Assembly (NCBI RefSeq): GCF_018977255.1
Contig: NW_024704742.1
Coordinates: 32,304,001-32,368,000 of the forward strand
Length of the DNA: 64,000 nucleotides
Direction: 5' to 3'
From: Callorhinchus milii
Taxonomy: Eukaryota
In this document: piece by piece, positions 1-64,000 of the stretch
Position numbering within the stretch: the first letter of the stretch is position 1
Layout of the letters: each line of letters begins with the position of its first letter
The notes under the pieces: generated by a model
Told to the model about the DNA's origin: nothing
What the model saw: only the letters and a program-made list of their open reading frames with translations
Databases searched by the model: none
Made by a program: the position numbers and the translations under genes

Positions 1-96
1 TACCAGGAAGAAAGAAAGAAATATTGAAATAGTATTGACCAGGCATATTGATACTGTATTAATATAATGCTGAGATAGAGCTTGTATTTTAATTAC

Positions 97-998
97 AACA
101 ACAACTTGCACTTATATAGCGCCATCCACTCAGGGTAGAGTCTCAGAGGGCTTGACAGTGACAGAGCCTGACTCCTAGCCAGGGGAGTTGGGTGTGGTGA
201 CCGTAAGCATGGTTGAAAAGGAAAGTTTTCAGTCGGGACTTGGAAAAGAGGAGAAAGGAGGCAAGGTGGAGGGATTTAGGGAGCGTGTTCCAGAGTTTTG
301 GGGACAGTGGCTGAATATGCGACTTGATCAGTAAAGTGGAGGGTGCGAGGGACAAGCAGGAAACCGGTGTCAATCGAGCAGAGGTGCCGGGTAACGGATT
401 CGAGGGTATGGGATTGAAGGGAATTGAACACGAGTGTGAAGATCTTCAAGTCGATCTGTTCGGTGATGGGGAACCAGGGGAGCCTGGCCAAACCTGGTGA
501 GATGGGAGTGCGGAGTTTGATCTGGGTAAGTATTCGGGCAGCAGTTCTGAATGAGCTGGATTTTCTGAATAGTGGAGCAAGGGAGACCGGCGAGTAGTGC
601 ATTTGGGTAATCCAAGCAGGAGGTGGCAATATGCATATAGGGTTTCGGCTACATTTGCAATAATGTACGGTGGGAGGCAGGCAATGTGGCGGAGGTGAAA
701 GAAGATGGTCCTGGCCAGAGTCTGGATGCGGGGAAGGAAGGACAGTTGGGGGTCAAACCGGATGCCGAGATTGCGCACTGGTTCGGTGAATCTGAGGGAT
801 AGCCCAGGGAGGTTGAGGAGTTCAGATCCACAGGAGTCAACATGTTGATGGGAGCCAAGGAGTACGGCTTCCGTCTTGTCCACATCCAGCTGCAGGAAGT
901 TTGCACTCATCCAAGCCCTGATGTCCGCCAGACAAGCTGATAGAACACCGGCGGACCCGGAGTCGATACTGGAGGAGGCAGAGTAGATTTGTGCGTCA
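97..998 (-). mobile_element. L2-clade LINE, 5'-truncated decayed copy (subfamily A), C-terminal RT region to 3' tail
   Basis: Minus-strand ORFs give RAWMSANFLQLDVDKTEA, RNLGIRFDPQLSF, TSCLDYPNALLAGLP, LWNTLP...KSRLKTFLF (L2 ORF2 motifs, frameshifted); 3' end ...GCGCTATATAAGTGCAAG(TTG)n at ~97-125. Confidence 0.93.
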
Positions 999-1042
999 CA
1001 TTGATCAATATTAGTATCTATACTGATATGTGTAACTCTCAG

Positions 1043-1139
1043 TTCTGACGAGGGGTCGTCGACCCGAAACGCTGACTCACGTTCCTTTCTCCATAGATGC
1101 TGCCTGACCTGCTGAGTGTTCCCCAGCTCTCTCTGTTTT
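1043..1139 (+). mobile_element. ~97-bp insertion with minimal type I hammerhead ribozyme motif (Penelope-like/retrozyme-like mini-element), copy 1
   Basis: AGTT-CTGACGA-G-GGGTC(GTC)GACCC-GAAAC-GCT-GACT; perfect 14-bp direct repeat TGTGTAACTCTCAG at 1029-1042 and 1140-1153; homologous to 42526-42624. Confidence 0.8.
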
Positions 1140-1223
1140 TGTGTAACTCTCAGCCTGGTTTTGACCCTTTTAAGCCTGGTGATGGGTTTCCACATGTGTC
1201 AAGACAAAAAAAAAAGCAGTGTC

Positions 1224-1410
1224 CTGCAGTTACCACGTCCTGACAGTAGATGGAGCGACATGTTCTGGTTATAGTTACTCTATCCATCCATTAGGTAGTG
1301 CTGTGGTTCCTCAGTGCAGCTGTAGATGATTCTCCTTTGAGTCCAGTTTCTACCACTGGGTTATTCCCAATTATTTTCTGTATTCTCAGGTACACCGCGA
1401 GGTGGCGCTG
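1224..1410 (+). promoter_or_regulatory. Cluster of up to three co-oriented CTCF-like motifs
   Basis: CCGCGAGGTGGCGC (1395-1408, near consensus); ACAGTAGATGGAGC (1243-1256) with upstream CTGCAGTTACC; CCATTAGGTAGTGC (1288-1301) with upstream TATAGTTACT at the same spacing. Confidence 0.55.
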
Positions 1411-1569
1411 CATCATTTATTATTATCGGGCAGTTTTACAACCTGGAAAATATTCCAAAATAATGTTGTAGTTTCGTCCACTGCTTAATCATATTTGGTC
1501 TCTTATTGCTAACTGTGATTCCTGAAAAGGAAAACGGGGGGTAAATAAAATTAGTATGGATGCATCATT

Positions 1570-1720
1570 GCAGCTCGCTCACTCCGCTCTTTCGAGGCAC
1601 ATTTCCCTCCACACGCACACCCCTCAGGACCCACTTCTCGCTCGGCTGCCCATTCCAGCCCTATGAATCGCTTTGAGATGTCCTGCCGATGTGAAAAGCG
1701 TTATATAAATGTAGATTGCA
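1570..1720 (+). mobile_element. L2 3'-end fragment (subfamily B tail)
   Basis: ATCGCTTTGAGATGTCCTGCCGATGTGAAAAGCGTTATATAAATGTAG tail, matching the L2 copies at 8990 and 12630. Confidence 0.7.
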
Positions 1721-3086
1721 CTGCGTCATTTGGCTTCCAGATGTCTTTTTTGAGGCCGTATCATTCTGGCACAATCAGATTGTACAGAGCTTCCGTCTAA
1801 ATGACCAATACCCACAGACGAATGAGGTTTCCAGAGCTGGAGACACATGAGGCATCACCCCCTCAACTGTTTTGAGTGAGGCAGGAAATGCAACTGGCAT
1901 CCAGGCAGTGCCTTGAAAAACTGCGGAGCAGCCTGGCTCAGGACCCAGACACCTGCTACTGCCACAGAGGATTGACATTCTGTTGCTAAAACCAGTTTAG
2001 CTCCAAGGAATCCCTGCTTACCTCTCCCCCCTCCATGGAGAATAGTCATTGTTGGTCATTTGACACAATTTAGCATTTTTGTAGGTTCATGCTTTCCTGA
2101 GTCCTAAACCTGTTGACTTTAGTCTGTCCCAGTCTCCATCTTTTGCTATGGAAAATCCATTACAGTCATGATGTGAATTTTCCCATCACAAATATGAGAC
2201 TTCTGTGATGATAAGGATTTATGGAAGGTCCCCTGTTGCAGACAGCAAGGCCACAGCTTCTACTTTGATGTCACACATTATGAAGCATTTGTGCAAAAGA
2301 TCGATCAATGTCTCAAGCTCTATAGTCAGGAAGTCTGGAATCTGCTGATGAGGATCTTAAAGACATGACACTTCAATATTTTCTGTGGGATTCAGTTAAC
2401 AAGCTTCAGAACCTCATCTATATCTTCAATACATTGAATTTCAAGTCACTTCAAACCAATATAGCTATACAAAGCCAGAACTCGAGTCAGAATCATGCAG
2501 AACAAGAAGGACTTGTATTCTTATATTGCTGTAACATGTCTCAAAGTCCTTACCCCAATTACTGCAAGTGTTTTTGTAGCCACAGTTTAAAGCTCATCGG
2601 ATTACAAGAGGGCACTTCGCTCCATTTGATCTAATTTTTCCTTAATACCCACTCGAACACCCAAATGCAAGGACTATTATTATTATTATTATTATTATTA
2701 TTAGTGGCTTCAGGATTTCTATCCTAGGGAATAAATGATCCAGGATTCCCACTCCTGATCACTATGCAGTGATTCTTACTGGAAAGTGACTACATGTGGA
2801 TATAATAATAATAATCCTTACATTTGGTACAGCACTTTTCACATTGAGAAGACATCCCGTGCTCACAAGATTTTCTGTAAAGTGTGGTGACTGAGTGTTT
2901 TGTTGGCAATATTAGATAAGGACTGGAATATACTTATGCTTCTGGTAAAAATAGCCCACCCCCCCTCCCTGAATACCCCACTGACATTTACTGTCTGGGG
3001 CTCACACATAAAGGAAGTATACCAGTTTGAGTGAAGTAGTGGAGGATGACCAGTTGCTGTGGATTATACCCTGGAATGAATCAGTG

Positions 3087-4790
3087 TCAACAACAACAAC
3101 AACTTGCACTTATAGAGCATCCTCCACTCAGGGTAGCCTCTCAGAGTGCTTAACAGTGGCGGAGTCTGACTCTGAGCCAGGGGTGGGGTGGGGGTGGCCG
3201 TAAGCACGGTCGAAGAGGAAGGTATTCAGGCAGGACTTGAAAAAGGAGAGGGGGCAAGATGGAGGGATTGAGGGAGAGTGTTTCAGAGTTTCAGGTGAAG
3301 TGGCTGAAAGTGCGACCTCCAATGGTGGGGCGGAGGGTGCGAGGGATGAGCCAGGAGGCTAATGCCAGTCCAGCGGAGAGAAGGTCGGAGAGGTAGGGAG
3401 TGAATGGATTTGAACACGAATGTGAGGATCTTGAAGTCGATCCATTCGGTGATGGGGAGCCAGTGGAGCCTGGCCAGAACTGGTGAGAGTTGGGTACGGA
3501 GTTTGGTCCGGGTCAGTATACGGGCGGCAGAGTTCTGAATGAGCTGGATCTTCTGAATAGTGGAGCTGGGGAGATCGGCAATGAGTGTGTTTGAGTAATC
3601 CAGGCGGGAGGTGACAAATGCATGCACGAGGGTTTCAGCTGCGTTTGGGGTAAGGTATGGTTGGAGGTGGACAATGTGGCGGATGTGGAAGAAAGTGGTC
3701 CTGGTTAGGGACTGGATGTGGGAGAGGAAGGACAGCTGGGGGTTGAACCATACTCCTAGATTGCCCACTGGTTCAGTGAGTCTGAGGGAGAGCTCAGGGA
3801 GGTTGAGGAGTTCGGATCCTCAGGAGTGAAGACGTTGATGGGAGCTAAGTATGACTTCCATCTTGTCCACATTCAGCTGCAGGAAGTTTGCACTCATCCA
3901 GACCTTAATGCCTGCCAGACGAGCTGCTAGAACATCGGCAGACCTGGAGTTGGTACTGGAGGAGGCAAAGTAGATTTGTGTGTCATCCATATACATGTGG
4001 ACGTTTACCCGGTGTCAGTGGATGACATCGCCCAGAGGGAGCATATAGATAAGAAAAGAAGAGGGCCAAGAATGGAGCCTTGGGGTACCCCGCAGGTGAC
4101 TGGGCGGGGGCAGGAGAAGAAACCATTTGTTAAATTGGACTCGAACCATGTGAGTGTGGTCCGACTAAGGTGGATGAGGAGAGGCAGTGGAGGAGGATGA
4201 CATGGTTGACTTTGTCGAACACGGCAGAAAGATCCAGGAGGACGAGGAGTCACAGACAGAGAGGATGTTGTTTGTGACTTTGACAAGCGCGTTTCTGTAC
4301 CATGGGCAGAGCGAAAACCAGACTGCAGGAGCTTGAGGAGGGATTTTTTGACGAGAGAAGGGGGAGTTGAGTGACAAGCAACTGGGTGCAGAGGGTCGAG
4401 GTAGCAGGTGGTGAACTTCATCTGGGTGATTGTGGTTGAGATGGAGGAGAGAGAAATGGGGGCAAGGGAGTGTAAGGAGGGGGAGAGTAGCAGGAGCTGC
4501 GGCGGAGGGAGAAGGCAGTGTGGATGGTCTGGGTGGGGTGGATGGAGATATGGGTTGGGGGAGAGGACAATACAACCAAGCAGATGTTTTTAATCTTTCA
4601 GGTGAAGAAGTCTAGGACCTTTTTGCACTTGGAGTTTGACATGAGGATAATGGGGGCTTTAGGGTGGGTGATGAACAGTGAAAAACAACGTCTTTGGATT
4701 GTTGTGACTCCCGGAGATGAGAAAATTGGAGTGGGCGAGAGGAAAAGGGCCTGCAACTTTCACATTCAATTCTTGTCCTTGGTAAAGCAC
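3087..4790 (-). mobile_element. L2 LINE (subfamily A), ~1.7 kb decayed ORF2 with internal deletions
   Basis: LQSGFRSAHGTET, CGVPQGSILGPLLF, NLGVWFNPQLSF, HAFVTSRLDYSN, LHWLPITEWIDFKIL; (TTG)n tail at ~3087-3105. Confidence 0.95.
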
Positions 4791-5289
4791 TTCAGATTAG
4801 TCATGAATTGATATGGAATTGTACACAAAACTAAATAAATTGCATTCAATTTATTCTCATAAGGGGACCCTGACTTTTATTTAATGAATCACTGAATTGT
4901 ATTGCAGTCATAGAACAAAATAATGCAATTTGTTTGCTGTGCACTGGCATGACAGAGTGAAGGGGTTTTATCTTTTCATTTGAAATTACAGCTATGATTT
5001 ATTCATACCTGTCCAGTCACATCAGATGCTGCTATCTGATGTACCATAATGTTTCCTGTGTTACAGTCGCTTTCCATTTTTTCCCTCTTCTGAGTCAAAC
5101 ACTAGTGTCAGATCCCTGAGGAGATGAGATGGAAACACAGCAAAATAAAAATGTTACGTCGCAAAACTTTTTACCGGGATGGATATTTTTAGACCCCTTA
5201 TTTTCAACCGTTAGTCATATTTGCTCAGGAAGATTAAGAAAGGACCTGTAAACTGGAATAGGATGTTGGGATAACATTAATGAAACGGT

Positions 5290-5400
5290 AACAAGATGTT
5301 AGTAATGTCAGGCCACAGTTAGGGTGTGAGCTTCTCAATGAGAGCAGTTCTAACATGGATGATGTTAAGGATCCCACAACAGCATTCGAAAAAATAAGGG
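5290..5400 (+). mobile_element. Fragment of a divergent tRNA/Deu-like SINE variant
   Basis: Reverse-complement similarity to 18195-18300 (TAGTAATG..GGCCA.AGT...GGGTG..AGCTT...AATG.GAGCAGTTCTAA..TGGATGA.GTTAAG.ATCCCAC). Confidence 0.6.
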
Positions 5401-5820
5401 AAGCTAGACCTTCACACAAGGGGAAGGGGAATAGAAGCATGTGGGAGGGAGTAAGGAGCGACTGTAGACTCATGTAGAGTAGACACACTGTCGCAAATTG
5501 TTTGGCCAGAGTGGCCTGTTTCCATGATGTACATTCTTTGTAATTTTTTGTAAATGCAAGGTACTAGGTGATATGTTCAGAGGTGTTTACTGCCAAAGTG
5601 CATGGATATAGAGGCACTGATGAGCATTGTATTGAACAAGGGAACTGACAGTAAAACATTTTTTTGAAACATTGAACAGACATTGAACAACATTGAACTC
5701 CAATGAACTGGAATTTTAAAAGTCTGTTCTTTCATTTTGTGAAGCAAATTGCAGATAAGATAATTTTTAAATTGTTATAGGAAGTACACTCAACTTTGAT
5801 GCTAAGTTTGCTATTAAGGA

Positions 5821-6720
5821 AATAAGAACATAAGAAAATAAGAAATGCTAGACAAAAAAAAGTCCAAGGTCCATCTAGTTTGTCTTCCACCTTCCTGGCG
5901 GTCGCATGCAAATGCCCCGAACTATGTATGTACTATGTTCCATAATATTATTTCCTAAAAGAAAACTATCTAATCTGTGATTGAAGGAATCAACATTTCC
6001 TACTTCAACCGTCTCCCTAGGTAGCCTGTCCCACAGGTTTCCTATTTCCTCACTGAAATAGTCTTTTTGTAGATTTGTTCTGAATTTACCGCCTTCAATT
6101 GCAGGCCACGTCTTCTGGTGTTACTATTCTGGACTAGTTGAAACAGCCTGTCATGATCTACATTGTCTAAGCGCTTTAGAGTCTTAAAGACAGCAATCAT
6201 ATCGCCTCTCAATCTCGTTTCCGGTGTGAACATGCCCAATTTACTTAGTCACTCCTAATAGTCCAGTCCCTCCAGTCCCTCAATCATCCTGATTGATCTC
6301 CTCTGTATCATCTTGATTTCTCTCATATCCTTTTTGTACTGCGGCAACCAGAACTGTACACAGTACTCTAAGTACATTCTCACCAATGATTTATATAGTG
6401 GCAATACAATATAATAATATAATAGTGGCAATATTACTATTTTGACTTGCCATTGATCTTTTGATACATACCAACATCTGGTTTGGTTTATTCACTGCCA
6501 CAGAGCATTGTTATGAGAGCTTCAATGTATTGTCAATCAGGATCCCCAGGTCCTTTTCATTTTCCATACATATTATTTTTCTTCTGTTCCAATAATAGTC
6601 CCTTCCTGGATTTTTTGTCCCCATTTGAAATACTTTACATTTCTGCATATTGAATTTCACCTGCCACTGGTCTGCCCAATTTCCAAGTAGGTTCAAATCC
6701 TCCTGTAACCTGTAACCTGC
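5821..6720 (-). mobile_element. CR1 LINE, decayed 3' part of ORF2 plus 3' UTR
   Basis: WADQWQVKFNMQKCKV, EKDLGILID, RLRGDMIAVFK motifs; TTCTTATG-like terminal repeat at ~5821-5845. Confidence 0.92.
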
Positions 6721-7270
6721 TATCCTTCATAAATGCCATTCCTCACTGTACTTTCACTGGGAAAAGCTTGCATGAAATTAAATAGGCTGGGAAAAATGAA
6801 GAAATAAATAAACATCTTGCCTTCATGATAACTAAAAAGCCAAACACAATCCTCAGTGGTTGTATGCAAATATATGGCAAATATAAGTAGTCAGGGATAT
6901 TATGCCAAAGAAACTGATTATACAATGCTCAGGAAGTCAAGATAATGGAGTCACGGCTGTTCTTGAGCACAGAAGAGGAAAAATGAACAAATAATTTAGA
7001 TTTAACTGATTAATTCATGGGATAGTAAACACTATGCATGGAACGACTTGCCATTGAGCCAGTACAAATAGATAATGTGAACAATTTCATCATGGAATTT
7101 GATAGATATATGATGACAGTGGAGATTGCTGGAGGCGAGAGAAAACAATAACAAGCAATGTATCTTAGAAAATTTGAGCAACCAGATAGACCATAATATT
7201 TTTCATTGTTTTTGTATGTTCCTGTTTTTATGTCTCTCTGTCAAGTGAAAGAATTACTTATCAAGAACAT

Positions 7271-7520
7271 TGCCAACCTGGCTCATTTGGTCGCACTCTC
7301 GTCTCTTGATTCAGATGCTTAATAGTTCGAGCTCCATGTCAGGACTTTGAATTCACAGTCCAGGCTGACACTCCATTACGATGCGGATGATTGTAAGAAG
7401 AGGGGAACGTTCGGCTGTTGGAAGAGCTATCTCGTGGATGCGACATTAAACCAAAGTCCCATCAGCCTGTTCAGATTAATTCTATGAAAGGCAGTTGCCA
7501 AAGAGATTATTCCGGGTGGG
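7271..7520 (+). mobile_element. Deu-domain tRNA-derived SINE, 5' part
   Basis: Head TGGCTCATTTGGTCGCACTCTC...GTTCGAGCTCC (A/B boxes) followed by GGATGCGACATTAAACCAAAGTCC. Confidence 0.75.
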
Positions 7521-7579
7521 AAGACTTCTCAAAGTGCTTCACAGGATTTGATGTGAAGCACTTTGAGGATGCGAAGGCA

Positions 7580-7860
7580 GCAGCAATGTCCTATACACAG
7601 CCATGAAGTGAATGATCAATTGTGTCTGTTGTTCAGCACTGGGAGAAATGCCTTTCTCTTTTCAGATAGTGCCATGGGATTTTAACATCAGCCTGAATGG
7701 ACAGAAGGGACCTTAGAGTAACATTTCACTCGAAGGATGGCACCCTGACACACTACTTCTCAAGCACTGTATTGGATTGTCATGAGTTGAAAGTCCCTAC
7801 ATGGGGCTTGAACCTAGAACCTTCTGACTCAGAAGCAAGTGCTACCAACTGAGCCAGCCT
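7580..7860 (-). mobile_element. Deu-domain tRNA-derived SINE
   Basis: Minus strand GGCTCAGTTGGTAGCAC...TGAGTCAGAAGG...GTTCAAGCCCCA and AATCCCATGGCACTAT. Confidence 0.8.
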
Positions 7861-8164
7861 TGCAATATTTACCTTTGGCTATACGTCATTCAATAACTTC
7901 AGTAATGGTGGGAGTCAATGATTTTAGGAACAAAGCTCCTGATGCAAGGCAGCAGTGAATTTAAATATTTAAATCAAGCACCCAGTAGGAAATATGGTGC
8001 AGACCTTAACTCACTTTGGCTAATGCTAAGGCTTTATGCTCACTTCAGTGGAAGATAAGCCATTTTTTCCAGTTTATCTTGTACATCTTTGGCTCCACAG
8101 CGTTTGCCTAATAATAATAACAATAATAATCTTTGCATTTGATATAGCACCTTTTATACAAAGT

Positions 8165-9430
8165 TAAGAGACGGGGTAAGTTGTATAGATGGGAGTAGGA
8201 AGATACAAAGGGACTGAGATAGATTAAATTAGTGGGTAAAACTGTGGCAGATGGAATTAATGTGGGGAAGTGTGAGGTCATCCACTATGGATCCAAAAAT
8301 AGCAAAATCGAATGTTTTCTAAATGGTGAGAAACTAAGAACTGTGGAGGAGCAAAGGGATTTGGGTGTCCATGTACACAAGTCACTAAAAACAAGCTCAC
8401 AGGTACAAAAAGTTATCAAAAAAGCTAATGAGATGTTGGCCTTTATCTCAAGGGAGCTGGAATATAAAGGAGAGGAAATGATGCTTCAACCATAAAGATC
8501 CTTGGTCAGACCCAATCTGAAGTATTGGGTTCAGTTTTGGGCACCGCACCTCAAGAAGGATATATTGGCTTTGGAGGGAGTGTTCACCAGAATGATACCC
8601 GGGTTTAAAGGATTAAATTATGAGGACAGGTTGCATAAACTTGGTCTCTATTTCCTTGAGGTTAGAAGGTTGAGGGGTGATCTGATCAAGGTTTTTAAAA
8701 TAATAAAGGGATTCGATAGGGTTGATACCCCTCCTCTGGTGGGGTAATCCAGAACAAAGGGGCATAATCTTAAAATTAGAGTTAAGCCATTTAGGAGTGA
8801 AATCAGGAGGCAGTTTTTCACCCAAAGGAAAGTGGAAACCTGGAACTCTCTCCCACAAAAGGCTGTGGATCCATTCACATTTTCAAGGAGGTAGATAGAT
8901 ATTTGTTAGGTTAGGGTATTAAGGGATTTGGGTAAGGCTGGGTAACTGGACTTGAGGTACAGATCAGCCACGATCTTACAAAATGGTGGAACAACAACAA
9001 CAAAATTACATTTATAGAGCGCCTTTCACATCAGCAGGATGTCCCAAAGCGCTGAACAGTCAGGTGTCAGGGGCCGAGTGTGGGGGAGGGGTGAGATAGG
9101 GTGAGGGAAGGCAGAGAGGTGAGAGGGAGACCAAAGGCACGGTCGAAGAGAAGGGTCTTGAGACCGGCCTTGAAGGAGGCAAGGGAGGAAGCGAGGCGAA
9201 GGGACCATGGGATGGAGTTCCAGAGTATGGGGGCAGAAAGGCTGAAAGCCCGGCCACTGATGGTAGGGTGCATCGGGCGGGAGACGTGGAGCAGCCCTGA
9301 GCCCGATGAAGAGAGGGAGCGGGCAGGTTGGTAGGGAGTCAGCAGGTCAGAGAGGTAGGAGGGGGAAGGCCATGGATGGCCTTAAAGGCTAGAGGGTCTT
9401 AATATCCTGCCCTGCTTCTATGTTTCTTAT
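8165..9430 (+). mobile_element. CR1 LINE 3' fragment, interrupted near its 3' end by an L2 insertion (8990-9390)
   Basis: NVGKCEVIHYG, QRDLGVHVHKSLK, VRPNLKYWVQFWAP, RRLRGDLIKVFK; 3' UTR resumes at ~9388-9430 ending CTATGTTTCTTAT. Confidence 0.93.
8990..9390 (-). mobile_element. L2 3' fragment (subfamily B) nested in CR1
   Basis: GRAFSLSAPILWNSIP...FKAGLKTLLF; tail CAGCGCTTTGGGACATCCTGCTGATGTGAAAGGCGCTCTATAAATGTAATT(TTG)n. Confidence 0.92.
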
Positions 9431-9660
9431 CACGTCATTGAGACGTCTCAAAGCGCTTCACAGAATATATTGTAGAATGAATTGACTGTATATTTTGTGG
9501 GCGAAACACAGCAGCCAATTACACACAACAGTATCCCACACATAGTTGTGGATTGAGTGACCATTTTTTTTGAGGGAATGTTACCCCCGGAAAGCAATCT
9601 GCCAATCGACTAACAACCGGCTTCCTACTTACTGCTAAGTAAACAGTAAGCCTATGTTCC
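9430..9660 (-). mobile_element. CORE-like/Deu hybrid SINE, long variant, partial
   Basis: Minus strand CTGTTTACTTAGCAGTAAGTAGG...GGTCACTCAATCCACAACT...GAAGCGCTTTGAGACGTC, as in the copies at 19024 and 56633. Confidence 0.8.
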
Positions 9661-10304
9661 TTGACAAAAAAGGACTGACAGAAAATCTGCTTCTGGGCCT
9701 GTGTGTGTGTGCAGAGGTTACACAAAGTGCTAAAAGTTGAGTTGGTGGCCTCCGAGGCAGCATCTGTCTGCAGGGAGATCCCAGAATAGAAACTGTGCTT
9801 TGCAATTTCAAAGCCGAATTATGCATTTTGGGAATGCCCAGCAATGGAGAAGAATAAGGAAGCAGGATGCTCTAAAGAGAAATACATACTCAAAGGAATA
9901 TTGATGTGTGTTATCAAATGCTGCAAGGAACGTCAAAAAGTAATCTGTAGCTGGAGTCGAATGCACAGAATATTAAGTTACATTTTTAAAAAAATACACA
10001 GGTTATCAAAGTAGCCAATTTGCTTGCAATCGGTTCTTTGCATTTCAGGAAATTTTAAAGAAAAATCTTACATCGGAAAAAGTCATTTGAATGAAAAGGT
10101 GCTTTATTTTATTGTATGAATTTGGAAGTGCTGATTGAGGCAGCTGTTCAAGAACTGCAGGGTTTCTCTCCAAGGTCATGCAGCTTGTTCCAGGAGACAC
10201 AGGCAGGGCCCAATCTCAGCCAAGTTTCCTTACTTGGAAAAAAANTCTCCCCCACTCCCTCTCGGCTGCCTTGGAGTCATCTGAATTCCTTCCCGTCTGA
10301 GCTT

Positions 10305-11670
10305 CAACAACAACAACAACAACAACAGCATGGATTTGTATAGCGCCCTTCATGCTGGAGGGCGTCTTAGAGCTCTTTACAGTAATGGATCCCAGTGCTG
10401 AGCCAGGGGGATGGAGAGGAAGCTGACTAAAGGCGTGATCGAAGATAAAGGTCTTCAGCAGAGACCTGAAAATAGGAAGAGAGGGAGCGAGGCGAAGGGA
10501 GTGAGTAAGGGAGTTTCAGAGCCTTGGGGCATAGTGGCTGAAGGCATGGCTGCCGAGGGTGGAGTGGAGGACTCGGGGGGACAAGGAGGAGGCCAGACCA
10601 GGAGGAACGAAGGCAAGGGGCACTGTTTTGGGGAGAGAGGAGGTCAGAGAGATAGGAGGGTGCAGAGGAGTGGAGCGATTTGAAGACAAGGGTGAGGATC
10701 TTGAAGTCGATCCTCTCTGGGACAGGCAGCCAGTGCAGTCTGGCAAGGACTGGATGATCGGGGAGCAGAGTTTGGTGCAGGTGAGAATGTGGGCAGCAGA
10801 GTTTTGAATGATCTGGATTTTATGGATTGTGGTGGATGGCAGACCGGCGAGGAGGGCGTTAGAATAGTGCAGCCGAGAGGTGACAAAGGCATGGACCAGG
10901 GTTTCAGTGGCTTTCGGAGAGAGGTATTTGCGGAGGCGGGTTATGCGTCGGAGGTGGAAGAAAGCCGTGCTTGTGAGGAACCTGATGTGGGGGAGGAAGG
11001 ATAATTGGAGGTCGAACCTGATGCCTAGGTTGCGTACGGATTCAGAGAGTTTTAGGGGGAGGTTGGGTAGGTGGAGGAGGTGAGAGCCGTGAGATTTTAG
11101 ACGTTGACCAGAGCCAACGAGGATGGCTTCCGTCTTGTCAACGTTCAGCTGAAGGAAATTTGTGCTCATCAAGCCCCTGAGATCGGGTGAGAGTGGGAGG
11201 AGAAGCCCTTTGTAAAAGATGTACTGCTGGCGGTTCGTGAGGTAGGACTCGAACCAGGCGAGTGCGGTCCCACTGAGGTGGATGACGGAGGAAAGGCGGT
11301 GGAGTAGGATGGCGTGATTGACTGTGTTGAATTCCACAGAGAGGTCCAGGAAGACAAGGAGGCAGAGGGAGCCCTGGTCACAAATAGAGATGATGTCGTT
11401 TGTGACTTTCACAAGCGCAGTCTCTGTACTATGGGCAGAGCGGAGACCAGATTGGAGGGGTTCGAAGAGGGAATGGGAGGAGAGGTGTGCGCAAAGTTGT
11501 TTGGCAACAACGTGTTCTAAGACTTTTGCGAGGAAGGGCAAGTTTGAAATAGGGCGGTAGTGGCTGGGGTTTGAGGAATCAAGGGAAGGTTTCTTGAGGA
11601 GGGGTTGGTGACAGCAGTTTTGAGGGGGGCAGGGACTGATCCGGAGGAGAAGGACTGGTTGATGACATCA
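10305..11670 (-). mobile_element. L2 LINE fragment (341-aa ORF) with the RT catalytic core deleted
   Basis: PFLAKVLEHVVA, LQSGLRSAHSTETAL, FLDLS..F.TVNH joined directly to MSTNFLQLNVDKTEA; PQGS and YADD motifs absent; (TTG)n tail at 10305-10328. Confidence 0.93.
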
Positions 11671-11905
11671 GCCAGTTGTGGCACCTGTTCAGATGGATGT
11701 TAAAGATCCCATTGCACTGTTCTAAAAAAGAAGGGAGTAACTCCTGGTGTCCTGGCCAACAATCCCCTGAATAAAATTGGTCATTCCCTTCATGAACTGT
11801 TAGGGCATTGTTTTGTGCAAATTGGCTGCCGTGTTTCACCTACACTAAATTTACAGTATATCCTTTAAAGTATTTTGAGACATTCTCCTGATGTGAAAGA
11901 TAGGT
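11670..11905 (+). mobile_element. Deu-domain SINE, 3' two-thirds
   Basis: CTGTTCAGATGGATGTTAAAGATCCCATTGCACT...TGTGCAAATTGGCTGCCGTGTTTC. Confidence 0.8.
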
Positions 11906-11910
11906 GATAA

Positions 11911-12695
11911 GTGTGGTATTCCTTAGGGCTCTGTCCTTGGTCCTCCTCTCTTCAGTATTTATATGTTCCCGCTTCGTGACATCATCCGCAGACATGGGGT
12001 TCACTTCTCCATGTATGCGGATGACACCCAAATCTATCTCTCTGCCTCCACCCTCGACTCCAGGACCACTGCTGTCCTGATGGATTGTCTGTCAGACATC
12101 AAGTCCTGGATAAGAGCAAACTTTCTAAAGCTGAATGTCAGTCAACAAGACCGAGGCCCGCCAGCTTGGCCTGCAGATTATTCAGAACTCTGCAGCTCGT
12201 GTCCTCTCTTGCTAAGCTCTGTGACTCTATGATCCTCATCCTTATCCAGCTCTACTGGCTCCCCATTCCCCCAGAGGATAGAGTTCAAAATCCTTGTCCT
12301 CGTTTTCAAAGGCCTCCATGGCCTTGCCCCTCCCTACCTTTGTGAACTGCTAACACTAAACCGATCTGCACCCACCCCCCCATCTGCTTCATGTCCCTAA
12401 CCTGCCCATCCCACCATCGGTGGTCGGGTCTTCAGCCTTTTGCCCCCACTCTGTAGAACTCCATCCCACAGTACCTTTGTCTCGCTCCCTCCCTTACCTC
12501 CTTCAAGACCATCTCAAGACCTTCCTTTTCGACCGCACCTTCAGTCACCCTCCTACCCCGACCCTCCCTGCTCTCCACCTCGCCTGATTCCAACACCCAG
12601 CTCAGGTGCAAATCCTTGACCGTCCAGCACTTTGGGATGTCCTGTCAACATGAAAGGCATGATACAAATATAATTTGTGTTAGTTAGTTGTTGTT
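11911..12695 (+). mobile_element. L2 LINE (subfamily B) fragment with RT core and 3' tail, internally deleted
   Basis: [33 protein letters not shown]; tail CAGCACTTTGGGATGTCC...(TTG)n. Confidence 0.92.
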
Positions 12696-13016
12696 ATAAT
12701 AATAATAATCCGTGCATTTGATACTGCGCTTTTCACGTCTTCTAGATGTCTAAAAGCATATATAAGCAGACAGAATATACTGTAAAGTGAATTGACTACA
12801 TTTTGTGGGCGAAATACGACAACCATTTGCGCACAGCAGTGTCCCACAAACAGTAGTGGATTGAAGTGACCAATTTATTATTGTTTTTTTTTCTTGAGGG
12901 GTTATGATCAGGCATGTGGAACAAGGAAACTTGCCCAAGGTTTCGCCCTGCCTGGAATCGAACCCAGGTCTCTCGCTTGCGAGGCGAGTGCTCTAACCAC
13001 TGAGCTACAAGACTCC
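12696..13016 (-). mobile_element. Young tRNA-Ala-headed SINE (short variant), full length
   Basis: GGAGTCTTGTAGCTCAGTGGTTAGAGCACTCGCCTCGCAAGCGAGAGACCTGGGTTCGATTCC head, CCTTGGGCAAGT, Deu 3' part, (TTA)n tail. Confidence 0.92.
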
Positions 13017-16000
13017 ATATATGTGAGATACATATGTATGTGGGATACCTCGTGGAATACCTCATGGAAGCCGGTGGGATACCTCGTGGAAGCCTTGCTG
13101 TAAAGAATAAATTATTACTGGAACTATTGTAGCATATCTGCAGGAATCATTGTTAATCATCAGGGAGTGCTGCTGTGAAACTGTGCAATGTTGGAATGGG
13201 AAAAGAAGGCATCACTGAGCAATAATGATTCAAAGAGCTGTTTGTTGTTTTCCTCTGATTTTCATTTCATCTTCGTGCAGATATATGCCCATGTCTCTGC
13301 CTTAAATCCTTGTCCCCTTTTAAAAATGTAAGGGAGAGAGTTTCTTCTTCTGTTCTGGATGACAATCTCCCAGATACAATTTGGTTATTCACTTCATATC
13401 TGTTTGTGGGATGTTGCTGCCTGCCAATTGGCATTCGCCTACAAAATATACCGTCATCACACTTTACAGAAAATCCTCTTGAGACGTCCTCCTGATGTGA
13501 AAGACATTATACCAAATGAAAGGATTATTGTAATAAGAACACATGGAATGCAAAAAAATGTTGGCCCATGAAGCCTACTCTTTCCATCACTCACCCATCC
13601 CATTTTGGGACATGTTGACAATGTGATAAGGTATCAAATGTAAGAATTATTATGAAGTACAGTTTACCCTCACCTTTTGGGCACGTGCATTATGAAGACA
13701 GTTCACAATTCAGGTGACTTTTTCAGTCTTGCTTTTTATTTTAAACTGTTGGTGACCAAAAGTTTAAACTCATTAATGTGGGCACCTCATGAATAAGAGT
13801 AAAATAGGCCAGTCTATTAACTGCCCTTAATAGCAAGTTTCCGCTGTTATATTTCTGGCAGGTAAAAGATCAGAGAGGGAAATAGCTGGTTCCCCAGCAC
13901 ACATCTAACCCTGCTGGTCTGGCAAACACAACCATACCAGGAGCTGCTAATGAAACACTCTGTTGCAGTCTGCAAATACACATTTAAAATGACAGCCCCA
14001 GCAGGACTCCGATACAAATCGGCTTGAACCCAGTGGTAGAATTGGAATATTGGTAATTAGTCCACCAGTGATTGACAATCCCAACCTAATAAGCACAGAA
14101 TATCATCCTCTCTGAAATACACACAGGCACCTGAGGGGCAGTTTCACACACAGAGAACAGAATGTTTTCCAAAATGGAACGCTACTGAAGTGAAATTTTA
14201 CTCACTCACAAAAATGTTTTCTTTCAGATAACATAACTTTAAGGATGTTCTCACTCTAGGCTATTATGCATACAGTAAGGCTACAGAAAGTCCTGACAGG
14301 CAAATTCTCAACTCTTAGACTGCTGAAGAAACAAGGACACCAATAAGTTTGGAAATCTATCAAGCGAATGGTTGGAAAATTCAAATCTCAGCTACGGATG
14401 AGAATCTTACCTGTGAGAAAGAGATGCTAAGGGCATGTTACATTACTGCAAACAGTTAATTGCCTTACTTTACTGTGAAACATGGATTAATATTCAAAAG
14501 GATCTTGATGCATTGGACAAGATTTAGAGAAGACTAGCAAGAATGACTCTGGGGCTTATGACGCTAGGGAGACTTACAGAGATGAGCTGGTTAATAAGTT
14601 TTGCATTTGATATAAGACTATAACATCACAACATCTCAAAGCTCTTCACAGGGAATCCAATAATAAAAATTAAAAATAATAATCTTTGCATTAAATATAG
14701 CGCCTCCCACATTAGAAGGACAACTTTACCTTTTATATCCTGTGAAGAGCTTTGTTAACATTCTCTTAACATATTACTGTACCAGATGTCAAGATTATTA
14801 TTATTATTAATGGGACAGGCAATTTGCACATAGCAATGTCCCACAAATAGCCATGAAGTGAATCACCAATCTTACTTGGGGCATTATTCGCCAGGGCATC
14901 GGTAGAGATCTTCTTCACTTTCAAATAGTGCTGTGGGATCTCTAATATCCACTGGCAGTAGACAGCAGACCCTGGTGTAATGCCTCACCTGAATGGCGGA
15001 GCCTTTGACAACGTACTGCTCCTCCCCTCCTCCCTCATCCTCCCTTTCCTGGGGAGTTTAACGCTAATCTATGTGTAAACAAAATTCTAAAACCATGTGT
15101 TTCTGTTTTAACAGGCCAGATTAAATTTCGAGCATGAAAATAAATCGGTCATCTCACTCCATGTTGATCCAATGCTGGGAGTGAACAGGCATTGCTCCTA
15201 ATGCCATAAACACAACAGAAATAGAGTTCAGCTTGTGGAGAATAGGTGTAGGAGCGATTGTGTATCAGTTAGAAACAGCGATGACAAGTTTCAAATACAA
15301 TAATAGTCTCAAATGGCATCTGAAATGTCTCTTTGAAATGACCAGAGACCAGAATATTAATGCAGGTATCGAGGTGAGCATTATCTCTGTTTGTGTCTCA
15401 ACACAGTTGCTGCAGTTTAATCTACTTCCTTATCGAAGGCCCTTTCAGTGTCATAAAAGAAAGTTTCCAAATTAAGACTGAATTTGAGATATTTTTCCCT
15501 AAGGGCATTCCACATCCAAAAACTCTCTGTGTAAAAAAAAGTGATAGAGGCAAAGTCAAGAGAGAAATTGGATAAATGTGTGAAAAATAGAGGCATGAAG
15601 GGGTAGAGTCTAGGTTAAGGTGTGCGATTGAATGAACAGTATGCTCTGAGTCAGTGCAGACTCGATGGACCGAATGGCCTCCTTCTGCACTTTAAGTTTC
15701 TATGATTCTATCTTAAATTTGAAGATAGTGGTATTGAGGCTTAGACCCTGAGAAATATTAAGCCTTTGATCATGAACTGCCGAATATAAGATAACCTCAG
15801 AGAATTTTTTTTATTGGAATGATACTGTGTGTCTGAACTATTGTCAGAGAATATTTAATTGCAATTTAGCCTTTATGTCAATTTGGACTGCTTATAACCC
15901 ATTGAGGAATAAGCTTCTGAAATGATGGTTCAGGATTTAATTCAGCTGTTCAGTAGCTGAAGCAATTGTGAATTTGACCAGACTACTAACCAGGAGGATG

Positions 16001-16110
16001 TGAGTCTAAGTCCCAGGGCTGCCTGTCTTGTTTCAGTTCGGTAAATTTTGTCAGCTCTTAGCTATGCTGTAAAATGAAATGCTATGTGCTAGCAAGGCAT
16101 TCTGTGTTGT

Positions 16111-16679
16111 GTAAGGAGAAAACTGAGATGCTTTGTCTTGTTCTGCTTGAATTGCTCTTCTCAATAGACGTGGAGCAGGTTTGACACTCGTTATTAAGCG
16201 TATGGGCTGACTGTCTCACCAGGAAGAGAGTATGTGGTGGTTTGCATTTTCGCAACCAATAAGGAAAAATGAGAATTGAAGTAAATGTGTATGGTGGAGC
16301 ATTGTGATACTGATGCTGCATAACTGAATATTTTTAATGCAATAAATATTCACTTAACAAAATGTACCTTTTACCAAGCAGTAATTGTTTTTATGCTTAG
16401 CAGTTTTCTCTCTATTACAAGTGTAACTTTGCTTTTACCTTTTATTTTCATACCATAATCACAGTATTGGCTGGGCTCAGTTGGTAGCACTCGCCTCTAG
16501 GTTAACACCAACTTAGATGGGACTTTGAACTTATGTAGCCTAGACTGGCACTGAAATACAATGTTGGGGTGTGCTGCATTGCTGAAGTTGGGTAAGGAGA
16601 AAACTGAGATGCTTTGTCTCATTCTGCTTGAATTGCTCTTCTCAATAGACATGGAGCAGGTTTGACACCCATTATTAAG
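16111..16679 (+). repeat. 88-bp local direct duplication (16111-16198 and 16592-16679)
   Basis: GTAAGGAGAAAACTGAGATGCTTTGTC...TTATTAAG present twice; the second copy lies inside a SINE. Confidence 0.95.
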
Positions 16680-16995
16680 TATAATCTTCGGATGAGACAT
16701 GAAACCAAGGTCCTGTCTGTCCACTCAGGTGCGCATTAAAAATCTCATGCCACTAGTTGAAGAGTGAAGGGTTCCTCCCAGTGTCTTAGCCAACTATCCA
16801 CCAGATAAAATTAGTTATTCACTTCATAGCTGTTTGAAGCAACAACAACAAGATTACAAATTGCTGTACAGATGCATGTTGGCTGCAGCATTCACCAACT
16901 AAATAAACAGTCATGACACTTTACAGTAAATCCCGTGAAGTGTTATGAGATGCTCTCAAGATGTGAAAGGTGCTAAATCAAATGCAAGGATTACA
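16467..16995 (+). mobile_element. Deu-domain SINE, near full length, carrying an 88-bp templated insertion
   Basis: GGCTCAGTTGGTAGCACTC head, GGATGAGACATGAAACCAAGGTCC, tail ATCAAATGCAAGGATTA. Confidence 0.85.
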
Positions 16996-17059
16996 ATTGA
17001 TAACATTTGCCAATAAGAATATATTTTATTTTTGCATCGTAATTCTTCAGGTTATTGGA

Positions 17060-17735
17060 TGTCTAGTTTATTGCCTGTGAGAGGGTCGTGAAGCTTGCTG
17101 TCCAAAGCTGAGGTTGAAGCAGATAGTATAGATATATGTAGGAGGAAGGAAGACCTTCACATGGAGGAGGAAATATTACTGCAACAACAACCTGCATTTA
17201 TGTAGCACCCTTCACCTGCAGGCAGGGTCTTGGAGCCTTAACAGCAGCATGGTTTGAAGTTGAGCTGGAAAAGGAGGGGAGGTGACTGAAGGCATGGTCC
17301 AAAGGAAGGTCTTGTCTTCAGGTATGATTTGAAGACAGGCAAAGAGGGAGCAAGACGGGAAGTGTTCCAGAGATTGAGAGCATAGCAGGGTAAAGCATAG
17401 CCACCAATGGTGTAATGGAGGGGATGACGGACGTGTAAATGACCACAACAACTTGCACTTATATAGTGCCCTCCAAGCAGGGTAGCATCTCAGGGAGCTT
17501 AACTGTGGCGGAGCGTGACTCCGAGCCGAGGGAGGGGAAGGTGGCTGTAAGTACGGTCGAAAGACCCAAGCCAGCTGCGTGACGGTAGAGGAGGGAGTAT
17601 ATGTGGAATCAAGTGTAGAATAGAAGGGTATGGGAAGGAATAAGGAATGGTATATAATCTTTTAGAACATAAACACCGGCACAGACTGGTTGGGCCAATT
17701 CGCCAGTTTCCTTGCTGTACATTCTCAGTAAATCT
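17060..17735. mobile_element. CR1 3' end (+) interrupted by two short L2 3' fragments (-, ~17182-17570)
   Basis: GGTTGAAGCAGATAGTATAGAT...ATAAACACCGGCACAGACTGGTTGGGCC; two ACAACAAC(C/T)TGCA L2 tails. Confidence 0.65.
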
Positions 17736-18184
17736 TCGTCTAATAATTGTTAAGTGCTCTGAGATGTTATCTTACATGAAAAGTTGATATAAATGCAAAT
17801 TATTGTTAATCTACCAATGTAATTAACTCCTACAATTGCTTTATAAAGTCCAAAATACAAATTACACTTTTAATTGCATTATAGTTGGAATGAACAAAGA
17901 TATAGCAAGGTTTTATGATACTAAAGGTTTGTAGATACAGTTATTATGCTGCTCAGCTCCTTGGGACGTGCAATGGTGCTATACAAATGTAATTAGTTGT
18001 TGTTGCTCAGATTCTACCACCTCCTCCTTACCTCAAGGACAGATTGTATCAACCGCTCACAGAGACGTTTTTTAAGATGTCTTGTTGACGTAATAGGGTA
18101 CTATATCAAATACAAATATTATTATAACATTGAAATGCTCCTAAAGGCTTTGCAGACATTTCAAAAGTCTTCAGTAAGCATTGT

Positions 18185-18420
18185 TGAACTCCCTTCTGTT
18201 TTCTAATGGTGTCGTGGGATGCTTAACTTCATCCACCTTAGAACTGCTCCCATTAATAAGCTCACCCATTGACTCTGGCCCGTCATTACTAACAGCACCC
18301 ACCTGCAGCACCGCATTGGAGTGCCAGCCCATACCCAGTGTGAATTCCAAGACCCAATGTGGGATTTCAATCCACAACCTTTTGATTCAGAGGTGAGAGA
18401 GCTACCAAGTGAGCCAAGGA
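18185..18420 (-). mobile_element. Divergent tRNA-headed SINE variant with an alternative central segment
   Basis: Minus-strand head TGGCTCACTTGGTAGCTCTCTCACCTCTGAATCAAAAGGTTGTGGATTGAAATCCC; centre shared with 5290-5400. Confidence 0.7.
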
Positions 18421-19023
18421 GATGCGCATATATATATAGGAATAGGAGGGTGGTGGGATGAGACCAGAATGCTGAACTCATTTAAGAAATGGCTTGACAG
18501 TGTAATGAGAAGGCGGGCACTTTGGGAGGATGAGATCAAATGGACTGAAGAGCCTTTCCACATCCAAACTTCTCTTGTGAAAAGATTCAATTAAGAGCAA
18601 CGTTTGCACTGCAAAATTCTACTGGCTCCTAAGTGAAATTGAATATAATTTTCTGTTTGAATCCGTCACTCTGTGTAGAATAAAGTAATCTGATATAGGA
18701 AGAGCTGTGACATTGAATGATAATTTCCTCCTCGCTCTCACTTCCTGGGCCTTTTTAAAATGAGACGGCTAAATTATATTGTCACCTTCAAGGCTGATTT
18801 GTGATGTAGCCTCATATAGAAACTGTCAAGAATTCAATTCAATTGTAACTAGTAATAGGTATCAATAAAAATAGGTACTTAACATGTATCCCTGGGCTGG
18901 ATTCGAATACCCTAGACTGTAGTCTAGATGGAGTTGTAGTGATATAGAAGGCAGTGATATATTACACAATCACCGAGTCACGACAGAAACATTTTGCAAA
19001 ATGTATTCTTTCTAAAAAAAATT

Positions 19024-19395
19024 AATGATAATAATCTTGCATTTGATATAGCGCCTTATCACAACTTCGAAATGTCTCAAAGCGCTTCACAGAATATATT
19101 GTAACGTGAATTGACTGTATATTTTGTGGGCAAAACGCGGCAGCCAATTCTGCACAGCAGTGTCCCACAAACAGTTGTGGATTGAGTGACCAAATTATTT
19201 TTATATATTTTGAAGGAATTATTACCCCTGAAAAAGCGATCCGCCAATTGACTAACAACCAGGTTCCTACTTATGCTAGGTAAACAGAAGTGGGTGGAGT
19301 AAGGATACTTGCCCAATGTTTCGCCCTAACGGGAATATAACCTAGGTCCTGTTGCTGGCAAAGGAAATGCTATAACCACTGAGCTGCAGGACTCC
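19024..19395 (-). mobile_element. tRNA-headed CORE-like/Deu hybrid SINE, long variant, full length
   Basis: GGAGTCCTGCAGCTCAGTGGTT head, TTGGGCAAGT..CTTACTCC...CTGTTTACCTAGCA, Deu 3' part, L2-like tail. Confidence 0.88.
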
Positions 19396-19444
19396 ACAAT
19401 CCCTGAGCCTATGAGTTGGCTCCACTGGCTCCCCATTCCCCAGA

Positions 19445-19512
19445 TAAGAACATAAGAAATGCTAGATGCAAAAAAGACCAAGGTCCATCTAGTTTGCCTT
19501 CCACCTTCCTGA
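19445..19512 (-). mobile_element. CR1 extreme 3'-end fragment, same family as 5821-6720
   Basis: ATAAGAACATAAGAAATGCTAGA...CCAAGGTCCATCTAGTTTGCCTTCCACCTTCCTG nearly identical to 5822-5897. Confidence 0.85.
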
Positions 19513-22500
19513 ATAAGAGAAATTCCCTTAGTCCTGCGAGTTCTTCATTATCCACCATCAAGACAGATGGGACCTTAGTATAACATCTCACCCAAAGGAT
19601 AGCATCTCTGCTATCATTAGGGTCCCCAATTCCTTGGCTTCTGAGAACTTTCAGCTGTGTTCTTCAGGTATAGACAAATGGGGAGAAACTCCCTTCTCTT
19701 TTTAAATAGTGTGACATTAAACACCACCTGAACAGGCAGATGGGATCTAGGCTGAACACCTCATTCTCCATTTCAATGATCACCAGAAATGTCAGTCTGG
19801 ATTACTTTAAATCCTAACATGGGGTACTTGCAGAAGCTCAGAAAGAGGTATATTGGCAAGCCTGAATCAGTTTGTAAACAAAAGGACTGTGGTCTTAATC
19901 AGAAAATTGGAACCAAGAGTTTCAGAGTAACTGTATTTTATTATTAAATGATTTTTCTGGCAACCTCAAATGCTTCCTTAAGATGCAATATGCTCTCTGG
20001 CAACTGGAGATTGAACATATTCTAATTAAGATGAGTTCAAGAAGCACCACATTTGAACCTCTGATGCAATGTAGTTCTTAATTATGAATGATGCCTGCAA
20101 GTCCCAGCCTTTTCACTGCCACTGACAGGATTATTGAGGATCTTTTATTTTGGTTGTCTACATTATTGTATTAGAAAATCAGAACAAGTACATACTGTCC
20201 TTATTATCTCGGATCAGTTTTAAATTGAGCTGTTATAGGCCTTAATTAAGATGCTGTATATTTGTTGTTACCATTGGCTCTGCTGCGTAGTGGGATGGCA
20301 GACAATGCTTTCAATGGCAAGACATATATATGGCTTTCGTTGGTTAAACTCCAGCGGCACCTTCAAAACACACACACTGGGGTTACTGTGTAACTGTACC
20401 CTGATAAGAGCCAGCGCCTTCACATAAAGAAAGATAAGAGGAGAAAGGCAGATGGAGAAACATTCCAGCTCTGCGACTCTGTCCTGATAGAAGGTGATTG
20501 CTGAGAAATATTTAAATACTTGGTTTGTGGGTGTGTAGCAAGGGAGGAGGAAATGGATAGACAACCATAAAAAATAAAATTTGTAGAGACCACATCTAAT
20601 CAGGGAATATGCTGTGTGAACCTTTTTTTAATATTTTACTCTATTTATGTCATCCGCTTGAGTTTGAATGCTGCCAAATGCAAGGAAATTAAACGTTTAT
20701 CTGAGACCAAGCTAAAGCCAGCCTCCGTTGGAATAAAAATATGCTGACGTGCTTCCCTGCCATGATGTTCAATGCTCATGTGCAACCTACCAGCACTTTA
20801 CATACTGGATGTACACAATGCAAATTGATGCCACTTGATATGTTTATGCATGTTTACTCCATATATTATTATGATAATAATAATCCTTGCATTTGATATG
20901 GTGTCTTGAGGATGTCTCAAAGCACCTGACAGAATATCATGTAAAATGAAGTGTTATGTTTTCTGTAGGCAACATGGCAGCCAGTTTGCGCACAGCAATG
21001 CCCCACAAACAGTCAAGTAGAGAATGACCAGTTAAAATACATAATTAATTTAAATTGAACCACTTAAATATTAAAAATTAATGTTTAAAAGAAAAGAAAA
21101 GAATCTGAATTCTACCTGGTTAAACATATTAGAAACAAGCCCATGGCAGCGACTGAAGTGTACAGTCTTACAGTTTCTGTATGCCCATTCATGCAAAGTA
21201 CATAATTGTGAGAGAGCTGCATTGTGGATGTGATGCTGCCTCTCTGGAAGCAGTAAAATGAAGCAGCCAGACTCATTCAGGCTCGCAGACGTATGCAGTG
21301 AAGTATTGCACATCACAGCATTGGGACCAGTCAGTTCTCAGGCTGAATCAGTCCCAGCGTCCTGTCAGTTCCTCTAACTGACTGCTCATGAACTGGCAAG
21401 TTGACCTCCTGGAAGAGGACTTGGGTTATTCATTCTCTGCCTTGAGGAGCTGGAAAGGATCTTTCGTATCATTGAGAAAGTAAAAGGTTTACTAACCTAC
21501 TGAGGCTGGTTCACAGAAATCTCAGACCAGCATGTGTGACAGCTCCATCACATCACTATATGTGTAAGGTAGCGGTGGTGGGGGAAATATACAGACTAAC
21601 CAAAGTCAGAGAAACTTGCCGAGGAGATCAACAGATACTTAGGAAGGAAGAATTTTAAGGGATATGGGAAAAAACATTCATAAATGGGTTTTCAAACCAG
21701 CTCCACTGGATCAAGTAACAACAACAATAACACATTTCATTTATATACCTCCTTTCAAGTCGGGAGGATGTCTCAAGGAGCTGGACAGTCAAGGATTTGT
21801 AAGAAGTAACTCAAATCTCATTTTGCTGCTCTTTATCCCTATCCTTCTGATCTTCATTCTTCAAGTATTTATCCAGTTCTCTTTTAAATGCCATAATTGA
21901 ATGAGCTCTAACAGTCATTTGTGGTAATGCATTCCACATTTCCATAACTGTTAATGCCTGGTAAAGGCTAACATCATTTAAAGGCTTCTAGTAATAATCT
22001 TGAATTCAGGTCCCCTAATTTAACCCAACAGGGTTCCAGAACTCCAGGGAGAATTTTCCATCCCAAAGTAAAATTTCAGACTAATGCTCGTTTTTATATT
22101 CTGCAATACAAAGCAAGGCACTGTTGAAAGCAGCACCTAATAAGAACCCACAATTTTCCCTTCTATGCGATCGTTCTTCTGGAAGATATTCAGAATAATC
22201 TGATCGATCAATATCAGATTTATTATAATTTCTTTCAGGCTAAAAATTAGAGTTGAGCACAATTTAACAAAATGAGATGCAAGGTAAATGTGTAAGTCGA
22301 GCTGTGAGAACTCAGATATTGAAACTCCGTGTTGCTTACTTAGGAAGTGGAAGCCAAGGGAGGCAATTGATTTACCTATGAAAAAGTCTTAAAACAGCAA
22401 TTTGCATATCAGGCCTGAAATTGGCTATTGCAGTCAATAACCTTACAGTAAAATTCTGTGAAGCACTTTGACACATTGTAATTGTGTGCTATATCTAACA

Positions 22501-22704
22501 CAAGAATTATTAGTATGCTTATTCAACGGGACCTAGGTTTGTTTTGGCCAGAAATAGGACCATTTTGTCTTAAACTTTAAGAGGCAATGTCCCACAAAAC
22601 AACAAATGAAATAAAAATTGAGGAAGAATAGACAAAGAAAATGGAAGGAAGAAAGATGAAAGAATAAAGGAGATACATTAGGGTTTTATTAAGTGTCATT
22701 AGGT

Positions 22705-23287
22705 GACAGTCCAGTTCAATTGGTAGCACTTTCACCTGAGTCAGAAGGTTGTGGGTTGTAGGTTTAATCCCCCATGTCTAGGATGACATTTCAATGCAGT
22801 CCTAGGGGGAGCACTGGATTGTTGGTGGTGCTGTCCCTCGGATGAAATGTTAAACCTAGGTCCTGTTGAATAAACATACTAATAATTCTTGTGTTACATA
22901 GAGCACACAATTACAATGTGTCAAAGTGCTTCACGGATTTTGCTGTAAGGTTATTGACTGCAATAACCAAATTATGCTCAGCAAAGTCCTAAAAGCAGCC
23001 ATGTCAATTTTATTATTTTGTTTCAAGGATTATTGGACAGGATATCAGGAGAAACACCCTTCTCTTTTACAGTAGTGCCACGGGATCTTTAATGTCCCTC
23101 TGAACAGCCAGACGAGACCTCGGGTTTAACATTTCACCTAACTGACCTCTAATAATGCAGCACTCCTCCAGCACTGCCCTGGAGTGTAAGCCTTGACCAT
23201 GGGTTCAAAGTCCCAACGTGGGACATGAACCAACAACCTTCTGACCAAGAGGCAGGTATCACAGGCTTAACATGAGCCAAACTGATA
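22705..23287. mobile_element. Two convergent Deu-domain SINEs (+ 22705-22866; - 22880-23287)
   Basis: TTGGTAGCACTTTCACCTGAGTCAGAAGGTTGTGGG head on +; + strand AGTGCCACGGGATCTTTAATGTCC marks the - copy. Confidence 0.8.
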
Positions 23288-24374
23288 CATTTCAGTTTCA
23301 TGTAGATATAGTGTATTTTCTGTTCAGTCAAAGCTTGTATAAATAGGAGTAAAAGAGCACTGTGCAGTGCTATTTTCAGAAAACACAATTACGCTTTGAA
23401 ACATGGAACTGTTCTCCCTGGATAATGAAAGCAGCATCCAAGTGTTAATCTACTGTGTTGAATGGGTACAATGTCTTGAATATGCAATATAAAACCTAGA
23501 GGGAGGTACCAATAATTGTAAGTAGCACAGATGGACTCTCATGGCGGCAAGAAAATAGACTTAACATAAAAGTTTGTTTACAATACAAGACTGTTCATTA
23601 AAATTCAAGCTACTTTTTCAAAGAGACCCGTAACCGCAAAATCTTTATAATTTTTTTTGTAAAATATTCACTCTTTTGCTTTCAAATCTTATGGCGTATG
23701 CCCACTTACGTTTTGGAGTGAGTTTGCAAGAGCCTTGGTGTGAGTTGTTATTGTATCAGCTGGAGCACAGGGTGGCAAGTGCAACTGGGTTATTTATAGG
23801 TGGATTGACATAACAGTTTTAATAAGGATGATCTCCAGTAGATAACAACTTTTGATATGGCTATCCAGGTCACCACACTTTACTGCAGAAGGGAACTTAA
23901 GAAAACAAAACAAGGCAGGTCTTATCCTGGTTATTTCTGCACACAATGTACAATGACATGAATGATTTATGGAAACGTTGGCTGAGAAATGCACATTCAA
24001 GATGGACCTTCTTGTTCTCTGCTGTTTAAAGTTCTCCTCCCTTTCCTCAATGCATTTCCCCTGGTGATATCATTCACTTGAAGAGTTCTATTTGATAATA
24101 ATAATAATAATTCTTGCATTTGACAAAGCGCCTTATCACGTCTTTGAGACGTCTCAAAGCACTTCACAGAATATACTGCAAAGTGTAGTGACCTTGTATT
24201 ATTTAAATGCAAGCTGTCATTATTGCAATTGGTAGGATCTTGCTTATCAAGTTTCTCTTTTTTGAAAGCTTAAGAAACTATTATTTTTCAGCAATGTTAA
24301 TTAATCTTGCGAGTTTGCATTTGAGTATTTAATTTGAACAGGAGACAAATAACAAAGGCAGTGATAATATAAAT

Positions 24375-24808
24375 CCTAATAATCTTTACATTTGGTATAG
24401 TGCCTTTCACTTCAGGAGGTTCTCTCAAAGCACTTCACAAGATATATGTAAAGTACTGTCATTATATTTTATGGAGGACATGGCAGCCAATTTGCACAGC
24501 AGTGTTCCACAAACAGCCATCAAGTGACTAACCAATTTTATGTGGAGGGGATTGTGGGCCAGTACAATGGTATAAACTCCTTTCCATTTTCAAATATTGT
24601 TATGGGATCTTCAACACCCACCTAAACAGGCAGACATGACCTCAGTTATTAACATCTTATCAGAAGGACAGCACCTACGACAACACAGCACTCTCTCTAC
24701 CCTGGATTGGAGTGTCAGACTAGACTTGTGATGTCAAAGTGCCATCGTTTAGGTTGAACCCACAATATTCATGACTCAGAGGTGAGAGTGCTACCAAGTG
24801 GCTGGCTG
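24375..24808 (-). mobile_element. Deu-domain SINE, full length
   Basis: Head (TGACTCAGAGGTGAGAGTGCTACCAA on +), Deu body and tail all present. Confidence 0.85.
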
Positions 24809-24984
24809 AATAATAGGATTTATTCTTTGTGAAAACAAAGCCTGACTTTTGCTTTCCATTCCAGACACAAGGAAATATCTCTGTATAAGTGGCATACATA
24901 TGTGGAATTCTCAGTTTAGTTTGGATACTCTTAAGCATCATGATGGTGTCACACACCCAGTTAACCAAAAAAAGTCACACGTCA

Positions 24985-25455
24985 ACCAATGCACCATAAA
25001 CCCTCATGAAATGAATGATCAATCTTACTTGGGGATGTCAGCCAGGACATTGGGAGAAAGTAGCTTCTCTGTTAAAATTAAAATGGTTCCATGGGATTTT
25101 TATCAACTATCCGATCAGACAGGTTGGACCTTGTTTTAATGTCTGTGTTCAAGAGGAAGTTAGACCTTCACATGAGGGCGAGGGGAATGCAAGATTCTGA
25201 GAGGGAGTGACAAATGGGTGAAGATTTGTGTGGAGTGTAAACATGGAATCAGATTGGTTGGTGATTTGTTTCCATTTTGTACGGTGGTTGTAAATCTTTG
25301 TAAATCCAATGGTGTGCACCTCGAACAATGCAGCACTCCCTGTGAATTGCTTGGATTGTTAGCCTAGACTCAGAGCTCAAAGTCCCAACATGGACCTTGA
25401 ACCCACAACTCTCTGATCAGGAGGCAAGAGAGCTACACACCTGAGCCAGGCTGAC
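24985..25455 (-). mobile_element. Deu-domain SINE interrupted by a CR1 3'-end fragment (~25150-25305, +)
   Basis: CCATGGGATTTTT.TCA...; CAATGCAGCACTCCC...TTGAACCCACAAC...TGAGCCAGGCTGAC. Confidence 0.72.
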
Positions 25456-25918
25456 CTGCGGTTGCATAAACTTGCACTTGAACCAGGCTGACATCCGTTT
25501 GCAGTTACTTGCTCTTCCTTAGCAGCACTGAGCTGTATAACAATTAAACATAAGATCAAGTGGAAAAAATGGCATGGATTACCAAAGGTTTTTGACCAGT
25601 TTCCCCCTTCTCAATATTCCCCCATGCCCTTTTGGAGCACTTTTTATGGCTCTAAAAGTGAATTTAGTTAATAACATCTATAAAATCAATAAATTCTCAA
25701 TTGACAAGAGGTTTTGGTTATCGGTAGTCGGTAATGGTTCTTCATTGATGTTGATCCCTGCTTATTATTCTACGGTTTGAAGCAGCATAAATGTTTTAGA
25801 CTTCTTGTGCCACTTTGCCCTGTGTCTGATGTCGTCTTTCATAGTACAATATTAGGTACTCTAACGGGAAGCCCTGTTAATAATAATTGATTCTAATTGT
25901 GGTGGCTTTACAAATGTG

Positions 25919-26239
25919 ATAATAATAATAATAATCCTTGCATTTGATATAGCGCTTTTCATGTCGGGAGGACGTCCAAAAGCGCTTCACAGAACACACT
26001 GTAAAGTGAATTGACTGTATATTTGTGGGCGAACGCGGCAGCCAATTGCGCACAGCAATGTCCCACAAACAGTCATAGTTTGAAAATGACCAATTTATTA
26101 TTGTTTTTGCTTTTGGAGAGATTATTATTAGGCTCTGTGTGGAGTAAGGAAACTTGCCCAAGGTTTCGCCCTACCTGGAAGTGAACTCAGGTCTCTCGCT
26201 TGTAAAGCGAATGCTCTAACCACTGAGCTACAGGACTCC
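25919..26239 (-). mobile_element. Young tRNA-Ala-headed SINE (short variant), full length
   Basis: Close to the 37213-37533 and 46623-46947 copies; (TTA)n tail. Confidence 0.93.
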
Positions 26240-27493
26240 ACACATATATATATATATATATATATATGTGATATATTTTAATGGCTACCATTGTACAGCT
26301 TGCAAGTTAAAATAAAAAAAGACAATAACAAAGCTCATGAGCTTCACTATAATTAGTTCATAGATTTGCTTTATAAATACCCTGACAGATTATATTAAAT
26401 GGTCATTTCTTATCAACAATAACTTCCTAAACAAGTGCCACTGGTTTAATAGCTACAACCTGCCTTTGATTCTAAGTTATGGTAAATTGAATAGTCATTA
26501 TCTTGTCTGCAGGACCTCAGTCATTAAATGTAATGCATTATTGATTGTTAGTTAGCTGCAGTGCCGACAACAACAGTTTGTTAATTGTTATTGAAAAGAG
26601 GATGTGGAAAGAAATATATATCTATTTTGTTGCTATTGAACTCTCATATCCTGTGCATGGAAGGATTCTATTAGTTGTAGGAATTATTAATCAAAGGCTA
26701 ACTTGTACATCATATTTCTGTGGGCGCTGGGTTGTAAATCTAAGTAATGATGCTCGAACTTTATCTTCCAGCCATTTTATCTCAATGAAAGGTTGTATCC
26801 ATTTCCTCAGATAACTTGCCCATTGTCATCACACACTCTATTGCTTTTCTGTAACTTCGATCATCGTTCCTGAATGTGCTTTCTTCTGTCGAGACTGGAG
26901 CCATTTACAAACTGAGCTGGGTCTGATTAATAGACCTCAGTTACACTAATGGCTGTAAATCTGAGGTGCGAAGGAAAAACATGCTGTCTGTTTGGTGCTA
27001 AACACAATTTACAGCTGTTATAGTGTTTGTGTTGGGGTTGAATGAACACTGATAATTACAACTGCTAGCCTTGCTCCCATACTTTTTCCTAGCGAACAAA
27101 TAGATTTCACTTTGGTTTCCAAGTCAATATTTGCTCAAAACTTCTCAAATTATTAGATCATTGAGAACAGGAACACTGAAACTACCTTTCAATGATTACA
27201 TTTGAAGAATTAATGCCGAGAACAACTATTTCACTAGAGATTTATGAGTAAATGAACAGCAGAAGGTTTGTGTTGTAGTCTTCTTGGTCACCCGCAATGC
27301 TACCAACATATTATTTTGAATGAGTACATTATGCATGGAATCCTATTATAACCAGGATGATTTAAAGTTACGAACACATTAAATATTCAGATAGACTAGA
27401 TAGCCCTCCATTGCTACACCTTATAGGAGAGTACTTTGTATTGCAGTCCATAAAAGAGGATCTCATATTATATATGATACAATTTACATTTAT

Positions 27494-27790
27494 ACAACAG
27501 CAACAAATTACATTTGTAAAGGACTTTTCACATTGGGAGGACATCCCAAGGTGCTGGACAGTCAGAGATTTGGACCAGAGCAGGGGTTGGGATCAGGAGG
27601 GGTGGAGGGCAGGGAGGGTAGGGGTAGGAGGGTGGCCGAATGCGTGGTTGAAGAGGAGGGTCTTGAGACATCCTTTGAAGGAGGCAAGGGAGGGAGCAAG
27701 ACAAAGAGACTGTGGGATGGAGTTCCAAAGTGTGGGGTCTGAGAAACTGATGATCAACTGATGACTCAAATCAGGCAGGGCAGATGAAGT
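27494..27790 (-). mobile_element. L2 3' fragment (subfamily B)
   Basis: Similar to 8990-9390 (GAAGAGGAGGGTCTTGAGA...TTGAAGGAGGCAAGGGAGGGAGC). Confidence 0.88.
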
Positions 27791-27963
27791 CGTGAGAGAG
27801 ATACGAAGACGTGATAAGGTGCTATATCAAATGCAAGGATTATTATTATTATATTTTACAATGGTTAGAAAGCCCAAAGAAAAGATTTGGAATTCAGGGA
27901 ATCTTCTCAGACAGATAGGAAGTGATGTTCTGCAAGGATCCATATTAAGACCGGTACTGTTTA

Positions 27964-28293
27964 CAATAATAATAATAATAATAATCCTTACATTTGATAC
28001 AGCGCCTTATCATGTCATTGAGATGTTTCAAAGCGCTTCACAGAATATACTGCACAGTGTAGTGATTGTGTATTTTGTGGGTGAAAAGTGGCAGCCAATT
28101 GCTCACAGCAGTATCCCGTAAACAGTCATGGATTGAGTGACCAAATTATTATTTTTGTTAATTTTTTGTGAAAAGATTATTACTCCTGAAAAGCGATCCA
28201 CCAATTTTCTAAGAACCAAGTTCCTACTTACTGCTAGGTAAATAGAGGCATGTAGAGTAAGGAAACTTGCTTAAGGTTTTGGCCTGGGAATCG
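27964..28293 (-). mobile_element. CORE-like/Deu hybrid SINE, long variant, 5'-truncated
   Basis: TTCCTACTTACTGCTAGGTAAATAGAGGC and (TAA)n on +. Confidence 0.85.
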
Positions 28294-28295
28294 AT

Positions 28296-29330
28296 AAATG
28301 GTTTGGACTCGGATATAAGAAATGTGGTATCGTAATTTGCAGATGACACCAAACTGGGGGCATTTGGTAAATAGTGAATAGGAATGCAGAACATTTCAGG
28401 AAGACAAAAACAGGCTAGCAGAATGGACAGACAAACAGCAAATTAAGTTTAAAATAGGTAAATACAAAATAACAGAAAAATAAACCCATTGCTAGATGGT
28501 AGGAATCTAAGAGGAGTAGATTGCTGCCATTTAGGCAAATCTCTAAAAGTAGTTACACAGGTAGATAAGGCCATCAAAAGGCGAATTGGGACTTGGGTTT
28601 TATGTCTAGAAGGATAGAGTGTAAAAGTGAGGAGATAATATCGAATTTATATAAAATCTTGGTTAGACCACATTTGGCCACTAGAAAAGAGATTTTTGAG
28701 AGGCGTTTAAAATTATAAAACGGTTTAATAAGGCCGTGCCTTCAGTCAATGCAGCCTGATACTCTGAAATTCTCTCCCTCAATCCCTCTGCCTTGCCTCC
28801 TCCTTCCCCACCTTTAAATCCGGCCCAAACACCTTCCCTTTTGATCGTGCTTTCTGTCACCTCCCCCCTCCCTCTCTCCTTGGCTCATTGTCAGACTCCG
28901 CCACTGTGATGCGCTCCGGCACACTAACCTGCGTGAAGAGCACTATATAAATGCAACTTGTTGGAGTAGATGGTAATATTAATAAGAATCCTTGCATTTG
29001 ACATAGCGCCTTATCACACCATCAAGACGTCTCAAAGCACTTTACAGGATATACTGTAAAGTGTATTGTACAGTACAGTATACTGCAGGGTAAAACAGAA
29101 TAGTATCCCAGACAAGTGCTCTGACACTGTACCCTGCGTGAGGGGCGCTATATAAATGCAAGTTGTTGTTATTTTGTGGGCGAATGCCTTTAAGAGACGC
29201 TAGATATACTTGAGGTATATAAGGTATGGGAGGAATAAGAAGTCAGTGGAAACTCATGGTGAGTTTAAACACCAGCACGGACTGGTTGGGCCAAATGTCC
29301 TGTTTTCGTGCTGTAAATCTACTTGAGTCT
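28296..29330 (+). mobile_element. Decayed CR1 RT fragment with nested L2 (28733-28965) and SINE/L2 tails
   Basis: TTTGCAGATGACACCAAACTGGGG (FADDTKLG); TTGGTTAGACCACATTTG (LVRPHL); 3' UTR ACCAGCACGGACTGGTTGGGCC. Confidence 0.85.
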
Positions 29331-30309
29331 TCATAGTTATTTAGTTGTCTTCTGGGCTGGGTCTGCTCCATTTATATAGCTTCCTTTACAAAGTTATGAA
29401 TGTTTCACTAAAATGCATAAACTTGACAAAATGTTAGCATTCCATATCAAAATTTGGATAGCATCTCACCAGAATGTTTTGATGCAGTATTGTTGCAGCT
29501 TCATCTGGTGGCCAGTAATGGATTGAGAAGAAAGGCTTCAGTAAGTGGAAAGCTGACCGATCCAAAAGGCTCTTCAAGCACTACCTTATTGGGGTAAAGT
29601 TGTAGTATTCCACAACTAATGCTGGCTTAAATTAACATTGGTGTTAGTTATCACTGCAGCAAACATAATGTGAACCAGTGCACTGCTGCGTGCAAATGGC
29701 TGCCACAAAATATAGTCAATTCACTTTACAGTGTATTCCGTGAAGTGCTTTGAGATGTCTCGAGGATGTGATGGGGCGCTATATCAAATGCAAGGATTAT
29801 TATTATTATTACACAACCATCGGGTGCAGTGGTTCCTCCCAGAGGCTGACTCTTATCTGACAATTTCTGACCACCATTTTTGATGCATTCGGGTCCTGCT
29901 TTTAAACTGTGGCCCTTACATGTGTTCTTACATTTTATTTTATTGGCTGCATCTGCCAAAGGAAGGCAACATCTGTACTCTCCTTAGGCCAGATATGTTT
30001 ACCCTCCAATTGCAATTAAGGGTTTTTGACCCAAAAAATGTTGTCACTTAATCCATGACTGTTTGTGGGACACTGCTGTGCACAATTGGCTGCCACGTTT
30101 CACCTACAAAATACATTCAATTCACTTTACAATATATTCTGTGAAGTGCTTTGAACCATCTCAATGATGTGGTAAAATGCAAGGATTATTATTGTTATTT
30201 GAGCACATTCAGGGAAAAACAACATTCTGGGCTGGGGAGAGTTTCACCTCTCTTCAGGGGATCTAGCTAGGAAAACAACTAAACAACTACTGAAATAACA
30301 GCTGTCATC

Positions 30310-30685
30310 TATCAGTTAAAAGGTTATGGGTTCAAAACCACACTAGGACTTTGAACTTGCAGTCTCGTCTGACACTTCAATGAAGTGTTCAGAGAGTGCT
30401 GCATTGCCTGTGGTGCTGTCTTTAGATGAAATGTTAAACTGAGGTTTTGTCTCTCTGTTCAGGTGGAAATAAAAGATCCCATGGCACTAACTGAAAAGAA
30501 AAGGAAGTTTCAATTGGTATCCGCTAACATTCCCCCACATCAAATTGGTCATTCGCTTCAAGGTTGTTTGTGGGACATTGCTGGGCGCGAATTGGCTTCT
30601 ACGTTTGCTGCCTAGGAAATACAGTAAAAATATCCCGTGAAATGCTGAATTATATGATAGAATCAAATGCAAGGATTATTATTAT
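30310..30685 (+). mobile_element. Deu-domain SINE
   Basis: TGTTCAGGTGGAAATAAAAGATCCCATGGCACTA...GGGACATTGCTGGGCGCGAATTGGCT...ATCAAATGCAAGGATTATT. Confidence 0.85.
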
Positions 30686-31922
30686 CAATAAACAAAATAA
30701 TGCTTAAAACATTTTCTCCCTACCCTGGTACTGTTCAGTACAATCTTAAATTTTAAGATAATATTCCTAATCCTAAGAAATTGAGAAATTTGTGGGGTCT
30801 ACTATTTTCAGACAGAATATTAATCTAACAATTATAAGTAGAATGATCTTAACATGGTAAACAAGGGTCAAAATCAGAGTTCTTTTTAACATATTTTGAG
30901 GGTAAAATGTGGGGCAATCATTATTTACTGTTGGCATTAACTATGGCCACCAATAGCAGCACAAACCTCCAGGAAAGGTTGTTTCCTTTTTCCAGGTCAC
31001 AGAGCTCCCTATTATTCTGAATTTAAGCTGGGTGAATTTTACTTTGTATATTTTAGGCTAGGAAATAAAAGAAAGTTTCTCTTGGTCTTCTAGCCATCAG
31101 TTCCCCAAGTAAAATTGATCATTCACTTTATGGCTGTTTGTGGGAAATTGCTGTGTGCAAATTGGCTGCCATATTCACCAACAAAATACAGTCATGACTG
31201 TCTACAGGATATCCTGTGAAGTGCTTTGAGATCTCCTCTTGACGTGAACGGCACTATATCAAATGTAAGAATTAATATTATTTTATCATGCAAACTTCAA
31301 CAACGGCCTGGACGAAATCTTCAGACCTCTGTGCAGTTCATGGAAAAATGTATTGGATTTCATGAGAGGGCTGTTGCGTCCACTGTGATGGAAAGCTTTT
31401 AATGGAGCTAATTTGCTCCCGATTGCCCGAGGATAGTTCCTGTTGCCAAAATGCAGCATTGTTGATGCATAATCAGGCTTCTTAAAAGAAGGCTGGCAGA
31501 ATTGACCAACCAAGCAGATGCTTGTCAGAAAAGTGACAGAAAGATATGAAACTCTGGGTACAGCATGGCATTTATCAGTGAAATGTCAATGCTAAGGAAG
31601 GTCAGAATGAAAGCACTGGCAGGCAAAATACCTTGTGTTAACCTACAGGCAACTAACTGACTGACAACCTGTTAGAAGAGAAAAGGACGACTGGCTAATA
31701 ATAGTTCTGCACTGCATAACTGACTATGGTAAAATATGTAAATCAACCATCTATTAAATTCTGCGTCTCAAGCATATAATGATCTGGGGTAGAAACATAT
31801 CAGTACACAACATGCATCATGCCTGTCAAGAGCTGACTATGAAATAATTGTTATGTCTCATCTCATCTCTAAGTGTGTGTCACTATGCTTGATAAAGGTA
31901 AGTCAATGCATACCCTGTACAC

Positions 31923-32069
31923 CAGTGATGTCCAATCTGTGACCCATGGGCTGTAACGTGTTTTCAGTTGTTTCTTGACTGAATATTTATTGATTTATGG
32001 CAAAAATCAAGAATTATTCAATCAAGATCATTTATTTTGTTGGCCGACCATAAAGGTTGGCCACCACTG
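31923..32069. mobile_element. Putative non-autonomous hAT (Charlie-like) MITE
   Basis: Imperfect 16-bp TIRs CAGTGATGTCCAATCT / AGGTTGGCCACCACTG; degenerate 8-bp flanks CTGTACAC / CTATACTT. Confidence 0.6.
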
Positions 32070-34311
32070 CTATACTTTGCGCATTTTGTGGTCTGATGCA
32101 ATTGGAGAGAATAATTTTACAAAATAAACAAACAAAGAGAATGTAACAATAAATTGGCTGGAAAGGCAAATCATATTTATTCTTGAGTCAGATGGTTGTT
32201 GTTACAAGTGACACGTTGAACTCATATAGTCCAGGCTGACATCCCACTGCAGTGCTGGGGTGCTCTGTATTGTTGGAAGTGCTGTCCTTTCATAAACCCT
32301 TCTGTCTGTTCTGGTGGATGTTAAAGATGCTCTAGCACTATTCAAAAAGAGAAGAGTTTCTATCTTGTTAAGCATTTTGAGATGTCCTCCTGATTTGTAG
32401 GAGCTTTATCAAATGTAAGGATTATTAAATTATTGTACATATTTCTCTTACCATGAGGAGACAGTGCTGGAGTTCTGAGCTTCTCTGTTGACACTGCCAA
32501 CCTTGATCTGTGATTTTTTTGGTCAGAGGCAAGATGCATACAGAAATAATTTATTTTTGTCTAAGAAATGAAACACAACGTTTCTACTCAATGCAGTGAA
32601 TGTGGCCTGAGTGAGCTTTAAATTTTACATCAAATAGTGGTTTCAGACAGTCTGAAGACAAAAGTTCTAAATGTGTCAAGAGTGATCCACAAATTACAAA
32701 TTTTGTGATATTGGCTGTAAACTAAATGCCAACTATATTTTAAACACTAGAGATAATTTGTTATTAAGCTCTAAAAGTACCTTGGCATCATTCAAAACTG
32801 TTCTTCTGAGTAACATCTGCAACTATCAAGCTCAATTTATTTCTGATACTGAACTGAAAAACATTCCATGGTTCACAGCATCAATAGATTTAGCTATGAA
32901 AATATAAATCAGTTGCAGAAATGGTAAGGTGAGCCTAAAGGTTCTGTTGATTGTAGTAGACGGTATTCTGACAAAAGTGCCCAGCTTTGGAATTTCTTGC
33001 AGGCAACCTTTCTGGAGTTGAATAAAGCAATATGGACAGTCGCTTTTATATCAGTAGATGTGATTCATTGACTTGTAAAACGTTCAAAGACACTGACTCT
33101 GCTCTTCAGAGACCTGACTGAAATTCCACCCCATTTTAGTCTGTTCAAACCACTATTGGAAGAAAATTCTATTCAGCATTACGCCTTTAGCAATGAATGA
33201 CTGTAATGAGAAATTCCATGAGTGGCCAACCTCTCCAAAGGCAATATAAAGACTGAATTTAAGAATTTTTCACAATTGTGTCGATTTTAAGACAAAATGG
33301 GCTCAGGGACTAAGACTCAGTGAAATTTCAAGCTCTCTGAGACTTAATCCATCTTGGGGTTTGCCTGGTTGAACTGAATTGTTCTCTCATTTAGCCGGTC
33401 ATGATTAAACATGAGAACAAATCAGAGTCATTGGTGAATGACCAATTACTTCACAAGTAATTGGTCGTTCACTTCTTGGCTGCATTGAGGACATTGCTGG
33501 GTGCAAATTGGCTGCTGTGTTCAGTAACAAAATACACAGTCATTTACTTTGCGGTATATTCTGTGAAGTGCTTTGAGATGTCTGAATGATGTGATAAGGT
33601 GCTAGATCAAATGCAAGAATTATTATTATTATTATTATAAATCCTGTCAAGAGCTTTGAGATATTTGACTATGTGATAAAGTTCGATATCAAATGCAAGG
33701 ATTATTTTTATTTTTTTGAGCAACTTTGTGGCCATGATCTTTACAGGTTATATTAAGTACACCCAGAATATTTCCCTAAACTCCTGTGAACCAAAAAACT
33801 GGATTTATCTGCACTAATCTGATGCATATAACATCCTCATTATTTTTCCGTTGTATAGTTACACAATGTTTTTTAACAAATAAAACTGAGAGACTAGTTT
33901 TTGATTCACAACCTATAATTTTGTTTATGTTTAGTTCTGGTTAGCTACAGGATATTCTTTCTGTAAATTATTCCCAAAACAATGACACATCCTTGATTGA
34001 TCTCCCACACACTACAGTACTTCCTGTGGGGAGATGACACAGGCATTTGGTCCCAACAGGATTAATTATAATAGCTATTAACATTTTATTTTGATAAATT
34101 CTAAAATATATCTTGTTCCTTACCTTGGGCCATTAGATTGGGTCATTCAACACAATGAACATAAATATTCATTTTAAAGCTGACTACACAACATAATAAT
34201 AACAATTATAATAATAATCTTTACATTTAGTATAGAGCTTTTCCATATCTGGAGTCCTAAAGCACTTCAGAAGATAAACTATACAGTATCTGTGTTTTGT
34301 GGGTGTTTTTA

Positions 34312-34645
34312 CTCGCCTCGCAAGCGAGAGACTTGAGTTTGATTCACAGCAGAACAAAATGTTGGACAAGTTTCCTTACTCCACACATCGCTGTTTACCT
34401 AGCAGTAAGTAGAAGTCCAGTTGTTAGTCGAATGGCGGATCACTTTTCCGGGGGTAATAATCCCTCAAAAAAAGAAAATTTGTTCACTCAATCCATGACT
34501 GTTTGTGGGACACTGTTGTACGCAATCGGCTGCCACGTTTCGCCCACAAATATAGAGTCAATTCACTTTACAGTATATTATGTGAAGTGCTTTGAGATGT
34601 CTAGAAGATGTGAAAAGGGCAATATCAAATGCAAGGATTATTATT
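34312..34645 (+). mobile_element. CORE-like/Deu hybrid SINE, long variant
   Basis: ACTCGCCTCGCAAGCGAGAGAC...CTGTTTACCTAGCAGTAAGTAG...ATCAAATGCAAGGATTATT. Confidence 0.88.
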
Positions 34646-34684
34646 TTTCTGTGAAGTGGAGTAACTATTTATGGATGAATGCAA

Positions 34685-34910
34685 TAGACAATTTGCACAA
34701 AGCATTTTGCTTGGAGGATTGGTGACCAGGACACTCGGTGAAGCTCCCTTCTCTTTTCAAATAGTGCCATGGGATTTTTAATGTCACCTGAACAGCCAGA
34801 CAGGACCTCGGTTTTAACGTCTCATCTGAAGGATGGCACCCCCAGCAGTGCAACATCCCCCAGCACTGGATTGGCGTATCAGCCTAAAATATGAGTTCAA
34901 GTCCTGAAAT
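34685..34910 (-). mobile_element. Deu-domain SINE, central part
   Basis: ATAGTGCCATGGGATTTTTAATGTCACCTGAACAG...GGACCTCGGTTTTAACGTCTCATC on +. Confidence 0.82.
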
Positions 34911-35639
34911 CAGTACTCTTATCCCAAATGGAAGAATTTTAAACTTAGCAGAAATGTATTGCTATGGATTGTATATGAATATTAAGTGTTCTGGGATGCT
35001 ACCCTGCGTGAGAGGCGCTATATAAATGCAAGTTGTTGTTGTTACCAAACTTGTTACTCATCACAACAGAATGCAACATTTTTACTGTACATTTGGAAAT
35101 TCATCAATAAACGTACAGCATTAAAGCAGGTTGAGACAACTTTGTTTTTGGTTTGTCGTTCCTGGCGGTCTTCTTATCCCCAGCTTTCCAGATATTTTAT
35201 GAACTCTTTCAGTTTGAGTTAAAATAAGAAACAGAACTCCCACGTATTCATTCACAAAGAGGCTGAAAAACAAATTGCCCAAGTGTTGTGGGTGTGTCAA
35301 ATTGCCACGTAAATTAAAGATGGAATGTAATTTCTTCTGCCAGAGATGCATTATCCTTTTATAATGAAAAATGATAAACTATATTAATTTCGATCACCAC
35401 TTGCCCCAGGTACAAAAGTGTAATTCAATTATTCTGAGACAATACCATACTACAATGCACTATAGTTATAGATTTAAACAGAGTCTATTTATTTTTAAAC
35501 TTCACTAAAACAACAAACCAGTACAAGAGGACCTCCCGAATTGCAAAACAAATAGTGTTAAATGAAGTGCGGTCATCAATTGAGTGCTAAGTATTAGAGC
35601 CACATTAACATTTTTGCTAATCTGTCCTAATACAAATTA

Positions 35640-36070
35640 AGAGATAATAATCACTGCAATTTTCACATTAAAACATCTCAAAGCAGTCATAGGATATACT
35701 GTTAAGTTTAGTGACTGTATTTTGTAGGCACATGTAATAGAAAATTTGCCCATAGCAATGTCCTGCAAATAGCCAGTATAAGAATGGCCAATTGTATTTG
35801 GGTAATTGGAGGCTAGAACACCAGGAGAAATTTCCTTCTCTTTTTGAATAGTACCAGGGGATTTTTTAAAGTCCACCTGAACAGTACCTTGGTTTAACAT
35901 CTCATTCAAAAGACTGCAACTCTAACAGTGCACCACACTCTCAGCATTGCATCAGAGTCTCTGCTTAAACCAGTGCTGGCCAAACTATAGCCTTGCACCT
36001 GTTCACGAGGCTGTGCAAAAGCACCCTCTTCCCCCCAAAATTCGCACTGGTCTAGTTAAGTCCATGTTCA
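35640..36070 (-). mobile_element. Deu-domain SINE with a possible small hAT-like insertion at 35971-36049
   Basis: Deu body on -; insert begins CAGTGCTGGCCAAACT (like the TIR at 31923/32069) and ends CACTG. Confidence 0.65.
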
Positions 36071-36225
36071 ATTGTTAGTATTGAAGTGTATTCCCAGGTT
36101 TTACTTTCTCGATTTATAATAATAATATTAATAATCCTTACATTTGATATAGCGTCTTGTCACTTTTATGATGAATTTTTTTATTTATAAATTAAATAAA
36201 TAAATGAAGGATAATACAATTTATG

Positions 36226-36475
36226 GCATTGTTTACCTAACAGTGGGTGGGAACCTGGTTGTTAATTGATTGGCGGATCGCTTTCCTAGGGTAATAATCT
36301 GTCAACACAAAACAAATGTGGTCACTCAATTCACAACTGTTTGCGGGATACAGCTTTGCCGAGTTTCGCCCACAAAATATACAGTCAGTTCACGTTACAG
36401 TATATTCTGTGAAGAGCTTTCAGACATCTCAATGATGTGATAAGGCACTATATCAAATGCAAAGATGCTCATTAT
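36226..36475 (+). mobile_element. CORE-like/Deu hybrid SINE, long variant, 5'-truncated
   Basis: TGTTTACCTAACAGT...TGGCGGATCGCTTT...GGCACTATATCAAATGCAA. Confidence 0.8.
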
Positions 36476-36477
36476 TA

Positions 36478-37590
36478 ATGGCTGAAAGCGCAGCCACCAA
36501 TGGTGGAATGGAGGATTTGAGGGTGATACAGAAGCCCGGAACCAGTCGAGTGGAGGCAGCGGATTGTCAGCTGAGGGGTAAGGAGGTTGGAGAGGTAGGG
36601 ATGTGCCAGGACATCAAGGGATTTGAAATTGAGTGTGAGGATCTTGAAATCGATCGGTTTGGTGATAGGGAGCCAGTGGAGCCTGGCTAGAACTGGTGTG
36701 ATGCGGGTATGGAGTTTACTGTGGGTGGTGGAGTTTGGATCAGCTGGATCCTATGTCTGGTGGAGCTGGGGAGACCGGTAAAGAGGGCATTTAAAAAGTC
36801 GAGTTGGGAGGTTACAAACGCACGGATGAGTGCTTCAGCTGGATCTGGGGTAATGTACGATTGGAAGCGGTCAATGAGGCAGAGCTGGAGGAAGGCGGCA
36901 GGGACTGCATGTAGGGAAGGAAGGACGGCTGCGGGTCGAACCTGACTCCTAGGTCATGCTCTGGTTTGTGTGTCTGAGGGATAGGCCAGGAAGGTTGAGG
37001 AGGTCAAAGCTGGAGGATAGAAGATATTGATGAGAGCTAAGCAGTACCATTTCTGTCTTGTCAACATTGAGTTGCAGGAAGTTTGCACCCATCCAGACCC
37101 TGATGTCTGCCAGACAAGCAGAGAAAACATTGGCGGACCTGGAGTCGCAGCTGGAGGAGAAGTAGATTTGTGTGTCATCCCATATTTGTGGAAGTTTACC
37201 CCATGTTTGCAGATAATCCTTGCAATCTTTGCATTTGATATAGCGCTTTTCATGTCGGGAGGATGTCCCAAAGCGCTTCACAGAACACACTGTAGAGGGA
37301 ATTGACTGCATATTTGTGGGCGAATGCGGCAGCCAATTGCGCACAGCAATGTCCCACAAACAGTCGTAGATTGAAAATGACCAATTTATTATTGTTTTGG
37401 GTTTTTGGAGGAATTATTATTAGGCTCTGTGTGGAGTAAGGAAACTTGCCCAAGGTTTCGCCCTCTGCCTGGAATTGAACCCAGGTCTCTCACTTGCAAA
37501 GCGAGTGTTCTAACCACTGAGCTACAGGACTCCAATGACATCGCCAAGAGGGAGCATTTGGATAAGGAAGAGGAGGGGGCCAAGAAGAAA
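36478..37590 (-). mobile_element. L2 (subfamily A) RT fragment split by a young SINE
   Basis: HGVNFHKY, DDTQIYF, LADIRVWMGANFLQLNVDKTE; continues at 37534-37590 beyond the SINE. Confidence 0.9.
37213..37533 (-). mobile_element. Young tRNA-Ala-headed SINE (short variant) nested in L2
   Basis: Full head to tail; L2 sequence is contiguous on either side with no clear TSD. Confidence 0.93.
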
Positions 37591-38049
37591 GCTATGTAAT
37601 ATGATAATATTATTGATCCTTGCATTTGATATAATGCCTTATCATGTCTTTGAGACGTCTCAAAGTGCTCCACAGAAAATATTGTAAAGTGGATTGACTA
37701 TATATTTTGTGGGCGTTCCCTACATTCTTTAACAATAAAGTACATCAGTAGCTTTTTGTTGCAACTCTCCTTCAAAATCTATTATAAGGTTTAGAGTATT
37801 ACTCCATTAGAGTAGAGAAACTACACTAAAATCTAGATTATTAGTCACACTCAATTATTTTCTTTAATTTCCTTCAATTTATTCAATTATGGATTCCTTT
37901 TGTAACATGTAGTTGCTTATTATAGCTTTTTATCAAGTTAGCTCTGTTCCAGTGACGCACTTACTGCACTAATTATGTGGAGCTCTGATTTAGTTAGCAA
38001 AGCAAGTTCTTTTTTTTCATAGATACCTTATTAAATAAGTCACTGTGAT

Positions 38050-38370
38050 GGGTATTGACTGTATATTTGTAGGTGAACCTGGGAGCCAATATGCTCACAG
38101 CAATGTCCCACAAGCAGCACAAAGGAATGACCAATTTTATTTAGGATTTTTTTGGCTTGGACATTTCTCTCTGCAAGTAATGTCACGGGATCTTTAACAT
38201 CCACCTGACTATGCAGACAGGACCTCGATTTAATATCTTATCTAAAGGACGGCACCTCCAGCATTGCAACACACTCCCAGCTCTTTACTGAGTGTCAGCC
38301 GAGACTATGTGAATTCAAAGATCCCACAGTCCTCTGTCTCAGTAGCGAAAGTGCTAGCAACCTGACACTT
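38050..38370 (-). mobile_element. Deu-domain SINE
   Basis: GGGATCTTTAACATCCACCTGA...GGACCTCGATTTAAT on +. Confidence 0.8.
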
Positions 38371-39585
38371 TGATGGATTGCAACCTCCCAAAAATTAGCA
38401 GTATATGGCAAAATGAAAGGAAAATGGTACTGTGGTCAGTAGGGATTTGAATATTATTTTGTACCTATCAAGATGAAGAATTTTTATGAGTTAAAATGAA
38501 AATGCAAGACTGGGCTTTGGCATTTGCTGTCCTGGAGGCAGGCTACATATCAATCGAGATAGTAGTCACTACTATTGTGCATGAGGCTCCAGAACCATAT
38601 GACTTTGATCAGTAACCAAGGCATTCCAACTTTCAATCTGACAAAAGTAGAAGATGTCACAAAAATATAAAAAAAACTGTCAACTTCGAGCTGCTCAACT
38701 GAACCAGGGTAAACTATCAGCTTGATCTGACAAGAATATTTTTGTCAATCTTACTGCAGCAATCATTCTGCTTGCTTTTGGTATATAAGTACAGGATTTT
38801 TCAATTGCTAACTGATAGGAGGGAAAAAACTTGCATTTTATAGTGCTTTATAATTCTGAAATGTCCCAAAGTGTTTTACAGTAATTATTGTTCAGTGTAA
38901 GTTTTGTAAGCAAACCTGGCTGCCATTTTGCACACAGCAATGTCCCACAAACAACAATGAAGTGAATGACCAATTGCTGGACAGAAAATTACCTTCACTT
39001 AATTCAGTAGTGTCATTGGATCTTCAATACTCAGTGGAAGAATTAACAGACAGGTAGGTTTAAGTACAGCCATTCAGTAGTCCACAAAGTGAACAAACGC
39101 TTACATTTTAGATGCAAAGTTCCTCATTAACCAAGAAGCAAACCAACAATGAATATGTTGATCACTGAGTTCCACCAAACTGTGGCCCTTATATTTTAAT
39201 AAGTTTCCAAGTAGACTCGGGCTTTTCAAGTTGGTGACAGTGTGTGAAAGATGCTGCGGGTTTCTTGAGTAAACAACCAACAGATGATTCAATTCTGTCT
39301 CCAACCCCCTGTGGTAGCCTGATCCAGTTGGTTAAAAGGTATTTTCCAATGGTACCTTCAAAGAGAGTATTCTGAGATCAAAGGTCTGGATCACTATTAA
39401 GTGAATACTGGAGAGTGTTCTTTGGTTATTTGTAAAGCTTTGAAATAAAAAAAGACAGGACAACTATTAATCCTTGTGTGAGGCACACTGCAATCATCTC
39501 CATTATTATGTGGCACTATAAGTCTGGACTCTGTAAGTTTTCTATGTCTCCCAAAAATTGCATTAGTTTTGTCTGAATGTGTGTG

Positions 39586-39850
39586 TGTTAGTTTGGCTTA
39601 GTTGGCAGCACTCACACCACTGAGTCAGAAGGTTTGGGTTCAACTCCACATCGGGACTTTGAATTTACAGTCTAGGTTGACACTCCAATAAAGATTATGT
39701 TGTTGTTGTTGCTCAATTGTTCGGAATGCTGTCCTTTGGGTGAGAGATTAAAGCCGAGGTCCCGTTTGCTTGTTCAGGTGAATCCTGTGAAGCACTTTGA
39801 GATGTCCTTCCGACATGAAAAGCAGTAACTATATCAAGGATTATTATTGC
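39586..39850 (+). mobile_element. Deu-domain SINE, internally deleted
   Basis: TTTGGCTTAGTTGGCAGCACTC...TGAGTCAGAAGG head joined to CCTGTGAAGCACTTTGAG tail. Confidence 0.78.
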
Positions 39851-42525
39851 TACTAGGTTTATAAGAACCAGCTGCTAAATTAAGACTCAATTTAGAATTT
39901 TCTACAATTCTGCGTAATCTTAAATTTTAAGATAAAATAGCTCCGCAGGCTTAGAGTCACTGGAATTTCATGTCTCACAAACTCAGCCTTTGGAAAACTC
40001 ATGTGCTAGCACTCAGAAGTACAACTACATAGACTATTATGCTACCTTCGATGCTTGTGAACAAATAGCTAATGTATAACCATACATTTGAGCACAGAAA
40101 AATAACAACACATTTGATATAACCCTCAGCTCTGGTCCATAACTCTGTCTGTCCAGCACCTTGGGACGTCCTCCCGACGTGAAAGGTGAGCTATACAAAT
40201 GTAATTTTGTTGTTGTTTCTCCTCTCTGGGACACAGCAATGTGTGAGGGGCGCTATATAAATGCAAGTAGTTGTTGTTTCTCATCGGGAAGAAGTACTTT
40301 ACCGTAAATCTTGTGGAGCGCCTCAAAGTCAAGTGTAGTGACTTGGGTTTTGTAGGCAAAATTAACTCCAGTAACATTCAGCTGTAATTCCCTGGAGGTT
40401 ATTCAGTAAGCCAATGACCACACTTAATGACCTCAGCAGGTTCTTTGAAGATTATATTTGCTGATGTGTTGGAAAAAATCAATATTAAAAGACAGGGGGC
40501 CTGAGATCTGCCTCACACGAGCAGAGCTGGGCAATATCTATATTATGAATTCTGTCTGTTCAGGCAGTGGAAGCTATTTAACATCTTCAAGCCATGCGAG
40601 ACCACAAGTTCTTTAAATCTTGTGGCCATTTGTAATCCTTGTACTCAAAAAAAAAAAGGAATCTCACAAATACACAGGGAGATATCACATATATTAAGTC
40701 CTTAATCATAAAATATTATGTTTTAGTAATTTGCCCTTGAAAACCTTGAGTCATTTTGTAGTATTAATATTTAAAATTGTATCTTGACCTGGAAACAATG
40801 TCTTAATTTTTAATAAATAGCGTATGTGTGGAAAACAGCCAGTCCATAGAGAGAAAGGGGAGAGAGAGAGAGCAGCTATGTATTCAATGATTGCAGCTTG
40901 TGCAGGTACTCCAATCTGCTGATTCTGCAGCATAGACACTTACAGCGCAGAAGAAAACCATTTGGTGATCAAGTCTGCACTGGCTTTCAGAGCAAGGTGT
41001 TCATTCAATCCTACTACCTGCCTTGTCCCAATGCTCCTTCAAGCCTCTATCCTTCATACACACGTCTGATTCCCACATTTGTAATCAAGGCTTTATACCC
41101 CCAAAACTGTTCACTCATGTTGGTCATGATGTTGGTCATTTAGCAAGTTAGCTTTGAGTGCTTGTTTTAGATGTGGACAGTTGCTCATCATTGCACTTGG
41201 AATTTAGAAATGTATACTTTTAATAACTTTACTCAGTGTCAGCCTGGCATCCTTCAGATCTTCCCAAGACTTTTTCAAAGAGAGAAGGGAGTTTTTCCCC
41301 AGCCAACGATACTCTAAATATATTAATCATTCTTCATGACTGCTTGTGGGACCTTACATTATTCAAATTGGCTGCCTCACTTGCCTACGAATACATAGTC
41401 ACTGCACTTGGCAGCAATTAATTTCTGAAATGCTTTGAACCATTTCAGCATCATAGGTGCGGTATCCAATGCAAGAATTATTTGTGAAGAGATCCCCTCA
41501 AGATAATGTTACAATAGGAGATGTGAAGCATGTGAACCGGGATCAAAACAAAGGATACCATAGAGTTTCATAGTGCTCCAAGGTGGTGTATTTTAGAATG
41601 GAGTTCCAGCCAGCTGGCTTCACACATTTCTGGTTATTGATAGGTTCCCACTGGGTTTCTTTAATAATGAATATTATTAAAATTGCTGCAAGTTAGGCCA
41701 CATTTTCCATTCTTCCTTGTTCTGGTGTCATTGTGTTGTGCAGTAGCTCCAGATGAGAAGAATTTGAAACCCCATACTTGACCTAGAGCGTGCCAGCGTG
41801 TATGAAAGGTATCGCTCCAGAAACAATTCCCTTTCTCATTTTCCCTTCAAGCTTCAGGGACATGTCTGGCCTTTTTTCATTTCCTCCTACACAGTGAAGC
41901 TGAGAATAGCAGCTCATCAGATTCTGGGTTTGAGCCTGTGTCCTTCTTTTCTGCACCAGGAGCTCTGCTTGCCTGCTGTTAAATCTTGAAACTGCTATTG
42001 TTATATGCAAAATGATAAAAGGCCAGTCGAGCCATCAAGACTGTTCCACAGACCATGTAAAATGCAGCCAATGACCCAATTATCTCTTGGGCAAAGTCAG
42101 TGAAATAAATGTTCCAGATTATTAATCCATTTCCACATCTCCACGGTTCACCCTTACCTTCTTTTCCCAAAGCCAGTTCAAAGCTTCCTTCACACACCAT
42201 TGGAGTTGCTAGCTGTGTCATTCAGCATTGGACCGCTGCTTCACGAGATAACAGCTTAACTAGCGTTAAATCAGTGTCTGTGAAGCTAATCCATGAAGTG
42301 GCACTAAATGAGGTGTTCTGCAGCCAGCAACCCCCCTATTGGCAGCTGCAGAAGGGTTTCAAAATTAAAAATTTTAAGATCTCACAAGACAGCATGACAT
42401 ACATGAGGTTTCTTATAAAAGATATATTTGATATCCTGAGATACTTCATCTGGCTTTATTTTTGGTCAGTCGGGTGATTTCACCGTGCGTTCAGAGTAGT
42501 CAAATCAAACACACCTTAAACTGAG

Positions 42526-42624
42526 TTCTGACCTTCTGACGAAAGGTTATTGACCTGAAATGTTAACTCATTTTCCTCTCTCCATAGATGCTGTTGCTTG
42601 TTCCCAGTGACTTCTGTTTTTAAT
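42526..42624 (+). mobile_element. ~99-bp insertion with minimal type I hammerhead ribozyme motif, copy 2
   Basis: GAGTT...CTGACGA-A-AGGTT(ATT)GACCT-GAAA-TGTT-AACTC then TCTCCATAGATGCTG...CTGTTTTT; perfect 16-bp direct repeat CACACCTTAAACTGAG at 42510-42525 and 42625-42640. Confidence 0.8.
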
Positions 42625-43159
42625 CACACCTTAAACTGAGATGTGGAGCTGCTACGAGGACAATGATTAGAGAAAGTACACATTGCAAATCACACAATCT
42701 GTGAAATGTTAGCAATAATGATGTAAGTAAAAAGGGAGAGGAGACAGCAAATGTGACAATGACAGCGAGAGGTGCTAATTATTCCATTAATTAATGGAAT
42801 AGAAAGAGATTAGGTTAAAGTCTGAGGAAAAGTAGTAACGCAAGTTGTCAGGTGAATACAGTGAATGAAAGTAGTGAGAATGTGGATCATTAAACCAATG
42901 GTGAACTGGCTGTCAAGGTGCAAATGAGTCAACTGTTCATGTGATTGGTATTTTATTAAGTCCTCATGGAGAAAACTAGTTGATTGTGAACCTGGCAGCA
43001 GTAGGAAATGAAATAAAATATTGGATGTGTAATGAAGAAAATATTGTGTGGGGAAAGGGTGGGGGTGGTGGTGAGCGCTTTCATCCAGTAGGTCGTTGTT
43101 ATTACTGGTATCTAGCAATTACATACTCCTTTCCAGACAAAGGAAGTTTAATAATAATT

Positions 43160-43420
43160 GCAGTTGCATTTTGATCCTCAGTGGTCCTTCCTATCCCACA
43201 TCTGGTCCCTGACCAGGACCGCTTTCCTTCACCTCAGTCACATTGCCCACCTTCGACCGTATCTCACACCCAAAGCAACTGAAATCCTCATCCATGCTTT
43301 GGTCAGCGCCTTGGGACGTCCTCCCGACGTGAAAGGCACGGGACAAATGTAATCTTGTTGTTGTTTGGTCATCTTCCACCTCGATTATTCCAATGTCCTC
43401 CTCACTGGTCTTCCCAGCTC
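43160..43420 (+). mobile_element. L2 ORF2 fragment with a ~60-bp L2-B tail inserted (43303-43365)
   Basis: FDPQWSFLSHI...KATEILIHALV; L2 resumes TTTGGTCATCTTCCACCTCGATTATTCCAAT after the insert. Confidence 0.82.
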
Positions 43421-45288
43421 TACTAGCCACAAGTAGCACAACAAATAGTGCAAATTAGCGCTCAATAACAATCCCTGCAATTTTCCCTGTCAGTCTTGAA
43501 TAATCTTTCTTGATTAACCGTACTAATCATTGCATTTGATATTGTACCTTATCATGTTTTCAAGGCATCTCAAAGAGCTTTACTGTGAAGTGTGGTGACT
43601 GTATTTATAGGTGAAAACGACAGCAAATTTCTGCACAATAATGTCCCACAAACAGCAATGAAGTGAGTGACTGATTTTGTTTGGGAGATTATTGGCCAGG
43701 ACACCCATAGCATTGCATTGCAGTCTGCCCTGATTTTTCTCCGTTTTATCAGCTTGACTATTTATGTTGGTTTCTTGGACTAATTGAAGGACCCTTTCAT
43801 TTATCATTTCCATTTGTCCAACTAAATTTGGACATTATTAAACATCCTCTACCCATGAAACCAGAATTGGGTTAGTCTCCAAGGCTGTTGTTAGCAGTAG
43901 ATAGCTAAAATTGCTTCAGGACTGGATGGGTAGGCAGACCACTTAGAATACATTAGAACTGTTACAATTTTGTACACTACTGAAAATGGAAAAAATATAT
44001 TTATTAAGGGATGGCATTTCCATCAGGAGAGCTGGTGATAAATCTGCTCCCACTTACTCTGGTCCCACTTGTCATTAGCATTGATATCAGGCTGATAACA
44101 TGGAAGAAGCTGTCTTCTTTGTTATAACTTCTCAGCATTTTAATCCAATTGCAAAGGAGACCTATATGATCACTCATGCCTGCAACTTTCTCTGCTTATC
44201 AGCTTTGAAGGAATGTATATTAGTTCCCTGCCTCCAGCGTTGTCACTGCAATCACAGCATTGTGGTTGAGAAAAGAAGATTGAATAACCTCAAAGTATTC
44301 CAGTGAGGAAAGAGAGGGTAAATCTATATTCAAATACTGGGGTCTACAGCATTACAGATTTTGGACCATGTTAATTCCAATATCTATGGGAATTATTGCT
44401 AAAGACCTAAAGAACAAATTATTGACAAGGATCAGGGAGTTTATTGAGCGAATCCAAATGCTGAATGCAGAATCTAAAATATAAATGAGGTATGAAAGGT
44501 CTGTGGCATGACAAAATACGCATGCTACATTGTTCAGCATTTGCCTACAAAAGCGAAAGTCACTGCACTTTACAGTAGACTTTGTAAAGTACTTTGAGAA
44601 GTTTCCGATGACATGATAAGATTCTGTATCAAAAGCAAACATTATTATTATTATTGCAAAACATAAGATTATTACAAGTTTATAAGAAAGTCAATTACAG
44701 TTTGTGTTCAGTTAATACATGTCTAAAGAATATTGCTCTTAAATAAGCATACATGCGATCAGATGACCATTGGTTTATGGTCCATGATTCTTCCAAATAG
44801 TATTACGCAATTGCCCAGCACAGTTCCCTGTCTTTATTGCTTTGCTCTCTGTCTCTGTGCCTGCTGGGAGTTCATCCTGCTCAAATTACTTTTCAGGATA
44901 AATGTTACAGACATGCATGGCCAGAGAGATCAGCACCTCTCTCATCTTAAGCCTCTTGGAAGTTTGCAAAGTCATAACCCTCACGCAGCACGGTTACAAA
45001 CTAAAAGATCGGCTTCTGATGAAATTTAGATTCTGATATCACTGTAGCATGAGGTCCTTGTGGGATCATCCCACCAGTGAGGAAATTCAGAATAAAGGAT
45101 AACCATTCTTTAACTCTAACTTTGGCCTCAGTGAGAGATCTATATTTTCAAAATTTGACAAAAGACCAATGTATAATAACATACAGTACTTATAAATAAT
45201 CATTTATTATGTTTGTCCACTTTTGTAAATACTTTTGTTTTCCTGAAGATATCAACTTCCTCCTTGACAATTTTTTGCTGTTAATAGA

Positions 45289-46110
45289 ATCATAGAAATT
45301 TACAACACAGAAGCAGACATTGGGCCCATCAACTCTACACCTGCTCTTAGAGCAAGGTATTCATTCAATCCCACTGCCCTGCTTTATCCCTATACCTCTT
45401 CAAACCTCTGTCTAATTCCCTTTTGAAGCTCAGAATGAACTTCCCCCTACCACCTTACTTTGCAGGGCATTCCAAATACACAACTCTCTCAGTGAAAATA
45501 TTTCATCAAAGTTCTTCTTGTATAGATTATTATATCGTATAAGTATAACTATAGCATCTAGTCACTGACCCACCCCCTCCCTAATGGAAGTAGCTTGTCC
45601 ATATTTACCTTGTCAAAATCCATCAATATTTTGTATACCTATATCAGGTCCCAACTCAAACTTCTCAGCTCCAATGAAAATATACCCAATGCCTCCAATC
45701 TCTCCTCCTAACTAAAGTCCCTCTCCCTTGTATTGTACCTGCAAATCTTCGTTGCACTCCCTCTATGGCCTTAACATCTTTCCTGAACTGAGGAGCTCAA
45801 AACTGAATGTAGTATTCCCACTGCAGCCTAACCAATGATTGTACAAAATTAGCATAATTGCTTTAATTTTGTACCGGATGTCCCTATGGATAAAATCTAG
45901 AATACTATTAGTCTTTTCACCCCTGTTCTCACTTGCACTGCCACATTCAAGGACTCATGTACCTGCACCCCAAAGTTACTTTGCTCCTCTGCTCCTTGCA
46001 AGATACTGCCATTCAATATATACGCCTTAGCATTGTTTTTTCTACTAAAATTAATCATCTCACATTTCTCTTCATTAAACTTAATCTGCCACTGATCTGC
46101 CCATTGCGCT
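45289..46110 (-). mobile_element. CR1 LINE 3' fragment
   Basis: ATAGAATCATAGAA terminal repeat on +; TATCAGGTCCC, AAACTGAATGTAGTATTCC and ATTAAACTTAATCTGCCACTGATCTGCCCA are reverse complements of CR1 ORF2 motifs. Confidence 0.87.
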
Positions 46111-46470
46111 AATCTATTTATAATTCTAATACATATTCTAAGTTCTACTTATTGGAAAAAATATTTGTGGTTATGTTTGTAACTGCTGCTTTATCTCTTC
46201 CCAGATGTTCTCTTGGCTTCTCTAATCTCACCGTTTTTTTTAACCTGCTTCTCTAATTAGTTCCATGGTCTTGTACTCAGTCATTTGTCATTTCATATTC
46301 AGCTACAAAATGCTGTATTTAGATATATACTTACCCTGCATTAGCCATATAAGGTTTTGATGCAATTCTATTTATCTTTCACAGACTAATCACTGAGTAC
46401 TGCTCCCCCCTCCAGTCTGCAACACTAAGATCAGTTCTTTACCCATGAAATGTTCCCTTCTGAAGTTTCA

Positions 46471-47225
46471 ATCCTTGCATTTGATACATCTTTCACATCA
46501 GGAGAGTGTGTCAAAACGCTTCACAAGATTTACTGTAAAGTGTAATGAGTGTGCGTTTTGTAAACAAATGGAGTAGCCAAGTTGCACACAGCAATATCCC
46601 ACAAACAGCCATGCAGTGAGTGATAATAATAATAATAATAATAATAATCCTTGCATTTGATATAGCGCTTTTCACGTCGGGAGGACGTCCCAAAGCGCTT
46701 CACAGAACACACTGTAAAGTGAATTGACTGTATATTTGTGGGCGAACGCGGCAGCCAATTGCGCACAGCAATGTCCCACAAACAGTCGTAGATTGAATAT
46801 GACCAATTTATTATTGTTTTTGGTTTTGGAGGGATTATTATTAGGCGTGTGGAGTAAGGAAACTTGCCCAAGGTTTCGCCCTCTGCCTGGAATTGAACTC
46901 AGGTCTCTCGCTTGCAAAGCGAGTGCTCTAACCACTGAGCTACAGGATCAATTCTAATTGGGAGATTGTTGGCCAGGATACCATGAGAAACTCCCTTCTT
47001 TTTTCAAAAGTGCCGTGCAATCTTTAACGTCCGTCTGAACAGGTATAGGGGATCTTGGTTTAACATCTCATCTGAAGGCCATCACCTCTAATAATGCAGT
47101 ACATCTGCAGCAATGCATTGAGGAGTCAGCCTGGACTATGAGCTCAAAGTCTAAATATGGAGCTTGAACTCACAATCTTCTGACTCCGAGGGCAGAGTGC
47201 TACCCACTGAGACAAACTGACACCG
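46471..47225 (-). mobile_element. Old Deu-domain SINE split by a young SINE insertion
   Basis: 3' part 46471-46622; 5' part 46948-47225 with tRNA-like head. Confidence 0.87.
46623..46947 (-). mobile_element. Young tRNA-Ala-headed SINE (short variant), best-preserved copy
   Basis: CpGs intact; tail stem-loop AGCGCTTT-GGG-ACGTC-CTCCC-GACGT-GA-AAAGCGCT at 46664-46699; (TTA)n tail. Confidence 0.95.
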
Positions 47226-49499
47226 AAAATTGTGTGCCAATCTCCTACTTGTATTCCAACTGTTTAAATATCCTGTGCTTGGTTGCTTATTGAATTAATG
47301 CAAAAAATGTTTTTTCTGTTTTACTAAGTAAACAAAATGTAAGTGATTTGCAATCTTTAGATTGCACCTGAAGACTTTCCTTTTCGACCACACCTACGTT
47401 CACCTCTCCCTTTCTTGCTGGCTTGGCATCAAGCTCTGCCACTGTTAAATGCTCCAAGATGCTACTTCACATAAGGGCGATATATAAATACGTTGTTGTT
47501 TTTCTGCTATCTGGCACTTTTTACCTTGATCATTTCTAAATTGATTTCATGATGAATAATATTGCATTTCCCTTCATTCTGAATATTTGCTCCTCAGACG
47601 ATTTCTGGATATTGTTCTGTTAAAGCTACTACTATCAACAAATCATGATTTCATCCATTAGAATGAGCTTCTTTTCTGGCAACAAAATAAATTCATAACA
47701 ATAACTGTAGATTGCCTTTGCCAGACCAGTTAGAGACGTCTCCTTTGTGCTACCAAGAGATGTTTCCTTTCCCATCGCATAGAAATGATGAGCTCTTCGA
47801 TAACCAAGCTTTACTCAAAGCCTTATTTGATTAGCACGCCCTAAACAATAATACTGGGCTCCTTGGAACAGCAGATTGATGGGAATTGATCTAAAATATT
47901 TAATTCCTTTTCCTGGAACTCTGCTTGTGAAAATCAATTAAAAGCATGCATTTCTCTCTCAATACCATCTTCATCCACACTTAGAATTTTTTGCCGAGCA
48001 TTTTTTCATAAGACAAACATATAAATAGCATATCCAGTAGAAGTTAAAGAAAACACAGATACAAATGATATTGCAATTGATTCTGTGTAGTAATTCCCAT
48101 TGAGTCTGTTCCGATAGCTTTTTAGGTCAGGCTAGATCTTTTAATCCCATTATTCATCTTTTCACTATGCCCCTTAATATCTTTAGCATGGCATCAAGCT
48201 ACCTCTTTGTTAAACAGAGTTTCTTTCCACTGCTACCTTTCAGTACAAGATGGATTTCCAAACCACGAGATACGTAAACTAAGTAAGCATGTCTTGTGTG
48301 GGCCATTGTTATGAGCTCAGGAGGAATCTTGGATTCACCGGTGTCCAAAATTGTGCTTTGTTTCGTCGTTTGTGATGTTTGTGTTCCATGAGGCTCAGGT
48401 TAATTGTTGACTCGTGTAAGGATTTGTGCCATGCTGGGTGTCACAGGAGTTATGTCCTTTCTAGGTTAACTCACTAACATGTTAACAATTATCTGGTTTC
48501 TTCTGTCAATGGAGCAGAAACGATTGCTGACATATGAGTTTGCCAAGTTTCAGGCTCTCCAAGGGGCCAATTAGCTATACACATATGAGTCAGATCATTT
48601 CCCCACAACAAGGACGTGTTTCAGAAATTGAAGTCACAAAAAACAGGCAACACAACGGCTTTGAATCCAGTCCAGACCCCAGTGGAATGAAAGTTTCCTC
48701 TCTCTGCCGGCTGTAAATGTTGTATGTAAAATAGATTTAGACAGCCGCATGGTCTCATGCCATTTCTCAACGTATGGAGGCCGACAGCGTAAAAGAAGGC
48801 ATCATTTGACATTTAATATAAGGTCACTGGATGGTTGGTTTGGGAATGGAAAGAAGATGGGGTAGAGGATGCTGACAATGCAAATGAAAGACAGACTGAG
48901 AGAGCGACACAAACAGACACAGACAGACACACAGACTGAGAGAAAGAGATAGAGACTCACAACAGTTCTTATCCCTAATGTAAACCAGCACAGTGTTTCC
49001 CGAATAGTGAACTAGATGACCTCTGTGTTCGATCCTTCTCTGTGAGTGCAAGTTCCCTGTTCTAAGGTGTAACTTCACTAATGAGAGTCAACACGACAAC
49101 AGGTTCTACCAGTGCTTCATAAGTATAGCAAAGGAAGCTTCTGTCAGAATCGTTTCTGCTCCATTAACAGATTGTGACGTAGGCTCAACCTATGTATGTA
49201 AATCCCTCCCTCCTGATTTAAACAGAAACTCTAGAAGAGAGAGAGACAGGCTAAGACAGAGAGAGAAATATAGACTGACAGAAAGACTGACTGAGAGAGA
49301 GAAAGCGAGAAGGTCTGGCACAGTGTGGTATGCCACTGATAGTGTAATTCTTGATGAAATTTTTTTTAGATAGCACTGCTTGATGTTCATTTATCCACAA
49401 TGTGTGTTCAGCTGTGAATTATGCAGATAACTGTGTAACTCTCCCGTGTATCAATAATTGTGTTTATTGACAGAGCAACTGCTATAGTGGTCTCTGACT

Positions 49500-50170
49500 T
49501 GTTTTCTTGAAGGTTTGATGTTCCAATACCATGATTAAAATCAGGGCAAGTGGAGTTGTGGGAGAGGTAGCAGAATGGATCACAGAATGGTTAGAAAACC
49601 GACAGCAAAGAGTAGGAGTTAAGTGCATCTTCTCAAGCTGGCAAGGCTGGTAGGCAGTGATATTCTGCAGCGTTAGGACCACTACTGTTCACCATATACA
49701 TAAATGATTTGGACTCGGATACAGGTGTGATGTCAAAATCTGCAGGATGACACTAACTGGCGGGGGAGGGGAGGGGGTAAATAGTGAACAGTATTGCAGA
49801 AGAATGCAGGATGATATAAACAGGCCAGCAGAATGGGCAAACAGTTGGTAAATTAAGTTTAATGTAGGTAAATGTGTATTACCAGAAAAAATAAATAGGC
49901 TATCTGTAGCCTAGATGGCAGGAGCCCAAGAGGAGTAGAAAAAAAAAGAGATCTGGGGATTCAGATCAACAAATCTCTAAAAAGTAGCAACACAAGTAGA
50001 TAAGGCCATAAAAAGGCAAATGCGGTCTTGGGCTTTACATCCTGATGGATAGAGTATACAGTGAGGAGATAATGTTGAATATGTTTCAAACCAGTACTAT
50101 GGAGTACCGTGTTCAATTTTAATCGCCACACTCTAAGAAGGATGTAGCAGTGATGGAAAGAGCTCAATAA
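49500..50170 (+). mobile_element. Decayed CR1 RT fragment
   Basis: TGGATCACAGAATGGTTAGAAAACCGACAGCAAAGAGTA (WI..WL..RQQRV); GGACCACTACTGTTCACCATATACATAAATGATTTG (GPLLFTIYINDL). Confidence 0.88.
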
Positions 50171-51162
50171 CCAATTGATATAGAGAGATGATTTATACCT
50201 CTTCGGAAAGGTCTTGCAACTGGCAGTGACATGGGCATATTTGTTTCAGTTATCTCCTATCATTCATGAAATATTTTCAGTTTTTTGTTTTTTGTTGCAG
50301 TTTGTTGTGGCATCGTGCATATGGCAAGATAAAAGAATATGGGAGAGAATAAGGTATGTACGCACACACTGCAGTTACACCTGGTGGCCGCTCCGGCTGA
50401 CCGTGACGCTGTAGCATCCTACGTCACAGAGCATGCACATAGCCAAGTGGCGGGAGCAAAATAAAGAACACAAAGGTGAAGATACGTCGCAACAATAATA
50501 ATAAAATTACATTTTTAAAGCGCTGAGTCCTCCCAAAAGGAGTCCTCCCACAGGAGTCCTCCCAGATGAGTATAGATAAAGATGAAATGTCTGTCTGGGT
50601 GTCTGTCTGTGTGTCGATCTACATTCCATATTGGATCCTTTGGTTGCTAGTGAGCTAGTTCTATATAAAATAGATTCTGGCATGAACTGAATGTACCAGG
50701 GCAAGAGGGTTTGTGTCAATTATTCTGCCTGATTTTTCCCTGATATTTGACACAAAAAACAAATTGCTAATCTCCCTCCACCGGCCCCACAAAAAAACAG
50801 GTTTTTATTTTGTGAATGAAACTGATTTTAATGATCCTTAATTACTTTGCTTGTGACATGTCAATGGGTGCTCTTATGCTGACAAGCTCTTCAATGCTAA
50901 ATCAATCCATCCAACAGGAAGCCTTTAGATAAATAAATCAGAACGTGACAAACCACAATGCAAACTATTAGTTTTGGCTTTCAGAATTTAGCAGCAGAAA
51001 ATTAATTAATACATTTTAAAGGCGTTACATCAGGTGAAATCTGAGCAGTGTTGTTATTTGCATTTTACAACTCAGTCCTTAAATGTTCAGTTTTACTAGT
51101 ATTGTGCTTTGGGGGAGATATATTAAGCATATATATGGAGATTTATGTAATGATGCTGTCAG

Positions 51163-51795
51163 CTGTCAGCCTTGCTCAGTCGGTAGCATTCATGCCTCTG
51201 AGTCAGAAAGATGGAGGGTGGGGGGGATGGTTCAAGCACCATGTTGGACTTTGAGATCATGTTTTTGGCTGACACTCCAATGTAGTACTAGAGAAGCCTT
51301 GCATTATTGGAGGTGGTGTCCTTCTGATGAGACATAAAATCTCAGTCCCATCTGTCTGTTCAGGTGATGTTTGCCTGGCACAGTGGTAACACTCTCACCT
51401 CTGAGGCAAGAAGATTGTGGGTTCAAGCTCCACATTGGGACTTGGAATCATACAGTCTAAGCTGACACTCGAATACAGTACTAGGGGGTGGAGCGGAAGT
51501 GCTTTCTTTCAGACGAGATGTTAAACTGAGGTCCCGTCTACCTCTTCAGGTAGCCATTAAAGATCTCATGGCATTATTCGAAAGAGAAAAGAGTTTCTCC
51601 ATGTCCTGGCCAACAAATCCCCCAATTAAAATTGGTCACTCCATGGCTGTTTGTGGGACATTGCTGTGGGCAAACTTGAAGCCGCATTTCACCCACAAAA
51701 TACACAATCCACTTTACAGTAAATCCTGTGAGGCACTTGGAGACATCTTGATGACGTGATAAGCGCTATATCAAATGCAAGGATTATTATTATGA
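51163..51795 (+). mobile_element. Two tandem Deu-domain SINEs (5' half 51163-51365; full copy ~51370-51795)
   Basis: Two tRNA-like heads and two GATGAGA..TAAA..GTCC segments; one (TTA)n tail. Confidence 0.85.
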
Positions 51796-53399
51796 TAATA
51801 ATGATGATGATGATGCTAAAGGTCCCATGGCATAATTTGAAAAGAGAAGTGAATTTCTCCTAGTCTTCTGGTTAACAATCTACTAGATAACATTAACATT
51901 TGCCTACAAGTACACAGTTACTACACTTTACAGTCAATCCTATGAAGCACTTTGAGACATTTTGATGATGTGATAGCAGCTATTAGAAGTGCAACTTTTC
52001 TTTATTATATTGATGTTAAGCAAATTTTTTGCATTTTTGTGGAACATTTACTCAAAATGTATTAAATGCTTTGATAGTTTCAGTAGGAAAGAAAATCGAA
52101 TTGAAGAAAGAAATAAAACTGATTCTAGTTTGCTGATGCATGATCATTTTGGCCTACATGTTACCATACGTACTGAATCGTACACTTACATGTAGATGTC
52201 AGTGATCTGACCTTGGATAGTTGGATAATCTCAAAAGCCACTAGCTAATGATGAATTACCACTCATCGTTGAATGAGTTTTCTGTGACGCATGACTCCAC
52301 AAGTGCCGGCAGCGATGCAAGTCCACACTATTTCTCCTGAAGGCCCTTCGCATGACCTATTGAGACAATACCAATCTTCTATCCTCAACCTAGTGACCCT
52401 GCTGAAGGGAAGGGGAAACCAGTAACATAGCCGGTACCAATTTGTACTTCAATTTCTAAGACAGTATAAAAGATATTGCTTAATAATAATAATAATCCTT
52501 GCATTTGATTCACTCTGCTATGTTTACACATTCTTTATTACTTTCCTGGCCAACAATCTTTGTTACTTTATTTTACATTTTACATCTGGTCAACAATACC
52601 TCAGATAATATTGGTCATTCACTTCATGACCTGTGCACAAATTCGTAGCCACGTTCATCAACAAAACTTACACGCACAACACAACAACAGTTTGCATTTA
52701 TATAGTGCCTTTCACATGGGGTAGCATCTTGGGATGCCATCAATACATCTCAAAGGGCTTCACAGGAATTACACACCGCATTTCCTGTGAAGCCCTTTGA
52801 GATGTCCTGGAGGCCTAACTATATTGTTATTGCTTTTAAGGCAGATTAATGAACAACAGTGGAATGATCTGAAATCAATACATTATTTGAATTTACTAGT
52901 GTATGATTATGCTAATTAGATGCTATTGTGTTAACAACTTATGATTTGTTATTTTGGATACCAGTAGATGTCAGTTCTGTTCTGTAGTTTATGTAATCCT
53001 GAATGGGATTAGATTTTACCTCCTACATCCCTATCCCCTTCTCCAAACCCTCCACTATCTACTTCTGTCCCTGGAGAAAACTCCCCTTCTAGTCTTATCT
53101 TGCCTCACTTTTCTGTTTGTCTTCTCTTCTAAGCAAACTCAGGCCTTCTGTGTGTCTCTTGCCTCCTCCACCCCATTATTGGTGAACGAGGTTTTCAACA
53201 CTATGCTTCCATCGTGTGAAAGTCCCTCCCTCAAACTCTCCACTTGACCCCCCGTCCCCCATCACCTCCTCTCTATCTGTCTTCAAAAGTTAGAAAAAAC
53301 TATCTCACCATTCATACCTATAGCCACCTCCATCTTCCCCCACTCTGCTACTTGGTGTTCACCACCCCCTCTGTAAAGCACTCTGAGCTCTTACTCTAT

Positions 53400-54262
53400 A
53401 TGAACAACAAGTCCGGCGAACAGGGAGTTAGCGCAGTGCCCGGTGCCTTCAGTGGCCTACGCCTGTGAGTTGAGGGAGCAGAAGTAGCTGGTGTATCAGG
53501 GGGTGTTGCGAGAGTCGAAGGTTTTGCAGGAGGTGACGAGGGTAAGGGTGTCGAGGATTACAGAGAGGGAGTTGTGGAGGAGAGTGACCGAGGAGAACAG
53601 GTCATTAGATGAGGAGGACCAGAGGGGCAGGAGTTCAGATGACTCCAGGGCAGTGGAGAGGGTGTGGAGGGAGATTTTTTCCAGGGGCGATAGGAGATAG
53701 AAGTGGGTTGGGCAGCAGGGAGGAGGATTGAGCAGTTAAGGGAGATGGCTTTACCAGTGATGGTGATGTCCGAGACGATGATACCCCAGGTAATCACCAA
53801 GTCGAGGGGCTGGCCATCGATGTGAGTGGGCAGAATTAATGTGGAAGGAGAGATAGTGGGAAAGATGATGGCGGAGAAGTCAGTGGAGGTGGAGCAAGAA
53901 AGAGTGAAGTGCAGGTTAAAGATGAGGAGGCATTCAGAACAGAGGGAAGGTAGGACAGTAGAGATGTCGGAAAAGAAAGTATTGGAGGGTTTGGGGGATG
54001 ATAAATGATGAGAATTTTAAGGGAAACATTGGAGGGATGGTAAAGATTGAGGTGCTCGGAGGAGGAGAAGGATCCGGAAGAGTAAGGAGTGAGGACCTGG
54101 AGATGAGAGCCACACCACCATGGCAGCGATTGGGTACGATGGAACGTGTAACACCAATTTGCATTTGTATAGCGCCCTCCACACAGGGTAGTGTCTCAAA
54201 GTGCTTTAACCAGGTGGTGAGAGGGAAGGTGTCACCCTGGAGTGAATAATGTTTCAGTGAAG
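53400..54262 (-). mobile_element. L2 ORF2 apurinic-endonuclease domain fragment (decayed), with a short L2 tail inserted at ~54154-54207
   Basis: Minus strand encodes TET...GDTFPL, HGGVALI and PTHIDGQPLDLVIT (APE motifs). Confidence 0.8.
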
Positions 54263-56259
54263 GGTGCTATATAAATGCAAGTTGTTGTTGTTACCTGGGT
54301 ACAATTAGGATCAAATTTTCTGCCCTTCTAGTCGGTCCTTCTCACAAAGATACGAATATTTGAATTCTTATTTTGTGGAAGCAGGAAATGACTCGTGGCA
54401 CTCATCCATCTTAAAACATTCCTCTTGAACAGGCAATGTTTCACAATTTAATTGACACTTGAGCTCCCTTGAATTCAGGAAGTAACTGATGGAGTGCTGA
54501 GGGGTTTAGAAGTACTGTTTTTCAAAGGCTCCACACCAAGGTTTTACACCAAGATTTCATCTGCCTGTTCAGGTTGTCATTAAAGTTGGTAGGACTCTTG
54601 CCTCAAGCCCCATATTACAATTTTAATCTTATATAGTCTAAAATGACATTCCAATGCAGTCCTGGGGTGAACTGCGTTCTTGGATGTTCTCCCGATGTGA
54701 AAGGCGCTATATAAATGTAATTTTGTATTGTATTGCATTGGAGGTGTTATCATTTAGGTGAGACATAAAGCCAAGGAACAATTCATAAGATCCCTTGGTA
54801 TTTTACAAAAAGGAGAAGAGGGTTTCTCCCTATGCCAACGACCTCCAGATAAAATTGTTCATCGACCGTTTGTAGTCTGTCTGTCTGTAGGATTTTGCTT
54901 TGTGCAGACTGATTGCCAAGTTCGCTTACAAAATACCCAGTCTCTGCATTTTGCAGAATATCCTGTGAAGCACTTTGGACATCCTTCCAAAGTGAAGGAC
55001 CCTATACTAAATCCAAGGATTATTATTTTTATAAAGATCCCATAACACAAAAACAAGGAAAGCTAGATAATAGTTTCTTATTATATCAATCCTTGCATTT
55101 GATATAGGGTCACATTGTTTGATATCACATCGTTGAGATGTCTCAAACCGCGACACAGAATATACTGTAAAGTAAATCAACTCTATTTTGTGGGTGAAAC
55201 GTAGCAGCCAATAATGCACAGCAGTGTCCCACAAACAGTTGTGGATTGAGTGACCACATTATTATTATTTTTTAATTATTATTTTATTCACTCTGGTTCC
55301 TCCATGGAATTTGTTTAAAATTGTTAAATTATATCAGTTCTTGATATGTTCCAATTTCTCAAGTTCACATTTATTATGCCCCTAAACAAAACTAATGTGT
55401 CAACAAATTAAATTTCTTCCTTAATCGAACAGTTTCATGGCAACAAATCGGTGTCGTAAAATAAGCAAAATAAATATGAAGTTAATACCATTAAATCAGA
55501 CAGAAAGCTTCACAGGGGTACAGAGGTTGTGGTCTGGTCCAAAATAATCTCAGCAGTGATAAAAGCTATATTAGTTTACTGGCGAATTAACTGCTGATTG
55601 ATCTTTAAGTAGTAGGACAAGAGCAAATTAAATTCTAAATTGAATTGCAAAGGGAGGGAACAGTATTGGAATGACTTTATGAATTCCTTGTCTTGTGGAT
55701 TTAATTTTAAAGAGCAAAATAATGTACAGTGTGACCTTGCAAGTTCCCTATCTAATACAATGAGTGTGATTTAATAACTATTATACTTGATTTATATTTA
55801 ATTGCCAGAAAGAGGACCAGGGTTTGTGACACCAACCAATGCTTTGAAATCTGCTTCATCATCGTTCAGATGTTTGAGACAAGAAGAATGATTATCTCTA
55901 AAAGGACAGCTGTAACGTTTGTAGTTTATGGAATATTTGCAGCATTTAATATTTATATTGGAGTTTAGAATTCCATTTTCCCCTAAGACTGTAAGATATT
56001 CGCTGAGCTCGCTGCAGGAACAGCAATCTAAAATCACATTTGTAGATGACTTGCCAAGGGATCGGTCGCAGACCTGTAGGGAAGGAAAGTGATTGATTAT
56101 CAATCTTCTGTTTTGGAATAAAAAGAGAAATCTAATTATTTCCACAGTGAGCTGGTTATACTGTTCATTGATGTTATATATTCTAACCCCCTCTCTAAAC
56201 TGAAGTTATCCTGTGGTAACCTTGGGTCCATGGTGACGTGTGTTAATGTCTCATCCATA

Positions 56260-56590
56260 GGCCGACACTCCAGATAATACTGGGAGGGAAGAGGGGTGTA
56301 TTATTGCAGCTGCTGTTCTTTGGATGAGACATTAAAACCAAAGGCCTTTCTGCCTGTTCAGGTGGACATTAAAGATCCTATGGCACTACTTAAAAAGAGA
56401 AGGGAATTTGTCCCAGTGCCTTGCCCAACAATCCCCCAGATAACATTGGTCATTCACTTCATTGGTTGTTTGTGGGAGATTTCTATTTGCAATTGGCTGC
56501 CCCAATCTACAAAAAATGCAGTCAGTATACATTATTGTAAAATCTGTGAACCGCTTTGAGATGTCTTCCTGATGTGAAAAGCACTATATT
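56260..56590 (+). mobile_element. Deu-domain SINE, 5'-truncated
   Basis: GGATGAGACATTAAAACC...CAGGTGGACATTAAAGATCCTATGGCACTA. Confidence 0.82.
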
Positions 56591-56632
56591 ATTATTTAAT
56601 ACATTTTCATTAAGAATGGACCTAAAATTCTT

Positions 56633-57010
56633 GTAGTCCTGTAGCTAAGTACTCTAACTAAGTGGTTAGAACACTTGCCTTGCAAGCAAAAGACCTGGAT
56701 TAGATTCCTGGCAGGGTGAAACATTGGGCAAGTTTCCTTACTCCACACGCCTCTGTTTACCAAGCAGTAAATAGGAACCCGGTTGTTTGTCGGTTGGTGG
56801 ATCGCTTTTCCAGGAGTAAGAGTTCCTTCAAAAAAAAATAATCAAAATAAATTGGTCACTCAATCCACGACTGTTTCTGGGACACTGCTGTGCTCAATTG
56901 GCTGCCGCATTTCGCCCACAAAATATGCACTCAAGTCAATTTACAGTATATTCTTTGAGACATCTTGATGATGTGGAAAGGCACTATATCAAATGCGAGT
57001 CATATGATTA
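56633..57010 (+). mobile_element. CORE-like/Deu hybrid SINE, long variant, full length
   Basis: AGTCCTGTAGCT...TTGGGCAAGTTTCCTTACTCCACACGCCTCTGTTTACCAAGCAGTAAATAGG...GGCACTATATCAAATGC. Confidence 0.88.
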
Positions 57011-58537
57011 TTAAATACAATACAACAACAACTTGCATTTATATAGCACCTCTCACGCAGAGTAGCATCTCAGAGCTCTTATACAAGTTATATTTATGTA
57101 GCGCCTTTCATGTTGGGAAAGCATGTAGTCTCTGTGACGTTCAAGTTCCCTCTCTATGTGAGACTTCACTATGTGAGAATTAACACAATGTCAGGTGGTC
57201 CCAATGCTTTATAGCGTAACAATGCGAGGCGTCAATCAATGTCTTTCGTCCTCCCAAACAGCTGACATCAGCTGCTTGTGTTTCTCCTTTCCTCCAGAAT
57301 TTAACAGATGCGATGGCACTTTTTAGAAAACACAGTATTTTATTGGTCCTTATAAGCACCATACCTTTTCCACCAATTTTTGTTGCAACACTCACCCAGG
57401 TCACAGACTTTGTGTCTCGAATGCAATACCACTTTAAGTCGTATTTTCGGTGCCGGGATTATAATTGCGCTTAACTCGAAGTGGCTTATTTTGACACAAA
57501 CTCTCTATACACAGACTATCTACAGCAAATATCATTAGAACAAGGTAGGGTACTAATAAAAACAAGGTGTCCATGACAGGGTGAGAGTTGAGTGTGGCGA
57601 GGAGGGGAAAGATAACCGAAAACGCGGTCAAAGAGGTATGTCTTGAGACTTGCCTTAAATGAGGGGAGGGGGTGAGAAAGTCAGAGGGACTCCAGGATGG
57701 AGTTCCAGAAAGTGGGGGCAGAATGGTTGAATGCCTGCCCTCCAATGACGTTTGAGAATTTAGTTAACTAAAGAAAGGTGTTGCATAAATGTTTCTGGGG
57801 TGAAACGAAGATTCAAACAATCAGCTGTGTCTATTCTTTGTTAAAAATGTGAATTGAGGAGCAGTACTACAAAAATTGCATGAGTCATATGCTTCCATCA
57901 GTAGTTCTAACAGCCTGTATGGAACTTAAAAGGTTTCTGAAAAAATTTAATGATTTGCTGCTTGAACAATTCTTATTGATAATCCAGGTAATTATCCTCC
58001 TAGTATTTTAGAAGCATTTGAAGCATTTGAATGTGGTATGTAACCCTATTCTAGTCAGTCTGGGTGTCTGGGGAGCGCTGACGCAATAATAGCATGACAG
58101 CAACAAAGACTTCCAAGGCATATTAAATTCTAATATTGTCTACAATGGGATCAATCTGATAATAAAGTTGTGGTCTTCACATTTTATTTATTGACTTTTT
58201 TGTGGTTATATTTGTTTTATAGTAATAACAATATCATAATATTGGTATTTGATGTAGTACTGTATCACATCAGAATGTCTCAAAGCATTTCACAGAGTTT
58301 TGTAAAGCGCAATCAACATCAGCATCATCATAGCTTGTTGCTCCAAAACCGCAACCATAAAGTTAGTAAGTATACATGCTCTACATGGAAAATCCTACCT
58401 GGAACAGTGGTTGAAGCAGATAAGTTGGTCAGTAGCAATCCATCTTATTCTAATGGCCAATTACCTAATTTCACTCTTCAATGAGAATTGGAGAGTAGAC
58501 ATATTTTTATTATTACTCTGAGCCAGAGTCCCAGAGT

Positions 58538-58955
58538 AATAATAAAATAATTCTTGCATTTAATACGTTGCTTCTCATGTCGTTGAAACAACTCAAAGTA
58601 CTTTGCAGGACTCACTGTAAGTGTAGTGACTGTATATTTTGCAAAAGTTAATTTATACATAGCACTATCCCCAAAACAGCTATGGAGTGAATGACCAATT
58701 TTATTTTGGGAATTGTTGGCCAGTACATCAAGAAAAACTCCCTTCTCTTTTCAACTATCCCTATGGGTTTTTTAACGTTCACCTAAACAGACAGACGGGA
58801 CCTCAATTTAATATTTCATCTACCAGTGCAGCACTTCCCCAGCACTGCAGTGGAGTGTCAGCCTAAACTATGAGCTTAAAGTCCCGACATGGTGCTTGAA
58901 CCCACAGCCTTCTGATTCAGAGGTGAGAGTGTTACCAACCGAGCAGGCTGACACT
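58538..58955 (-). mobile_element. Deu-domain SINE, full length
   Basis: Head TTGAACCCACAGCCTTCTGATTCAGAGGTGAGAGTGTTACCAAC on +, body and tail. Confidence 0.86.
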
Positions 58956-60129
58956 CAATGATGTGTGGTTCTTATAACTAGCACATGAAGGAGAAGGTGT
59001 GGGGTGCAGGAGATCACCTTCATGTTCTTTTGGTTGGACTGTGGCATACAGGGAGTAATCCGTAAGAATTTTATTTACTGATCTAACCTAGGAAACAAAA
59101 TGCCCATTACTAATCATTCTGCTCACAACTGCAAAAACGTCGAATGTGGAATAATATTTACATGGCGGGAAATGAATAAGAACTGGAAGGTGTAAATCTA
59201 AGAGTGATTATGTGGCAGTGTAAATGGCAAGTTTATAAAGTGTAAATGCAAAACTAGAGAAGTTTTTAACTGCCATCTGAACCCTAAGATTGAATTACTG
59301 GCTTGAAATACCCTGAGGGAATCTGTCAGCTATTTGAGTACATTCTGTGAATGTTATTAGATGGCTTCATTCAGTGTTAAAGTAGCTTTTCAATGGTTCC
59401 TGTATATGACAGCTGCTTGTGTGGTCTGCGCCATTGGTGTGTGAAGCTCACACTGAAGGATTAATTGTTAATTTGCAGTTTGCTCCAGTTTTTTGTCTCC
59501 AGATTACTGGAGAGGGGAAAAGAAAAAATGATCAGCTGGGTATCTCATATCTATCATTCTGTTTTGTAGTTTGTTCAAAAAAGATACGCAATCGTATTTT
59601 CAAAGAAACATTTTTTTAATTAATCATGGATTTAAAAAAAAGGAAAAAACAGCCTTGTTATTGCAGATCTCAGACTGGATATGGGGAGGTGACTGCTCAC
59701 ATGGAACAGAGTTCAGTGAAGCCCATCTGATCTATGTGGAATTTACTAACATGTTTAAGGTGCAAGGCCTTTGATGTACCTTTGTGCTCATCGTTCTGAT
59801 TGGCTTTGCTGAACCAGAAGCACAGCTATTTTTGATGAAATGCCATTGCTTTGCAGCATTTTCATCTGATCTTCACAGGAAGTTGAGTCACTCTCCTGTG
59901 AAGAATCAAAAGTTCAGACGTGCTCTTTTAATGTTTGCTGATCTTTATTTTCCCCCGGCCTGCTGCAGCTTAACACATTGTTCCCCAGGCTAGAATTTAT
60001 ATCAGCAATTTACAATTCACTATCTCTAGAACAAGACTTTTTTTTATCATTTTATCATTTATGACTGAACGTTAGTGGTGGCTGGTGACCTTTTTGGCTG
60101 CTGAGGCAATCAATGAGTTTGCCTACCTA

Positions 60130-61226
60130 AGCTACCTTGTTCCCATAGCAATGGGCCCTTCGCACACGCACAATGTCTTTGGTCACCAATCACACTTTTC
60201 AGCTCTCACCCAGTCCCGCTCACCAGTACCACTGGTCCCATGTTAGGTCTGGCTCCCTCACTGGGCCTGTTTTCCCGCATTCTTAGCTCCCACGCTGGTC
60301 TCTCAATGCTCAATGTGAGATCCTCCTTGCTCCTCTACTCACAGACATCATAAACCTCTCCCTGTCCATGGTACCATTCCCAACCCTTTAAAAATGGCCA
60401 TCATCACTCCTATCATTAAAGAACCCTACCTGGACCCATTCCTGCTCTCAAACTACCTCCCCATCTCCAACCTTCCTTTTCTCTCCGAGGTCCTGGAATG
60501 AGTCGTTGCTTCCCAGCTTCGCTCCTTCCTCTCCCGCCACTCCCTTCACAAACCATTCCAATCGGGTTTCCGTGCTGCCTACAGGACAGAAACAGCCCTG
60601 GTCAAAGTGACAAATGACATTCTGTCCATCTGCGACGAGGGCTCCCTCTGCCTTTTTGTCCTCCTTGACGTCTCTGCTGTCTTCAACACCGTTGAGCACT
60701 AGATCCTCATTCGTCGCCTCTCCTCTCACCTCACCTCAACCTTCATGGTTCTGTTCTTGAATGGTTCAGTTTGTACCTCTCACACCGCCTCCACTTCATC
60801 TCCACAAACCATGTCTCCTCTAGCCCCCGCACCATCTCGTGTGGCGTTCCTCAGGGCTCTGTCCTTGGTCCCCTCCTCTTCAATATCTATATGCTCCCTC
60901 TTGGTGACATCATCCGCAGAAATGGGGTCAACTTCCACATGTATGTGGATGACACCCAACTGTACCTCTCTGCCTCCACCCTTGACTCCAGGACCACTGC
61001 TGTCCTGACAGAATGTCTGTCAGACATCAAGTCCTGGATGAGAGCTAACTTTCTTCAGTTGAATGTCAACAAGACCGAGGCTCTCCTGATTGGCTCCATT
61101 CAGCCCCTCCTCACCTCATGCGCTGACAGCATCACCATCCATGGATGCACACTGCACCTTACTAAGCCGGTCCAGAACCTTGGCATCCTGTTTGACCCTC
61201 ACCTATCCTTTCTACCCCACATCTTT
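60130..61226 (+). mobile_element. L2 (subfamily B) ORF2 RT fragment with premature stops
   Basis: CGVPQGSVLGPLLFNIYMLPLGDIIRRNGVNFHMYVDDTQLYLS...NLGILFDPHLSF (ORF 60771-61370). Confidence 0.95.
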
Positions 61227-61244
61227 TCCTTTCTACTCCACATC

Positions 61245-61460
61245 TTTAGACTGGACTTGAAGCGGGTAAGAAAGGGGATGAGGGACTGCAGGATAGAGTT
61301 CCAGAGTGTGGGGGCCGAGTTGCTGAATGCCCGACCACCGATGGTGGGGTGGGAAGTGCGGGTGACCTGAAGCAGACCGGGGTCCACCGAGTGGTGGGAG
61401 CAAACAGGCTGATATGGGGTTAGGCGGTCGGAGAGTTGAGGCAAGTGAGGTAATGTCTCA
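61245..61460 (-). mobile_element. L2 ORF2 C-terminal fragment, inverted relative to its neighbour, tail missing
   Basis: TIGGRAFSNSAPTLWNSI...FKSSLK. Confidence 0.88.
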
Positions 61461-62969
61461 CCTGCTGAGCTGTAACTGCTTTACATGTCTGTGTTATTCT
61501 TATGGGTAGAGTTGAATTCATAAGAGCACAATGGAAGAAGGAAATATTTGTTGAGCTGTAATGTACCATAGTTTGAAATGGCAGCAGTTCCAATAGAAGA
61601 GCAAACTGGACCCAAGCTGTGCAGGAAACACACCCCAAGAACTGACCAAACAACAATTTACATTTATACAATGGTTAAATGTACCACAGTATAAGGGGTG
61701 AAATTACTCTCAGTTTAAAAACTAGATTTTGAATAATAATACTTGAATTTTATAATAATAATAGTAATAATAATATATTAGCATCTTTCACACCAGGAGG
61801 ATGTTTCAAAGTGCTTCACAGGATTTTTTGTAAAGTGTATTGAACGAGGTAACCAATATGCACGCAGCAATGTTCCGCAAACAGCCATGAAGTGAATGAT
61901 TTTGCGAAGCAAGTCAAACATATTGATTATTAACACCAGGACGTTGAAAAAAATAACATTGAAAAAAATAGGAGTCTTTCTAAAGGTCCAGCAAACCAAA
62001 TGCAGTATGAACAAATTGTAACGCTTGTATGTCAGTCTTTCAGTGCTGTTTTTTAACACGAGTTGTCATATTTATTTACTGTATCTCAAAGTATGCTGAC
62101 TCCATATCTATAGGTTTGTGTGGAGGTATCTATGGGTATCTGTCTGGAGCTATAGATTATTTTTGTAATTAACAAAACTAAGTTTTGAATGCTGCCCTGT
62201 GGGAGGGGCGCTATATAAATGCAATTTGTTGTCGAATGCAGAAGATTTCTCACTGTTTTAATCATGATATCAATTGTTATTAACACTTACATTTTGAGCG
62301 CTGAATGGCAGTTTTATTATTTTGAGTTCAATAAAGAAAGAATGGACGTCCTCCCGATGTGAAAGAGGCTAAACAAATGTAAGTTGAGTTGTTGTTGAAT
62401 TCATTCATTTAACATTAAGAACACAATTTGTTTAAATGTGTTTAAAAGTTGGTGAAGCAAGATACTCTCCTAGTCCTGCCCTTCGATACTGTTTTAAACA
62501 ATTGTTCAATTATCGTTTAATAGAACAGCAATATTTTGATTCTGTCAGAAATGTGGCCTTATCCAAGCTCCTGCCAAACTGAGTCACGTTGAGACCTTGT
62601 GTATCTTTAGAAAGTGTTGTTGTTCAGAAGAGACATTGACTCATTATATATTAATGCTTCAGTATGAGTCATTTCTGGAATTAACTTAACACGACTGCAG
62701 TTTTCTGCAGTCCACAGCCTTTTATAGCAGCTGCAGGAGTTTATAACACAATACAAAACAAATTTATATTTATATAACATCTTTCACAACAGGAGATTGT
62801 CTCAAATGGTAAAAAGTGTCACCCGGACACACGCACAACATACACACAGCAATGACACAAGGAAATGTTTTTNAGAATGGAGGAATCATAATTCTTGCAA
62901 TTGATTTAGTGCTTTATAGAAACATCTCAAACTGCTTCATAGGATTTGCTGGAAAGTCTAGTGACTCTT

Positions 62970-63478
62970 TCCTCCACAAGCTGCTTATTATTTCCTGTAC
63001 CAAGCTCCGTGAACCGATCAGCCCTATCCTCGCCTGGCATCACTGGCTTCCCATCCCCAGAGGATCGAGTTTAAGATCCTCATGCTCACTTTTAAAGCTC
63101 TCCATGGTCTTCAATCTGCTAAAAGCTTACCACTTGCCCCCTCCCTCCCCTCGGCATGCGCTGACCTGCCCATATCCCCACCCTGCCCACCCGCCATCGG
63201 CAGTCTGGCCTTCCTGCCCCCATCCGCTGGAACCCCAAATCAAAGTTCCTTCACTTCCCTTGCCTTCTTCAAGACCCTTCTAAGTCCTTCCTCTTTGACG
63301 TGCCTCCAGTCATCCTCGCACCCACACCCTCCTTGACCTTCACCCATCTTAATTGTAACCCTCAGCTCAGGTGCAAATCTGTCTCTGTCTGTCAGGTGCA
63401 AAGACTGTCCCAGCACCTTGGGGCATGTTCTCGACATGAAAGGTGCTACATAAATGCAATTTGTTGTTGGTGTTGTGT
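62970..63478 (+). mobile_element. L2 3' fragment (subfamily B)
   Basis: PISPILAWHHWLPI; tail CAGCACCTTGGGGCATGTTCTCGACATGAAAGGTGCTACATAAATGCAATTTGTTGTTG. Confidence 0.88.
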
Positions 63479-63800
63479 ATTTTGTAGGTGAATGATTGTA
63501 GGTGAAAAATAATTACCACACCCACAATCAGCTGCAAACCGAATGAACAATTTTATCTGGGGAATTGTTGGCCTGGACAGTGGGAGAAACTCTCTTCTCT
63601 TTTCAAATAGTGCCGTGTGATATCTTTAACATCCACCTGAATCGGCTGAAGAAACCTCAGTTTTATGTCTCATCCAAAGGATGGCATTTCTAACAATATA
63701 GTATTCTCCGCATGCCACCCTGGAACAGACTTTGTGAGTTCAAAATCCCAATGTGGGATTAGAACCATCTGTCTTGGAGGCCAGAGTGCCACTAACTGAA
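63478..63800 (-). mobile_element. Deu-domain SINE
   Basis: TCAAATAGTGCCGTG...TCTTTAACATCCACCTGAA...TCTCATCCAAAGGATGGCA on +. Confidence 0.8.
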
Positions 63801-64000
63801 TTCGGTTAGCATTTTGGTAGGTCATTGTGTATAGTTTCTGAAAATCAAATTCACTTCAGACAACAACAAGATATCCAGTAGTTGCGTAAAACATAATGGA
63901 TTTTGAATCCAGGAAAATTGGTCCTTTTTAACAACAGGCTAAGCAGAAAAGAGGTTTAGACGGCAAAGAAGCTCCTTAGATTGGATGGTGGAAGCGATGA

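Follow-up and report, generated by a model that had tools for sequence, protein, structure and literature searches.

Hammerheads and transposition in Penelope-like elements

Minimal hammerhead ribozymes (min-HHRs), which have neither helix III nor loop 3, were described in the terminal repeats of Penelope-like elements (PLEs) by Cervera and De la Peña (2014, PMC4209133). According to the portions of that paper available to us, the motif has several traits that lie outside the search descriptor, i.e., a nucleotide between A9 and G10.1, a G10.1-C11.1 pair, palindromic positions 15.2-16.2, and a short helix I. The same portions report thousands of solo motifs, “probably related to truncated PLEs,” together with pairs on opposite strands, and state that cleavage in vitro was weak and occurred only as dimers (PMC4209133). 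The transposition mechanism has been studied in PAc, a Poseidon element of the lizard Anolis carolinensis (Frangieh et al. 2024, PMC11167929). In the excerpts at hand, the PLE protein can begin reverse transcription at either of two neighboring internal sites, which are separated by the 30 to 40 bp of the optional tail; cleavage and extension take place on both target strands, and a shorter RNA 5' end leads to a shorter insertion (PMC11167929). In the accessible sections of Craig et al. (2021, PMC8557442), a CX2-5CxxC linker marks the Neptune and Nematis clades and is absent from Penelope and Poseidon. Finally, a 2026 preprint (bioRxiv 10.64898/2026.07.22.740005), in its available text, derives animal non-LTR retrozymes from the pLTRs of PLEs.

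Minimal hammerheads of PLEs, solo copies, an optional tail, and inverted partners have been in print since 2014-2024, and the object described here is an ordinary one of a known kind: a new PLE family member carrying the published min-HHR. Its value lies in the family, from whose genomic copies one can cleanly read a transposition mechanism that biochemical work has addressed in a single element.

The insert and its target site duplication

The window, i.e., the whole 64-kb stretch of DNA that was analyzed, contains a 97-nt insert on the plus strand (1043..1139) enclosed by two copies of TGTGTAACTCTCAG, at 1029..1042 and 1140..1153. The repeat was read from the letters, and a repeat search of the window returned it as a 100% identical pair with a spacing of 111; an earlier note on this DNA had described 97 nt between perfect 14-nt direct repeats, and its letters and coordinates proved exact. 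Genome comparison identifies the insert as a tail-less solo terminal unit of a PLE family, equivalent to unit positions 1-97. The first 3 nt of the right-hand copy are equally assignable to the element: the TGT that opens TGTGTAACTCTCAG matches the family continuation ...TTTTTGTT, and the true duplication in the window therefore measures 11-14 nt. The final AG of the left-hand copy also provides the outer two pairs of hammerhead helix I.

A chance pair of 14-mers at such closeness is expected ~0.05 times in 64 kb (arithmetic by hand) and is only mildly improbable; the duplication in the window is credible because family copies also carry boundary repeats. Direct repeats of 7-16 nt flank 10 of 15 distinct solo copies (≥10 nt in 8 of the 15), versus 2 of 15, both of 7 nt, in a displaced control with the downstream window shifted by 310 nt. 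The 15 copies were picked by eye from 30 loci, with two duplicate loci, nine inverted arrangements, and four long copies omitted. On these counts, the earlier reading of the insert as a retro-copy with a target site duplication (TSD) holds. The size given for it holds in part: the 97-nt span is real, but ~100 bp does not define the unit, being set by one of two alternative 3' ends.

A second tail-less solo unit, belonging to an older subfamily, lies at 42525..42624 on the plus strand, between perfect 16-nt copies of CACACCTTAAACTGAG at 42509..42524 and 42625..42640. It is 85% identical to unit positions 1-60, its hammerhead passes the strict form of the descriptor given below with stem II AGGUU/GACCU, and at its 5' junction part of its own head is duplicated over 9 nt. 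Both solo units in the window start TTCTGAC directly behind a TSD ending in AG.

The unit as the 3' terminus of a Penelope-like element

A search of the insert's own assembly (~0.99 Gb) with the 97 nt produced 926 first-look candidates; 40 were scored, and full-length matches among these were 93-94% identical. The sequence is therefore multicopy and, with the TSDs of the 15 solo copies, a family with flanking duplications, as the earlier note's reading required. About half of the family copies extend ~33 nt further, into a “tail” ending ...CAGCATCTGCAGTATTTTGTGTTTT. Summed contig word depth in one run (X1) was in the tens to hundreds over most of the 3'UTR, 10,000-64,000 over the hammerhead, and 147,000-236,000 over the ~35 nt that follow it. 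In runs of two other organisms, coverage was essentially confined to the last ~90 nt, and the upstream loose-end consensus sequences read ...GAAACGTC|AAC and ...GAAACATT|AAC (agreement, 0.66 and 0.56, respectively). No other part is as abundant or as widely shared as the 3' block of the unit (…CCATAGATGCTGCCTGACCTGCTGAG…; 1083..1139 on the plus strand of the window, recognized by depth and copy comparison), and the hammerhead-like sequence stays adjacent to this block.

Four of 30 loci (L017, L021, L027, and L029) run upstream into shared sequence, and the upstream walk was continued with two further genome searches, of which the 3'UTR query gave 1,692 and the RT-proximal query 282 first-look candidates. 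The parent has the order RT (with a YIDD box), ...KPTNSHSYLDYTSSHP..., C-X4-C-X2-C linker, GIY-YIG nuclease, ~310-nt 3'UTR, and unit. Its open reading frame (ORF) fragments read the YIDD box, FPCQxRRCNTC, and ...YIGETKRRLGDRFAEH...LNIDFSHFRP*, and the linker was found as FPCQ(H/C/R)RRCNTC in L033, L065, L069, L080, and L086. Pfam RVT_1 matched one of three fragments (E = 6.9e-5; 23.1 bits against a cutoff of 29.6) and Pfam GIY-YIG one of four (E = 0.01; 16.5 bits against 22.6). Scores below the curated cutoffs are expected because the fragments are decayed; all parent copies seen are interrupted by stops or frameshifts. Long copies are 5' truncated at many different points; among those recovered were one partial tandem junction (L029) and no complete copy carrying a 5' pLTR. 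The unit forms the 3' end of an element with RT and GIY-YIG domains, and the suspicion that the insert would match the terminal repeat of such an autonomous element was borne out, the unit following RT, linker, GIY-YIG, and 3'UTR in that order.

Judged by its RT-EN linker, the parent is Neptune-like. It shares with Neptune, as presented in the accessible sections of PMC8557442, the C-terminal GIY-YIG domain, the C-X4-C-X2-C linker, a hammerhead in the terminal repeat, and an architecture of pLTR, tail, and inverted 5'-truncated neighbor; Nematis also has the linker, in reduced form (PMC8557442), so the clade call rests on one motif.

The 3' block also contains an ATG, in CCATAGATGCTGCC, whose frame (MLPDLLSF...) stays open through the tail to the element end; it covers unit positions ~55-134, i.e., 1097-1139 in the window and more in copies with a tail, such as L027 (1405-1542, minus strand). 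This first ATG, ~30 nt behind stem II, may be the start of the PLE ORF where a pLTR precedes a full-length body, because the Anolis ORF starts in the hammerhead region (PMC11167929, as excerpted).

The hammerhead motif

The min-HHR of the window copy occupies 1041..1077 on the plus strand. It consists of the helix I 5' strand AGUU (1041-1044), the CUGACGA box (1045-1051), an extra nucleotide, G1052 (A in the family consensus), stem II GGGTC/GACCC (1053-1057/1061-1065) with loop GTC, the GAAA box (1066-1069), C15.2 and G16.2 (1070-1071), position 16.1 (C1072; U in the family consensus), U17 (1073), and the helix I 3' strand GACU (1074-1077), with the predicted cut between 1073 and 1074. The family consensus is CUGACGA-A-GGGUC-GUG-GACCC-GAAA-CG-UU|GACU. 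In both, the catalytic boxes CUGANGA and GAAA stand in type I order around the stem II hairpin, and the minimal hammerhead of the Penelope kind that had been placed here is confirmed in its CUGACGA box, 5-bp stem II, and GAAA box.

Stem II opens with the G10.1-C11.1 pair (G1053 with C1065 in the window; GGGUC/GACCC of the consensus likewise opens G-C), and the 15.2-16.2 palindrome (C1070-G1071) is part of a loop-less A-C-G-U in the consensus, without helix III. Counting a putative 4-bp helix I (AGUU/GACU), the consensus shows all four of the nondescriptor traits given in the available text of PMC4209133. The “minimal stem III” of C-G-C-U that was read here earlier has to be withdrawn: the family has the loop-less palindrome ACGU, and a helix III would form only between two molecules, as far as the published account of the motif at hand goes. 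At the predicted cut, the consensus reads GAAACGTT|GAC and the window copy GAAACGCT|GAC. The U16.1-H17 cleavage site lacks its U in the window copy (C1072), and T stands at this column in 86 of 93 heads; the earlier note was right that U16.1 is C here, and the window copy is therefore probably dead.

Helix I (AGUU/GACU) has four pairs, one of them G·U, and its AG belongs to the TSD in the window copy; in long copies the 3'UTR supplies these two letters. Its pairing was present in the minimum free energy structure of the monomer of one intact copy, and monomer and homodimer thermodynamic folds did not single out the hammerhead fold. A min-HHR descriptor was composed from the text of PMC4209133 as available, in a strict form (U16.1) and a form with 16.1 free. 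In the 64-kb window it matched once in the strict form and twice with 16.1 free, compared with means of 0.01 and 0.02, respectively, per dinucleotide shuffle (100 shuffles). All core and stem requirements are present in 36 of 93 unique heads (16/56 long, 10/18 inverted, and 10/19 solo).

The earlier note had also looked to Rfam and to stem covariation for support, and neither gave any. Rfam (release 15) found no hammerhead on the window at gathering score, none even at an E value of ≤10 on window positions 900-1300, and none in two copies with an intact motif (L093 and L021). This result is expected because the motif is without helix III, and it counts only against membership of the Rfam families. 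Among 29 aligned long copies there was no stem covariation because the family is too uniform. Almost all variable columns of the family reflect CpG decay, and in a single older copy A-U replaces G10.1-C11.1. Conservation by segment in the 29 long copies is 0.89-0.95 across 3'UTR, core, and tail, with 1.0 at the extra-nucleotide column, and such flat conservation means that the family yields no evidence of selection on the motif. We infer that the hammerhead is a passenger or a processing motif of the parent RNA.

The published min-HHRs (PMC4209133, available portions) and the motif described here are alike in their boxes, the lack of helix III, the unpaired nucleotide, the G10.1-C11.1 pair, a short (here putative) helix I, and the location in a terminal repeat, as well as in their numerous solo motifs and opposite-strand pairs. 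They differ in that stem II has 5 bp here versus 7-8 bp in the Schistosoma mansoni families and in that the family here is nearly uniform, whereas PMC4209133 stresses extreme variability within genomes. In addition, a solo start exactly at helix I is not reported in the portions of that paper at hand.

3' ends, inverted pairs, and 5' junctions

The 3'-terminal units on long copies (24 distinct) end at unit position ~96-107 in 9 cases, at ~128-134 in 14, and elsewhere in 1, which gives the family two possible 3' ends separated by ~33 nt. These match the optional 30- to 40-bp tail between two RT start sites (PMC11167929, as excerpted). A nearby inverted, tail-less partner accompanies 10 of 40 tail-anchored places, and an inverted unit lies upstream of the truncated body at 7 of 30 RT-anchored loci. 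The anatomy of PLE insertions, i.e., 5' truncation, an optional tail, and an adjacent inverted 5'-truncated copy (PMC8557442, accessible sections), is found in this family. The PAc element (PMC11167929, excerpts) provides the closest mechanistic parallel: two RT starts explain the optional tail, both strands are cleaved and extended, the 5' end of the RNA determines how long the insertion is, the hammerhead lies ~110-120 nt upstream of the RT start, and an ATG follows the hammerhead. In contrast to PAc, which as a Penelope/Poseidon element is without the CX2-5CxxC linker (PMC8557442, accessible sections), the element described here has the linker, and the evidence for it is genomic.

The 5' junctions are clustered: in 29 of the 32 unique heads of a first sample (17 solo, 12 inverted, and 3 long, with classes assigned by anchoring on the unit head), they fall at CAG|TTCTGACGA, between about -6 and +2 nt; this sample is small and was chosen by a query that starts at unit position 1 and is therefore silent on absolute class proportions. 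A 5'-neutral, tail-anchored sample of 5 of 39 places comprised three head-to-head pairs and two long copies reaching into the 3'UTR. The unit starts at 151; of the 12 listed strand-switch joints, six fall at 147-154 on one side, and the joints best supported in raw reads are 150<->266 (34 reads) and 153<->192 (18 reads). In the PLE and min-HHR literature, to the extent that it was available, this clustering is the only feature for which we found no explanation.

Two origins of the boundary were considered and rejected. First, hammerhead cleavage would not produce these 5' ends, which lie 31 nt upstream of the predicted cut; the copies span that site, so the hammerhead set neither end of the window copy. 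Second, in Drosophila virilis an intron ends at helix I (PMC4209133, available portions), which prompted the idea that the boundary is a 3' splice site, CCCCAG|TT, but solo copies have no common upstream exon and only TSDs.

RNA data are neutral on the junction. Contigs are unable to show RNA ends, and in the raw reads of one run from organism D (poly(A) single cell; ~27% read), a library type ill suited to the ends of self-cleavage, there was no pileup of RNA starts or ends, including at the unit start and the predicted cut. Raw-read depth follows the abundance of each segment, and both strands are similar, strandedness not being on record. A transcription start site (TSS) at the junction is neither supported nor excluded by these data. 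The parent sequence CCAGTTC fits the initiator pattern YYANWYY. This fit, together with the statement that the Penelope TSS is in the pLTR (PMC8557442, accessible sections), suggests a candidate TSS at the junction.

Origin of the solo units

The insert is very probably a dead retro-copy derived from the final ~100 nt of a Neptune-like PLE, made in the following way. The PLE protein would nick the target, and reverse transcription would begin at the upstream one of two internal start sites on the PLE RNA; use of the upstream site would be the reason for the missing tail of the window copy. Reverse transcription would then run off the 5' end of the PLE RNA, which would lie at, or 2 nt before, hammerhead helix I. 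The likeliest reason for an RNA 5' end at this place would be a transcription start inside the pLTR, at a putative TSS in CAG|UUCUGACGA. A discrete copy of ~100 nt would result or, where both target strands primed, a pair arranged head to head. Internal RT initiation, two-strand priming, and run-off would be expected to leave such traces as the two 3' ends, the head-to-head pairs, and the clustered 5' junctions, respectively. Several observations count against this explanation: Rfam finds no hammerhead in the window copy or in the two intact copies; helix I has 4 bp, including G·U, with two of the pairs (AG) drawn from the flank or the 3'UTR; conservation is flat and folding does not single out the hammerhead; RNA ends do not pile up; the 5'-end samples are small; and both Pfam scores are below the cutoff.

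A broader proposal, which we put forward tentatively and would rate at somewhat under an even chance, is that the solo units of ~100 and ~134 nt and the head-to-head pairs are natural run-off products that mark the 5' end of the PLE RNA at helix I, that the RT start sites and two-strand priming operate in vivo in a Neptune-like element, and that the minimal module is “RNA 5' end - HHR - ~90 nt - RT start sites.” If the run-off reading is true, steps that the available literature reports only in vitro, for the lizard Poseidon, operate in vivo in a distant vertebrate and in a Neptune-like element. Should transcription start at the 5' cluster, the hammerhead would occupy the very 5' tip of the PLE RNA, which would narrow the possible role of the ribozyme.

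The earlier note had proposed a non-autonomous, protein-free retro-unit mobilized in trans. In its full form, this reading would make the units of ~100-130 nt an independent element that has master copies of its own and is transcribed alone, a mini-retrozyme or SINE-like parasite of the PLE machinery. The discrete 5' boundary and the TSDs would suit such an element, as would the many young copies, 0-6% from the consensus, but this low divergence is a selection effect of a best-match sample. Solo, inverted, and PLE-attached units have one common consensus, share polymorphisms (e.g., 30 T/C and 76 T/G in all three), and yielded no substitution that separates solo from PLE-attached units, so that an independent lineage is not supported. 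In vitro, a short RNA module around the hammerhead and the ORF start suffices as a template for the PLE protein (PMC11167929, as excerpted), which favors the independent element, and the derivation of retrozymes from PLE pLTRs (bioRxiv 10.64898/2026.07.22.740005) is a point on the same side. Animal non-LTR retrozymes, as far as the preprint's available text describes them, resemble the units in being protein free, hammerhead bearing, and related to PLE pLTRs and in having dispersed monomeric derivatives; they differ in being defined by tandem arrays and a circular-RNA cycle, whereas the copies here are solo or inverted, flanked by TSDs, fixed in their ends, and span the hammerhead cut site. 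Head-to-tail unit arrays were absent among the 93 heads examined, and one contig joint, from the tail end to unit position ~9 (278->159), is the only hint of a direct tandem. Nor does the unit have the features of a tRNA-type SINE, a tRNA-like head and Pol III boxes: no tRNA or other Rfam family matched it (gathering score; E ≤ 10 on window 900-1300; two copies), and no A or B box was visible on reading the unit, the earlier note having been correct on the latter point. With no discrete RNA ends in the raw reads either, we consider this origin unlikely, and we treat the solo units as products of the RNA and machinery of the autonomous element, the distinction from a separate lineage being in part a matter of wording.

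It is less likely still, and in our judgment improbable, that the insert is an ordinary, randomly 5'-truncated PLE copy, in which reverse transcription dropped off ~100 nt in and the 5' position is meaningless. Heavy 5' truncation is known for PLEs (PMC8557442, accessible sections), long copies of the present family are truncated at many different points, and solo min-HHRs were ascribed to truncated PLEs in the available portions of PMC4209133; random truncation, however, would not pile up junctions near TTCTGACGA in 29 of 32 heads and at three of five tail-anchored loci, place the best-supported strand-switch joints at 150 and 153, or start both solo units of the window at TTCTGAC straight after the TSD.

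That the hammerhead-like boxes are a chance resemblance without ribozyme function in the family is highly improbable: it would agree with the missing Rfam match and covariation, the weak helix I, the poor, dimer-only cleavage of published min-HHRs in vitro (PMC4209133, available portions), and the lack of effect of hammerhead mutations on PLE insertion in vitro (PMC11167929, as excerpted), but the motif is 50-100 times commoner than in shuffles, shows four traits outside the published search descriptor (PMC4209133), lies within the terminal region of the PLE, some 90-125 nt before its two 3' ends, much as Anolis RT starts 111-118 nt into an ORF beginning at stem II (PMC11167929), and has counterparts in the repeats of two other organisms, which keep GAAACGTC|AAC and GAAACATT|AAC at the same place.

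Neighborhood of the locus

Two LINE-type copies with minus-strand sense lie at 95-998 and 3093-~4400 of the window; they are 81-86% identical to each other and show GVPQGSILGP and YMDD-type RT motifs on the reverse strand. The first is 5' truncated at ~998, 30 nt from the locus of the hammerhead insert. Another 5'-truncated LINE of the same family abuts, in antisense, the head of a PLE unit at L096 (G000:C1:9089995-9090320). The LINE family is very abundant, a query that took in its end returning 4,316 first-look candidates, and the two neighborhoods of LINE and PLE unit are probably coincidence for this reason. L096 was considered as a paralogous empty site and rejected, since it is an unrelated truncated LINE whose homology does not resume after the unit. 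No paralogous empty site was found for the window locus, the flanks of which are unique apart from a twin on contig C2.

This twin (L001; G000:C2:21940774-21943870) corresponds to window 1-2640 in the opposite orientation on another contig. Identity is 100% across a stretch of 471 nt or more that takes in the insert, TSDs, and flanks; a position-by-position comparison over 3,097 nt gave 558 mismatches, a count that does not separate an indel shift from the end of the duplication. Either a recent segmental duplication or duplication during assembly may account for the twin.

Near-identical tRNA-like matches of 36.9-55.9 bits occur on the minus strand of the window at 12943-13014, 26166-26237, 37465-37527, and 46883-46945, and others occur in L021 at 1810-1867 and 2606-2677. 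Two of the window matches cover model positions 5-66 only, and acceptor or T-stem pairs are imperfect; the matches are probably heads of a tRNA-derived SINE family, not tRNA genes. At 2661-2827 of the window, a 26-nt inverted repeat (92% complementary, 115 nt apart) surrounds ATT/AAT microsatellite runs, and ATT-type repeats also adjoin PLE units at L017, L018, and L020.

Follow-up and report, generated by a model that had tools for sequence, protein, structure and literature searches.

What are the two short ribozyme-bearing repeats in this window (the whole 64-kb stretch of DNA analysed here), and how did they arise? The initial annotation took them for a free-standing mobile unit of ~100 nt. 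According to our results, the repeated sequence is the 3'-terminal part of a Penelope-like element (PLE) with a reverse transcriptase (RT) and a GIY-YIG endonuclease, and both window elements are likely to be dead, tail-less retrocopies of this 3'-terminal module of an abundant canonical PLE. The two odd ribozyme repeats would then be ordinary products of a known retrotransposon class; as they are explained in this way, no new category is needed.

Two insertions and their hammerhead motifs

The features of the two copies are listed below (positions in the window, strand, description).

1030..1042, + strand: copy 1, left target-site duplication GTGTAACTCTCAG, which ends with AG, also the family's first two bases
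1043..1078, + strand: copy 1, minimal hammerhead motif (compared with 100 exact-core copies)
1079..1140, + strand: copy 1, remaining module, subfamily A, ending ...CCCAGCTCTCTCTGTTTTT, a tail-less 3' end
1141..1153, + strand: copy 1, right target-site duplication GTGTAACTCTCAG, an exact repeat at the boundary
42510..42525, + strand: copy 2, left target-site duplication CACACCTTAAACTGAG, a 16-nt exact repeat at both boundaries
42526..42533, + strand: copy 2, TTCTGACC, a direct re-copy of the module's first 8 nt, directly before TTCTGACG (42534-42541)
42534..42569, + strand: copy 2, minimal hammerhead motif (matched by eye to the min-HHR features in PMC4209133)
42570..42624, + strand: copy 2, remaining module, ending ...CTGTTTTTAAT, a tail-less 3' end of the short class ('site A')
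42625..42640, + strand: copy 2, right target-site duplication CACACCTTAAACTGAG, a 16-nt exact repeat

By direct reading, 1043-1140 and 42526-42624 are homologous, and each lies between its own perfect duplication, of 13 bp for copy 1 (14 bp with the common T at 1029/1140) and 16 bp for copy 2. These flanking repeats are unrelated to each other, and the earlier view of two independent insertions is borne out. A MAFFT alignment of the two copies gives 76% mean column identity (flanks counted in), and by BLAST copy 1 matches L080, a natural near-consensus copy, at 90% and copy 2 at 76%; no third module copy was found in the 64-kb window. By chance, 64 kb should contain ~0.002 perfect 16-mer repeats with both units inside 150 nt and ~0.14 such 13-mer repeats, and both duplications are placed exactly at the homology boundaries. 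Eight further copies of the family have duplications of 9-16 bp. Both copies begin with TTCTGAC, and copy 2 contains an 8-nt duplication of TTCTGACC, as was first described. This re-copy parts the GAGTT strand of helix I from an intact core (similar short re-copies of the module head are also found in the spacers of independent loci), and the final GAG of the left duplication of copy 2 could pair as outer helix I.

The motif of copy 1 comprises CTGACGA (1045-1051), an unpaired G (1052), stem II (GGGTC, 1053-1057; GACCC, 1061-1065), GAAA (1066-1069), CG (1070-1071) and GACTC (1074-1078). That of copy 2 comprises CTGACGA (42536-42542), an unpaired A (42543), stem II (AGGTT, 42544-42548; GACCT, 42552-42556), GAAA (42557-42560), TG (42561-42562), TT (42563-42564) and, after the predicted cut behind 42564, the helix I 3' strand AACTC (42565-42569). 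Both window copies have the core boxes C3-U4-G5-A6-N7-G8-A9 and G12-A13-A14, which are exact in at least 100 genomic copies, and the family and copy 1 share helix I AGUU/GACU (4 bp, one G.U), an unpaired base and GGGUC/GACCC. At A15.1, 15.2-16.2, U16.1 and H17 the family reads A-CG-U-U, with a palindromic ACGU; copy 2 reads A-UG-U-U and is palindromic solely via G.U wobbles. Copy 1 has a C (C1072) at position 16.1, where the family has T, which leaves an A.C mismatch with 15.1, and T1073 stands before the predicted cut. The three bases before this cut are therefore GCT in copy 1, and GTT in copy 2 (42562-42564), the GUU triplet that had been assigned to it. The closing pair of helix II in copy 2 is A-U, not G10.1-C11.1, and its helix I does not adjoin C3. 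Judging from the C at 16.1 in copy 1 and from the 8-nt re-copy between helix I and the core in copy 2, both window hammerheads are probably inactive. Family-wide, CpG transitions at G8 and G12 amount to 8-15% of contig depth, so genomic copies decay neutrally.

The initial annotation had read the difference in stem II (GGGTC/GACCC in copy 1, AGGTT/GACCT in copy 2) as a compensatory change. One true compensated pair is indeed present; it is inherited with the subfamily, copy 1 belonging to subfamily A and copy 2 to subfamily C, and does not record an event private to copy 2.

Rfam found no hammerhead at gathering score in the whole window, and its hammerhead models gave nothing at E<=10 for either window copy or for three near-consensus copies, so the term 'hammerhead' depends on a manual reading of the core; such a miss is expected for motifs without stem III, yet it is still a failed test. 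The palindromic ACGU at 15.2-16.2 in place of stem III implies action as a dimer. In folding, the monomer favours core bases paired with ACGU (-10.9 kcal/mol, versus -1.6 kcal/mol for the hammerhead-like fold; a cross-paired dimer is not scorable as a nested structure). At another locus (L079), Rfam gave sub-threshold miRNA-hairpin matches, caused by its own inverted repeat.

An abundant module linked to a Penelope-like element

The module has a length of ~135 nt. At its 5' end is a minimal hammerhead of type I, made up of helix I (AGUU/GACU), CUGACGA, a single unpaired base, stem II of 5 bp, GAAA and, replacing stem III, ACGU. A spacer of ~60 nt comes next, then the first of two cDNA start zones (...CTGTTTTTG, at nt ~97-104 of the module) and last a tail of 35-37 nt, the end of which is the second start zone (...GTGTTTTG). 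Using a 36-nt core with at most 3 mismatches, we identified at least 3,343 genome copies (1,645 + 1,698; 0 for the reversed control), and the first 100 copies listed are exact.

Longer copies link the module to a PLE body. In L036, a pyrimidine-rich UTR of ~100 nt (...CAACATGCCCCAG) separates an endonuclease ORF from TTCTGACGAAGGG downstream of it. Pfam GIY-YIG matches reach 35.4 bits (cut-off 22.6), a tblastn search with the L036 endonuclease ORF gave 151 matches from 2,914 candidates, and at 27 of 30 tblastn loci the module lies just downstream of the GIY-YIG ORF (~100 nt) in the same orientation. The shark proteins P0004 and P0005 contain RVT_1, the LVLTFHP region, a PADKGG (DKG-type) motif and GIY-YIG (57-61% identity in the alignment). 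The P0005 search gave 75 matches (9,343 candidates); at nine places the coordinates put an RT match immediately 5' of an endonuclease match, both on one strand. Given the module downstream of the GIY-YIG ORF and the RT upstream of it, the family is a canonical PLE. Pfam searches of 16 ORF pieces upstream detected no RT. RVT_1 matches in L060, L048 and L067 are collinear with one another, and in L067/L068 RVT_1 lies just downstream of a 517-aa ORF that by eye is AP-type endonuclease-like, so these matches were read as a neighbouring LINE and left out of the PLE count.

Hallmarks of EN+ PLEs found in this family include the RT with a C-terminal GIY-YIG, a 30-40-bp tail, an inverted truncated copy and heavy 5' truncation. 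Direct pseudo-LTRs were absent from the two near-full-length copies examined: the module is not found upstream in either, and both have a common 5' start of other sequence (...AGCAGCACC...). All inspected copies are truncated or stop-broken, none with an intact full-length PLE ORF, and the truncation points of the endonuclease-linked copies vary. We also considered the module as the start of the ORF, as in Anolis, and rejected it: the N-terminus of the shark homologue is unrelated, and a 1-nt indel between subfamilies shifts the sole ATG-led frame (by eye), so the module looks non-coding.

Termini, mechanism and alternative explanations

The 3' ends of the module fall into two classes. Of 103 module hits in all the DNA collected, 40 have their 3' end at nt 96-106 and 47 at nt 126-137, the other 16 ending elsewhere, and contigs from public runs break off at matching points (154/155 and 193 in L080). 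In L085, L092 and L011, the reverse complement of the tail alone is found at the 5' side.

The 5' terminus is sharp: 82 of the 103 hits reach module nt 1-5, and the start lies no more than ~3 nt from AGTTCTGAC in 43 of 51 copies sampled. What lies upstream of the module is unrelated flank in 26 of these 51 copies, an inverted partner in 17 and the PLE UTR in 8; head-to-head loci with both arms complete to TTCTGAC number 21. In pattern counts the UTR anchor was present in 30 of 183 and 151 of 827 copies, which leaves ~82-84% without the PLE 3'UTR upstream (5' and 3' breakpoints were judged from samples and pattern counts; the unbiased sample has 23 copies). Loose contig ends accumulate at the A and G that precede TTCTGAC (57/58 in L080). 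The sharply fixed 5' boundary is thus genuine and not random truncation, and the left boundary that was predicted to be fixed genome-wide is so in these samples. The polypyrimidine stretch and CAG before TTCTGAC were also considered as a splice acceptor; this was rejected as the cause of the boundary because the duplications abut it and no exon-1 sequence is present. Junction microhomology, noted initially at the two window copies, recurs elsewhere, with 2-5 nt shared between target and element and varying from copy to copy (TT, GTTCT, AGT, TTCT).

Target-primed reverse transcription, as first proposed, is supported by these observations; the end at which it was placed and the template strand are not. 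By analogy with the Anolis PLE, the PLE protein would cut the target and begin cDNA synthesis inside the RNA, at one or other of the two zones (the first, for both window copies), copying a ribozyme-sense RNA toward its own 5' end, and the second DNA strand would often be primed too, giving inverted partners. The 5' junction may be sealed through the 2-5 nt of target microhomology, which would account for the AG/GAG at the left duplications. The fixed start point of both copies is real; as its cause we infer, with less certainty, an RNA 5' end at helix I. About four fifths of copies stop at A/G/T of AGTTCTGAC, where a short template RNA would begin, possibly transcribed from CCCCAGTTC at the junction of the 3'UTR and helix I, which we take to be initiator-like. 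Counted against this RNA start are the absence of the module at the 5' end of the two near-full-length copies and an RNA run without a pile-up of starts. Ribozyme-cut RNA was ruled out as the template, with only 2 of 103 hits beginning near the predicted cut (nt 32 and 35); in public run data, read ends show no pile-up at that cut.

The RNA data come from a poly-A single-cell raw-read run with another organism label. Reads map on both strands and 85% continue into unlike sequence; no place with many molecules starting or ending and no discrete short RNA were seen in this library, which would miss a short module RNA. Contigs of presumed RNA runs contain the module and reveal neither ends nor strand.

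The initial annotation placed priming at the hammerhead end, with genomic ...(G)AG-3' annealing there and the strand antisense to the ribozyme possibly being copied. The left duplication does end with AG or GAG in both window copies, and G precedes TTCTGAC in ~31 of 43 copies without upstream UTR (by-eye count). We nevertheless find this scarcely credible: it is the opposite (3') end that has two fixed termini 35-37 nt apart, the published signature of PLE RT initiation (PMC11167929), and longer copies continue beyond the hammerhead into the 3'UTR and ORF of the PLE in the ORF sense; the template would be ribozyme-sense. Moreover, in UTR-linked copies the AG belongs to the element itself (...CCCCAGTTCTGAC), and the microhomology varies. 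That the copies are ordinary, randomly 5'-truncated PLE remnants with a coincidentally common start in the window is very unlikely as well. PLEs are known for heavy 5' truncation (PMC8557442), and copies of intermediate length exist (L019, L027, L029, L076, L087); however, most hits and sampled copies stop at one point, as counted above, both arms of the 21 inverted pairs end there too, and contigs break at the same two bases. The initial annotation had held that being mere variable-length Penelope remnants would refute its proposal; PLE remnants they are, of lengths that are not random.

A different possibility, which we regard as rather improbable, is that the module propagates itself as a SINE-like, non-autonomous retroposon (a 'monomeric retrozyme'), its RNA made from AGUUCUGAC by a promoter at or just inside its own 5' edge and the PLE acting in trans. 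The PLE protein would recognise the two internal start zones, and short copies would breed short copies and not be by-products. Consistent with this are the sharp 5' terminus of ~82-84% of copies and the median pairwise identity, 0.94-0.95 for solo copies versus 0.88-0.90 for PLE-body-linked modules, although this gap is confounded, since the body-linked set was picked by protein similarity regardless of age. The 12-nt UTR anchor is rarely found in subfamily C, which contributes ~0-2 of the first 100 UTR-linked copies listed versus 19 of the first 100 copies listed (by eye), and this rarity weighs against the PLE-derived account of copy 2. A preprint (10.64898/2026.07.22.740005) argues for animal retrozymes as non-autonomous PLE derivatives and reports monomers. 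On the other side, the UTR-linked share is equal in subfamilies A and B (16.4% and 18.3%), which led us to reject A as a solo-only lineage (B does not look like one either), and the promoter is postulated, with no discrete short RNA in the poly-A single-cell run (a library that would miss it). Subfamily C differs from A/B by the compensated pair and four other structure-neutral changes (by eye), a hint that, if the module did propagate by itself, the ribozyme may have been kept by selection in master copies. The solo modules would in that case be a self-sustaining lineage, a monomeric, non-tandem counterpart of retrozymes, with an RNA that starts exactly at helix I from an initiator on the module's own edge.

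Returning to the PLE-derived account, its interest for PLE specialists lies in the footprint left in the genome of a vertebrate: two fixed 3' ends separated by one tail, head-to-head arms ending at the same base, re-copies of the first 8-11 nt, and a 5' terminus common to about four fifths of copies. This footprint fits an internal-initiation, two-strand mechanism shown so far only in vitro for one lizard element, and it suggests that the RNA has a defined 5' end, located at helix I of the hammerhead.

Comparison with known hammerhead-bearing elements

Animal non-LTR retrozymes are reportedly short, do not code for protein, have a type-I hammerhead and are related to the pLTRs of PLEs. The retrozymes in the Li, Clavereau & Pollet 2026 preprint are likewise short, with a type-I hammerhead, and monomeric derivatives are reported; retrozymes are defined by head-to-tail tandem copies yielding circular RNA, whereas here no head-to-tail core pair was found on one strand at the unit period (88-143 nt; exact 13-mer anchors, which degenerate arrays could escape), and copies occur dispersed, either singly or as inverted pairs, and have target-site duplications. 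The schistosome Sm-alpha and Sj-alpha retroposons are also short, dispersed, hammerhead-bearing and retroposed, and according to PMC6765202 their promoter is part of the unit and precedes the ribozyme. The same paper places the transcript start in the upstream pLTR. Unlike the schistosome retroposons, the module has no tRNA-like or other promoter part that Rfam could find; no tRNA-, 7SL- or 5S-like head, as expected of a Pol III SINE, was matched in the window copies or three near-consensus copies. Elsewhere in the window, Rfam gave four tRNA-like matches, all within other repeats.

A further parallel is PAc, the Poseidon PLE of Anolis carolinensis (Frangieh et al. 2024, PMC11167929), in which both target strands are cut and extended and two internal RT start sites delimit the tail. 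In PAc, as here, the hammerhead is followed by two cDNA start sites within ~60-100 nt, an optional tail of 30-40 nt lies between them, and ribozyme-cut ends are absent among the products; its use of both target strands fits the head-to-head partners in our family. The PAc hammerhead overlaps the ORF start, with start sites inside the ORF in an AC-rich stem-loop, whereas the module here lies downstream of the ORF, with putative start zones that are T/G-rich on the sense strand. PMC8557442 likewise describes 5' truncation, an inverted 5' copy and a 30-40-bp tail for PLEs.

The motif itself resembles the min-HHRs of PLE pseudo-LTRs (Cervera & de la Pena 2014, PMC4209133), which share CUGANGA and GAAA, one unpaired base before stem II, a 4-bp helix I, a palindromic 15.2-16.2 replacing stem III, and thousands of dispersed single motifs together with opposite-strand pairs, few motifs lying inside full elements. 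In that study single motifs were ascribed to 'truncated PLEs'; a discrete 5' terminus was not described. Stem II has 5 bp here and 7-8 bp in the Schistosoma examples, and subfamily C (copy 2) has A-U at the usually conserved G10.1-C11.1. A second PLE family in the same genome (L037) has the same hammerhead architecture with other helix I and II sequences.

The two window copies and their family

According to BLAST, only two places in the window match a near-consensus copy of the module (the ~135-nt family unit): copy 1 (90% identity) and copy 2 (76% identity), which are alignable with each other over their full length.

Elements and target-site duplications in the window
1030-1042 and 1141-1153: copy 1 target-site duplications, GTGTAACTCTCAG (14 nt counting a shared T)
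1043-1140: copy 1 element, between the two repeats of GTGTAACTCTCAG
42510-42525 and 42625-42640: copy 2 target-site duplications, CACACCTTAAACTGAG, perfect
42526-42624: copy 2 element, between the two perfect repeats of CACACCTTAAACTGAG

Sequence and alignment confirm what the initial annotation described: homologous repeats with different flanking duplications, TTCTGAC as the first bases of both, and an 8-nt repeat in copy 2 (TTCTGACC directly 5' of TTCTGACG). A second, inverted occurrence of the copy 1 region (window 1-~3100, L002) lies on another contig (L001, G000:C2:21940774-21943869); the two are 99.6% identical across 3,090 nt, element and duplications included, and reflect either recent segmental duplication or duplication in the assembly, and no third insertion. 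The window is dense in SINE-like families (10-20 copies each), and four tRNA-like Rfam matches on its minus strand (12943-13014, 26166-26237, 37465-37527 and 46883-46945) fall within highly repeated units.

Allowing up to 3 mismatches, the 36-nt core CTGACGAAGGGTCGTGGACCCGAAACGTTGACTCAC was found at 1,645 + 1,698 places in the 991.5-Mb genome (the reversed-core control gave 0 matches, and the first 100 core places listed are exact). Comparing the flanks of 30 copies, we found that the module extends beyond the window copies: past ...CTCTGTTTTTG, many copies run on for ~37 nt as GTTTCAGATT(T)CCAGCATCTGCAGTATTTTG(T/C)GTTTTG. Out of 103 distinct module matches in the sampled DNA, 40 end at nt 96-106 (the short class, to which both window copies belong), 47 at nt 126-137 and 16 elsewhere. 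Contigs from public runs diverge from the module at three places (A and G before TTCTGAC, the short end and the long end), coinciding with the end points seen in genomic copies. About half of the module words sampled with L080, a natural near-consensus copy (G000:C1:25212828-25213053), were found in public runs of two other organism labels (B and C), so the family is not confined to this species.

Relation to a Penelope-like element

Five GIY-YIG endonuclease matches in the genome lie above the Pfam cut-off. At one of these, locus L036, a pyrimidine-rich stretch of ~100 nt comes after the endonuclease ORF; it ends ...CAACATGCCCCAG, and TTCTGACGAAGGG comes next. This ORF has 151 matches in the genome (out of 2,914 candidates), and among the matches listed the module stands just downstream of the endonuclease match, in the same orientation, at 27 of 30 loci. 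The closest database proteins are two shark proteins (57-61% identity), both containing RVT_1, a PADKGG motif, an LVLTFHP region and GIY-YIG. One of them (P0005) has 75 genome matches (9,343 candidates), and at nine places a reverse transcriptase (RT) match immediately precedes an endonuclease match in the same orientation; one copy of ~3.0 kb runs from P0005 residue 59 (C2:42554404) to a module linked to the 3'UTR (C2:42557297). Canonical Penelope-like elements (PLEs) are defined by an RT with a C-terminal GIY-YIG (PMC8557442, PMC11167929). The module is the 3' end of a PLE. The retroposition origin proposed initially is correct, but the unit is a PLE terminus rather than a new mobile ribozyme; the window elements are of a known kind, in a further genome.

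Two near-full-length PLE copies, L094 (G000:C2:15517050-15518049, minus strand) and L095 (G000:C2:42553650-42554420), share a 5' start, ...CTTKCCCTTYAGCAGCACC..., with unrelated DNA upstream and a candidate start codon ~100 nt past it (ATG in L095, CTG in L094).

The RVT_1 matches at loci L060, L048 and L067 were not counted as PLE RT but read as a neighbouring LINE, because they are mutually collinear and, at L067/L068, lie just downstream of an ORF resembling an AP-type endonuclease (by eye). At three independent loci (L060, L067/L068 and L048), a 5'-truncated PLE fragment sits just past the 3' end of this one RVT_1-bearing repeat family, in the same orientation, which may reflect an insertion preference for the repeat's 3' end, or chance.

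The hammerhead and its stem II

Read by hand, the family hammerhead is AGUU-CUGACGA-A-GGGUC-GUG-GACCC-GAAA-CG-UU|GACU (| marks the predicted cut). Both core boxes are present, a single unpaired base precedes stem II, the G10.1-C11.1 pair is kept, helix I has 4 bp, and a palindromic ACGU stands where stem III would be. PMC4209133 lists the same traits for the minimal hammerheads of PLEs, thought to function in dimeric form and to be inefficient cleavers in vitro. Rfam hammerhead models matched neither copy 1 nor copy 2 at gathering score or E<=10, and both motifs were identified by manual reading. Copy 1 has C1072 in place of U16.1, the partner of A15.1, and copy 2 has its 8-nt re-copy between GAGUU and the core; judged from sequence, neither hammerhead looks active. 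Common family variants in public-run contigs are CpG transitions (G8 and G12 among them), and genomic copies undergo neutral decay.

The stem II difference between the copies had been taken as covariation. The copy 2 pattern (A...U closing pair, AUU loop, AACUCA, CCTCTCTCC) recurs in ~19 of the 100 module matches listed first (tally by eye), so copy 2 has it from an older subfamily, C; copy 1 falls in subfamily A (median identity with A copies 0.93). Between C and A/B, five hammerhead positions differ (by eye): two pair with each other, two are in the loop, and one turns a G.U into A-U; no pair is broken and the core is untouched. The compensated pair stands, but as one evolutionary event, without repeated covariation, and the differences lend modest support to constraint in master copies. 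Subfamily C makes up ~0-2 of the first 100 UTR-anchored matches (by eye); its parent element is diverged or missing.

A second PLE family (L037, G000:C138:44000-53999) shares this architecture, with other helices (UUCAC/GUGAG, GGCUGC/GUGGCC). Its minimal hammerhead, CTGAGGA-C-GGCTGC...GTGGCC-GAAA-CG-TC|GTGAG, adjoins another GIY-YIG match, and hammerhead motifs lie at 562 (+), 5574 (-) and 4001 (-).

Boundaries, priming and template

Upstream of the first 23 exact-core places of contig 1 (in coordinate order) we found PLE UTR in 6, an inverted partner in 9 and unrelated DNA in 8; the script classes for 51 sampled copies, which count second arms of four inverted pairs, were 8, 17 and 26, respectively. 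Genome-wide, a 12-nt UTR anchor precedes 30/183 subfamily A and 151/827 B/C copies, shares that are lower bounds since mutated anchors escape. From these counts and samples, about four in five copies begin within ~3 nt of AGTTCTGAC, bearing out the proposed fixed left boundary. Only 2/103 module matches start near the predicted ribozyme cut, so ribozyme-cut RNA is not the usual template, as in the Anolis PLE.

A genome pattern search found no head-to-tail core pairs 88-143 nt apart, and a tandem retrozyme was therefore rejected. Head-to-head loci with both arms complete to TTCTGAC number 21; their spacers range from a few to ~30 nt, and in several of them the opening bases of the module are re-copied as a short direct repeat (by eye), resembling TTCTGACC of copy 2. 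At three loci (L085, L092 and L011) the reverse-complement tail (the optional 3' stretch) stands alone on the 5' side. Clear target-site duplications measure 9-16 bp and often take in the first 2-5 bases of the element.

In vitro, the Anolis PLE has both target strands cut and extended, and two adjacent internal cDNA starts with the tail as the stretch between them (PMC11167929). The module's 3' ends, inverted partners and tail match this behaviour, by which the non-hammerhead end would be the priming end and ribozyme-sense RNA the template, the opposite of the initially suggested priming at the hammerhead end with an antisense template.

As for the sharp 5' end, we favour a template RNA that would begin there. 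We infer this RNA start because the junction CCCCAGTTC resembles an initiator, because PLE transcripts are reported to start in the pLTR (PMC6765202), and because the first bases are re-copied, as expected at a template end. Against an RNA start at the module, L094 and L095 begin at their other common point, and neither of these two copies has a module upstream of its 5' start. One raw-read RNA run, from a library blind to short RNAs without poly-A, showed neither starts nor ends piling up, and its module reads on both strands also count against such a start.

Head-to-head module pairs form long hairpins, one of which (L079, 15-110) has a below-threshold miRNA-precursor match (mir-641, 55 bits vs 100); small RNAs could arise from these hairpins.
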